Part shown: positions 1-64,000 of the stretch, in pieces
Layout: every line of letters begins with the position of its first letter
Position numbering within the stretch: the stretch's first letter is position 1
Assembly: GCF_044704955.1 (NCBI RefSeq)
Contig: NC_091987.1
Location: forward strand, 107,260,001-107,324,000
DNA from: Pristiophorus japonicus
Taxonomy: Eukaryota
DNA length: 64,000 nucleotides
Reading direction: 5' to 3'
Position numbers and translations under genes: made by a program
Notes under the pieces: generated by a model
What the model was told of the DNA's origin: nothing
Databases searched by the model: none
The model's input: the letters and a program-made list of their open reading frames with translations, nothing else

Positions 1-1411
1 AATTATAGACCGGTCAAGCATGACCTCAGTAGCGGGTAAAATGATGGAATCAATTATTAAGGATGTCATAGCAGTGCATTTGGAAAATGGTGACATGATA
101 GGTCCAAGTCAGCATGGATTTGTGACAGGGAAATCATGCTTGACAAACCTTCTGGAATTTTTTGAGGATGTTTCCAGTAAAGTGGACAAGGGAGAACCAG
201 TTGATGTGGTATATTTGGACTTTCAGAAGGCTTTCGACAAGGTCCCACACAAGACCTTAATGTGCAAAATTAAAGCACATGGGATTGGGGGTAGTGTGCT
301 GACGTGGATTGAGAACTGGTTGTCAGACAGGAAGCAAAGAGTAGGAGTAAATGGGTACTTTTCAGAATGGCAGGCAGTGACTAGTGGGGTACCTCAAGTT
401 TCTGTGCTGGGGCCCCAGCTGTTTACATTGTACATTAATGATTTAGATGAGGGGATTAAATGTAGTATCTCCAAATTTGCGGATGACACTAAGTTGGGTG
501 GCAGCGTGAGCTGCGAGGAGGATGCTATGAGGCTGCAGAGTGACTTGGATAGGTTAGGTGAGTGGGCAAATGCATGGCAGATGAAGTATAATGTGGATAA
601 ATGTGAGGTTATCCACTTTGGTGGTAAAAACAGAGAGACAGACTATTATCTGAATGGTGACAGATTAGGAAAAGGGAAGGTGCAACGAGACCTGGGTGTC
701 ATGGTACATCAGTCATTGAAGGTTGGCATGCAGGTACAGCAGGCGGTTAAGAAAGCAAATGGCATGTTGGCCTTCATAGCGAGGGGATTTGAGTACAGGG
801 GCAGGGAGGTGTTACTACAGTTGTACAGGGCCTTGGTGAGGCCACACCTGGAGTATTGTATACAGTTTTGATCTCGTAACTTGAGGAAGGACATTCTTGC
901 TATTGAGGGAGTGCAGCGAAGATTCACCAGACTGATTCCCGGGATGGTGGGACTGACCTATCAAGAAAGACTGGATCAACTGGGCTTGTATTCACTGGAG
1001 TTCAGAAGAATGAGAGGGGACCTCATAGAAACGTTTAAAATTCTGACGGGTTTCGACAGGTTAGATGCAAGAAGAATGTTCCCAATGTTGGGGAAGTCCA
1101 GAACCAGGGGTCACAGTCTAAGGATAAGGGGTAAGCCATTTAGGACTGAGATGAGGAGAAACTTCTTCACCCAGAGAGTGGTGAACCTGTGGAATTCTCT
1201 ACCACAGAAAGTAGTTGAGGCCAATTCAGTAAATATATTCAAAAGGGAGTTAGATGAAGTCCTTACTACTCAGAGGATCAAGGGGTATGGCGAGAAAGCA
1301 GGAAGGGGGTACTGAAGTGCATGTTCAGCCATGAACTCATTGAATGGTGGTGCAGGCTAGAAGGGCTGAATGGCCTACTCCTGCACCTATTTTCTATGTT
1401 TCTATGTTTCT
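1..1411 (+). mobile_element. CR1-clade LINE, 3' part of ORF2 (reverse transcriptase) plus 3' UTR
   Basis: ORFs 20-871 and 881-1315 carry [13 protein letters not shown], GVPQxSVLGP, FADDTK and RPHLEYC..F motifs; premature TGA at 869-871 where Trp is expected; ends in (TTTCTATG)n tail. Confidence 0.95.
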
Positions 1412-3545
1412 CAACCTGTCCTGCCACCTTCAAAACTTTGTGCACATATACTCCTAGGCCTCTCTGTTCATGCCCCCCCTTTAGGATTGCACCCTTTGGT
1501 TTATATCTCCTCTCCTCATTCTTTCTACCAAAATGTATCACTTTGCATTTTTCTGCGTTAAATTTCATCTGTCACGTGTCCGCCCATTCCATCAGCCTGC
1601 CTATGTGCTATTGAAGACCATCACTATCCTCCTCACTGTTCACTATACGTCCAAGTTTTGTGTCATCTGCAGATTTTGAAATTGTGCCCTGTACACCCAC
1701 ATCCAAGGCATTAATATATATCAAGAAAAGCAGTGGTCCAACCCCTGGGGAACACCACTGTATACCTTCCTCCAGTCCGAAAAACAACCGTTCACCTCTA
1801 CTCTCTCTTTCCTGTCACTTAACCAATTTTGTATCCAGGCTGCCACTGTTCATTTTATTCCATGGGCTTCAACTTTGCCCTCATCAACCCTCTCTGTTTC
1901 CTCATCAAAAAACTGGATCAAGTTGGTTAAACACAATTTGTCTTTGACAAATCCATGCTGAATTTTCTTAATTAATCCACACTTGTCCAAGTGACTGTTA
2001 ATTTTGTCCCTGATTATTGTTTCTAAAAGCTTCCCCCTACCAATGTTAAGTTGATCAGCCTATAGTTGCTGGGTTCATCTTTATATCCTTTTTTGCAATT
2101 TTCCAGTCTTCCGTCACCAGCCCTGTTTCTAAGGAGGATTGGAAGATTATAGCCAGTACCTCCGTGAATTCTTCCTTCACTTCCCTCAGCATCCGAGGAT
2201 GTTTCCCATCCGGTCCTGGTGACTTATCTACTTTATGTACAGCCAACCTTTCCAGTACCTCGTCTTTATCAATTCTTATCCCATCCAGTATCTCCTCTAC
2301 CTCCTCCTTTACTATGTCTATGGCATCATCATCTTCCTTGGTGATGACAGATGCAAAGGCCTCACTTAGTACCTCTGCCATACCCTCTGTCTCCATGTGT
2401 AGGTCTCCTTTTTGGTGCCTAATTGGCCCCACCCCTCCTCTTACTACCCATTTACTATTTATATGTCTATAGAAGACTTTTGAATTACCTTTTATGTTGG
2501 CTGCCATTCTATTCTCATACCCTCTCTTTGCCCCTCTTATTTTCTTTGTCACTTCTTTCTGACCTTTCTATATATAGTCTGATTCTCAGATGTATTTGCA
2601 ACTTGACATCTGTCATATGCGCTCTTTTTCTGCTTCATCTTACTCTCTATCTCTTTCGTCATTCAGGGAGCTCGGACTTTAGTTGCCCTACCTTTCCCCC
2701 TCATGGGAATGTACCTCGACTGTACCCGAACTATTTCCCCTTTAAAGGCAGCCCATTGTTCCACTACAGCTTTGCCTGCCAATTTTTGATTTCAATTTAC
2801 CTGTGCCAGATCCGTTCTCATCCCACTGAAATATTCCTAGTATATATTTTTACTCGAGATTGCTCCCTATCCTTTTCCATAGCTAATCTAAATCTTATGA
2901 TACTACGATCACTGTTCCCTAAATGTTCACCTACTGACACTGGCTCCCCAGAACCAGATCCAGCAATGCCTCCTCCCTTGTTGGGCTGGAAATATACTGA
3001 TCAAAAAAGTTCTCTTGAACACACTTCAGAAATTCTTCTCCCCTTCTGCCCTTTACACTATTACGATGTCAGTCTATATTAGGGTGGTTGAAGTCCCCAA
3101 TTATCACTACTCTATAGTTCTTGCACCTCTCTAATGTCTCTGTAAATTTGCTCCTCTATACTTTCCCCACAAGTTGATGGCCTATAGAATACACCCAGTA
3201 GTTTAGTGATACATCTATTGTTTCTTAACTCTAACCAAATAGATCCTGTCATTGATGCCTTCAGAATATTCTCTCTCTCTCTCCAGCACTGTAACATTCT
3301 CCTTAACCAATACTGCCACACCACCTCCTATCTTTCCTTCCCTATCTTTCCTGAACATTCTCCAGGAATATTTAATATCCAATCCTGCCCTTTTTTGAGC
3401 CAGGTCTCCGTTATTGCCACGACATCATGTTCCCATGTGGCTATTTGCACCTGCAGCTCACCAACCTTGTTTACTATGCTTGGTGTGTTCACATACATAC
3501 ACTCTAAACCCATCTTAGACCATCCTGTGTTCACTCTTAGTCTGA
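1412..3545 (-). mobile_element. Older degraded CR1 LINE (endonuclease to RT), interrupted at 1411 by the + strand CR1
   Basis: Minus-strand ORF fragments: YVNTPSIVNKVGEL..VAITETWL (APE endonuclease N-terminus), DKSPGPDG..PRMLRE, MKFNAEKCKVIHFG; many frameshifts. Confidence 0.9.
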
Positions 3546-4204
3546 CTATGTACAGTCTTGGGGAGCCTCCCAGTCGAAAAAGCGAGGCTCTCTTTGCTCG
3601 TAGATGATGATTTCTTCTCTCCATCTGAGATGGAATGCTCAGTCCTTGAATGCATTGAATGAAGCAAGCAAGTGTAGAAGAGGAGAGAGAGAGAGAAATG
3701 GTAGCAAACTGTCCTTCTCTTATACCTGAAAAATGCTTGCTGAAACCTCGCGCCAAAAACCAGTCCTCTGCCTGAGGCAGTCCAACTAAAGAACAATGAA
3801 TCACATCTTTGGCCTGTGCCTTTGTTACCGGGCTCTTTCTGGCAATAAAGGCTCCAACAAGTCTGGGTGGCCAATGGCTTCCTTTGTCCTGAGGTTACCG
3901 CGCTCCAGGGCTATCTCATTCCAGGATGATGGCTTGAGCACTGACCAGTTTACCTGATCTCTCACTAATGGGTTCCCATTACATGACAAAGGGTCCTCCA
4001 TCAGCCATCTACCTGCGATGAGGTTCCTGCTTTCAGCCATTGACCCATCCCAGACTATCCCCGCCCACCTGATGTGTATTCCTGTGGAACATGCCTGGGC
4101 CTGTCCCAGTCATGTTGTCAGCTCTTCTGCAGTAAATGAAATATGGAAAAGCAAAGTCTAAAACTTAAAGTCAAAATCCTGAAGTCTGTGTCAATGTTTA
4201 CGCC

Positions 4205-5610
4205 GATGCTTACAACATCCAAGTATTTTTTTAAATGTGGCGAGGGTTTCTGCCTCTATCACCCATTCAAGCAGTGAGTTCCGGACCTCCCCACTCCATC
4301 ACCATCATCATCATCATCATCATAGGCAGTCCCTCGGAATTGAGGAAGACTTGCTTCCACTCATAAAATGAGTCCTTAGGTGGCTGAACAGTCCAATACG
4401 CGAGCCACAGGCCCTGTCACAGGTGGGACAGATAGTCGTTGGGGGAAAGGGTGGCTAGGACTGGTTTGCCGCACGCTCTTTCCGCTGCCTACGCTTGATT
4501 TCTGCATGCTCTCGGCGATGAGACTCGAGGTGCTCGGCGCCCTCCCGGATGCACTTCCTCCACTTAGGACGGCCTTTGGCCAGGGACTCCCAGGTGTCAG
4601 TGGGAATGTCGCACTTTACCAGGGAGGCTTTGAGAGTGTCCTTGTAATGCTTCCTCTGCCCACCTTTGGCTTGTTTGCCATGAAGGAGTTCCGAGTAGAG
4701 TGCTTATTTTGGGAGTCTCGTGTCTGGCATGCAGACAATGTGGCCTGCCCAGCGGAGCTGATCAAGTGTGGTCAGTGCTTCAATACTGGGGATGTTGGCC
4801 TGGTCGAGGACACTAATGTTGGTGCGTCTGTCCTTCCAGGGGTCAAGATATTTTCCCTCATATCTCCTCTAAACTTCCCCCCAATTACTTTAAATCTATG
4901 TCCCCTGGTTGTTGACCCCTCTGCCAAGGGAAACCGGTCCTTTGTATCCAGGCCCCTCATAATTTTGTACATTTCAATCAGGTCTCCCCTCAGCCTCCTC
5001 TGTTCCAAAGAAAACAGACCCAGCATCTCCAATCTTTCCTCATTGCCAAAATTCTCCAGTCCAGGCAACATTCTTGTAAATCTCCTCTGCACTCTTTCCA
5101 GTGCAATCATATCTTTCCTGTAATGTGGTGACCAAAACTGCACACAGTACTCCAGCTGTGGCTTAACCAGTGTTTTATACAGTTCAAGCATAATCTTCCT
5201 GTTCTTGTATTCCATACCTCGACTAATAAGGGCAAGTATTCCGTATGCCTTCTTAACCACCTTATTTACCTGGCCCACTACCTTCAGGGATCTGTGGACC
5301 TGCACTCCAAGGTCCCTTTATTCCTCTACACTTTTCAGTGTCATACCATTTAATGTGTATTCCCTTGCCTTGTTAGACCTCCCCAAATGCATTACCTCAC
5401 ACTTCTCCGGATTAAATTCCATTTGCCACTGTTCCGCCACCTGACCAGTACATTGGTATCTTCCTGCAGTCCGCAGCTTTCTTCTTCATTATCAACCACA
5501 CAGCTGACTTTAGAATAATCTGCAAACTTCTTAATCATACAGCCTTCCAGTCACACAAACACCCAGCAACCATTACCCTTTGCTTCCTGCCTCTCAGCTA
5601 ATTTTGGAAG
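4205..5610 (-). mobile_element. CR1 LINE 3' fragment, split by an RTE insertion
   Basis: ORF 4772-5305 ([29 protein letters not shown]) switches to RTE sequence near 4842; CR1 terminus resumes at ~4205-4296. Confidence 0.85.
4297..4842 (-). mobile_element. RTE-clade LINE 3' fragment
   Basis: Minus strand encodes WKDRRTNISVLDQANIPSIEA..LRWAGHIV..PDTRLPK-type RTE C-terminus; (CAT)n tail followed by AGGCAGTCCCTCG on the + strand. Confidence 0.88.
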
Positions 5611-5621
5611 GCCTTTGAGAA

Positions 5622-5740
5622 GACAGAAAATGCTGCAAATAATCAGCAGGTCAGGCAACATCTGTGGAGAGAGAACCAGTGTTCACTTCTCAGGTTAAGA
5701 TGTTGCCTGACCTGCTGAGTATTTCCAGCATTTTATGCTG
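5622..5740. mobile_element. Short palindromic Penelope-type terminal fragment
   Basis: AAAATGCTGCAAATAATCAGCAGGTCAGGCAACATCT (~5627-5663) is inverted at ~5698-5734; same family as copies at 36615 and 56153. Confidence 0.6.
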
Positions 5741-6455
5741 TCGTTTCAGATTGATAGCATCCGTTCACAGAGGAAAATGGAAGATGCAGAAAGGAGGAAG
5801 CAGAATGAAGGATTCAACCCAGAGACAGCGTCCTTCTGGCTGGGATATCTGGAATGGAATCATCCCAGTGCCCACAACCCCAACTCCCCTTTCAATATTT
5901 GTCCCATAGCTTCCCTTCCTTGATGATTATCACTGTTGCATCACAAAGCAAATGTTCCAATCCATCTCTATACATCTAGCCATCCAATGCAACATCAAGA
6001 AATCAACTCATCACCCGTATGCATTCTCTTAGTGACTGTCCTGTGTGTGCCTGTGCCTACCCCAGTGGCTGCAGCATGGCTGCTGGAAGGCTGCTGACCT
6101 TCAGTGGGGGACACTGCAAATGACCTTGCTGGCCAACCTTGAGGAGCTGGTGGCAGGGAGTGTCAAATCAAGTGATGGTGTTTCATCATCATCTTCACTC
6201 TCCTCTCCCTCTTCTTGGCCAACCACTGGCTGAGCAAGGTGCATTTCTTGGGTGTGTGAAATGAGAAAGGCATAAGGGTGGAGTTGTGGTGAGGAGAGGG
6301 CGGGAAATTAAGAGGTGCATGCCAGAAGGAGAATGCTGTATGAGGATACTAGAAGCTTGTTGCTCCTCGCGCTCTCACGTTGTTTGTGGTCCCGCTGCTC
6401 GGCTCTCTTGCACCCTTTGTAGGGTTGCTGCTCCTCCTACTCTCGCATTGTTTGA

Positions 6456-6817
6456 AGTAGGAGCAGGAGCAGGCTATTTGGCCCCTCGAGCCTGCTCCAT
6501 CAGTCAATAAGATCATGGCTGATCTGATCTTGGCCTCAACCTCACTTCCCTGCCCACTCCCCATAACCCTTTAGTCCCTTATTGTTCAAAATTCTGTCTA
6601 TCTCCACCTTAAATATATTCAATGTCCCAGCCTCCTCAGCTCTCTAGGGTAGAGAATTCCAAAGATTCACGACTCTCTGAGAGAAGAAATTCTTCCTCAT
6701 TTCTGCTTTAAATGGTCGACCCCTTATTCTGAAACTATGCCCTCTAGTTCTAGGTTCCCCCACGAGGGGAAATATCCTCTCAGCATCTACCCTGTCAAGC
6801 CCCCTCAGAATCTTGTA
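6456..6817 (-). mobile_element. CR1 LINE 3' end
   Basis: Reverse complement of CR1 ORF2 C-terminus and 3' UTR (GATCAGCCATGATC..GGCTCGAGGGGC). Confidence 0.85.
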
Positions 6818-7163
6818 CAATGAGAGGTGATCTCATTGAAACATACAAAAATCTTACAGGACTTGACAGGGTAGATGCAAGGAAGATATTTCCCCTGGCT
6901 GAGGAGTCTAGAACCAGTCTCAGAATAAGGGGTCAGCCTTTTGGGACTGAGATAAAGAGAAAATTCTCCATGCCAGAGGGCTGTGGATGATCATGACAGA
7001 GTATATTCACGACTGAGATCGATAGATTTTTGGATATTCAGGAAATCAAGGGAATATGGGGGGTAGGGCACAAAAGTGGAGTTAAGGTAGATCAACCATG
7101 ATCTTATTGACTAGTGGAGCAGGCTCGAAGGGCCCAATGGCCACTCCTGCTCCTATTTTCTAT
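6818..7163 (+). mobile_element. CR1 LINE 3' end (tail interrupted by the Harbinger element)
   Basis: ATGAGAGGTGATCTCATTGAAACATAC..3' UTR..CCTATTTTCTAT; tail-like TTCTTATGTTCT resumes at ~17163. Confidence 0.85.
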
Positions 7164-8987
7164 GGGCTAGATTTTTCACTATGATTGCTATCGCCCAAAA
7201 ATGGGCGCTATTTCCAGCCTTAGTGCTTTTTTTATTTTTTAGGATCGCTGGAATATCGTCCATTTTAAAAACCGCTAGTTTCTCCTTTTTAATTTGGCCA
7301 ATAGCCTTAGCGATGTGAAATGGGCCTTAGCGATGTATTCAGTCATGCAAGGCTGGCGTCCATAGCAATAGCCATTCTATACATATGCGCTTTTTTTCAG
7401 GCAAATAACTTTTTCTGCGATTCGGGAGGTTAGGGGTCATCTGCGCATGCTCAGAAGGCAAAGGGAGGGAGAGAGAGAAGGAAGGTTTTTGAGGAGGTAT
7501 TTTTTGAAGGAGTTGAGAAGAATATAAGATGGAGATGGACCACGAGGAGTCGGCAGAGAGTGTGGAGGAGGTTGCAGGGAGAAGGAGGTTGAATGCCTTC
7601 TCCGAAGAGGAAAACGAGGCCTTAGTCCACGAGGTGGAGACTTGGTGTGGCCAATTAACTCGAGGTGGGCGTGGGAAACCTCCGCCCCCCCCGGACATAC
7701 CAGCGAATATGGGCGACTGTCGCCGCTGTTGTCTCATCGGTGGCTCACGCTAGACGAGAGGCAGGTCAGTGCTACAAGCGCTGGAACAGTCTTGTTTCAT
7801 CCGCAAGAGTAAGTATTAAATTATTACCTTTATAATTGTAATGATGCACTAACTCATTCATTAGAATGTAAATCTGCCGGATTGTAATTAAGCTGGGTAA
7901 TCTTGGGTAGCTTCCCTGTTAAGATTTGGACTGGGGTCGGAACCTACGCCCTTTTATTCTAATGTTGCTGAGATGCCTTAAACTTAATCGACAGTATTAA
8001 TTATTACTTAAACGCTTTGATCGAAAATTGTGGCCAAAGGAATGACTGGAAACAGACAGACTGCAAACACTCGGCATTTCTACCACTTTAGTTTAGAAGG
8101 AGAATGATTAAATTATATCGCTGCTTATGTGCTGTGAGCAACTCTTTAACTTGGGCACCGTTTCCTTTTTGGTTAGGTTTCCGGATTGGGGGCACGACTG
8201 AGCGCTGACGGGTCCGGTCAGCTTTGCTCAGACTGTGTAAGTCTCTCCGGCTGCTGTCAGTCATACAGTGACCCAGCCTGGACTGGGGGAGAGCTGCACT
8301 GGCTCCCTGTCTGCCCTGGGACACTTTGGGACATTAGCTCCAGCCACACGGGGGTCTCCGAGCACAGCCCAGGGAAACGGTGCCCCCTCCCATTGCCATT
8401 GCCGAGCTCACCAATGGTCCTGATTCCCCCCCTCTGGGACCTCCATCAATACCAATAAACTGCCTTCCTCCCCTCAGGCACCGAATGACATGGACCGTGG
8501 ATGGAGTCTTTCCTGGAGATTGTACGCGAGAGGGTTGGTGTCAAGCATTAGTTCCTAAACATGATCTTATTAAATAGTTTTCTCTGAACGTAGATGTTAT
8601 AACCATGCATCCATTGGATACAAACCGTATTAGCATATAATGTTAACGTTAACGATGAATAGCATGTGGGGTGACTAATTGTGGATTACAATATCTGTTG
8701 TGTTTCTGTAATAGTACCAAGGCAATTAGCTTATGCCATGCTCTTGTCACGTTTGCAGAGGAAGATATCTAAGAATCAGGTAGAGCGGAGGCAGACCAGA
8801 GGAGGGCCTGCTGACCTTCACACTATGACTGATCTGGAGGAACGTGCCGCAGCCTTAGTAAGCACGCATAATCGTTCTGCCACCCATGGGGCTGCAGATC
8901 CCATTGTTGCGCCACGTGAGTAATGTGTAAAGCAGTGGTAAACCAGTGGTAATTGAAAGTAATTTAATGGCATTTGATTATAATATG

Positions 8988-11900
8988 TGTTATATATGTA
9001 AACTTGTATTTACTCTGTACAGCTACCAGAGGGCTCATCCCCTGGAGTCCCAGGGGATCCCATAATCCCTTGCGAGCACAGGTATTTAAAGAGGCCTCAC
9101 AGGTTGGAGAGGCACCCTGGAGACCTGCAATTAAAGACTAAGGTCACACGTTACTTTGAGCTCACAGTGTTCAGTCTGACTCTTTCTCCATACACGACAA
9201 CTGGCAACGAGATACAGATACCGAACCCAAAGATGCAGAGAACAGTGGGCACCCTGGAGAAATTCTCGGAGGGAGATGATTGCAAAACTTTGGTGGAGCT
9301 ACTCGATCAATACTTCGTGGCCAATGAGCTAGATGGGGAAGAGAACGCTGCAAAACGAAAGGCGATCCTCCTCACCGTCTGTGGGGCACCAACGTATGGC
9401 CTCATGAAGAATCTGCTCACTCCAGTGAAACCCACGGAGAACTCGTACGATGATTTGTGCACACTGGTCCGAGACCATTTGAACCCGAAGGAAAGCGTCC
9501 TGATGGTGAGGTACCGGTTCTACACCGACAAAAGGTCTGAAGGTCAGGAAGTGGCGAGTTATGTCGCCGAGCTAAGCCGCCTTGTCGGACATTGCAAATT
9601 TGAAGGACATTTGGAACACATGCTCAGAGACTTTTTCGTACTTGGCATTGGCCACGAAACCATACTTCGCAAACTTTTGACTGTCGAGACCCCAACCTTG
9701 AGTAAGGCCATAGTGATAGCCCAGGTGTTCATTGCCACCAGTGACAATACTAAGCAAATCTCTCAGCACACAAGTGCTGCTACAAGTAGTATAAACAAAG
9801 TGATGTTGTTTTTGAATTGCAAGGTCACACATACCTGCAGCTGCATGTCCGCAGATGTCTCAGAGTCCACCATCAAGGGTGATGAATGCAAGGCCATTAA
9901 CACCTTGTTGGCGCTGAGGGGGTGATCATCATTTCCATTCATGCCGATTCAAAGGGTACGTTTACAAGGGCTGTGGAACAATGGGACATCTCCAACGTAT
10001 GTGCAGGCGAGCTGCAAATCCTGTTAAACCTGCAAACCACCATGTTGCAGAGGAGGACAGATCCACAGAGATTCACGACGAACCAGAGCCTCAGACCGAG
10101 GAGGCAGAGGTACATGGGGTGCACACATTCACCTCGAATTGTCCCCCGATAATGCTGAATGTTGAACTAAATGGACTCCCACGGGCGCGAGCCAGTCCAT
10201 CATGGGCAAAAAGACTTTCGAAAGATTGTGATGCAACAGGGCCTCAAGGCCAGTCTTAACTCCAGTTCGCACAAAACTAAGAACTTACACAGAAGAACTG
10301 ATACTTGTAATCAGCAGTGCTACCGTAAAGGTCTCCTATGATGGAGCAGTGCACAAGCTATCACTCTGGCTGGTACCGGGTGATGGTCCCACACTGCTCA
10401 GCAGGAGCTGGCTGGGAAAGATACGCTGGAACTGGGATGACTTCCAAGCGTATCGCTTGCTGTCGACACTTCGTGTGCCCAGGTCTTAAAACAAATTTTC
10501 TTCGCTGTTTGAACCAAGCATCGGGAAATTCCAAGGAGCAAAAGTGCAGATCCACCTAATTCCAGGGGCGTGACCCATCCATCACAAGGCAAGAGTAGCA
10601 TCGTACATGATGAGAGAAAGGGTAGAGATCAAGCTAGACTGGTTGCAAAGAGAGGGCATCAATTCACCAATCGAGTTCAATGAGTGGGTCAGCCTCATTG
10701 TCCCAGTCCTCAAGGGAGACGGCACCATCAGAATCTGTGGTGATTACAAAGTAACGATCAATCGTTTCTCCCTGCAAGACCAATACCCACTACCAAAGGC
10801 CGACAACCTCTTTGCAACGCTGGTGGGAGGAAAGACGTTCACAAAGCTGAATCTGACTTCAGCCTAAGTGACGCAGGAACTGGAGGAATCATCAAAGGGC
10901 CTCACCTGCATCAACATGCACAAAGGTCTTTTTATTTATAAAAGATGCCCATTTGGAATTCGATCAGCAGTGGTGATATTCCAGAGAAACATGGAAAGCT
11001 TACTGAAGTCGGTCCCGCACACCGTGATCTTCCAGGACGACATCTTGGTCACAGGTCGGAACACAGTCGAGCATCTGCAGAACCTGGAGGAGGTTCTTAG
11101 TTGACTCAACCGCGTGGGCCTCAGGTTAAAATGCTCAAAGTGCGTTTTCCTGGCACCTGAAGTGGAGTTCTTGGGAAGGAGGATTGCGGCGGATGGCATC
11201 AGGCCCACCAACACGAAGACGGAGGCAATCGAGAACGCACCGAGGCCACAGAACGTGATGGAGCTGCGGTCGTTTCTGGGACTCGTGAACTACTTTGGTA
11301 ACTTCTTACCGGGTTTCAGCACACTGTTAGAACCACGGCATGTCTTACTACGAAAAGGGGATGAATGGGTTTGGAGCAAAAGCCAAGGAAATGCCTTTGT
11401 AAAAGCGAGAAAATTGTTCTGCTTAAATAAATTGCTTGTGTTGTATGATCCATGTAAACGTTTGGTACTAGCATGTGATGCGTCGTCATATGGCGTCGGG
11501 TGTGTATTGCAACAAGCTAATGATTTCGGGAACCTGCAACTGGTTGCTTATGCATTCAGGAGTCTGTATAAGTCTGTATAAGTCTGTATAAGACTGTATA
11601 CAGCATGATTGAGTGAGAAGCGTTAGCGTGTGTCGATGGGGTAAAGAAAATGCATCAATACCTGTTTGGGCTAAAATTCGAATTGGAAACTGACCATAAG
11701 CCACTCCTATCCCTGTTTACCGAGAGTAAAGGGATAAATACCAATGCATCGGCCCACACAGAGATGGGCGCTCACGTTGTCCGCATGCAACTACGCCATC
11801 CGCCACAGGCCAGGCATAGAAAACTGCGCCAATGCTGTCAGTAGGCTGCTATTGCCCATCACAGGGGTGGAAATGGCGCAGCCCTCAGATTTAGCCATGG

Positions 11901-13529
11901 TTATGGAAGCATTTGAGAGTGAGCAATCATCCGTCACTGCCCGGCAGATCAAAACCTGGATGAGCCAGGACCCCTTATTGTTCCTAGTCAAAAACTGTGT
12001 GCTTCACAGGAGCTGGTCCAGTGTCCCAGTGGAAATGCTTGAAGAGATAAAGCCGTTCCAGCGGCGCAAAGGTGAAATGTCTATACAGGCAGACTGCCTT
12101 CTGTGGGGCAATCTAATAGTGGTTCCCAAGAAGGGCAGAGACACCTCCAGCAACGACCTCCACAGTACCCACCCAGGCATTGTAATGATGAAACGATAGT
12201 CAGATCCCACGTGTGGTGGCCCGGTATCGATGTGGACTTAGAGTCCTGCGTTCACAGATGTAATACATGCTCGCAGTTAAGCAATGTACCGAGGGAGACG
12301 CCGTTAAGTTTATGGTCTTGGCCCTCCAAATCATGGTCGACTATGCAGGCCCGTTCTTGGGTAAAATGTTTCTTGTGGTTGTCGATGCGTACTCCAAGTG
12401 GATTGAATGTGAGATAATGTCGGCTAGCATGTCCACCGCCACTACTGAAAGCCTGCAGGACATGTTTGCCACACATGGCCTACCCGATGTCCTGGTGACT
12501 GATAACGAGCCATGTTTTACCAGTGCTGAGTTCAAAGAATTCATGACCCGCAACAGGCTCAAATATGTCACATCTGCCCCGTTTAAACCAGCGTCCAATG
12601 ATCAGGCAGTGAGAGCAGTGCAAACTATCAAGGAAGGCTTGAAGAGGGTAACTGAAGGCTCACTGCAGACTCACCTATCCCGAGTTCTGCTTAGCCACCG
12701 CATGAGACCCCACTCACTCACTGGGATCCCACCTGTTGAACTACTCATGAAAAGAGCACTTAAGACAAGGCTCTCGTTAGTTCACCCTGATCTACATGAA
12801 CAGGTAGAGAGCAGGCGGCTTCAACAAAGTGCATACCATGACAGCGCAAATGTCATGCGAGATTTAAATCAATGATCCTGTATTTGCATTGAATTATGGA
12901 CAAGGTCCTAAGTGGCTTCCCGGCACTGTCGTGGCCAAAGAGGGGAGCAGGGTGTTTCGGTTAAACTTTCAAATGGACCCATTCACCGGAAACACTTAGA
13001 CCAAATCAAACTCAGATTCATGGACTATCCTGAGCAACCCACCTTGGACCCTACCTTTTTTGATCCCCCAACATACACACCAGTGGCAACCAGCACCATG
13101 GTTGACCACGAAGCAGAACCCATCATCCACAGCAGCCCAGCAGGACCCAGCACACCAGGCAGCCCGGCAAGGCCAGCTGCACAGCAGCCCAACGAGGGCC
13201 CATCAAGTGATTCAACAATACCAGCTTTCACGCCGAGACGATCAACCAGGGCAAGAAGGGCCCCAGATCGACTCACATTGTAAATAGTTACACTATTGAC
13301 TTTAGCGGGGGGAGTATTGTTATATATGTGGACTTGTATTTACTCTGCACAGCCACCATAGGGCTCATCCCCTGAAGTCCCAAGGAATCCCATAATCCCT
13401 TGAGTGCACAGGTATTTAAGGAGGCCTCACAGGTTGGAGAGGCATTCTGGAGACCTGCAATAAAAGACTAAGGTCACACGTTACTTGGTGCTCACAGTGT
13501 TCAGTCTGACTCTTTCTCCATACATAACA
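8988..13529 (+). mobile_element. Full-length Ty3/Gypsy LTR retrotransposon, decayed
   Basis: 212-bp TG..CA LTRs at 8988-9199 and 13318-13529; 5-bp TSD ATATG (8983-8987, 13530-13534); PBS TGGCAACGAG after the 5' LTR; purine tract before the 3' LTR. Confidence 0.96.
9233..13283 (+). pseudogene. Gypsy gag-pol (gag, protease, RT, RNase H, integrase) with stops and frameshifts
   Basis: Gag (LRDFFVLGI), RT (RICGDYK, PFGI, FQDDIL), RNase H (LACDASSYGVG, ETDHKPL), integrase (DYAGPF, VVDAYSKW, HGLPDVLVTDN) in Gypsy domain order. Confidence 0.92.
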
Positions 13530-13639
13530 ATATGAATGATGTAATGTTATTCATGCAGCTTCTGTACTCTACTGTACTCTCATGTTAATCATATGTAACG
13601 TCTCTCATTCACATTTATTGCAGTAGTGTTGCTCCTCGT

Positions 13640-14020
13640 ACATATAATCATCATTGGCGGTCCCTCGAACGAGGATGACTTGCTTCCACGAGAGTTCACA
13701 GATGTTTCAATGAAGGACCCGATGTTCCAGTCCTGAACTCCAGGCATGGAAGATGCCTGTGCGTGAATTTTTTTTAATGTGTGGTAACTGTTGCACATCA
13801 GCCACCACACGGGCTTGACAGAACTAGGCCTTTATCCAGTGGCAAGGATTAACCAGGACGACTGGAGACCTGCTCTGCTGCACGGACCTAATGCGTACAC
13901 ATATTGCAGTGTGAGCAGGTCCGTGCTGCCCCTCGGCTCCTCTGGGCCCCGTATCCTCATTCGCTGCGCTTCTGCCACGATGTTCCAGGGCCCGGCGCTT
14001 CAGCTCTTTTTATAGCCCTG
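13640..14020 (-). mobile_element. Non-coding RTE-tailed short element (bipartite non-autonomous RTE derivative)
   Basis: Shares the RTE 3' terminus (GTGGAAGCAAGTC..CGAGGGAC..ATGATG) and aligns with the copy at 28655-29467. Confidence 0.7.
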
Positions 14021-14165
14021 ACCTGCGGTGGTGTTCTCACACAGGTCGGGGACATATGCCAGCGCAGCGCAAGCATTCTCATGTCTCCCCTTCTCTTCTA
14101 CTAACCTTAATTATGTTTTCCAGCTCCCCAGGTTCCCCGGGAGGCCCCTGGAGCATCACCCCTAC

Positions 14166-14445
14166 TGTTGTGTATGTAAATTGCAAGTATACTCCCTGTA
14201 CACTTAATGTACTGTTACATAAGACTACTGAATGTACCTTCCCACTGTATACATTATGCTTGTACCACCAGAGGGTGCAACTGGTGGAGACCTAGGGGTC
14301 ACCTGTACAGGACAGGTAACCAGGTATAAAAGGGAGCTCACCATAATGTACCCTCACTCAGGAGCTGTAATAAATGGACTAAGGTCACCACAGTTACAAT
14401 ACCTCGCCTCATGGAGTCATTACTAGAGTGCTTACAGACACAACA
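14166..14445 (+). mobile_element. Solo LTR (280 bp)
   Basis: TGTTGTGT..ACACAACA termini; perfect 5-bp TSD CCTAC (14161-14165, 14446-14450); internal TATAAAA and AATAAA. Confidence 0.92.
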
Positions 14446-15489
14446 CCTACCGCTGCAGGTCGTGCTGACCACGGGGGAAGAACAAAACAAGATACAACAG
14501 AGAAGAAGGATGATGAGCCTGAAGGGTCATTTGTGGTACCGCCAGCCACATCATCCTCAATGGATGAAGTAACGGGGCCAAGCGGAGGTTGGGTCGGCGA
14601 GGTAGGCACGCGCTGCGATGGGCAGATGTCAACGAGGACATGGTGTCACTGTCGAGGGCAAGCGTCGACATTGGTCGCGGGCTCCTCCAGGTGATTGGTG
14701 GGTTGACCGGTAACATTGCCACACTATTTGCCAGAATTTTGGAGGGCATGGGGCAGATGGTTGCGGCAATGGGGCGAATGACTTTCTCTGTCGATGCCTT
14801 GCGACACGCGATAGTTTCAGGATACGGCACTGCACCCCAAGGTGCTGTACCACCATCCAACACGACAGATGCGAGACGGGAGGAAAACTTCCTTCGGACT
14901 CTGAAGACGGATCTTCGCAAATGTCTTCTCCTCGATCCACTGAAGTCATTCTGCCAACGTCAACCCGCTCACCCATCCCCCCATCCCCCGCAGCCACAGC
15001 AGCAGCCCTCGAGGTGCTCTGCTGCAAGACATCTTGATCCCGTTACTAGGGGATTGAGTGGGAAAGTGGGAGTTACGACAGGAGGAGGGGTGCCTCACGT
15101 TAGAGGAGGGAAGCGTGGTCACAGGTTGGGGGGGGGTGCGTATATTATTGTTTTGTTATTATTTTTTTTAATTTGTTGATTGTTGACTGTTGGGGATGGT
15201 GGGAGGGTGTTCTCGTTATATTGTTGTTGAAAAACTTTTGTTCACTGTTGGGGGTTGGTGAGGGGGGGCAGGGGTGGGGGTGGGGGGCAGTGTTACGTAT
15301 AGTTTGTTAAAAAAAAGTTTTTTGATCAGTTATTACATTATTAACTTGCTTTATTTAACTTTACAATTGTCGTGAAGTGTCTTGTAATAACGCAAGGTAA
15401 AACATCAATACAAGGATTACAAACAATGGCCATGGCCAGGCGAGGCAAGGATGAAACATAACACAACTGTAACTGTCACCAACGTAACT

Positions 15490-16672
15490 TCACGCAAAAT
15501 GTTCATTTATGAGCTGCTGACACAACAGTTTTGCAGCTGCGTAACTACCACGGGGCTTTTCCAGGGGTGTGGTGGTATGGGTTCATCGCCAGACTGATTG
15601 TTCTCCCCGAGGTCCTCGTCCTCCTCCTCGTCCTCCTCTTCCACCTCCCCTCCCTCCTGAGGTGGACCGGCAGTCCCATCGGGTAATTGTTGTCCTCTCC
15701 TGATAGCTAGGTTATATAATATGCAGCACAACACAATGAACTCAGCAACCTGCTCAGGGTGGTATTGTAGGTTATCTCCTGAGTGGTCCAAGCATCTGCT
15801 TCTGATCTCCAATTGTCTTTTCGACTATATTGCGTGTAGCTATATGGCTTTCATTGTAGCGCTTCTCGGCTTCTGTCTGGGGCTTACGCAGGGGGGGTCA
15901 TGAGCCAGCTGGCAAGGCCATACCCTTTACCCCCCAGCATCCAACCGTGATCTTGTGGCTGACTCTTAAACAGGTCAGACACAGTGCTCATGCATGATCC
16001 CTGGAAAATTTGCATCGACTGCCATGATTATTTGCTTGTGGTCGACAACGAGCTGCACATTCAGGGAATGGACTCCCTTTCGGTTCTGAAACACCTGTGC
16101 ATCCTGTAAAAGATGCTCGCAGGGCAATGTGCGTACAGTCTATTGCTCCCTGCACCTTGAGGACGTTTGCTATTCCCGAGAACCCCAAAGTCCTCTCAGT
16201 TTGTGCCTCCCTGGTCATAGGGAAGTTTATAAAGTCCATCCTGCGAGCGTAAAGGGCTTCAGTCACCTGTCGAATGCAGCAACGTGTGGCGTGCTGAGAG
16301 AAAACGCAAATGTCGCCAGCTGAGGCCTGAAAGAAGCTCGATGCATAGAAGGAAAGTGCCGCAGTAACCTTGACCTCAACGAGCAGTGCAGTCCTGATGA
16401 TGCTGGTAGGCTGCAGATCTCCCTTAATTAGCTGGCATATCTCACTGATGACTTCCTTTTGGAATTGCAGCCTCCTAAACGCCCGTGTTATCGGACAAAT
16501 CTGGGTATGATCATTTATCCCTGTAAATGTGTTGGGTGTAACATCTCCTTCTCCTCAGCAGTCTCCCACCTCTTTGATTGGGCACATAATGCTGTTCAAT
16601 AAACCTTCTCCCATCTCTATTCTGCAGCATGTGAGTAGTCATCAATACTGGTTGAGAAATTACAGGCCCCAT
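15490..16672 (-). pseudogene. Harbinger (HARBI1-like) DDE transposase, disrupted
   Basis: [30 protein letters not shown]....LMTP and RCLD.SG..LQY.P...I..CCIL.N motifs spread across frameshifts and stops. Confidence 0.92.
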
Positions 16673-17641
16673 CACTATAAATCACTACAAATGACCTAAT
16701 CTGTCTTCTTAAATTGATTGGAAAGATTCAAAATGCCCTTAAAATCACTCACAAATTGCTTCTCCTCCCAAGCACTTCAAGCAACTTTTTATTAACGATC
16801 CTCCGAGTTACAAAATGATGTCCATAGTGCCGGGTTAAGGTCAGGTGACTGCAGCTTTCCTTGGGCATCTTTTTGAGTGAGTGATCATTTGGGCGAATTA
16901 TGGGCGAAATGCCGAAAGTAGCTCTCGGCGATAATCTGGGCGATAATCGGGCGCTAGTTTCCATTATAGACAGTATTCTGGGCCTTGCACAAGGAAGATG
17001 TCATATTTTTAAAAAAAGGCCGGGCGATGCAGCTCATTCCTGTATGGCGAAAGTTGCGCTGGCGATAAATGGGCATTTTTCATCAAATATGGGTGATAGC
17101 CTGAATTTCAGCGCTTATATGGGTGCTAAATGAGCGATGATGTGCCGACTGTCTAGCCTATATTCTTATGTTCTGTCGTAGCTTGCCAATCCTGTGAGAC
17201 CGTGAAATCAGCCGGCTCCCACACTTAGTCGGCCTGCAGGTCTATCTAGGAATGGGAGGTGATTCAGGAAGGCCCTTGGACTAGCCGACAGCGGGCTTGG
17301 GTATTTTTATGAGTCCGGGAGGAACAGGAGCATGCTCCTGGGCACGGCAAAGAAAATATAGGCGTTATGGGCTGAGTTTTGAGTGGTCTCCGGTCGGTTC
17401 CTTTAAGGACCAACGGCCAGGCTGCTCAATGCCCAGTACAAATAGAGCAGAGAGGGCAAGGTGCACGTTCCACCCAGTTGTGCATGCAAATTGCAATTGG
17501 AATCCTACAATCATCATTTAAGCAGTCTCCCACCTGTTACAGTCCTGCCTGAAAATTGCACCCAGTGGGGGTTGGCTGCCAATGGGCTGGCCAAGATGTG
17601 CAGCCCGATTTCCAGTGCTTCGACACCCGTTCTCCAGGCCA

Positions 17642-17828
17642 GAAAACATAAGAAATAGGAGCAGGAGCAGGCCATTTGGCTCCTCGAGCCTGCTCCGCCA
17701 TTTAATACGATCATGGCTGATCTGATCATGGACTCATTTCCACTGCCCCGCCCGCTCCCCATAACCCTTTAGTCCCTTATCGTTCAAAAATCTGTCTATC
17801 TCCACCTTAAATATATTCAATGACCCAG
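17642..17828 (-). mobile_element. CR1 LINE 3' end
   Basis: Reverse complement of CR1 3' UTR with AGAAAACATAAGAAATAGGAG tail. Confidence 0.85.
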
Positions 17829-18122
17829 CGTCAGCTGTGGCTCAGTGGGTAGCACTCTCGTCTTTGTGTCAGAAGGTTGTGGGTTCACGCCCCACTCCAG
17901 GGACCTGAGCACAAAAATCTAAGCTGAAACTCCTGTGCTGCGTTGTCAGAGGTGCCGTCGTTTGGATGAGACATTAAACCGAGGCCCTGTCTGCTCTCTC
18001 AGGTGGACACAATAAGATCCCAAGGCACCATTTCAAAGAAGAGCAGGGGAATTATGCATTGTCCTGGCCAATATGTATCCCTCAATCAATATCATTAAAA
18101 CAGATTATCTGGTCATTATCAC
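17829..18122 (+). mobile_element. tRNA-headed Deu-domain SINE (SacSINE1-like), 5' part
   Basis: Pol III A box TGGCTCAGTGG and degenerate B box GGTTCAC; Deu-type core GAGGTGCCGTC..GGATGAGAC..AAACCGAGG; continues at 24927. Confidence 0.8.
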
Positions 18123-20510
18123 TGTGATATTTTCCTTACGACATCACAAACACACAGACTACAAGATGGCTCCAAAGGAACTTGTCATGTGACCTTTTCA
18201 CATGATCCCTTTATTGTATTTACTTCAGCAATTGCATTATCACAGTAGTCCACTAGGTGGAGCTCTATATTACACTTCTCCCTTCTTTATGAAGAAATAA
18301 TCATAACAAAATAATAATCATACATAACTTGCATGGTTATACACAACAAAAGATATGGACTTATTTTGCCATATTCACAAATCAAACTTAACCACTGACA
18401 TTCTCCTTCGAAGAGGATACCTTTGCTCTTGAACAGAACTTCCCAAACTTGGTGTTGAACTTTGACTCATTCTAGGCTGAGCCTGAGGAGAGTTGTTCCT
18501 CCAAGGGCAACCCTTGATCTACATTTGGACTCTCTACAACTTCAGATTGTTTGTCTGCCTGACTTGGACTCAGACTTAAATTCCAACTTTCTCTTCGACT
18601 TGTTTCTAATACATCTGATGTAGGATTTGTGACTTGTAACAAGACTATCTGACTCATCAGAAATAATTGAATCATTCCAACTTTCAGCTCCTTCCACATC
18701 TGTTGGTAAAATATGATCGATGTGAACAAACTTAACCTTTCCATGATCAAACATCTTGACCAAATATGTGCGAGGGCCACATATCTTCATTACTCTTCCT
18801 GGTAACCACTTTAACCATTTATGGTGATGGTTTTTCACTCTCACTTTCTGATTCAATTTCACACTTCTCTCTTTTACTCGACCTCTATCATGATTCTCTT
18901 TCTGTCTTAATTGTTTCTCTTCTACTGACTCTGCCAGGTTTGGCTTTAACAACGAGAACCTAGTTCATGGCTGTCGTTTGAGAAACAACTCTGCTGGTGT
19001 TCTACCAGTAGCTATATGAGGAGTATTATGATAAGTCACTAGAAAATTTGCCAATTGAGGGCACGTTTTATAATTTATATTGTGTGCTCTGCTGCACCAT
19101 TTGAAGCAGGGTGGTATGATGGAACCTTGGTATGTTTCTCATCATTTCTGCTCATGAACTGTGCAAATTCTTCTGTACAAAATTGTAGCCCATTATCAGA
19201 CACAATTTCTTCTGGGAAGCCATATGAAGAAAACAATACTTGCAAATTGTCCTAGTGTTTTACTTGCTGTTATTTTCTGCATTGGAAAGACCTCTACCCA
19301 CTTCAAATGGCTATCAATCACAATGAACAATTATTGTCCTTCTAACTCAGCAAAATCTACATGTAACCTTTGCCACACCCCGAGAGGCCATTTCCATGGC
19401 TGTAATGGTACTGATGATGGTTTCTTGCTTACCAATTGACATGTACACTGACTAACAAAGTATTCTATATCTTTATCTAGACCTGGCCATAAGTAACTGC
19501 GTGCAAAACTCTTGGTCAAGCACATTCCCAGGTACTGGTCATGAAGATCTCCGAATAATTTGGACCTGAAATTATTTGAAATAACTACTCTTACACCCCA
19601 AATGATACAATCTATATCCACTGATAATTCATTCCTACAAATGAAGTATGAATCATACACCTTTGACATAATTGGGTCACGTTTGGTTGCTCTACCAATC
19701 TATTCAGTTGTGACTGGTAGTTCATCAATGTATGAAAAATAGAACACTTCTTCCCTATTGCGATGGGGATGGCAAATTGGACATAGCATCAGCATTACCA
19801 TCTGACTTAGGTACAACAACAATGAGTGTAGCCCAATTAGTTAGATCTACGTTAGTGATAATGTTCTCAGTTTCTAGTCTTTTGAGTTCTTGCTCATCTT
19901 TTTCCTCGAGTGCGTATGGTACGGGACATGGCTTGCAGCAAACTGGTCTAGCGTCCTTCTGTACTCTGACACTCACCTTGAAGCCTTGGATCGGACTGCC
20001 TGTTTCATATTGGATATTGCTTGATGACATCATCTTTTGATGCAAATCTCGTTTCAACACAAAAAATCTTATTCCAATCCAGCTTCAGTGATCCTCAACC
20101 AATTTCTACCTATTAAGGCAGGCTTGTCTCCTGCCATTCCCAAGAGAGGCAAGCTCTAAAACTGATCTTTGTATTTCACCGGATTTGCCCTCCTGATTAG
20201 CCTCGCGGCTCTATCTTCGACTTGTCCAGTGGAAAATCACTCAATTTGTCGAGAGATAGCTCACAGATGCAATAGTGTCGCTATCCATGGGTATCCTGGT
20301 TCCTGCAACATCTACTTGGATGACGATACTTCGCGAATCATTGTTAGCTATCCTCGTGCTCCTGATGATGTGTATCTCCAGAACCTCTTCATCCTGTTGC
20401 TTCTCTTCAATGCTATGTAGTTAGATCTATGCTATGTAGTCTCTGACGGTTTCTATTTATAGCCTTGAAAGTTGGTTTACTCTTCAGTCGTCATACCTTC
20501 GCAAGATGTC

Positions 20511-23224
20511 CAGGGGTATTCAACATTTAGGAAGGATAGACAGAAAGGAAAAGGAGGTGGGGTGGCGTTGCTGGCTAAAGAGGAAATTAATGCAATAGTA
20601 AGGAAGGACATCAGCTTAGATGATGTGGAATCGATATGGGTGGAGCTACGGAATACCAAAGGGCAGAAAACGCGAGTGGGAGTTGTGTACAAACCATCAA
20701 ACAGTAGTGAGGTTGGGGACAGCATCAAACAAGAAATTAGGGATGCGCGCAATAAAGGTACAGCAGTTATCATCGGCGACTTTAATCTACATATTGATTG
20801 GGCTAACCAAACTGGTAGCAATGCAGTGGAGGAGGATTTCCTGGAATGTATTAGGGATGGTTTCCTAGACCAATATGTCAAGGAGCCAACTAGAGGGCTG
20901 GCCATCCTAGACTGGGTGATGTGTAATGAGAAAAGACTAATTAGCAATCTTGTTGTGCGAGGCCCCTTGGGGAAGAGTGACCATAATATGGTAGAATTCT
21001 TTATTAAGATGGAGAGTGACACAGTTAATTCAGAGACTAGGGTCCTGAACTTAAGGAAAGGTAACTTCGATGGTATGAGACATGAATTGGCTAGAATAGA
21101 CTGATGAGTGATACTTAAAGGGTTGACAGTGGATAGGCAATGGCAAACATTTATAGGTCACATGGATGAACTTCAACAATTGTACATTCCTGTCTGGAGT
21201 AAAAATAAAACAGGGAAGGTGGCTCAACCGTGGCTAACAAGGGAAATTAAGGATAGTGTTAAATCCAAGGAAGAGGCATATAAATTGGCCAGAAAAAGCA
21301 GCAAACCTGAGGACTGGGAGAAATTTAGAATTCAGCAGAGGAGGACAAAGGGTTTAATTAGGATGGGGGAATAGAGTATGAGAGGAAGCTTGCTGGGAAC
21401 ATAAAAACTGACTGCAAAAGCTGTGAAGAGAAAAAGATTAGTGAAAACAAATGTAGGTCCCTTGCAGTCAGATTCCGGTGAATTTATAATGGGGAACAAA
21501 GAAATGGCAGAACAGTTGAACAAATAATTTGGTTGTGTCTTCACGAAGGAAGACACAAATAACCTTCCAGAAATACAAGGGGCCGAGTGTCTAGTGAGAA
21601 GGAGGAACTGAAGGAAATTGTGTTAGGGAAATTGATGGGATTGAAGGCCTATAAATCCCCAGGGCCTGATAGTATGCATCCCAGAGTACTTAAGGAAATA
21701 GCCCTAGAAATAGTGGATGCATTGGTGATCATTTTCCAACAGTCTATCGACTCTGGATCGGTTTTTATGGCCTGGAGGGTAGCTAATGTAACACCACTTT
21801 TTAAGAAAGGAGGGAGACAGAAAATCGGTAATTATAGACTGGTTAGCCTGACATCAGTAGTGGGGAAAATGTTGGAATCAACTATGAAAGATGAAATAGC
21901 AGCACATCTAGAAAGCAGTGACGGGATCGGTCCAAGTAAGCATGGATTTATGAAAGGGAAATCATGCTTGACAAATCTTCTTGAATTTTTGAGGATGTAA
22001 CTAGTAGAGTGGACAAGGGAGAACCAGTGATGTGATGTATTTGGACTTTCAAAAGGCTTTTGACAAGGTCCCACACAAGAGATTGGTGTGCAAAATTAAA
22101 GCACATGGTATTGGGGGTAATGTACTGACATGGATAGAGAACTGGTTGGCAGCCAGGAAGCAGAGAGTCGGGATAAACGGGTCCTTTTCAGAATGGCAGG
22201 CAGTGACTAGTGGGGTGCTGCAGGGCTCAGTGCTGGGACCCCAGCTATTTACAATATACATTAATGATTTGGATGAGGGAATTGAGTGTAATATCTCCAA
22301 GTTTGCAGATGACACTAAGCTGGGTGGCGGTGTAAGCTGTGAGGAGGATGCAGGGTGACTTGGACAGATTAGGTGAGTGGGCAAACGAGTGGCAGATGCA
22401 GTATAATGTGGATAAATGTGAGGTTATCCACTTTGGTGGCAAAAACACGAAGGCAGAATATTATCTGAATGGCGGCAGATTAGGAAAAAGGGAGGTGCAA
22501 CGAGACCTGGGTGTCATGGTTCATCAGTCATTGAAAGTTGGCATGCAGGTACAGCAGGTGGTAAAGAAGGCAAATGGTATCTTGGCCTTCATCGCTAGGG
22601 GATTTGAGTATAGGAGCAGGTAGGTCTTACTGCAGTTGTACAGGGCCTTAGTGAGGCCTCACGTGGAATATTGTGTTCAGTTTTGGTCTCCTAATCTGAG
22701 GAAGGACGTTCTTGCTATTGAGGGAATGTAGCGAAGGTTCACCAGACTGATTCCCGGGATGGCAGGACTGACATATGAGGAGAGACGGGATCGACTGGGC
22801 CTGTATTCATTGGAGTTTAGAAGGATGAGAGGGGATCTCATAGAAACATATAAAATTCTGATGGGACTGGACAGGTTAGATACAGGAAGAATGTTCCCGA
22901 TGTTGGGGAAGTCCAGAACCAGGGGTCACAGTCTAAGGATAAGTGGTAAGCCATTTAGGCCTAAGATGAGAAGAAACTTCTTCACTCAGAGTTGTTAACC
23001 TGTGGAATTCTCTACTGCACAGAGTTGTTGATGCTAGTTCATTGGATATATTCAAGAGGGAGTTAGATATGGCTCTTATGGCTAAAGGAATCGAGGGGTA
23101 TGGAGAGAAAGCAGGAAAGGGGTACTGAGGTGAATGATCAGCCATGATCTTATTGAATCGTGGTGCAGGCTCGAAGGGCAGAATGGCCTACTCCTGCACC
23201 TATTTTCTATGTTTCTATGTTTCT
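20511..23224 (+). mobile_element. CR1 LINE, most of ORF2 (endonuclease + RT), inserted in Gypsy gag
   Basis: GGGVAL, IIGDFN, SDHN (endonuclease); [23 protein letters not shown] (RT); (TTTCTATG)n tail; closely similar to the copy at 1-1411. Confidence 0.95.
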
Positions 23225-23893
23225 GTTTCTTGCAGAAGAAACACCCTGCCTTCACATATGGACATCTTTGAGCGAGGTATTTTCCCAGACACTGATAGCA
23301 CGACTTCAATGTGCTGTTACCTTGGCCAGTTGCTGAGGTGTTAGGGCCCAACTGCCTTCTACTTCTAACCTACAGGCAATTCACCTCGGTTGCCTGATGA
23401 CTGGAAATGGCGCGAATTTCTTGCGAGTATTGGTCTGCCATATCTATCGACATAGCTGTCTGACAAGCTAAATCAAAAGTCAAGTTGATTGCTTCATTTT
23501 GCATCCCACACACAAAGCGGTCACGCAATGCTCGGTCCTGAAAGTTTCCGAAATGACAGGGAATGGATAACCTTTTTAATGCTACAATATTCTCACTGAT
23601 ACTCTTGTCAATTAATTGATCTCGTACACCAAAATGATAACTTTCAGCAATTTCCAGGTGCTCAGGACTTTAGTGCTGGAATCTCCATCAGTTGAGTGTT
23701 ATTCGGCTTGATGGGAACAAGCACATTTTTCAGGGTTTCATACACCTTGGGGCATTCATCAGTCAAGAAAATAGCCCGTTTTCTTTCCAACGCCACACAT
23801 TACAGTTTTCATCATCGGGGTCTTTGATGATATTATTTGCAGTGAAAAACATTTTTAGCCACTCCACATATGCTCCGAAAGTCTCTCAGTTAT

Positions 23894-24536
23894 TGTTGTA
23901 GGAATTAGGCACCTGCTGAATATATAAAACACTAGGCATTAGGCACCTGCTGAATATATCTAAACTCATATAAGTTTAAAGTGGCCACATATAAAATGGC
24001 TGCCCAAGCATGATGGGAACCCCGTTAGTCAAGTAATGAACTGGGACTGACCGAGCAATGACTGAGCAATGACCCTGTGAGGCCCACTACCAGGAATGCC
24101 TTGGATACAAGATAAGCATAATGAACCAGTGATTTCACACAGCCGAAGCCCGAGGAAGAGAAAGATAAGGAGAGAACCTGTCTCACATAACAAGATCATT
24201 AATCAGCCCGAGCTGACAAAAACCGAACACCAATCAGCCCGAGCTGACAAAAACCGAACATTCAGTTCCTGAGGTATCAGGGGAATTCTATTGGGTTAAA
24301 GAAACCTATATGTAATCTATAATCGTGATGATTGGATTGTGTCCAGCCGAAGTGGGCTGAGTAACTGTAGTAAACTGTTGTGAAACATATAAAAATCCAT
24401 GAAACCCTTTGTTCTGCGGAGAGAAGCCTGGATCCAGTCCTGAGACTTCCTCCCCGCTGGCGTTAATAAAGGCCGCATTGGCGTTGGAACTGACTGAGTG
24501 TTGAGTGATTCTTCTGATAAAACATTAACACTAACA
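23894..24536 (+). mobile_element. Solo LTR (643 bp) inserted in Gypsy gag
   Basis: TGTT..AACA termini; 5-bp TSD GTTAT/GTCAT; removing it rejoins the gag N-terminus; internal direct repeats, TATAAAA and AATAAA. Confidence 0.82.
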
Positions 24537-24926
24537 GTCATGATGGAAATCGCCCAAGCGCCCTATTATTCCTAAAGACGCGGCCATCTGGACTCTTCAG
24601 TTCAGCCAAATGTGCTTGTAATTTACCTTTGATTCTTAGCTGTTATTCAAAACAAAGAACCTCTCAAAGCATCTCTGTCAGTTGGCTGAATCATCCAGCA
24701 ACAAAAATTTCAGCTAGGCAATCCGATTATCACATCCTTGTCGCCAATGTGATATTTTCTTTACGACATCACAAACACGCAGACTATGAGTTAGCTCTCC
24801 AGGAACTTGTCATCATGTGACTTGTCACATGACCCTTTTATTGTATTTACAGCAGCAGTTGCATTACCACAGTAGTCCAGTAGGTGGAGCAGTAGTTCAC
24901 TAGGTGGAGCTCTATGTTACAAACAC

Positions 24927-25068
24927 ATTGCTGTTTATGGAAGCTTGCTGTGCGCAAATTGGCCACCGTGGTTCCTATATTACAACAGTGACTACACTTT
25001 GAAAAATATACTTTGGGACGTCCGGTGGTCACGAGAGGCGCCATATAAATGCAAGTCTTTCTTTTTTT
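24927..25068 (+). mobile_element. Deu-domain SINE, 3' part
   Basis: ATTGCTGTTT..GCTTGCTGTGCGCAAATTGG..GGCGCCATATAAATGCAAGTCTTTCTTT; continues the SINE from 18122. Confidence 0.8.
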
Positions 25069-25861
25069 GACATTCACACCCACTGTGCTGAGGCGAGGCA
25101 TGTCGTGAAGTAATGAAGCACTCCTGAAACTAAGATATGCAGAGTTCCATAACTGAGTACACCAGGACCGGTCAGTAAAATGTGACCTTCTCTGCAGGTG
25201 TTGTGAGCCATTTCATGGACTTATTACTGTTCAATGCCACAGCAAGATTAACAGACCTCCTAATGTTTGCACTGGCGAAGTGGCCCATTGGCTGCTTGAG
25301 AAGCCTGTAAAGACCATCATTGCGGGCGATTCGTAAAGATTTCATAATCTGCAGCACAACTGCAGCCCTGGGAATCACACATTTCAAAAGTATATGTTCC
25401 CCGCATTTCAACGGTGGTTTGTTAATCGTCAGACCAAAAGAAAAGCAAGGCGCTTTGCCTATTTTTCAAAACAATATGAATTTCTGCACGTTATCGAACT
25501 ATAGGAAGGGACTGTAAGTGATGCAATCGGTACCAGGCAAACGCCTGCTGTGTACTTAGTAAGTAGCTGGTTAAATATTAAACCTTGATTTGGTTTCTGC
25601 AGACTTTAGCCTCTCATTTAGTTACAAAAGTAATCCTCATTTGATATGAGGCGGTAACAAGATTCATTTCTTTTCCCTGCATGTCATTGGAGAAGCCTAC
25701 TAATTTGCTTGTTTCTCGAAGATCTTCCTCGGCAACCAGATTCATTTTTTATTTAGGCACAATATTTTTGTTTGTTTCTTTGTAAATCGACTTTGTTTAT
25801 TCAGCGGGCTTTTCACACATTTATCGGGAAGGCGGATCCTGTTTTTACTGCGAATGATTTC

Positions 25862-26022
25862 TATAAAATGCTTTCGTCCGAGGCTTTCAGTTGACCGCTG
25901 TTCGCCGCGCTATTAAGAGAAGACTGGAAAGTTCGTTCGTGGTTGACTGAAATACCTCAAAGACGCTTAAGAAAATGAAAAGTTTCACTTCTTCCTCAGC
26001 AAGGCTGACCAACAGGTACGAG
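25862..26022 (+). promoter_or_regulatory. Candidate TATA box and first exon of the IGSF5-like gene
   Basis: TATAAAA at 25862 in unique, CpG-containing sequence; donor-like AG|GTACGA (26016) and AG|GTACAC (26023); the signal-peptide exon has an acceptor, so an upstream exon is expected. Confidence 0.35.
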
Positions 26023-26839
26023 GTACACTTAATCTTTAAACAGTTGGCGCTCGTTTGGAAGGCAGTCAACCCTTAAAAAAAAGATGCAACGTTGCCACTC
26101 AAAATAAGATGAGGGGAAATTGGCATCGGTTTAAGATTAAAATGATATGACAAGAATAATCTATGAGAGTCCAGGATGGGTTATCATTAATGGAAACTGG
26201 TGGCAGAAGGGTTTGTTTGCATCAAAGTGACAGATTCTCCATTTTTGACAAACATGCCACAGCAAGCACTTTCTAAGTGAAGGATGTGTATTACAGAGAA
26301 AGAGATTTGGGTTTGGCTTCTCTCTGGTCTGGGAGAACTTTAGGACAGATTCTTCCTTGGGATGTGCGTTGGCTTCCGGGTGTAACTGCAACAGGCAAGA
26401 GACGATAATTGTGCTGGCAACCATTCTGCCAATGCCCCGCCCACCCTCAGCCACTCCCGGGACTTTCCACTGGAAGTGACTCTAGCTGTGCAATACATCT
26501 ACCCCCAATATGGACACGCAGATAAGAGGACTGCGTCAGGCACAAAAAGGACCGAGCCTTGCCGCTGCCTCCTTCCCCCACTGTGACCACTGTCTCCGGT
26601 TGAATGTTCGCAAGCTAGGCATCCTGTTGTGTACGTGTGAATAACTGACAAACTGAGCCAGGAGAAAAGTAGCTTAACTTAACTGTGCTTCTATACAACC
26701 CAAAATGGAGTCTCAAACCGGCATGAACCAGAATGAGAATAGCTCCCGTCGTGTCCCAATGCCTGTCCAGTGAGCTGTAACAGATAAATAGAGTATGAAC
26801 ACAACACACCCCAAGCTGAGCTTCCGACTTCTCCATCAT

Positions 26840-27453
26840 TAAGTCGCCTTCTTCCACCTTTTTAGCATCATCTACCTCTGCCCGCCTGCTGCTGAAACCC
26901 TCGTTCATGCCTTTGTTATCCAGACTTAAGTACTCCAGTGGTCTCCTGGCCGGCCTCCCATCCCTCAGCCCATACAAAACTCTGCCTGCCCACGTCCTAT
27001 CCTGCACCAAGCCCTGCTCACCCCATCAAACCTGTCCATGCTGATCTACATTGGCTCTGGTTCCCTGATGCTTCCAAGTGAAAATTCTCCTCCTTGCGTT
27101 TAAATCCCTCCATGGGCTTGCCCCTCTCCCATTTCTGTGACCTAAAAACCCCCTCTGTACACTCCATTCTTTTGACTTCCGCCTCTTGTGGACCCCCCTC
27201 TCTTCGCTCCTGCATTGGTGATCCGGCCATCAGCATCCTCGGTCTGATTCTCTGGAATGCAGCCTCCACCTCTCCGCCTCTCTCTCCCCTCCTTTAAGGC
27301 CCTCCTTAAAACCCACCTCTTTGACAAAGCTTTTGGTCACCCTTCCTAACCTTTCTCTCTTTGGCTCAGCATCTATTTAACTTATGCCTCTACAAAGCTC
27401 CTTGGGGCGTTTTCCTTCCACTAAGGGCGCTATATAAATGCAAGTTGCTGTTG
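26840..27453 (+). mobile_element. L2-clade LINE 3' fragment
   Basis: Degenerate HAFV.SRL.YS..LLAGLP coding; CTCCTTAAAACCCACCTCTTTGAC; ends GGCGCTATATAAATGCAAGTTG. Confidence 0.8.
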
Positions 27454-27914
27454 ACGCTTTTCCTCGTCCTTTGTGGAACAGCACTGCTGGTCGCCAGGGA
27501 TGCTGCGCACTTTTGATGTACAGTGTTGATGTCATGGGAAGGGGGCAGCTTTAAATTTTCGAGCCGCCGGTGGTGCTTTGCAGGCTAGCCCCATGGCCTA
27601 CAGCAGTCATTCCCCTCCCTCCCTGGAACAGTGGTGCACAGAAAACTAGGCGTTGTCGCTGATGTCATCTGCTGTAGCCTGTTGTATAAAAGTGAAGGGC
27701 CACGGTGACCTTGACAGCCGCAGACTGTGCTGCCCATGCCCTGGTTTGTGGCCCTGGCTGTGGCTGCAGCAGGTGAACTGGCTCTTTGCTGAAGGAGAGG
27801 CGCCACAAACATTGTTCCTCGGTGAAGTTGCGGTATGAGAAGTGCTCCCTGAAGACCCGCCGTAGGTATGGCCTCCTGCACCTCTCCTGCCCTCTCCTAT
27901 CTCCTACCTGCAGA

Positions 27915-28390
27915 GGATACAGAGGAGATTTCCGAGGATGTTGCCGGGAGTGGAGAATCTTGGCTATGAGGACAGATTGGATAGGCTGGGGTTGTTTTCC
28001 TTGGGACAGACGAGGCTGAGGGGAGGTGTATAAAATTATGAGGGGCCTAGATATAGTGGATAAAAAGGGCCTATTTCCCTTAGGAGGGGGTCAACAACCA
28101 GGGGGCATAAAATTAAAGTAATTGGTCGAAGGTTTCGAGAAGATTTGAGGGGAAATTTCTTCACAGAGGGTGGTGGGGGTCTGGAACTCACTCCCTGAAA
28201 GGGTGACAGAGGCAGAAACCCTCACCACATTTAAAAAATACTTGGATGTGCACCTGAAGTGCTGTAACCTGCAGGGTTACGGACCTAGAGCTGGAACGTG
28301 GGATTAGGCTGGATAGCCTCTTGTTGGCCACGTGGACACGATGGGCCGAAATGGCCTCCTTCCGTGCTGTAAACTTCTATGATTCTATCT
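27915..28390 (+). mobile_element. CR1 LINE 3' fragment
   Basis: QRRF.RMLPG..WNSLPERV-like coding; TTCTATGATTCTAT tail. Confidence 0.8.
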
Positions 28391-28654
28391 CCTTTGTTTT
28401 CCAACCCCAAAGCAGACCACACAGGGCTGTAAGAAAACTGTGTTCAAGGCAGACAAAAGCAGTCCAACACTGGCAAAAATTAGTCACCCAACGTCACAAT
28501 TCAGGTGCAGAATGCAGAAAATAGACACAAAACAAACACCCACAAGTTAACCATCAGCCTATAAGGACAACTAATCTGTATGGAGTGGATGAGCCCTCTA
28601 GCTAACGCTGCTGTAGGGTTCTTGCTGCCATGTTAGTGTTATGATAAAGAACAG

Positions 28655-29467
28655 TATAAAGAGCTGGAGCATGCCACTGCAGCTTCCAGTGTGAGCCGCT
28701 CCAAGTGCGGACGGCTTCGAGGTGGGTGACTGGGTGATGTCATCAGGACCCAGGTTGCCGGTTGGAGCGCAGGCAGGAGCATCGGCAGGGCCCTGGTAAA
28801 GCAGAGGAGCGGGAAGGTCGTGGCGGACTTGCAACGAGTGATCGGGGCGGAGGAGTGATGAGGGATCATGGCTGAGATTTTGTGGGTGATCGTGACGGAG
28901 GTTCGGCAAATATTTGGTGCGGAGGTGCGGTGGGAAATCGTGGCGGAGGTGTGGCGAGTGTTTTTGTGACGGAGGAGCGGTGAGGGATTGTGACGGAGGT
29001 TCGGCGAATGTTTGGTGGCAGGAGATCGTGGCAGAGGTACGGCGAATGTTTGGTGTGGAGGTGTGGCAGGAGATCGTGGTGGAGGTGCGCCGAGTGTTTG
29101 TGGCGGAGGAGCAGCGAGAGATCATGGCGGAGGTGCGGCGTATGAGGGTTCGGGGCCCAGAAGAGTCGAGGGCCCAGGGGCAGCACGGACCTGCCCACAC
29201 TGCAATATGTGTGCGCCCTAGGTCCATGCAGAAGAGCAGGTCTCCAGTCATCCCGGTTAACCCTTGCCACTGGACCAAGACCTAGCTCTGTCAAGCCCGT
29301 TTGGTGGCTGATGTGAAACGGCCACCACATGTTAAAAAAAGCCACGCACAGGCATCTTCCACCCCCTCAACTGAAGTTCAGGACGAGAACATCGGGTCCT
29401 TCAATGAAACATCTATGAACTCATGTGGAAGTAAGTCATCCTCGTTCGAGGGACCACCTACGATGAT
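28655..29467 (+). mobile_element. Non-coding RTE-tailed element with internal GC-rich minisatellite
   Basis: 3' end GTGGAAGTAAGTCATCCTCGTTCGAGGGACCACCTACGATGAT; repeated GATCGTGGCGGAGGTGCGGCGAA-type units at ~28810-29140. Confidence 0.7.
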
Positions 29468-30048
29468 TTGCTGAGCGAATTTATCACATGGTGACTCAGG
29501 CACTGGGGGCAGAACCAATTTCACTAAAGGGTCCTTAAATAAGCATAGAACCCTTATTAAATACTCTAATGAGCATTTTTAAGACCTCCAGCATGTGCAC
29601 TAGACACCCACGGAGGAGCCAGATCCAATATGGTGACGAGGTACCTCCGGCACGGAATGACCATCTGCATACTGCCCGCCTTATTGGACCCCTGTGGGTG
29701 CAGCACGATCAATGTTGTAGCACTTTGTTTCTTCCTTTACTCTATCCAATTTCTACTGCAGAGAGACTTGCTCGGATACCGGTGCACGCTGGTCAATACT
29801 TGTCTGCCACTCTGTTTGAGGAATGCGATTCATTAGCATTTGGTCATGCATGAACAGAACAAAGTCCTTCTCTTGCACGTCTTCAGATACAGATGTGAAC
29901 CAACAGGGAGTTGTTGGGCCTTTCAGCATTTGACAATCAGAAGCATTAAAATTGAACATTAATTCGTGCAAGTCAGTCTATTTTTTAAAAATAATCTACA
30001 TTTGTCTCATTTCAGCCGCAACCTTTGAGATGTGACTTCTTGCACATC

Positions 30049-30094
30049 ATGGGGACTGTCAGAATAATTCTTACGTTATTCAGCATATCTTTGG
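30049..30094 (+). CDS. IGSF5: IGSF5/JAM4-like signal-peptide exon (exon 30016-30094)
   Basis: Acceptor TTTCAG|30016; ATCATGG start; MGTVRIILTLFSISLG; phase-1 donor G|GTGAGT, in frame with the Ig-V exon to give ..SLGMCLSA-TIIEGP. Confidence 0.8.
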
Positions 30095-30139
30095 GTGAGT
30101 AAACTGTGCAATAGTCAGCACTTTACAATAAGACGAAAA

Positions 30140-30280
30140 AAGGACAAGAAAGATTTGCATTTATATAGCGCCTTTCACGACCACCGGACGTCCCAAAGCA
30201 CTTTACAGCCAATTAAGTACTTTTTGGAGTTTAGTCACTATTGTAATGTGGGAACCACGGAAGCCAATTTGTGCACAGCT
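30140..30280 (-). mobile_element. Deu-domain SINE 3' fragment
   Basis: Reverse complement of the SINE tail (GATTTGCATTTATATAGCGCCTTTCAC). Confidence 0.75.
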
Positions 30281-30284
30281 CTTT

Positions 30285-30980
30285 GGCTTTCTTTTTCCGG
30301 CAGACCGGAAGTTGGTCATAATGGGGGCGGATATGCGGCGGTGAGCTCACTGGCGGGCCGGAAGTATGGTGGGGGGGAGTGGCCGCCGCTATCAGTCATC
30401 AGCGTAGCGTAGCGCTGATGACATCATCATGGAGCCGCGTCACCACGGCTCTCCCCTTCACTTAAAGGGAAGAGCCTGCGCGATTTTTAAAGTTCGGTCC
30501 ACTGGGCCACAATGGGAGGGCGGTTTCAGAGGGTGCCAGGCTGCCTGTTGGCGGCTCGGCTGAACCCGGGGACATAATTGTCGGCCCGACATGGCAGTCG
30601 GCCGACAAAAAAAGAACATGGTGGCAGTGGCAGTGCGTCCTCCCCTTTAATGGGAGCTGCACTGCCATTTTAGAAGGCCACAGACTCACTGCACCGCCTG
30701 AGAAAAGCAGCTTTTGGCATCGCCCGATGGGAGAAAGATTTACTTGGCGGAATTTCGCCGTCGGTGGGGGGAAACATTGGCGGTGCGCGCTCTGATGACG
30801 CACAGATCGGCAGCAGCAGAACAGTAGGGTGGGGGAACGGGTCACCGCCGGGATACCGCAGGAGCCGATTTTAAAAAATGGTGGCCATTACACGAAAAAT
30901 CGGTGGCCATTGCACTCCGCAGGGTGGACACCGCTTTCCACTGGTAACGGGCCTTAAGCAAAGGGCCAATTTTGGCCCCC
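30285..30980. mobile_element. GC/CpG-rich non-autonomous DNA element (probable Harbinger-type MITE)
   Basis: Terminus GGGCCAATTTTGGCCCC; internal CCCTTCACTTAAAGGGGA shared with the element at 34431; no coding capacity recognised. Confidence 0.45.
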
Positions 30981-30982
30981 CT

Positions 30983-31225
30983 TACTCTAACCCCCTTGCA
31001 ATAAAGGCCAACATGCCATTTGCCTTCCAAATTGCTTGTTGTGCCTGCATGCGTACTTTCTGTTTTTTCTATAGGAGGACACCTAAATCTCTCTGGACAC
31101 CAACGTTTAATAGGTCCTCACCATTTAATAAATATTTTGTTTTCCTATTCTTTATACCAAATTGAATAACCTCACATTTCCCGACATTATACTCCATCTG
31201 CCACCTTATTACTCACTCACTTAAC
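30983..31225 (-). mobile_element. CR1 RT fragment
   Basis: Minus strand W.MEYNVGKCEVI..KANGMLAFIARGLE-like. Confidence 0.75.
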
Positions 31226-32290
31226 TTAAAAGAAAGACTTGCATTTATATGGCGCCATTCACAACCTCAGGATGTCCCAAAGCGCTTTACAGACAATGAT
31301 TGTGCTGTTGAAGTGTTGTTACTGTTGTAATGTAAGAAACATGGCAGTCAAATTGTGCACAGCAAGCTCCCACAAATTATATCATCATAGGCAGTCCCTC
31401 GAAATCGAAGAAGACTTGCTTCCACTCTAAAAGTAAGTTCTCAGATGACTGAACAGTCCAGTACGGTAATTACAGTCTCTGTCACAGGTGGGACAGACAG
31501 TCGTTGAAGGAAAGGGTGGGTGGGGAGACTGGTTTGCCACACGCCCCTTCTGCCTTCTGCGCTTGGTTTCTACATGCTCTCGGCGACGAGACTCGAGGTG
31601 CTCAGCGCCCTCCCGGATGCTCTTCCTCCACAGGGTAGTCTTTGGTCAGGGACTCCCAGGTGTCGGTGGGGATGTTGCACTTTATAAAGGAGGCTTTGAG
31701 GGTGTCCTTGAAACATTTCCTCTGCTCACCTGGGGCTCGCTTGCCGTGTAGGAGTTCCGAGTAGAACGCTTGCTTTGGGAGTCTTGTGTCGGGCATGCGG
31801 ACAATGTGACCTGCCCAATGGAGCTGGTCGAGTGTAGTCAGTGCTTCGATGCTGGGGATATTGGCCTGATCGAGAACACTGACGGTAATGTGTCTGTCCT
31901 CCCAGGGAATTTGCAGGATCTTGTAGAGACATCGCTGGTGGTATTTCTCCAGCGATTTGAGGTGTCTACTGTATATGGCCCACGTCTCTGAGCCATACAG
32001 GAGGGCGGTTATCACTACAGCCCCATAGACCACAAACTTGGTGCTAGATTTGAGGGCCTGATCTTCGAACACTCTCTTCCTCAGGCCCACAAATAGCAAT
32101 GTGATAATGAGGAGGTAATATGTTTTAGTGATGTTGGTTGAGGGATAAATATTGGCTGTGACACTGGGGAGAATTCCCCTGCTCTTCTTTGAATAGTGAC
32201 ATGGAATCTTTTACATTCACCTGAGAGGGGTCTCGGTTTAATGTGTCATCTGATAGCTGGCACCTCTGGCAGTGCAGCACTCCCTCGTTA
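31226..32290 (-). mobile_element. Deu-domain SINE split by an RTE insertion
   Basis: SINE tail 31226-31377 and SINE core 32086-32290 are collinear. Confidence 0.75.
31378..32085 (-). mobile_element. RTE LINE 3' fragment
   Basis: ORF 31602-32099 (LLYGSETW..QIPWEDR..LHWAGHIVRMPDTRLPK); 9-bp TSD CCCACAAAT (31369-31377, 32086-32094). Confidence 0.92.
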
Positions 32291-32399
32291 CCACTTTAAA
32301 GTGCCAGTTTAGGGCACTGAATCAAAATGTAATATTATGAAAAGCTTCTGAAATTGTATGTTTAAATGACATGAGCATTTGAATAAATTTGGCTGCTGA

Positions 32400-33082
32400 T
32401 TTAGGAGTATATGTGCACAAATCATTGAAGGTGGCAGGGTAGGTTGAGCAAAGGGTTAAACAAGCATATGGGATCCTGGGCTTCATAATTAGAGGTCGAG
32501 TGCAAAAGCAAGGAAGTTATGATGAACCTGTATAAAACACTGGTTCGGCCTCAACTGGGCACCACAGTTTAGGAAGGACGTAAAGGCCTTAGCGAGGGTG
32601 CAGAAAAGATTTACCAGGATGATTCCAGGGGTGAGGGACTTCAGTTATGTGGATAGACTGGAGAAGCTGGGGTTGTTCTCCTTAGAGCAGAGAAGGTTGA
32701 GAGGATTTGAGAGAGGTGTTCAAAACCATGAGGGGTCTGGACAGAGTAGATGGAGAGAAACTGTTCCCATTGGCGGAAGGGTCAAGAACCAGAGGACACA
32801 GATTTAAGGTGACAGGCAAAAGAACCAAAGGCAACCCGAGGAGAAACTTCTTAACGCAGCGAGTGGTTATGATCTGGAATACACTGCCTGAGAGGGTGGT
32901 GGAGGCAGACTCAATCATGGCTTTTGAAAGGGAGTTGGATAAGTATCTGAAGGAAAAATAATTGCAGGGTTACGGGGAGAGGATGGGGGAGTGGGACTAG
33001 CTGAAGTTCTCTTGCAGAGAGCCAGTGTGGGCTCGACGGGCTGAATGGTCTCCTTCTGTGCTGTAACCATTCCATGATTTGT
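32400..33082 (+). mobile_element. CR1 LINE 3' fragment
   Basis: ORFs 32598-32807 and 32707-32961 (RFTRMIPG, RTRGHRFK, WNTLPERVVEA). Confidence 0.88.
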
Positions 33083-33420
33083 AAAATTTCAATCCTCTGA
33101 AATTTCGGGTCAATGGGTTACATGAGAAGAACTTTCTTGAACGGATATGGATTTACACACGCACACAAGCAGGAGATGCATGCCTCTCCTAGCCTTCCAG
33201 AAACTGGATACATTTCAGTACCCATTGCTTCAGATGTATACATGTGCTATTGCATTGTCAACAATCAGACGCACACCACCCAAGCAGACCGTCAGCTATC
33301 CAGACACATACCTATCAGTAAAGAAAGCTATCCCGCTACTATTGTAGTCAATTCCAGCCACCAACATTGGGTCCATACCCATCCAAAGGCCCTGGCAGGC
33401 ATTGGGGGCATGCCCACCAT

Positions 33421-34128
33421 TGGACTACCAGGAATCCAACAATCTTTTTGGGTTCTCTATCATAATGATACTCTGGGTGTGGAGAGAGCAATACTGTCTC
33501 TCTATGTATGTGCATTGACATTATTTTTTTTTAAACCAGAGTTGACAGACCTGAGCCAATCTGGACAAAGCCATATTCTGATTTTTTTTCTCTAAATATC
33601 CAAGCCATCACAATTGGGACTAGTATTTAAGATTTGGTGATCTTCAGACTCACTACAGCATCTCTCCTTCCCAGCTATATCCTCACTTGCTACTAAGCCC
33701 TTGCGCTGAGCACCTCGAGTCTCAGGTGGGACAGACAGCGGTTGAAGGAAAGGGTGGGTGGGGAGTCTGCTTCACCGCACGCTCCTTCCGCTGCTTGCGC
33801 TTGTTTTCTGCATGCTCTCGACGACGGGACTCGAGGTGCTTAGCGCAAGAGCTTAGTAGCAAGTGAGGATACGGCTGTGAAGGAGAGATGCTGCAGTGAG
33901 TTTGAAGATCACCAAATCTTAAATACTAGTCCCAATTGTGATGGCTTGGATATTTAGAAAAACAAAATCAGAATATGGCTTTGTCCAGATTGGCTCAGGT
34001 CTGTCTACTCTGGTTTAAAAAAAATTAATGTCAACACACATACATAGAGAGACAGTATAGCTCTCTCCACACCCAGAGTATCATTATGATAGAGAGCCCA
34101 AAAAGATTGTTGGATTCCTGGTAGTCCA
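33421..34128. repeat. Long inverted repeat: 303-bp arms with a 102-bp RTE-derived spacer
   Basis: 33421-33723 is the reverse complement of 33826-34128, about 16 mismatches by eye. Confidence 0.95.
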
Positions 34129-34135
34129 TTAAACT

Positions 34136-34240
34136 GAGACTGTAATTCCCGTATTGGACTGTTCAGTCACCTAAGAACTGATTTGCAGAGTGGAAGCAAG
34201 TCTTCCTCGATTTCGAGGGGTTGCCTCAGATGATGATGAC
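34136..34240 (+). mobile_element. RTE 3' terminus
   Basis: GAGACTGTAATTCCC..GTGGAAGCAAGTCTTCCTCGATTTCGAGGG..GATGATGATG; reverse complement of 31381-31480. Confidence 0.85.
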
Positions 34241-34430
34241 TTCCCAGGAGACAATGCTGTGACAATGTTGGGCAAAGTGGCGGCCAATAATACATCAATC
34301 TTTCAAACAAATCAACCAGTGTGAAAACATAATCCTAGCGTTGAATCGTCACTTCTCTGCCGCTCAACACACTGGAATGTTTCAGTTTTATTGTTGTTTT
34401 TCTTCACTTAGCTTTTCATTAAAGTCTAAG

Positions 34431-35092
34431 AGGGAGAAATTCCCCAGCGCCCCGATAGATGGTGGTAACCGGCTCGGGACGGGGCAGAGGTCCCACCCCA
34501 GCCGCAAAATTGTGGTTCCCGCCCCTCCGATCAAGTGGAGGGCAATCTCATGCGTTCCGCTTCCTCTTGCGGTGAGTCCTGGGCGATGGTCCACGTAGCG
34601 GTGACGCGTTTCAACGGCCCTCCCTTTTGCTTAAAGGGGAGGGCCGCTGCTCAGTCTGCATGGCCTCTAATGGCCTCCACTGCCAGGGCAGCGAGGTACT
34701 GAGGCCGCAGCCCGGCACCCAAAATGGAGTGCCAGGCTGCACGATGGCGGCTCGGACCACGCAAGGGGTGAAGAAGTCGGGCCGACCCGAGAGTTGACAA
34801 AACTACCAAGGTGATAGCGCGCAGCTCGCGACCTTCCCTTGAATTCCGCCCCGCGAGCGGATGTAGGCCCGGTTCGCGGTGCGGAAGGGGCTCGGTGTGC
34901 GCGCTAAGGGGCCTCCACTCACGGTGATGATATAATTGGCGGTTGCCGATTGCCTTGGCAGCACCTCCGCTAACTCCCGTGCAATATTGTGGCATCCAGT
35001 AGCGCCCCCCCATCCCCACCAGGCGAAAAGTGTTTCGCGTCTCGTTAGCCCCTCTCACCGGAGGCACTAAAGGGTATCGCTAAAAGGGCCAA
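34431..35092. mobile_element. GC/CpG-rich non-autonomous DNA element (probable MITE)
   Basis: Begins GGGAGAAATT; shares the CTTAAAGGGGA core with 30285-30980. Confidence 0.4.
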
Positions 35093-35938
35093 CATAAGAA
35101 CACAAGAAATAGGAGCGGGAGTAGGCCATTTGGCCCCTCAAGCCAGTCAGTAAGATCATGGCTGATCTGATCTCAAGTTCGACTCTTAAGCTAATTTTTT
35201 CAAACAGAATGGGATAAATTTCCCTCATTTCCCTAGAGCCATTGGCCTAGACATTGTTCTGCACAGCAGCAGTTTACAGGCACGGTTCAGACTACTAAGG
35301 CCCCAGAATGGCAGGAAGGAAGCGCGCGCCATATTTCCAGCCGGATGTTCGCCATCCACCATTTTGGGTAAGGACAGGCGAGGCGAGGCGCACGCCGACC
35401 CGATTCGTGACCTGGGGCCTAACAACACGTAACCGAGTGCCGCCCTTAGCAGCTGTCCAACCCTGAAGTGCTCTTCACCGGTGGGTTCTTAACGCCTCGT
35501 CCGGCAACACTGAAATGGGGCCCGAGGCTCAGGAGAACTTGGGGCCTCACCATTCAGAGTGGGGGGGGGCGGGGGGTGGGGGCGCCAACTAGTCCCCCGC
35601 TCCCGTGCACCATAAAAATGGCCCAGTTTCTCGCCCTTTGTGTGTGTATGTACAAGCCTTTTTTTAAAAGAAAAGAATCACGCTTGGCCCATACCTAGCT
35701 GTATGACACAGGAGGCACACATTGGAGGCCTGCTTAGACTCATATCCCATTTGAAGTCGTTATCATACTGAATCCAGAGGCAGAGTCCTCCCTTGAGGCA
35801 AATTTATGAGTACAGCACTACTGTGTAGCGCTTGAAAGCCAAGAGGCTTTTCGTTGCCAATTTTCTCCTTTCTTCAAGGTACGATCTGTTGCTCTGCTCA
35901 TTGTTGCTTTTATCTAACATGAACTATTTCCCTTTTAG

Positions 35939-36253
35939 GTATGTGTTTATCTGCTACGATCATAGAAGGTCCAAAAACCGCCTTTGTTTTGCTTAACACT
36001 GACGCTGCATTCAACTGCACAGTGTCTCGGCCATGGTCTATTATTATCTGGATAATGGAAAAGACACCGGTTCTTACTATAGTGCCGGCTGGACCAATTG
36101 TTACAGACTCTCAGTTTGGACAACGCAATTATACAATTAGGAACATGTTCACTTCAGAACTTGTCATCTCAGCAGTGACCTTGAAGAACAACGTGACTGT
36201 GACTTGCAGTCTCCAGACTGAAGGACTGCAACAGGCAGATTTGTTTGTGCAAG
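35939..36253 (+). CDS. IGSF5: IGSF5/JAM4-like Ig V-type domain exon
   Basis: Acceptor CCTTTTAG|, donor G|GTCAGT, phase 1-1; IIEGP..VL....A.FNCTVS..W..I.W..VL...P..PI.T..F.....FTSE.VI..V......CSLQ..A.L.VQ matches recalled mammalian IGSF5 domain 1. Confidence 0.88.
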
Positions 36254-36279
36254 GTCAGTTCAATTCTCCAAATAAACAT

Positions 36280-36612
36280 GAGGGACTAGAGTTATGTGCG
36301 GAGATTAGAGAAGCTGGGATTGTTCTACTGATCTACCGGGGGGTGGGGGCGCAGAGAGGACACAGATTTAAGATAATTCGCAAAACTGTCACGGAGGAGA
36401 TGAGGAGAATTTTTTTCAAGCAGCGAGTTATTGTGATCTGGATTGCACTCCCTAAAGGGCGGTGGAAGCAGATTCAGTAGTTACTTTCAAAGGGGAATTG
36501 GACTTGGAAAAGGAAACATTTTCAGGACTATGGGGAAAGAGTAGGGGAGTGGGATTAAGTTATTTTAAAGAAGAGGCACAGACATGATGGGTCTCCTTCT
36601 GTCCTGTATGAT
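36280..36612 (+). mobile_element. Degraded CR1 3' fragment
   Basis: RGHRFKI..MRRIFF.QRVIVIW.ALP in the tail of ORF 35941-36480. Confidence 0.75.
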
Positions 36613-36614
36613 CT

Positions 36615-36720
36615 AATGAAAAACAGAGAATGCTGGAACACTCAGCGGGCCAGGCAGCATCTGTGGAGAGAGAAACAGAGTTAACATTTCAGGTCGATGA
36701 CCCTTCGTCAGCACTGGAAT
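36615..36720 (-). mobile_element. Penelope-type terminal fragment containing a minimal hammerhead-ribozyme motif
   Basis: Minus strand AGTG-CTGACGA-AG-GGTC-ATC-GACC-T-GAAA-TGTT-AACT (~36678-36715). Confidence 0.65.
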
Positions 36721-36771
36721 ATGTTCACTGTGATCATTTCCATGGTGTAAACGCACATGCGTTTGGTATTG

Positions 36772-39700
36772 TGCATACACACTCGATCCAGTCACACACA
36801 CACACACTCGATCCAGTCACACGTACACACTCGATCCAGTCACGCACATACACACTCGATCCAGTCACACACATACACACTCGATCCAGTCACACACATA
36901 CACACTCGATCCAGTCACGCACACACACTCGATCCAGTCACACGTACACACTCGATCCAGTCACACACATACACACTCGATCCAGTCACGCACACACACT
37001 CGATCCAGTCACACGTACACACTCGATCCAGTCACACACGTACACACTCGATCCAGTCACACACATACACACTCGATCCAGTCACGCACATACACACTCG
37101 ATCCAGTCACGCACATACACACTCGATCCAGTCACGCACATACACACTCGATCCAGTCACACACACACACACATTCAATCCAGTCACAGATACACTCGAT
37201 CCAGTCAAGCACACACACTCGATCCAGTCACGCATACACACTCGATCCAGTTGCGCACATACACACTCGATCCAGTCACACACACACATTCGATCCAGTC
37301 ACACACATACACATTCAATCTAGTCACACAAAAACACTCGATCCAGTCACACACACATACACTCAATCCAGTCACACACACTCAATCCAATCACACATAC
37401 ACACTCGATCATGTCACGCACATGCACACTCGATCCAGTCACACACACACACTCGATCCAGTCACACACACACATTCAATCCAATCACACACACTCACTC
37501 GATCCAGTCACATACACACACTCGATCCAGTCACACATACACTCGATCCAGTCACACACACACATTCGCTCCAGTCACACAGACACTCGATCCAGTCACA
37601 CACACTCTCACTCAATCCAGTCACACATACACACTCGCTCCAGTCACACAGACACTCGATCCAGTCACACAGACACTCGATCCAGTCACACACATACACA
37701 CTCGATCCAGTCACACATACACACTCGCTCCAGTCACACAGACACTCGATCCAGTCACACACACACATTCGCTCCAGTCACACACACTCACTCGATCCAG
37801 TCACACACACACACTCGATCCAGTCACACATACACACTCGCTCCAGTCACACAGACACTCGATCCAGTCACACACACTCACTCAATCCAGTCACACACAC
37901 TCACTCGATCCAGTCACACACACACACTCGATCCAGTCACACACACACACTCGATGCAGTCACACACACACACACTCGATCCAGTCACACACACACACTC
38001 GATCCAGTCACACATACACACTCGATCCAGTCACACATACACTCGATGCAGTCACACACACACTCTCGATCCAGTCACACACACACTCAATCAATTCACA
38101 CGCACATACACTCAATCCAGTCACACACACACATTCGATCCAGTCACACATACATACGATCCAGTCACACACACACATACACACTCGATTCAGTCACACA
38201 TACACTCGATCCAGTCACATACTCACACATGCACTCGATCCAGTCACACACACACACTCGATCCAGTCACACACACACACTCGATCCAGTCACACACATA
38301 CACTCGATCCAGTCACACACACACACTCGATCCAGTCACACACACACACTCGATCCAGTCACACACATACACTCGATCCAGTCACACACACACACTCGAT
38401 CCAGTCACATACACACACTCGCTCCAGTCTCACATGTACACTCGATCCTGTCACACACACACACTCGATCCAGTCACACACATACTCGATCCAGTCACAC
38501 ACATACTCGATCCAGTCACACACACACACTCGATCCAGTCACACACATACTCGATCCAGTCACACACATACTCGATCCAGTCACACACATACACTCGATC
38601 CAGTCACACACACACTCAATCCAGTCACACACATACACTCGATCCAGTCACACATACATACGATCCAGTCACACACACACATACACACTCGATTCAGTCA
38701 CACATACACTCGATCCAGTCACATACTCACACATGCACTCGATCCAGTCACACACACACACTCGATCCAGTCACACACACACACTCGATCCAGTCACACA
38801 CATACACTCGATCCAGTCACACACACACACTCGATCCAGTCACACACACACACTCGATCCAGTCACACACATACACTCGATCCAGTCACACACACACACT
38901 CGATCCAGTCACATACACACACTCGCTCCAGTCTCACATGTACACTCGATCCTGTTACACACACACACTCGATCCAGTCACACACATACTCGATCCAGTC
39001 ACACACATACTCGATCCAGTCACACACACACACTCGATCCAGTCACACACATACTCGATCCAGTCACACACATACTCGATCCAGTCACACACATACACTC
39101 GATCCAGTCACACACACACTCAATCCAGTCACACACATACACTCGATCCAGTCACACATACATACGATCCAGTCACACACACACATACACACTCGATTCA
39201 GTCACACATACACTCGATCCAGTCACATACTCACACATGCACTCGATCCAGTCACACACACACACTCGATCCAGTCACACACACACACTCGATCCAGTCA
39301 CACACATACACTCGATCCAGTCACACACACACACTCGATCCAGTCACACACACACACTCGATCCAGTCACACACATACACTCGATCCAGTCACACACACA
39401 CACTCGATCCAGTCACATACACACACTCGCTCCAGTCTCACATGTACACTCGATCCTGTCACACACACACACACTCGATCCAGTCACACACATACTCGAT
39501 CCAGTCACACACATACTCGATCCAGTCACACACACACACTCGATCCAGTCACACACATACTCGATCCAGTCACACACATACTCGATCCAGTCACACACAT
39601 ACACTCGATCCAGTCACACACACACTCAATCCAGTCACACACATACACTCGATCCAGTCACACACATACTCAGTCCAGTCACACACACACACTTGATCTA

Positions 39701-42700
39701 GTCACACACACACACTCGATCCCGTCACACACACACACACGCACATACACTCGATCCAGTCACATACACACACACGCACTTGATCCAGTCACACACACAC
39801 ACTCGATCCAGTCACACACATACACTCGATCCAGTCACACATACACTCAATCCAGTCACACACACACATTCGATCCAGTCACACACATACACTCGATCCA
39901 GTCACACATACACTCAATCCAGTCACACACACACATTCGATCCAGTCACACACACACTCGATCCAGTCACACACATACACTCGATCCAGTCACACATACA
40001 CTCAATCCAGTCACACACACACATTCGATCCAGTCACACATACATACGATCCAGTCACACACACACATACACACTCGATTCAGTCACAAATACACTCGAT
40101 CCAGTCACATACACACACACGCACTCGATCCAGTCACACACACACACTCGATCCAGTCACACACACACACTCGATCCAGTCACACACACACACTCGATCC
40201 AGTCACACACACACACTCGATCCAGTCACACACATACACTCGATCCAGTCACACACACACACTCGATCCAGTCACATACACACACTCGCTCCAGTCTCAC
40301 ATGTACACTCGATCCTGTCACACACACACACTCGATCCAGTCACACACATACTCGATCCAGTCACACACATACTCGATCCAGTCACACACACACACTCGA
40401 TCCAGTCACACACATACTCGATCCAGTCACACACACACACTTGATCTAGTCACACACACACACTCGATCCCGTCACACACACACACACGCACATACACTC
40501 GATCCAGTCACATACACACACACGCACTTGATCCAGTCACACACACTCGATCCAGTCACACACATACACTCGATCCAGTCACACATACACTCAATCCAGT
40601 CACACACACACATTCGATCCAGTCACACACATACACTCGATCCAGTCACACATACACTCAATCCAGTCACACACACACATTCGATCCAGTCACACACACA
40701 CTCGATCCAGTCACACACATACACTCGATCCAGTCACACATACACTCAATCCAGTCACACACACACATTCGATCCAGTCACACATACATACGATCCAGTC
40801 ACACACACACATACACACTCGATTCAGTCACAAATACACTCGATCCAGTCACATACACACACACGCACTCGATCCAGTCACACACACACACTCGATCCAG
40901 TCACACACACACACTTGATCCAGTCACACACACACACTCGATCCAGTCACACACATACACTCGATCCAGTCACACACACACACTCGATCCAGTCACACAC
41001 ACACACTCGCTCCAGTCTCACATGTACACTCGGTCCTGTCGCACACATACACTCGATCCAGTCACACACATACTCGATCCAGTCACACACACACACTCGA
41101 TCCAGTCACACACACACTCAATCCAGTCACACACATACACTCGATCCAGTCACACACATACTCAGTCCAGTCACACACACACACTTGATCTAGTAACACA
41201 CACACACTCGATCCCGTCACACACACACACTCGCACATACACTCGATCCAGTCACATACACACACACGCACTTGATCCAGTCACACACACACACTCGATC
41301 CAGTCACACACATACACTCGATCCAGTCACACACACACACACTCGATCCAGTCACACGCACACACTCGCTCCAGTCTCACACGTACACTCGATCCTGTCA
41401 CACACACACACACTAGATCCAGTCACACACACACTCGATCCAGTCACACACATACTCGATCCAGTCACACACTCGATCCAGTCACACACACACTTCATCT
41501 AGTCACACACACACACTCGATCCTGTCACACACACACTCGATCCAGTCACGCACACACTCGATCCTGTCACACACACACACTCAACCTAGTCACACACAC
41601 ACTCGATCCCGTCACGCACACACTCGATCCAGTCACACACTCACTATCTCGATCCAGTCACACACACACACACTCGATCCAGTCACACACACACACTCGA
41701 TCCAGTCACACATACACACTCGATCCAGTCACACATACACTCGATGCAGTCACACACACTCGATCCAGTCACACACACACTCAATCAATTCACACGCACA
41801 TACACTCAATCCAGTCACACACACACATTCGATCCAGTCACACATACATACGATCCAGTCACACACACACATACACACTCGATTCAGTCACACATACACT
41901 CGATCCAGTCACATACTCACACATGCACTCGATCCAGTCACACACACACACTCGATCCAGTCACACACACACACTCGATCCAGTCACACACATACACTCG
42001 ATCCAGTCACACACACACACTCGATCCAGTCACACACACACACTCGATCCAGTCACACACATACACTCGATCCAGTCACACACACACACTCGATCCAGTC
42101 ACATACACACACTCGCTCCAGTCTCACATGTACACTCGATCCTGTCACACACACACACTCGATCCAGTCACACACATACTCGATCCAGTCACACACATAC
42201 TCGATCCAGTCACACACACACACTCAATCCAGTCACACACATACTCGATCCAGTCACACACATACTCGATCCAGTCACACACATACACTCGATCCAGTCA
42301 CACACACACTCAATCCAGTCACACACATACACTCGATCCAGTCACACATACATACGATCCAGTCACACACACACATACACACTCGATTCAGTCACACATA
42401 CACTCGATCCAGTCACATACTCACACATGCACTCGATCCAGTCACACACACACACACTCGATCCAGTCACACACACACACTCGATCCAGTCACACACATA
42501 CACTCGATCCAGTCACACACACACACTCGATCCAGTCACACACACACACTCGATCCAGTCACACACATACACTCGATCCAGTCACACACACACACTCGAT
42601 CCAGTCACATACACACACTCGCTCCAGTCTCACATGTACACTCGATCCTGTCACACACACACACTCGATCCAGTCACACACATACTCGATCCAGTCACAC

Positions 42701-45700
42701 ACATACTCGATCCAGTCACACACACACACTCGATCCAGTCACACACATACTCGATCCAGTCACACACATACTCGATCCAGTCACACACATACACTCGATC
42801 CAGTCACACACACACTCAATCCAGTCACACACATACACTCGATCCAGTCACACACATACTCAGTCCAGTCACACACACACACTTGATCTAGTCACACACA
42901 CACACTCGATCCCGTCACACACACACACACGCACATACACTCGATCCAGTCACATACACACACACGCACTTGATCCAGTCACACACACACACTCGATCCA
43001 GTCACACACACACTCGATCCAGTCACACACATACACTCGATCCAGTCACACATACACTCAATCCAGTCACACACACACATTCGATCCAGTCACACATACA
43101 TACGATCCAGTCACACACACACATACACACTCGATTCAGTCACAAATACACTCGATCCAGTCACATACACACACACGCACTCGATCCAGTCACACACACA
43201 CACTCGATCCAGTCACACACACACACTCGATCCAGTCACACACACACACTCGATCCAGTCACACACATACACTCGATCCAGTCACACACACACACTCGAT
43301 CCAGTCACACACACACACTCGCTCCAGTCTCACATGTACACTCGGTCCTGTCACACACATACACTCGATCCAGTCACACACATACTCGATCCAGTCACAC
43401 ACACACACTCGATCCAGTCACACACACACTCAATCCAGTCACACACATACACTCGATCCAGTCACACACATACTCAGTCCAGTCACACACACACACTTGA
43501 TCTAGTAACACACACACACTCGATCCCGTCACACACACACACTCGCACATACACTCGATCCAGTCACATACACACACACGCACTTGATCCAGTCACACAC
43601 ACACACTCGATCCAGTCACACACATACACTCGATCCAGTCACACACACACACTCGATCCAGTCACACGCACACACTCGCTCCAGTCTCACACGTACACTC
43701 GATCCTGTCACACACACACACACTAGATCCAGTCACACACACACTCGATCCAGTCACACACATACTCGATCCAGTCACACACTCGATCCAGTCACACACA
43801 CACTTGATATAGTCACACACACACACTCGATCCTGTCACACACACACTCGATCCCGTCACGCACACACTCGATCCAGTCACACACTCACTATCTCGATCC
43901 AGTCACACACACACACACACTCGATCCAGTCACGCACACACACACTCGCTCCAGTCACACACATACACTCGATCCAGTCACACACACACTATCTCGATCC
44001 AGTCACACATACACACTCGATCTAGTCACACACACACTCGCTCCAGTCACACACACACACTCGCTCCAGTCACACACACACTCGATCCAGTCACACATAC
44101 ACACTCGATCTAGTCACACACACACTCGATCCAGTCACACACACACACTCGCTCCAGTCACACACACACACTCGCTCCAGTCACACACATACACTCGATC
44201 CCGTCACACACACACTCGCTCCAGTCACACACATACACTCGATCCAGTCACACACACACTCGCTCCAGTCACACACACACACTCGCTCCAGTCACACACA
44301 TACACATTCAATCTAGTCTCACACACACACACACTCGATCCAGTCACACACATACACTCGATCCCGTCACACACACACTCGCTCCAGTCACACACATACA
44401 CTCGATTCCGTCACACACACACTCGCTCCAGTCACACACATACACTCGATCCAGTCACACACACACACTCGATCCAGTCACACACACACGATCCAGTCAC
44501 ACACACATACTTGATCCAGTCACACACTCAATCCAGTCAAACACATACACTCGATCCAGTCACGCACACACACACTCGCTCCAGTCACACACATACACTC
44601 GATCCAGTCACACACATACACATTCAATCTAGTCTCACACACACACACACTCGATCCAGTCACACACATACACACTCGCTCCAGTCACACACACACACTC
44701 GATCCAGTCACACACACACACTCGATCCAGTCACACACATACACTCGATCCAGTCACACACACACACTCGATCCAGTCACATACACACACTCGCTCCAGT
44801 CTCACATGTACACTCGATCCTGTCACACACACACACTCGATCCAGTCACACACATACTCGATCCAGTCACACACATACTCGATCCAGTCACACACACACA
44901 CTCGATCCAGTCACACACATACTCGATCCAGTCACACACACACACTTGATCTAGTCACACACACACACTCGATCCCGTCACACACACACACACGCACATA
45001 CACTCGATCCAGTCACATACACACACACGCACTTGATCCAGTCACACACACTCGATCCAGTCACACACATACACTCGATCCAGTCACACATACACTCAAT
45101 CCAGTCACACACACACATTCGATCCAGTCACACACATACACTCGATCCAGTCACACATACACTCAATCCAGTCACACACACACATTCGATCCAGTCACAC
45201 ACACACTCGATCCAGTCACACACATACACTCGATCCAGTCACACATACACTCAATCCAGTCACACACACACATTCGATCCAGTCACACATACATACGATC
45301 CAGTCACACACACACATACACACTCGATTCAGTCACAAATACACTCGATCCAGTCACATACACACACACGCACTCGATCCAGTCACACACACACACTCGA
45401 TCCAGTCACACACACACACTTGATCCAGTCACACACACACACTCGATCCAGTCACACACATACACTCGATCCAGTCACACACACACACTCGATCCAGTCA
45501 CACACACACACTCGCTCCAGTCTCACATGTACACTCGGTCCTGTCGCACACATACACTCGATCCAGTCACACACATACTCGATCCAGTCACACACACACA
45601 CTCGATCCAGTCACACACACACTCAATCCAGTCACACACATACACTCGATCCAGTCACACACATACTCAGTCCAGTCACACACACACACTTGATCTAGTA

Positions 45701-48700
45701 ACACACACACACTCGATCCCGTCACACACACACACTCGCACATACACTCGATCCAGTCACATACACACACACGCACTTGATCCAGTCACACACACACACT
45801 CGATCCAGTCACACACATACACTCGATCCAGTCACACACACACACACTCGATCCAGTCACACGCACACACTCGCTCCAGTCTCACACGTACACTCGATCC
45901 TGTCACACACACACACACTAGATCCAGTCACACACACACTCGATCCAGTCACACACATACTCGATCCAGTCACACACTCGATCCAGTCACACACACACTT
46001 CATCTAGTCACACACACACACTCGATCCTGTCACACACACACTCGATCCAGTCACGCACACACTCGATCCTGTCACACACACACACTCAACCTAGTCACA
46101 CACACACTCGATCCCGTCACGCACACACTCGATCCAGTCACACACTCACTATCTCGATCCAGTCACACACACACACACTCGATCCAGTCACACACACACA
46201 CTCGATCCAGTCACACATACACACTCGATCCAGTCACACATACACTCGATGCAGTCACACACACTCGATCCAGTCACACACACACTCAATCAATTCACAC
46301 GCACATACACTCAATCCAGTCACACACACACATTCGATCCAGTCACACATACATACGATCCAGTCACACACACACATACACACTCGATTCAGTCACACAT
46401 ACACTCGATCCAGTCACATACTCACACATGCACTCGATCCAGTCACACACACACACTCGATCCAGTCACACACACACACTCGATCCAGTCACACACATAC
46501 ACTCGATCCAGTCACACACACACACTCGATCCAGTCACACACACACACTCGATCCAGTCACACACATACACTCGATCCAGTCACACACACACACTCGATC
46601 CAGTCACATACACACACTCGCTCCAGTCTCACATGTACACTCGATCCTGTCACACACACACACTCGATCCAGTCACACACATACTCGATCCAGTCACACA
46701 CATACTCGATCCAGTCACACACACACACTCAATCCAGTCACACACATACTCGATCCAGTCACACACATACTCGATCCAGTCACACACATACACTCGATCC
46801 AGTCACACACACACTCAATCCAGTCACACACATACACTCGATCCAGTCACACATACATACGATCCAGTCACACACACACATACACACTCGATTCAGTCAC
46901 ACATACACTCGATCCAGTCACATACTCACACATGCACTCGATCCAGTCACACACACACACACTCGATCCAGTCACACACACACACTCGATCCAGTCACAC
47001 ACATACACTCGATCCAGTCACACACACACACTCGATCCAGTCACACACACACACTCGATCCAGTCACACACATACACTCGATCCAGTCACACACACACAC
47101 TCGATCCAGTCACATACACACACTCGCTCCAGTCTCACATGTACACTCGATCCTGTCACACACACACACTCGATCCAGTCACACACATACTCGATCCAGT
47201 CACACACATACTCGATCCAGTCACACACACACACTCGATCCAGTCACACACATACTCGATCCAGTCACACACATACTCGATCCAGTCACACACATACACT
47301 CGATCCAGTCACACACACACTCAATCCAGTCACACACATACACTCGATCCAGTCACACACATACTCAGTCCAGTCACACACACACACTTGATCTAGTCAC
47401 ACACACACACTCGATCCCGTCACACACACACACACGCACATACACTCGATCCAGTCACATACACACACACGCACTTGATCCAGTCACACACACACACTCG
47501 ATCCAGTCACACACACACTCGATCCAGTCACACACATACACTCGATCCAGTCACACATACACTCAATCCAGTCACACACACACATTCGATCCAGTCACAC
47601 ATACATACGATCCAGTCACACACACACATACACACTCGATTCAGTCACAAATACACTCGATCCAGTCACATACACACACACGCACTCGATCCAGTCACAC
47701 ACACACACTCGATCCAGTCACACACACACACTCGATCCAGTCACACACACACACTCGATCCAGTCACACACATACACTCGATCCAGTCACACACACACAC
47801 TCGATCCAGTCACACACACACACTCGCTCCAGTCTCACATGTACACTCGGTCCTGTCACACACATACACTCGATCCAGTCACACACATACTCGATCCAGT
47901 CACACACACACACTCGATCCAGTCACACACACACTCAATCCAGTCACACACATACACTCGATCCAGTCACACACATACTCAGTCCAGTCACACACACACA
48001 CTTGATCTAGTAACACACACACACTCGATCCCGTCACACACACACACTCGCACATACACTCGATCCAGTCACATACACACACACGCACTTGATCCAGTCA
48101 CACACACACACTCGATCCAGTCACACACATACACTCGATCCAGTCACACACACACACTCGATCCAGTCACACGCACACACTCGCTCCAGTCTCACACGTA
48201 CACTCGATCCTGTCACACACACACACACTAGATCCAGTCACACACACACTCGATCCAGTCACACACATACTCGATCCAGTCACACACTCGATCCAGTCAC
48301 ACACACACTTGATATAGTCACACACACACACTCGATCCTGTCACACACACACTCGATCCCGTCACGCACACACTCGATCCAGTCACACACTCACTATCTC
48401 GATCCAGTCACACACACACACACACTCGATCCAGTCACGCACACACACACTCGCTCCAGTCACACACATACACTCGATCCAGTCACACACACACTATCTC
48501 GATCCAGTCACACATACACACTCGATCTAGTCACACACACACTCGCTCCAGTCACACACACACACTCGCTCCAGTCACACACACACTCGATCCAGTCACA
48601 CATACACACTCGATCTAGTCACACACACACTCGATCCAGTCACACACACACACTCGCTCCAGTCACACACACACACTCGCTCCAGTCACACACATACACT

Positions 48701-49614
48701 CGATCCCGTCACACACACACTCGCTCCAGTCACACACATACACTCGATCCAGTCACACACACACTCGCTCCAGTCACACACACACACTCGCTCCAGTCAC
48801 ACACATACACATTCAATCTAGTCTCACACACACACACACTCGATCCAGTCACACACATACACTCGATCCCGTCACACACACACTCGCTCCAGTCACACAC
48901 ATACACTCGATTCCGTCACACACACACTCGCTCCAGTCACACACATACACTCGATCCAGTCACACACACACACTCGATCCAGTCACACACACACGATCCA
49001 GTCACACACACATACTTGATCCAGTCACACACTCAATCCAGTCAAACACATACACTCGATCCAGTCACGCACACACACACTCGCTCCAGTCACACACATA
49101 CACTCGATCCAGTCACACACATACACATTCAATCTAGTCTCACACACACACACACTCGATCCAGTCACACACATACACACTCGCTCCAGTCACACACACA
49201 CACTCGATCCAGTCACATACACACACTCGATCCAGTCACACACACACACTCCATCCAGTCACACACACACACTCCATCCAGTCACACACACACACTCGCT
49301 CCGGTCACACACATACACTCAATCCAGTCACACACACACACACTCGCTCCAGTCACACACACACTCAATCCAGTCACACACAGACACTCGATCCAGTCAC
49401 ACACACACACTCGATCTAGTCACACACACACAGCCGATCCAATCACACATACACACTCGATCCAGTCACACACAGACACTCGATCCAGTCACAAACACAC
49501 ACTAGATCCAGTCACACACACACTCAATCCAGTCACACACACACATTCGATCCAGTCACACACATACTCAATTCAGTCACACACATACACTTGATCCAGT
49601 CGCACATACACTCA
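36772..49614 (+). repeat. Satellite/minisatellite array, unit TCGATCCAGTC(AC)n, ~19-27 bp
   Basis: Continuous array visible directly, with 504-, 2312- and 4505-bp higher-order periods. Confidence 0.99.
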
Positions 49615-51447
49615 TATATAAAACGGAAAAGAGTGACTAAAGTAAATGTTGGTCCCTTAGAAGATGAGAAGGGGGATTTAATAATGGGAAATGTGGAAAT
49701 GGCTGAGACCTTAAACAATTATTTTGCTTCGGTCTTCACAGTGGAAGACACAAAAACCATGCCAAAAATTGCTGGTCACAGGAATGTGGGAAGGAAGGAC
49801 CTTGAGACAATCACTATCACTAAGGGGGTAGTGCTGGACAGGCTAATGGGACTCAAGGTAGACAAGTCCCCTGGTCCTGATGAAATGCATCCCAGGGTAT
49901 TAAAAGAGATGGCGGAAGTTATAGCAGATGCATTCGTTATAATCTACCAAAAGTCTCTGGACTCTGGGGAGGTACCAGCAGATTGGAAAACAGCTAATGT
50001 AATGCCTCTGTTTAAAAAAGGGGGCAGACAAAAGGCAGGTAACTATAGGCCGGTTAATTTAACATCTGTAGTGCGGGAAATGCTTGAAACAATCATTAAG
50101 GAAGAAATAGCCGGACATCTAGATAGGAATAGTGCAATCAAGCAGACGCAACATGGATTCATGAAGGGGAAATCATGTTTAACTAATTTACTGAAATTCT
50201 TTGAGGATATAACGCATGGTGGATAGAGGTGTACCGATGGATGTGGTGTATTTAGATTTTCAAAAGGCATTCGATAAGGTGCCACACAAAAGGTTACTGC
50301 AGAAGATAAGGTTATGCGGAGTCAGAGGAAATGTATTAGCATGGATAGAGAATTAGCTGGCGAACAGAAAGCAGAGAGTCGGGATAAATGGGTCCTTTTC
50401 GGGTTGGAAATCGGTGGTTAGTGGTGTGCCACAGGGATCGGTGCTGGGACCACAACTGTTTACAATATACATAGATGACCTGGAAGAGGGGACAGAGTGT
50501 AGTGTAACAAAATTTGCAGATGGCACAAAGATTAGTGGGAAAGCAGGTTGTGTAGAGGACACAGAAAGGCTGCAAAGAGATTTAGATAGGTTAAGCGAAT
50601 GGGCTAAAGTTTGGCAGATGGAATACAATGTCGGAAAGTGTGAGGTCATCCACCTTGAGAAAAAAAACAGCAAAAGGGAATATTATTTGAATGGGGAGAA
50701 ATTACAACATGCTGCAGTGCAGAGGGACCTGGGGGTCCTTGTGCATGAATCCCAAAAAGTTAGTTTGCAGGTGCAGCAGGTAATCAGGAAGGCGAATGGA
50801 ATGTTGGCCTTCATTGCGAGAGGGATGGAGTAGAAAAGCAGGGAGGTCCTTCTGCAACTGTATAGGGTATTGGTGAGGCCGCACCTGGAGTACTGCATGC
50901 AGTTTTGGTCACCTTACTTAAAGAAGGATATACTAGCTTTGGAGGGGGTACAGAGACGATTCACGAGGCTGATTCCAGAGATGAGAGGGTTATCTTATGA
51001 TGATAGATTGAGTAGACTAGGTCTTTACTCGTTGGAGTTCAGAAGGATGAGGGGTGATCTTATAGAAACATTTAAAATCATGAAAGGGATAGACAAGATA
51101 GAGGCAGAGAGGTTGTTTCCACTGGTCGGGGAGACTAGAACTAGGGGGCACAACCTCAAAATACGGGGGAGCCAATTTAAAACTGAGTTGAGAAGGAATT
51201 TCTTCTCCCAGAGGGTTGTGAATCTGTGGAATTCTCTGCCCAAGGAAGCAGTTGAGGCTAGCTCATTGAATGTATTCAAGTCACAGATAGATAGATTTTT
51301 AACCAATAAGGGAATTAAGGGTTACGGGGAACGGGCGGGTAAGTGGAGCTGAGTCCACGGCCAGATCAGCCATGATCTTGTTGAATGGCGGAGCAGGCTC
51401 GAGGGGCTAGATGGCCTACTCCTGTTCCTAATTCTTATGCTCTTATG
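49615..51447 (+). mobile_element. 5'-truncated CR1 LINE inserted in the satellite
   Basis: RT ORF fragments 49591-50226, 50414-50833, 50870-51352; TTCTTATG tail; satellite units on both sides. Confidence 0.95.
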
Positions 51448-51538
51448 TACACACTCGATCCAGTCACACACACACACTCGCTCCAATCACACACACACTC
51501 AATCCAGTCACACACACACACTCAATCCAGTCACACAC
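51448..51538 (+). repeat. Satellite remnant (4 units)
   Basis: Same unit between the CR1 and the LTR. Confidence 0.95.
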
Positions 51539-52654
51539 TGTAAGGGCGGGTGTTTGGTCTCTATGAGGGGGTCAGGTTCCCTTCTGACCAGCTTGAGCAG
51601 TTTCAAATTGCTCCCCCTCCCTTGGGTTCTGTACTCTGGATTTATTTGGGGGGCGTGACAAAAGTGCAAAGGACATTGGTTTGATGCAAAGAACTTTGTT
51701 TTTATTACAGTCAAGGTGATACAGGCTTATTACTCTAGTAAGACAATACAAGGTCAAACTTATAATCACTCTAATAAAGTACCATACACTACACATTCAA
51801 AAGGGGGTTGCAGTAAAATTATACCTCCCACCTCCTAATACCTAATTCTAGCTAGGTTAGACTCCAGGCCAGGCAGGGACTTATGCTTACCAATCCTATT
51901 GATAGTTAATGGTAGATGGTGATGTTCTTCCTTCCTTCAGGATTTCAAGACTTCGAGGCTGGAGAAGTTAGTTTACAACTGTCACGTTGGATTCTCTCCT
52001 TGTCTTGATGAGGTAGTAGCAGCCTTGTAGCTACCTAGCAACCACCTCTCTAACCTCTGTTGAAAACAATAGTCAGTTATACGATTTCAGTGGTTCTAAT
52101 CTAAGCGCCTTTGTGTAATTTTGGTGGGCTTGGTTCTTCTTTGTAATATTTTGTCGGGCTCGTTAAAAGTTCATATGCCTTGGGTGGGTTCATGTTCGAA
52201 AACTGTTTCCTGATGGAAATATTAGTTTGGTAATTGCAATTTCCTTTTGTACTTAGTCGTTTGCAGACAGGCTGGATTGGGCCTCTTTGTGATGAATATG
52301 CTGAAATGGTTGTCCAGACCCATGTTGATGGGGAGCTACCTCTGGGTGATTTTGTGATGTTAATGTCTCTTGTGGAGAAGGATTTTCAAATACTCATTCT
52401 TCCAGACAGGTTAACTCAGTTCTCACACCCAGGTAGCTTTACTTAATTAGACTGTCTCTTGCTAGCTCCGTAGGTCCACCCACAGCCTTGAGTTTGTCTT
52501 TTAAAATCCAAAATTCTGTTAAAGTTCGTAGTTTCTTCCATAAGCACTTTAGAGTTCCAAACTTTTCGGTAGATAGTCCAGAATTAAATTTCCTTTCGAA
52601 TGAGCCCAAACACGGGTGGGGGGGGAGGTTTCTTGTGAATTTTGCATTCCTTCA
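51539..52654 (-). mobile_element. Long solo LTR (~1.1 kb), ERV-like
   Basis: TGTAAGG..CCTTCA termini; 4-bp TSD ACAC/ACAC within the satellite; AATAAA on the minus strand near 51700; orientation tentative. Confidence 0.7.
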
Positions 52655-54412
52655 ACACATACATTCGATCCAATCACACATACACACTCGATCCAATCAC
52701 ACATACACTCGATCCAATCACACATATACACTCGATCCAATCACACATGTACACTCGATCCAATCACACATACACTCGATCCAATCACACATACACACTC
52801 GATCCAATCACACATACACTCGATCCAATCACACATACACACTCGATCCAATCACACATACACTCGATCCAATCACACATACACACTCGATCCAATCACA
52901 CATACACTCGATCCAATCACACAGACACTCTATCCAATCACACAGATACTTGATCCAATCACATACACACACTCGGTCCAATCACATACACACACTCGAT
53001 CCAATCACACATACACTCGATCTATTCACACATACACTCGATCCAATCACATACACATTCGATCCAATCACACATACACTCGATCCAATCACACACACAC
53101 ATTCGATTTAAACACACATACACTCGATCCAGTCACACATACACTCGATCCAGTCACACACACACACTTGATCCAGTCACACACATACACTCGACCCAGT
53201 CACATATACTAGATCCAGTCACATACACTTGATCCAGTCACTCTCACACACTCGATCCAGTCACACACACACACTCGATCCAGTCACACACACACACTCG
53301 ATCCAATCACATACATTCGATCCAGTCACATACACACACTCGATCCAGTCACACACACACACTCGATCCAATCACATACACTCTATCCAGTCACACACAC
53401 TCGATCCAGTCACATACACATACTCGATCCAGTCAGATATACACACTCGATCCAGTCACACACGCACACTCGATCCAGTTACACACACATAGTCGATCCA
53501 ATTACACATACACTCGCTCCAGTCACACACACACTCAATCCAGTCACACACACTCGATCCAGTCACACACACACACAGACTCGATCCAGTCACACACACA
53601 CAGTCGATCCAGTCACACACATACACTCGATCCAGTCACACACATACACACTTAATCCAGTCAGACACATACATTCGGTCCAGTCACATATACACACTCG
53701 ATCCAGTCACACACACACACTCGATCCAATCACATACACTCGATCCAGTCACACACACTCGATCCAGTCACATACGCTCGATCCAGTCACATACACACAC
53801 TCGATCCAGTCACACATACACTCAATCCAATCACATATACACTCGATCCAATCACACATACACTCGATCCAATCACACATACACTCGATCCAATCACACA
53901 GACGCTCGATCCAATCACACAGACACTTGATCCAATCACATACACACACTCGATCCAATCACATACACACACATTCGATCCAATCACACATACACTCGAT
54001 CCAATCACACACACACACTCGATTTAAACACACATACACTCGATCCAGTCACACATACACTCGACCCAGTCACATATACTCGATCCAGTCACATACACTC
54101 GATCCAGTCACACATACACACTCGATCCAGTCACACACATACACTCGATCCAGTCACACATACACACTCGATCCAGTCACACACATATACTCGATCCAGT
54201 CACACACATACACTCGATCCAGTCACACATACACACTCGATCCAGTCACACACATACACTCGATCCAGTCACACATACACACTCGATCCAGTCACACACA
54301 TATACTCGATCCAGTCACACACATACACTCGATCCAGTCACACATACACACTCGATCCAGTCACACACATACACTCGATCCAGTCACACATACACACTCG
54401 ATCCAGTCACAC
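52655..54412 (+). repeat. Satellite array, distal block enriched for the GATCCAATC variant
   Basis: Same unit, with runs of CCAATC in place of CCAGTC. Confidence 0.98.
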
Positions 54413-54780
54413 AACTCCACCACGGTTTCCCTCTCCATCTCCTCCCCCTCACCGTCCCCCACCCCCTCCGCACTCTGCAGCAGTTCAAGATATAAGCTCA
54501 CTATCGCCCTCACAAGGGCAAGTAGGGATGGTCAATAAATAAATGATTTTTTAAAAATTAGAGCATATTCTGTGTTGGTTCTACAGCATGCATAACATTA
54601 AATTTAGGTGTTATTTGCCGGACTCAACTTTCCAAAGTTCTCCTGGCCAGCCTCACATCTTCCACCGTTAATGAACTTGAGCTCATCCACAACTCTGTTG
54701 CCAGTATCCTCGCTCGCAGCAAGTCTCATTCATCCATCACCCTTGTGCTCGTTGACCTATTTTGGCTCCTGGTCCACCAA

Positions 54781-54945
54781 CAACGTTCCCGCTAAGCGAC
54801 GCAGCCACGCAGCTGTCTGGATGTCCCATGCACGCTACTTACCGGCTTTGGATCGATAAATTTAGCATATGCGCAGAACTTTGAATGGGCCGCACAGCCC
54901 GTTAAAGGGAACGTGCACCCCAAAAAGAAATTAGGGGAAACATTG
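54781..54945. mobile_element. hAT-type MITE inside an L2 fragment (~54610-55015)
   Basis: 15-bp imperfect TIRs CAACGTTCCCGCTAA / TTAGGGGAAACATTG; 8-bp TSD TCCACCAA/TCCATCAA. Confidence 0.8.
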
Positions 54946-55015
54946 TCCATCAACATCTTGATTTAAAAATTCTCATCCTCATGTTCAAATCTCTCCATGG
55001 CCTCGCCCCTTCCTA

Positions 55016-55556
55016 TGGTTTCCATATTTACCAAAGGATATACTTGCTTTGGAGGCAGTTGAGAGAAGGTTCATTAGTTTGATTCCGGGGATGAGGGGGT
55101 TGACTTATGAGGAAAGATTGAGTAGGTTGAGCCTCTACTCACTGGAATTCAGAAGAATGAGAGGTGATCTTATCGAAACGTATAAGATTATGAGGGGGCT
55201 TGACAAGGTGGATGCAGAAAGGATGTTTACACTGATGTGGGAGACTAGAACTAGAGGGCATGATCTTAGAATAAGGGGCCGCCCATTTAAAACAGAGATG
55301 AGGAGGAATTTCTTCTCTCAGAGGGTTGTAAATCTGTGGAATTCGCTGCCTCAGAGAGCTGTGGAAGCTGGGACATTGAATAAATTTAAGACAGAAATAG
55401 ACAGTTTCTTAAATGATAAGGGGATAAGGGGTTATGGGGAGCGGACGGGGAAGTGGAGCTGAGTCCATGATCAGATTAGCCATGATCTTATTGAATGGTG
55501 GAGCAGGCTCGAGGGGCCGTATGGCCTACTCCTGCTCCTATTTCTTATGTTCTTAT
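55016..55556 (+). mobile_element. CR1 LINE 3' end
   Basis: ORF 55049-55462; TTCTTATGTTCTTAT tail. Confidence 0.92.
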
Positions 55557-56152
55557 CTGAACTCGGCAATGTGAGTGCTCCTAACCCGGGAAGGTGAGCC
55601 CTGTCTGTTCTCTGAAAGCAGCAGGGTTAGCACTGTGAGCTCTGGAGCCTGGCGGTCACAATGAATGGATCAAATTGCACACTGCAAAGATCTTGATTAC
55701 TCTGGCAGGCAGGATAGAATTACACATTCCAGACAAACTGCTGGGTGTGTCTTGTCCTCCAAGGGGACCAATCAGAAATATGGTCGTCCTCCAAGGGGAC
55801 CAATCAGAAATCTGGTGTTGCAAATAAACACGACCAAATATGTTGGAGATGAACAGCTTTTAAGCAATTGCTGAGCCAGGGAAAAGGTGGCTGCAGAGGG
55901 GAAGAGGAGAGTGTGGGTGGGAAGGTGGCGGGGGGTTGGGGGGTGCGGGCAGCGGCGAGGGTGAGGTGGGAAGGAAAGAACAAGAAGGAAGGTTGAAGGG
56001 CAGGAGTGATTATGTGATAAAAGGCAAAATGAGGTGATCTTGAGACAAGTATGGAAACAAAAGATGGGTCCAGAGGAGGTGTAAATGGTTAAAGCAGAAT
56101 AGCAGAGGAGGAGGTAAAGTTTGGAAGGTTCCCGTGGCCAGTATAATTCTCT

Positions 56153-56256
56153 TCAGTTCTGACAAAAGGTCAGCAAGCTAAAATGTTAACTCTGTTCCCC
56201 TCTCTACAGATGCTGCCTGACCCACTGAGTAGTTTCAGTATTTTCTGTTTTTATTT
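56153..56256 (+). mobile_element. Short Penelope-type element with decayed hammerhead motif, flanked by a 14-bp direct repeat
   Basis: AGTT-CTGACAA-A-AGGTC..AAGCT-AAAA-TGTT-AACT; flanks CAGTATAATTCTCT at 56139-56152 and 56257-56270. Confidence 0.65.
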
Positions 56257-56429
56257 CAGTATAATTCTCTCTTTCTTTTCCTTGTCTTTTCTTTCGTTAT
56301 CACTGCATTAACCAAGAAAAGAAATACCAATCTGGAACAGTTAATTATAATAATTATATTAATTGTTAAAAATTACTTTGAAGAGCTTTAACATTTTATT
56401 TGCTTTAAAATATATTTTCTCCTCTTGTG

Positions 56430-56700
56430 TATAAAATAATGAGGGCCTTGGGTAAAGCAGATAGGAAGACCCTGAGCAGAGAGGTCAATAACCAGGGGAC
56501 ATAGATTTAAAGTAATTGGTAGAAGGATTAGAGGGGAGTTGAGGAGAAATTGTTTAATTCAGAGGGTTGTGAGGGTCTGGAACTTGCTGCCTGAAAGGGT
56601 GGTAAGGGCAGGAACGCTCATAACATTTCAAAAGCACTTTTGGATACACACTTCAAATGCCGTAACCTCCAGGGCTATGGACCAAGAGCTGGAAAATGGG
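56430..56700 (+). mobile_element. Degraded CR1 3' fragment
   Basis: QRVVRVWNLLPERVV in ORF 56539-56817. Confidence 0.7.
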
Positions 56701-57862
56701 ATTTCAGGTCCCATTTTGGCACGTAGCCCAAATGTTAGTGTCCTTGAGGTGATGAACAAATCACTACTTCCATCCAATAGGATCAGAGGCTTCAAGCATG
56801 AGATGAGAGGGACATGAAAAGGGTTGGAGTCGGGCAGGGGATTAAAACGATTTTCTGAACGGAAATGAAGCACTATAGCTTTCCATACTAATCAATTACT
56901 GAAATGAAGGCAATCCTTTCAAACCCCCCTTTGTTTCTTTTTTCTTTTCATTTTGTGCGCTTTGATTTTGTGTGTATTCAGTGCTGCCCACGCTCTTCAG
57001 GTACACAAGGAGCATTTTCATCCTGTTTCGGTCATTGTGATTCCCCCACCCACGCACACATTCACAACCATCTATTACCCAGGAGAGTGGATGGGCATCC
57101 ATCTCTAGTTAATTTTATGACAGCAACAAATTGCATTTACATAGCATCGTTAACCGTGGTAAAACATCCCAAGGCGCTTCACAGGAGCGACTATCAAACT
57201 AAACTTGACATCGAGCGACATAAGGAGATATTGGGGCAGACGACTGAAGGTCTTGGTCAAAGAGGTAGGTTTTAAGGAGCGTCTTGAAAGAGGAGGGAGA
57301 GTTTGAGAGGTTTAGGCAGGCTTTAAGTATCATTTACCAGTATTGTTCTGTAACTCACCACAAAGCATTCATCCAGCTCTTTTTAAAAGGTGTTTATTTG
57401 ATACACCTTTATGTAGAACCACATTTATTTTAACCTTTTTTTTAATGTTCCCCATCTGAAAAGAGTCACACCTTTGTGTGACACTCTCCAGTCACACCTG
57501 TTGTCAGCTCGCAGTCTCCATTGGCCCCCTTGGTTCTGAAGTAAAATACAGAGACACCCACCTTACTGCAGCAGGAGGTCTTAATCTGATGGCACATCCA
57601 TTGGGCCACAGTCCGGTGCCTTTGGCCCTCTGCAGCTAATGATTTCCTCCCATCACCTACACCTTTTGGGGGGGGGGAAACTGGTTTCATAGCAGTATGG
57701 GCAAAGGCCTGAGAGCAGGGCTTACCCTGCAGGGTAAGGGTGGTGTAAGGGTGATGTTATTAGGTTAGTGATCCAGAGGCCTGGACTAATAATCCACAGA
57801 ACAGGAGTTCAAATCCCACCTTGGCAGGTTAAGAATTTGAATTCAACTGAAAAAAATCTGGA

Positions 57863-58731
57863 AACAACAACAACTTATATTTATATAGCACCTTTAAAGT
57901 AGTGAAATGTCCCAAGCACTTTACAGGAGTATTTTGCGATAAAAATTTGACACCGAGCTGCATAAGTAGAAATTAGCACAGGCAGGGAATTCCAGAGCTT
58001 GGGACCTCGGCAACAGAAGGCATGACCACCATTGTTTGAGCGATTCCAATCAGGGATGCTCAGGTGGGCAGAGTTAGAGGAGCGCAGATATCTCGAGTTG
58101 TGGGGCTGGAGGAGATTATAGAGATAGGGAGGGGGCGAGGCCATGGATAGATTTGAAAATAAGGATGAGAATTTTGAAATAGAGGCATTGCTTAACCAGA
58201 AGCCAATGTAGGTCAGCGAGCACAGGGGTGATAGGTGAGCAGGACTTGGTGTGAGTTAGGACACGGGCAGCTGAGTTTTAGATCACCTCTAGTTTACGTA
58301 GGGTAGAATGTGGGAGGCCAGCCAGGAGTGTGTTGGAATAGTCAAGTCTAGAGGTAACAAAGGCATTGATGAAGGCTGCAGCGGTGGATGAGCTGCGGCA
58401 AGGGCGGAGACGGGCGATATTATGGAGGTGGAAATAGGCGGTCTTAGTTATGCTGTGGATATGTGGTGGACAGCTCATTTCAGAGTCAAATATGACACCA
58501 AAGTTGCAAACAGTCTGGTTCAGCCTCAGACAAGAGTTGGGGAGAGGGATATAGTCAGTGGCTAGGGAACAGAGTTTGTAGCGGGGACCGAAAACAATGG
58601 CTTCGGTCATCCCAATATTCAATTGGAGAAAATTTCTGCTCATCCAGAACTGGATGTCAGACAAACAGTCTGACAACTTGGAGACCGAGGAAGGGTCGAG
58701 AGAAGTGGTGATGAGGTAGAGCTGGGTGTCT
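57863..58731 (-). mobile_element. L2 LINE 3' fragment
   Basis: ORF 58278-58676 (WMSRNFLQLN..TE, AFVTSRLDYSN.LLAGLP); tail (AAC)n-TTATATTTATATAGCACC on +. Confidence 0.9.
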
Positions 58732-59031
58732 AGCTGTTCAAGTGGTTCAGTGGTTCAAGAAGAAGGCCCACCATCTAGAGGTAATTAGGGATGGGCAATA
58801 AATGCCGGCCTTGCCAGCAATTCCCACATCCGGAGAAGGAATAATAAAAAACACACTCCCTCCCGCATGTGTGAGTCGGGCGATGGGAGGAAGTGTTTCT
58901 ATAACCAGGAAGTAATAACAAAGGATAAATAAAGCATTGAACTAATTTTCGAATAGTTTTCATTCTGAAAAATAAGTGGTAAATGATAAAACAATGTATA
59001 AAACAAAATCTCTGCTGTTATTGTGCCACAG

Positions 59032-59331
59032 TCGATGGAATGGTATCCTTTGTGAGCAAGATTTCGTCAGTGGTGTTAAACCGTAGCACAGACATCGTCT
59101 GTAAGGCAGAAGGCTGGAATCCTGCGCCAACTATCACCTGGACAAAAAACCAAACAGTTGTGGATTCAAAAATGTACACAACCACCATTCAGCCATCATC
59201 GGGAAATCTCTACAATGCCGTCAGCACCTTAAATCTCACACTTAGTGCCAATGCTGAAGTTACGTGTCTGGCCACCATACGGGCTCTTCCTCAGCCCAAA
59301 ACTGCTGCACTTTACATCACCGTTGGATCAC
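59032..59331 (+). CDS. IGSF5: IGSF5/JAM4-like Ig C-type domain exon
   Basis: Acceptor CCACAG|, donor C|GTAAGT, phase 1-1; C(KAEGW)NPAPTITW..AVSTLNLT....VTCLAT..L...K.A..ITV matches recalled IGSF5 domain 2. Confidence 0.88.
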
Positions 59332-59769
59332 GTAAGTATAGTGACTTAGATATGTCAGTGAAATTTGGTTTGTTTAGCACCATGAGTTGTTGATTGGTCA
59401 CAGTGACACAATCAAGATCAAACCAAGGCTGCGTAATGGCTCACGAGATAAATGTTCAGTTCAGTTTGGAATCGAGTCATATAAGAGCAGGAACATCCCA
59501 AGGTTGTTCCCTGGAAAATGCCGAGTTAGACGAATCTGTTGGCGACAGCGCCGCTCTCATTGGACTTGGAACCCCCAGGCTACGAAGGGGAAAATTATTA
59601 ATTTTCCTTTGATTCCTGCTAAAATGTATTTATGGAAATCAGGTGAGGTCAAGATTAGGGTTCAGGTGTGATTCCATCCATGACCAAATGTCCTGCCAAC
59701 ATTCACTATCTGGGCTCTCGGATGAGGAATGGTCGTGCAGGAGAAGTCACAGAGCACTGGCAATAACTA

Positions 59770-60175
59770 TGAAGGGGAGGGGAGACTCAATTGAGGTGTA
59801 TAAAGTTATGAGGGGCCGAGATAAGTGGATAGGAAGGACCTATTTCCCTTAGTAGAGGGAATAACCGGGGGGTGGGGGGGGGGCATAGATTTAAAGTAAG
59901 TGGTAGGAGGTTTAGAGGGGATTTGAGGAGAATTCTTTTCACCCAGAGGGTGGTGGAGGTCTGGAACTCACTGCCTGAAAGGGTGGTAGAGGCAGAAACC
60001 CTCACCACATTTAAAAAGTACTTGGATGTGCACTTGAAGTGCTGTAACCTACAGGGTTACGGACCAAGAGCTGGAAAGTGGGATTAGGCTGGATAGTTAT
60101 TGGTCGGCCGGCGCGAATAACGATGGGCCAAATGGTCTCCTTCCATGCTGTAAATTTCAATGATTCTATGATTCC
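59770..60175 (+). mobile_element. CR1 LINE 3' end
   Basis: ORF 59872-60087 (GHRFKV..FTQRVVEVWNSLPERVVEA); ATGATTCTATGATT tail. Confidence 0.85.
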
Positions 60176-61654
60176 ATGAAGCCATCCCCCAGCATGAGTC
60201 TGTGCCTTTGAGGCCAGAGGTGAGAAAATTCAGAATCTTTCTTTGAACTTTGGAGGTACTTATAGTGGATAGCCTACTTTGAAGTAACCATTATGCTTAA
60301 TCACATGACGGGGATACAACTTTGCGATGGCCATACTCGCATCACATGACCAGAAGGGAATTGTTAACCAGACTATTGTTTGGACAACTGCCCTGTTTTT
60401 ATGAAGCAAATTAAACTGTTTGTTTATACCGAAAGCTCCAGCTTCTAATAAAGATCAGATCTTTGATGTTCATATTTCGAAGGTGTCCGTATCTTATTTT
60501 TAACTGTTTGATACACGTTCTTAAATTGTTGTGCACTGCCAGGAACCGCTAGGGCTAATTGAGGCAAATCAACATGCAGGGCTGGAGAAGGTCAGTGTAG
60601 TCTATCAGACTGGTCGAACTGTCCACGCAGTATAATACGCTCTTCTAACTTTCATAACCTCACCAAATATCCATCCAGTTCCCTCTTGAATTTACTCACA
60701 CAGCTCACCCTCATTACCGCTACATCATTACTGTTAAATTGGCTCTTATAGAATGGGTGTTTTGTCCGTGATTTTTTATGTTAATGTGTTTCTGATACAC
60801 AGACGCGTTACATGATACCAACATGCGTTGAAAATATTGATCTTTCAGGATTAGCATTTGTTCTCCCTTTTCTACTTCTCAAACTGATTGTTGCTATTTA
60901 ATAACTATTTGCTAATTCTTCAATAAATTGTGTTCACCAAAAGGGGTTACTTGTATATCAATATTAAAACTAACCAGAATGGGGGGAAGTTTAACCACAA
61001 AATCGACCCTTCCATGATCTCCACCTTCGACCCCTCCACATTCCCCACCATCGACCCCTCCACGATCTCCATCATTCGATCCCACCCCCCATCCCTCCCT
61101 CTCTCCTTTCTGCAGCCTGCTGCCGCAGGTCTATCCACCCGACATCCGGCCAGCCCCTCAATTTGCCTAGCTGCGGACGGGAAATTGATAAGCTAAATGT
61201 TAATCAGGCCATGTTTCGGCAGGGCCAGAGGGAAATCCAGTTTCCCGACTGCATTGCAACCCCCACACCGCACGCTCCCTACCCACCTCCAAGATAAAAC
61301 TCCAGCCAATGCGTCAAATATTCTGCGTGATGTGAATAAAAGTAACAACAATGGGAGCAGGTGATGGGGACATCTACACCATATAAACCTGTTCAAAACT
61401 TGTCAACATGTATTAGAGTGCGGTAAAAGAATATGCTGATGAATTAACAATTAATTCTCTTTTTAAGTACTGCTAATGTTAGAATTTACTTTGACAAGAC
61501 ACATTAATGTATGGTAGGGTCTAGTAAATCTCTTAACATTATGGTTTCTCCAAAGTCACAAAGATACTACAGAATGCTACAAAAAGAGACCAGTATCTGA
61601 AATATAGTCTTTTGTGACAATTATATCAAAAAGAAAGAAAGACTTAAAAAAAAT

Positions 61655-62168
61655 TATTCGTTCCTGGGATGTTGTGTCGCTGGCAAGGTCAGCATTTGCC
61701 CATCCCTAATTGTCCTTTGAGAAGGTGGTGGTGAACCGCCTTCTTAAAATGCTGCAGTCCGTGTGGTGCAGGTACTCCCACAGTGCTGTTAGGGAGGGAG
61801 TTCCAGGTTTTTGACCCAGCGACGATGAAGGAATGATGATATCTTTCCAAATTAGGATGGTGTGTAACTTGGAGGGGAACGTACAGCTGATGGTGCTCCC
61901 ATGCGCCTGCTGCCCTTGTCCTTCTAGGTGGTAAATGTCGCGGATTTGGGAGGTGCTGCCGAATTGCTGCAGTGCATCTTGTAGATGGTACACACTGCAG
62001 CCACGGTGCACCGGTGGTGGAGGGAGTGAATGTTTAAGGTGGTGGATGAGGTGGCAATCAGGCGGGCTGCTTTGTCCTGGATGACGTTGAGCTTCTTGAG
62101 TGTTGTTGGAGCTGCACTCATCCAGGCAAGTGGAGAGTATTCCATCACACTCCTGACTTGTGCCTTGT
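61655..62168 (-). mobile_element. CR1/L2-group LINE 3' end (different family)
   Basis: ORF 61924-62181 YKAQVRSVMEYSPLAW..IQDKAARLI; related ends at ~58780-58850 (+) and ~63020-63350 (-). Confidence 0.8.
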
Positions 62169-62544
62169 ATTTATATAGCACCTTTCACCACCTCAAGACG
62201 TCCCAAAACGCTTTCCAGCCAATGAAGTACTTTTGCAGTGTAATCACTATTGTACTGTGGGAAATGTGAAGGGCAAAAGATTTTCTGGTGGTCTTTATTC
62301 CTTATTATTAATCAACTGGATTAATTGTCAAATAATCTGCAGAAGCAGAGCTCTTCCAATAGCTCAGTGGATAAGTCACTGCCAGGCCAAGAAAGTCCAA
62401 GGTTCCATTTGGTTGTCTGCGCTGAGTGAACTGATCTCAGATGGGCGCTGATGGAGATGCCACAATTGACTTCAATCTCCTGATGGCAGGGAGGGGAAAA
62501 CCAGTCAGGTCATCTTAATTGCTATAAATTTTTAAGATTCTACA

Positions 62545-62928
62545 CTTCTAAGAATCTGAGGGGGCTGGCAGGGTAGATGCAAAGAGGATTGTTTCTCCGC
62601 ATGGGGGAATCTAGGACTAGGGGGCATAGTTTCAGAATAAGGGGTCACCCATTTAAAATGGAAATGTGGAGGAATTTCTTCTCTCAGAGGATCGTGAATC
62701 ATTGGAACTCTCTACCCCAGGAGCTGTGGAGGCTGGGCCATTGAATATATTTAAGGCGGAGATAGACAGATTTTTGAACGATAAGGGAGTTAAAGGGTTA
62801 TGGGGAGCGGGCAGGGAAGTGGAGCTGAGGCTTAGAGCAGATCAGCCATGATCTTATTGAATGGCGGAGCAGGCTTGAGGGGTCAAATGGCCTACTCCTG
62901 CTCCTATTTCTTATGTTCTTATGTTCTA
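62545..62928 (+). mobile_element. CR1 LINE 3' end
   Basis: CR1 C-terminus and 3' UTR with TTCTTATG tail. Confidence 0.85.
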
Positions 62929-63609
62929 ACTGTTGTCAAGTGCACGGATTGTAGACATTGGATGACAATGGGGTCAGACTCGGTCATTACAGCCTCAATC
63001 AAACAGGCTCACATGTTTATAATATTCGTTCATGGGATGTGGGTGTCGTTGGCAAGGCCAGCATTTATTGCCCATCCCTAATTGCCTTTGAGAAAGTGGT
63101 GGTGAGCCGCTATCTTGAACCGCTGCAGACTGTGTGGTGAAGGTACTGTTGGGGAGAGTGTTCCAGGATTTTGACCCAGCGATGCTGAAGGAACAGCGAT
63201 ATATTTCCAAGTCAGGATGTTGTGTGACTTGGAGGGGAACTTGGAGATTTTGGTGTTTCCATGCGCCTGTTGCCCTTGTCCTTCCCGGTAGTGGAGGTGC
63301 AGTCGAAGAGGCCTTAGCAAGGTGCTGCAGTGAATCTTGAGAAGTACACACTAGGGTAAGATACTGGAGGGAAACCAGTGCCTGTGGAACCGTACCCCAG
63401 CTAACGTCAATGCTTTCAGGTGAGATAGGGAGAGAATTAGAGTTTCACTTGAACTTCACTCTCACGCTTTGTGACATTGCCTTGAATCTCAGTCTTGTAG
63501 CCATTTGCCCTTTATCTGTTGCCCTCTGTATATTGCACATTATCGGGAAAGGTTGTGCCCTCGGGGTTATCAGTGATTGACTAATTCCTTGCCGTGTTTT
63601 ATTTTGCAG

Positions 63610-63726
63610 CCAGTCAGGAACAGACCTGGTTAATTATTGCTATCGTGGTGCCAATCGCGGTGGTTATCCTGCTTATAATACTCATCTTGGTGATCGCGTT
63701 CTGCATTAAACGAACCAAGCACTCCA
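63610..63726 (+). CDS. IGSF5: IGSF5/JAM4-like transmembrane exon
   Basis: Acceptor TTTTGCAG|; phase-1 join gives PSQEQTWLIIAIVVPIAVVILLIILILVIAFCIKRTKHS (hydrophobic span plus basic stop-transfer residues); donor A|GTCAGT; not in the ORF track. Confidence 0.85.
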
Positions 63727-63902
63727 GTCAGTGACATTTTTCTATTAATCCTTTAAAAGCTGATGAACTTATTAATTTACAATTTTAATTTCTATGTTTT
63801 TATTGCGATCATTCTTTGGTTGCAACATATTACATTAAATTCATAATACTCAATATACGTGGTATAATGTGCATAGTGGATTGGAGTATTTAGTTAGCTT
63901 TA

Positions 63903-64000
63903 AAGAAAGAAAGACTTGAATTTCTATAGCGCCTTTCACGACCACCAGATGTCTCAAAGTGTTTCCAGCCAAAGAAGTAGTGCAGTTACTGTTGTAATAT
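63903..64000 (-). mobile_element. Deu-domain SINE 3' fragment
   Basis: AAAGAAAGAAAGACTTG..TATAGCGCCTTTCACGACC, same tail as 30140. Confidence 0.7.

Follow-up and report, generated by a model that had tools for sequence, protein, structure and literature searches.

In this stretch of Pristiophorus japonicus DNA (64,000 nt in full length, called the window below), a 104-nt insert that begins with a hammerhead-like sequence lies between two copies of a 14-nt direct repeat. The question is whether such an insert is a discrete mobile unit delimited by its own ribozyme, as an earlier note on this DNA had suggested, or a fragment of a larger retroelement, and what fixed its 5' end. We found that the insert is probably a short and old end-repeat insertion of a Penelope-like retrotransposon (PLE), made by the element's own reverse transcriptase (RT) and nuclease, and that the stubs of this family which begin at the ribozyme probably reflect run-off at the capped 5' end of the RNA.

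Layout of the locus

Positions in the element are numbered with +1 at window position 56153, which places A+3, the first base of helix I, at 56155. The features of the locus are listed below.

55839..55889, minus strand: continuation of the inverted piece, element -53..-2 (nhmmer E 2e-5)
55953..56100, minus strand: inverted stretch from this element's 3' UTR, -209..-42 (nhmmer E 3.3e-14; 121/150 aligned bases identical)
56101..56138, no strand: 38-nt linker that separates the left repeat from the inverted piece, with no family match
56139..56152, plus strand: left copy of the 14-nt direct repeat, exact; a target-site duplication (TSD) or a right-flank patch that was copied here
56153..56259, plus strand: forward stub from a Penelope-like end repeat, element +1/+2 to +107 (nhmmer E 5.8e-31)
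56155, plus strand: A+3, the putative transcription start of the family, from family data; the window copy has TC before it
56155..56191, plus strand: decayed minimal type I hammerhead, called from sequence and from family composition and pairing
56257..56270, plus strand: right copy of the 14-nt direct repeat; its first three bases are common to the element

The direct repeat described in the earlier note proved to be exact (56139-56152 and 56257-56270). Its initial CAG coincides with element positions +105..+107, and the other 11 nt are independent of the element. The 3' part of the left copy has 6/10 identity to element positions -8..+1, a possible junction microhomology, and the right flank (56257-56420) has a single match in the genome. 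The forward stub carries no optional tail of ~30 nt, and 14 of its 106 bases deviate from the family majority.

Three things had escaped the earlier note: the tens of thousands of copies, the extension of the family in both the 5' and 3' directions, and the inverted piece at 55839-56100. The alignment of segment 55839..55889 scored 51, compared to a maximum of 32 in 1000 shuffles; in element positions, this segment ends 2-3 nt short of the start of the forward stub. The linker is partly similar to 56071-56090 (75% over 20 nt). On its left, the inverted piece is adjoined by a different dispersed repeat with a 47-nt local duplication (55718-55837), and it may be this repeat that cut the piece. 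Elsewhere in the window the family is present as an inverted pair (5620-5763) and as a single minus-strand stub (36611-36727), the latter just before the first of two large arrays of short, CA/TG-rich tandem units (36773-49614 and 52655-54417).

The family and its parent element

The DNA search produced 2226 candidates, of which 40 were scored. A family 24-mer had 7272 exact matches in the genome, compared to 0 for the reversed control. In 80 stretches of 10 kb, chosen blind to content, 22 matches corresponded to 13 insertions with the 3' part (events counted by eye); extrapolation from ~16 insertions per Mb gives roughly 100,000 insertions genome-wide. The family reaches ~30 nt further 3' and more than 2 kb further 5' than the insert.

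Walking in the 5' direction, we met the motifs of a parent element with a single RT and GIY-YIG frame, whose stop is ~330 nt before the hammerhead; DKG is present as well, and RT and endonuclease (EN) are separated by a CX2-5CxxC linker. Homologues of the parent are proteins of 800-900 aa with RVT_1 and GIY-YIG domains; residues 264-891 of one of them (P0036) aligned by tblastn with a shark locus (L239) at E 1.6e-123, and the best named protein relatives come from cartilaginous fishes. The Pfam GIY-YIG model matched one shark copy at E 3.4e-4, just under the cut-off. There was no RVT_1 match on the decayed shark copies themselves, and a PDB search with the RT fragment gave 0 matches. Three loci (L316, L330 and L333) showed the partial tandem arrangement, with the repeat followed by the tail, the leader and an ATG near +172.

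By its sequence, then, the insert is a terminal-repeat stub of an EN+ Penelope-like element. The assignment to the Neptune type is a putative one, made by motifs and not by a tree, and the CX2-5CxxC linker also occurs in Nematis.

Several loci deviated from the majority structure. A sister subfamily (L403, L418, L419, L423, L424, L426 and L431) has a different sequence just 5' of the hammerhead, with GG before +2. Four loci (L235, L186, L175 and L130) have internal deletions in the 3' UTR, in two cases at about -200 to -115. Among the protein matches, P0004, P0013 and P0015 are annotated ray or skate gene isoforms with RT-like stretches, probably annotation run-on or exonised copies.

Matching contigs numbered in the thousands in the sequence runs of each of four other organisms (B, C, D and E). 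In organism D, one contig spans 56181-56445 with 34 differences and crosses the 3' junction of the insert; therefore, the insertion is likely older than the split from D. Among the matches listed from other organisms, none was a contig joint skipping the insert (an empty site), which proves nothing.

The hammerhead in the window copy and in the family

The earlier note had read the start of the insert as a hammerhead core with two G>A changes and an AGUU:AACU helix I, related it to the minimal hammerheads of Penelope-like elements and judged the copy probably dead. All of this was borne out. Helix I (AGTT/AACT) is intact, the core CTGACAA carries G8>A (56164), and further hits are G12>A (56180), a C>T change in the palindrome (56184) and the breakage of two of the five helix II pairs. 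The cut is predicted between 56187 and 56188, and the window ribozyme is predicted to be inactive. An Rfam scan of the window copy found no hammerhead match at E<=10, and its plus strand folded no better than shuffles (z from -0.76 to -0.81); the call therefore rests on the order of motifs and on the family, and not on the window copy alone.

In the family majority the minimal hammerhead is intact, with CUGANGA, the extra base, helix II, GAAA, the palindrome, NUH and helix I. We worked with two samples of copies. Sample 1 consisted of 99 copies taken in genome order by one 24-mer (the first 100 of the 7272 matches, 99 of them distinct), while sample 2 consisted of 70 copies with an exclusive variant of the 24-mer (the first 70 of 578). 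An inverted pair counts twice if the 24-mer is in both arms, and the nhmmer ends are accurate to a few bases. The core was intact in 25 of the 57 copies of sample 1 that cover it; core, helix I and palindrome together were intact in 11.

Across the family, 89% of cells were paired in the hammerhead register, compared to 11-45% when the pairing was slid. Covariation in the sense of a two-sided change was seen in one pair only, and 399/500 shuffles reached as high a value; only one-sided changes were above noise. The association at pair 10.1-11.1 (p 2e-8) counts related copies and reflects few events. The hammerhead core also contains a competing hairpin. For one intact copy, the computed dimeric fold (-7.5 kcal/mol) was far less stable than an alternative duplex (-26.7 kcal/mol). 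Several copies (L347, L354, L356, L359, L416 and L245) are interrupted near +34/+35 by another repeat with a G-rich start, at the place where the AT-rich palindrome and the predicted cut also lie.

Ends of the copies

The 3' ends in sample 1 were bimodal, at +99..109 in 44/99 copies and at +133..136 in 42/99, which agrees with a 30-40 nt tail delimited by two internal RT starts as in PMC11167929. For the two samples combined, the 5' end was at +9 or later in 64/169 copies, within -12..+8 in 41/169 and further upstream in 64/169. An excess of 5' ends at the ribozyme is nevertheless clear. The rate of 5' ends per base was 0.033 at +2..+8 (24/105 copies at risk; 17/64 and 7/41 in the two samples), compared to 0.002-0.006 upstream of -12 and 0.003-0.010 at +23..+75. 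The claim that the insert starts at the ribozyme thus has a family-wide counterpart in this excess, but as a rule for the family it fails, since only 41/169 copies start at -12..+8. A second, minor hotspot may exist at -200..-101, with 19/169 of the 5' ends.

The predicted cut site at +36 was the start of only 2/169 copies, and for this reason we rejected ends defined by cleavage. It is likely that the 5' boundary was set by the 5' end of the RNA and not by the ribozyme.

For the TSD test, 97 of the 99 copies of sample 1 were examined (two were dropped because the flank was too short) and 33 inverted copies were set aside. Exact flanking repeats of at least 8 nt were found in 12/64 non-inverted copies, compared to 1.5% of mismatched flank pairs. 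By length class, they were present in 2/14 short copies (those starting at the ribozyme), 7/33 long copies and 3/17 copies of the third class.

These data bear on the proposal of a distinct non-autonomous element, retrozyme-like or SINE-like, with a unit of ~105-135 nt and masters of its own. In its favor are ~700 clean starts at +3 by the exact pattern described below, which scale to an estimated 4-5 thousand, and TSDs of at least 7 nt in 8/21 clean +3 copies. Tandem retrozyme families with a mean of 363 bp are also described for one chondrichthyan (bioRxiv 10.64898/2026.07.22.740005). The sole head-to-tail dimer found (L272:1373-1653) joins -45..141 to another copy that begins at +2 and has a G in front of it. 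On the other hand, a tail-to-head tandem pattern with a gap of up to 60 nt had one match genome-wide, compared to 7272 for the single 24-mer (the two patterns differ in length). In a comparison of 23 short and 37 long copies, which has low power, none of 128 positions was diagnostic at p<0.05 (smallest p 0.06); divergence was equal (0.107 and 0.110), and so was the ratio of tail forms (11:11 and 16:16), in these small groups. Moreover, self-cleavage cannot set the unit free, because its start precedes the cut by 33 nt. We consider such an element very improbable. The idea of a discrete retrozyme-like unit with two shared boundaries, put forward in the earlier note, is not upheld: there are no alleles of its own, 5' ends are scattered, 3' ends fall at two sites and TSDs occur at all lengths.

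A second alternative is ordinary 5'-truncated Penelope debris, in which structure in the RNA or cDNA (fold-back, template switching), together with microhomology, would make the ends pile up. Under this alternative, the G described in the next section would be a target preference or an untemplated addition by the RT. An inverted arm was present in 51/169 copies, many junctions have short microhomologies, the peak of 5' ends is broad (+1..+6), and the competing hairpin in the core could contribute. Conversely, the peak survived when inverted copies were left out (16/83 at risk at +2..+8), and it is located at the 5' arm of helix I and not at the 3' foot, where structure would be expected to stall the RT. 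We regard ordinary debris as an unlikely explanation.

An extra G before the first base of the ribozyme

To count starts at +3 genome-wide, we used a pattern that forbids both element bases before A+3, along with a control built alike at +27. There were 1005 exact matches for the +3 start and 215 for the control. G adjoined the start in 59 of 100 matches listed, compared to 26 for the position one base further out and 25/100 in the control (counted by eye; p 2e-6). The first 30 of the +3 loci comprised 21 clean starts, 7 inverted copies and 2 copies in which the element continued. In the clean +3 starts, G preceded the element in 18/21 cases against a background before AGTT of 0.367 (p 5e-6), compared to 0/9 for clean starts in the +27 control. 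The base beyond the junction base was T in 9, A in 10 and G in 2 of the clean +3 copies, i.e., it was not common to them.

Loci not chosen on the junction showed the same tendency, with G in 6/9 clean +3 starts. Both +3 copies in the unbiased 0.8 Mb have the G as well (one of them, L137, is also among the nine). In four loci (L213, L137, L351 and L363) the TSD is followed by one or more extra bases ending in G and then by the element; the G is not part of the TSD here. Judged by eye, about eight +3 copies have it within the TSD, and the target continues with A, AG or AGT. A G of this kind is templated by the target, and only selection by microhomology ties it to the cap.

Starts at +4 were as frequent as those at +3 (1167 matches; 17/30 clean, with G before 7/17). 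For +2 there were 1418 matches and 11/30 clean starts, with G before 5/11, and some of these belong to the sister subfamily. GG before +2 was considered as a second G signal and dropped, because most such cases were the sister subfamily with upstream sequence continuing. Of 30 loci examined, three were near full length and had a 5' hammerhead repeat that could be recognised; they start at -448 (L316), -83 (L330) and -244 (L333), and thus in 0/3 cases at +3. The window copy itself begins at +1/+2 without the extra G.

For the debris alternative, the breadth of the peak and the frequent position of G within the TSD are favorable, whereas the restriction of the G excess to +3, its absence at +27 and the G's outside TSDs are not. 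We think it likely that the G before A+3 is a reverse-transcribed cap. In full-length L1 insertions, an extra G at the 5' junction is a known mark of the cap (PMC11702581). The DNA signature itself is well supported and, from DNA only, points to the first base of the ribozyme as the capped start of the family's RNA.

In a literature search that did not extend to subscription papers, Repbase or supplements, no title or opening of an abstract dealt with hammerheads of shark PLEs or with a G of cap origin at PLE junctions. In the majority line, the surroundings of A+3 fit the initiator consensus, with an A/T-rich box ~30 nt upstream.

A further way to fix this boundary would be splicing, with the pyrimidine tract and CAG before +5 acting as a 3' splice site and a first exon ending in G-A-G. 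Positions -8..+4 do resemble an acceptor, and +5 accounted for 10/33 clean starts in the blind set. The intron of Penelope in D. virilis is described as ending where helix I begins on its 5' side (PMC4209133, PMC2377424). Against this, the outer bases are not common among the clean +3 copies, which would leave an exon only about three bases long, and the +5 starts have no common upstream sequence. Splicing is, in our estimate, highly improbable as the source of the boundary.

Proposed course of insertion

Under the preferred reading, run-off at a capped RNA end, transcription would begin at A+3, where helix I starts. The protein would then nick the target DNA and prime reverse transcription in the leader at one of two sites; for an anole element, two internal priming sites were demonstrated in vitro (PMC11167929). 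After 100-135 nt the RT would meet the cap and copy it as C, and the end would be joined to the target, often through G-A-G microhomology, leaving a TSD. Longer copies would come from a read-through tandem RNA or from a template jump.

More tentatively, the product may be likened to a 'strong-stop' cDNA: the RT, primed in the leader of a capped RNA that starts at the hammerhead's first base, might copy the cap and then either join the target or jump along the RNA. If so, such jumps would be the way in which terminal repeats and long copies are built, and the genome would hold thousands of cap-marked stubs. Two loci show a suggestive arrangement. In L179:1549-1893, the ORF-start sequence of the same element (position 599) is followed directly by a repeat that begins at +3 with G, and in L212:447-1145 (position 233) by one that begins at +1. 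Either could possibly be a template jump after run-off, or a later insertion into an older copy.

The window copy: one event or two

For the window copy, a single compound 5'-inverted insertion with a copied patch is favored over pure cap run-off, because the G is lacking and the inverted upstream piece ends where the stub begins; we hold this reading with moderate confidence. The inverted piece (-209..-2) and the forward stub nearly abut in the parent, as is also the case in L220 and L199, and the internal breakpoints of twin-primed L1 inversions are reported to nearly abut (PMC11702581). At 16 insertions per Mb, chance adjacency would be expected in a few cases per thousand, whereas 30% of the copies are inverted. 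Two separate insertions are possible, at a lower probability. The 14-nt repeat sits at the inner junction, and in other inverted copies the long repeat is outside the pair; its position therefore fits two separate insertions better. By itself, the window copy is an ordinary decayed repeat.

Comparison with known systems

The kind of element found here is already known. According to PMC8557442 and PMC3846280, EN+ PLEs of the Neptune/Nematis type have, like the shark element, one ORF with DKG, RT, a CX2-5CxxC linker and, at its C-terminus, GIY-YIG. These sources also describe heavy 5' truncation, pLTRs in partial tandem, inverted 5' pieces, an optional tail of 30-40 nt, TSDs and a hammerhead in the pLTR. 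The ORF of the shark element starts after the tail (about +172), while that of the Neptune/Nematis-type elements starts inside the pLTR (PMC8557442, PMC3846280). Stubs that share one 5' end and have an additional G are not among the features that these two accounts describe. For a rotifer pLTR, a TATA/initiator pair has been put forward (PMC3846280), and an internal promoter with a start 46 bp before the intron is reported for D. virilis Penelope (PMC2377424).

It is likewise known that PLEs leave minimal hammerheads behind as dispersed remnants (PMC4209133, PMC6155905). The metazoan motifs described in PMC4209133 share with those of the shark a 4-bp helix I, an extra base between 9 and 10.1, a palindromic 15.2-16.2 and the absence of helix III, and they are mostly single, dispersed motifs that come from truncated PLEs. 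Compared to that description, the shark helix II has 5 bp, and its 10.1-11.1 pair is G-C in 43 of 300 stretches, G-U in 112 and A-U in 123, with A-C avoided (5).

In Anolis Poseidon (PAc), as characterized in vitro, two internal RT starts define the tail, product length is determined by the template's 5' end, and the account in PMC11167929 gives no sign that ribozyme cleavage makes the end of the inserted RNA; all of this resembles the shark family. PAc differs in that it belongs to another clade and its ORF starts at stem II, and that account reports no signature of a cap or start site (PMC11167929). The non-LTR retrozymes of bioRxiv 10.64898/2026.07.22.740005 are similar to the shark stubs in being short, in carrying a type I hammerhead and in their derivation from PLE pLTRs. 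However, they are described as units arrayed in tandem, each having a ribozyme, with a circular RNA running from cut to cut, whereas the shark copies are single and their unit start is not at the cut.

A parallel to the junctions is found in L1, where full-length and 5'-inverted insertions have, like this family, an extra G at the 5' junction, in L1 from the cap, and nearly abutting inversion breakpoints (PMC11702581). Because L1 primes at the poly(A) tail, copies with the cap G have a length of 6 kb there, while internal priming in the shark element would give 100-135 nt. The cap-like G at the stubs that start at the ribozyme bears on how PLE terminal repeats are built and what role the hammerhead has, and it amounts to a base-level prediction of the RNA start in a vertebrate element, placed on the ribozyme's first base; the genomic copies argue that the inserted RNA was not cut by the ribozyme.
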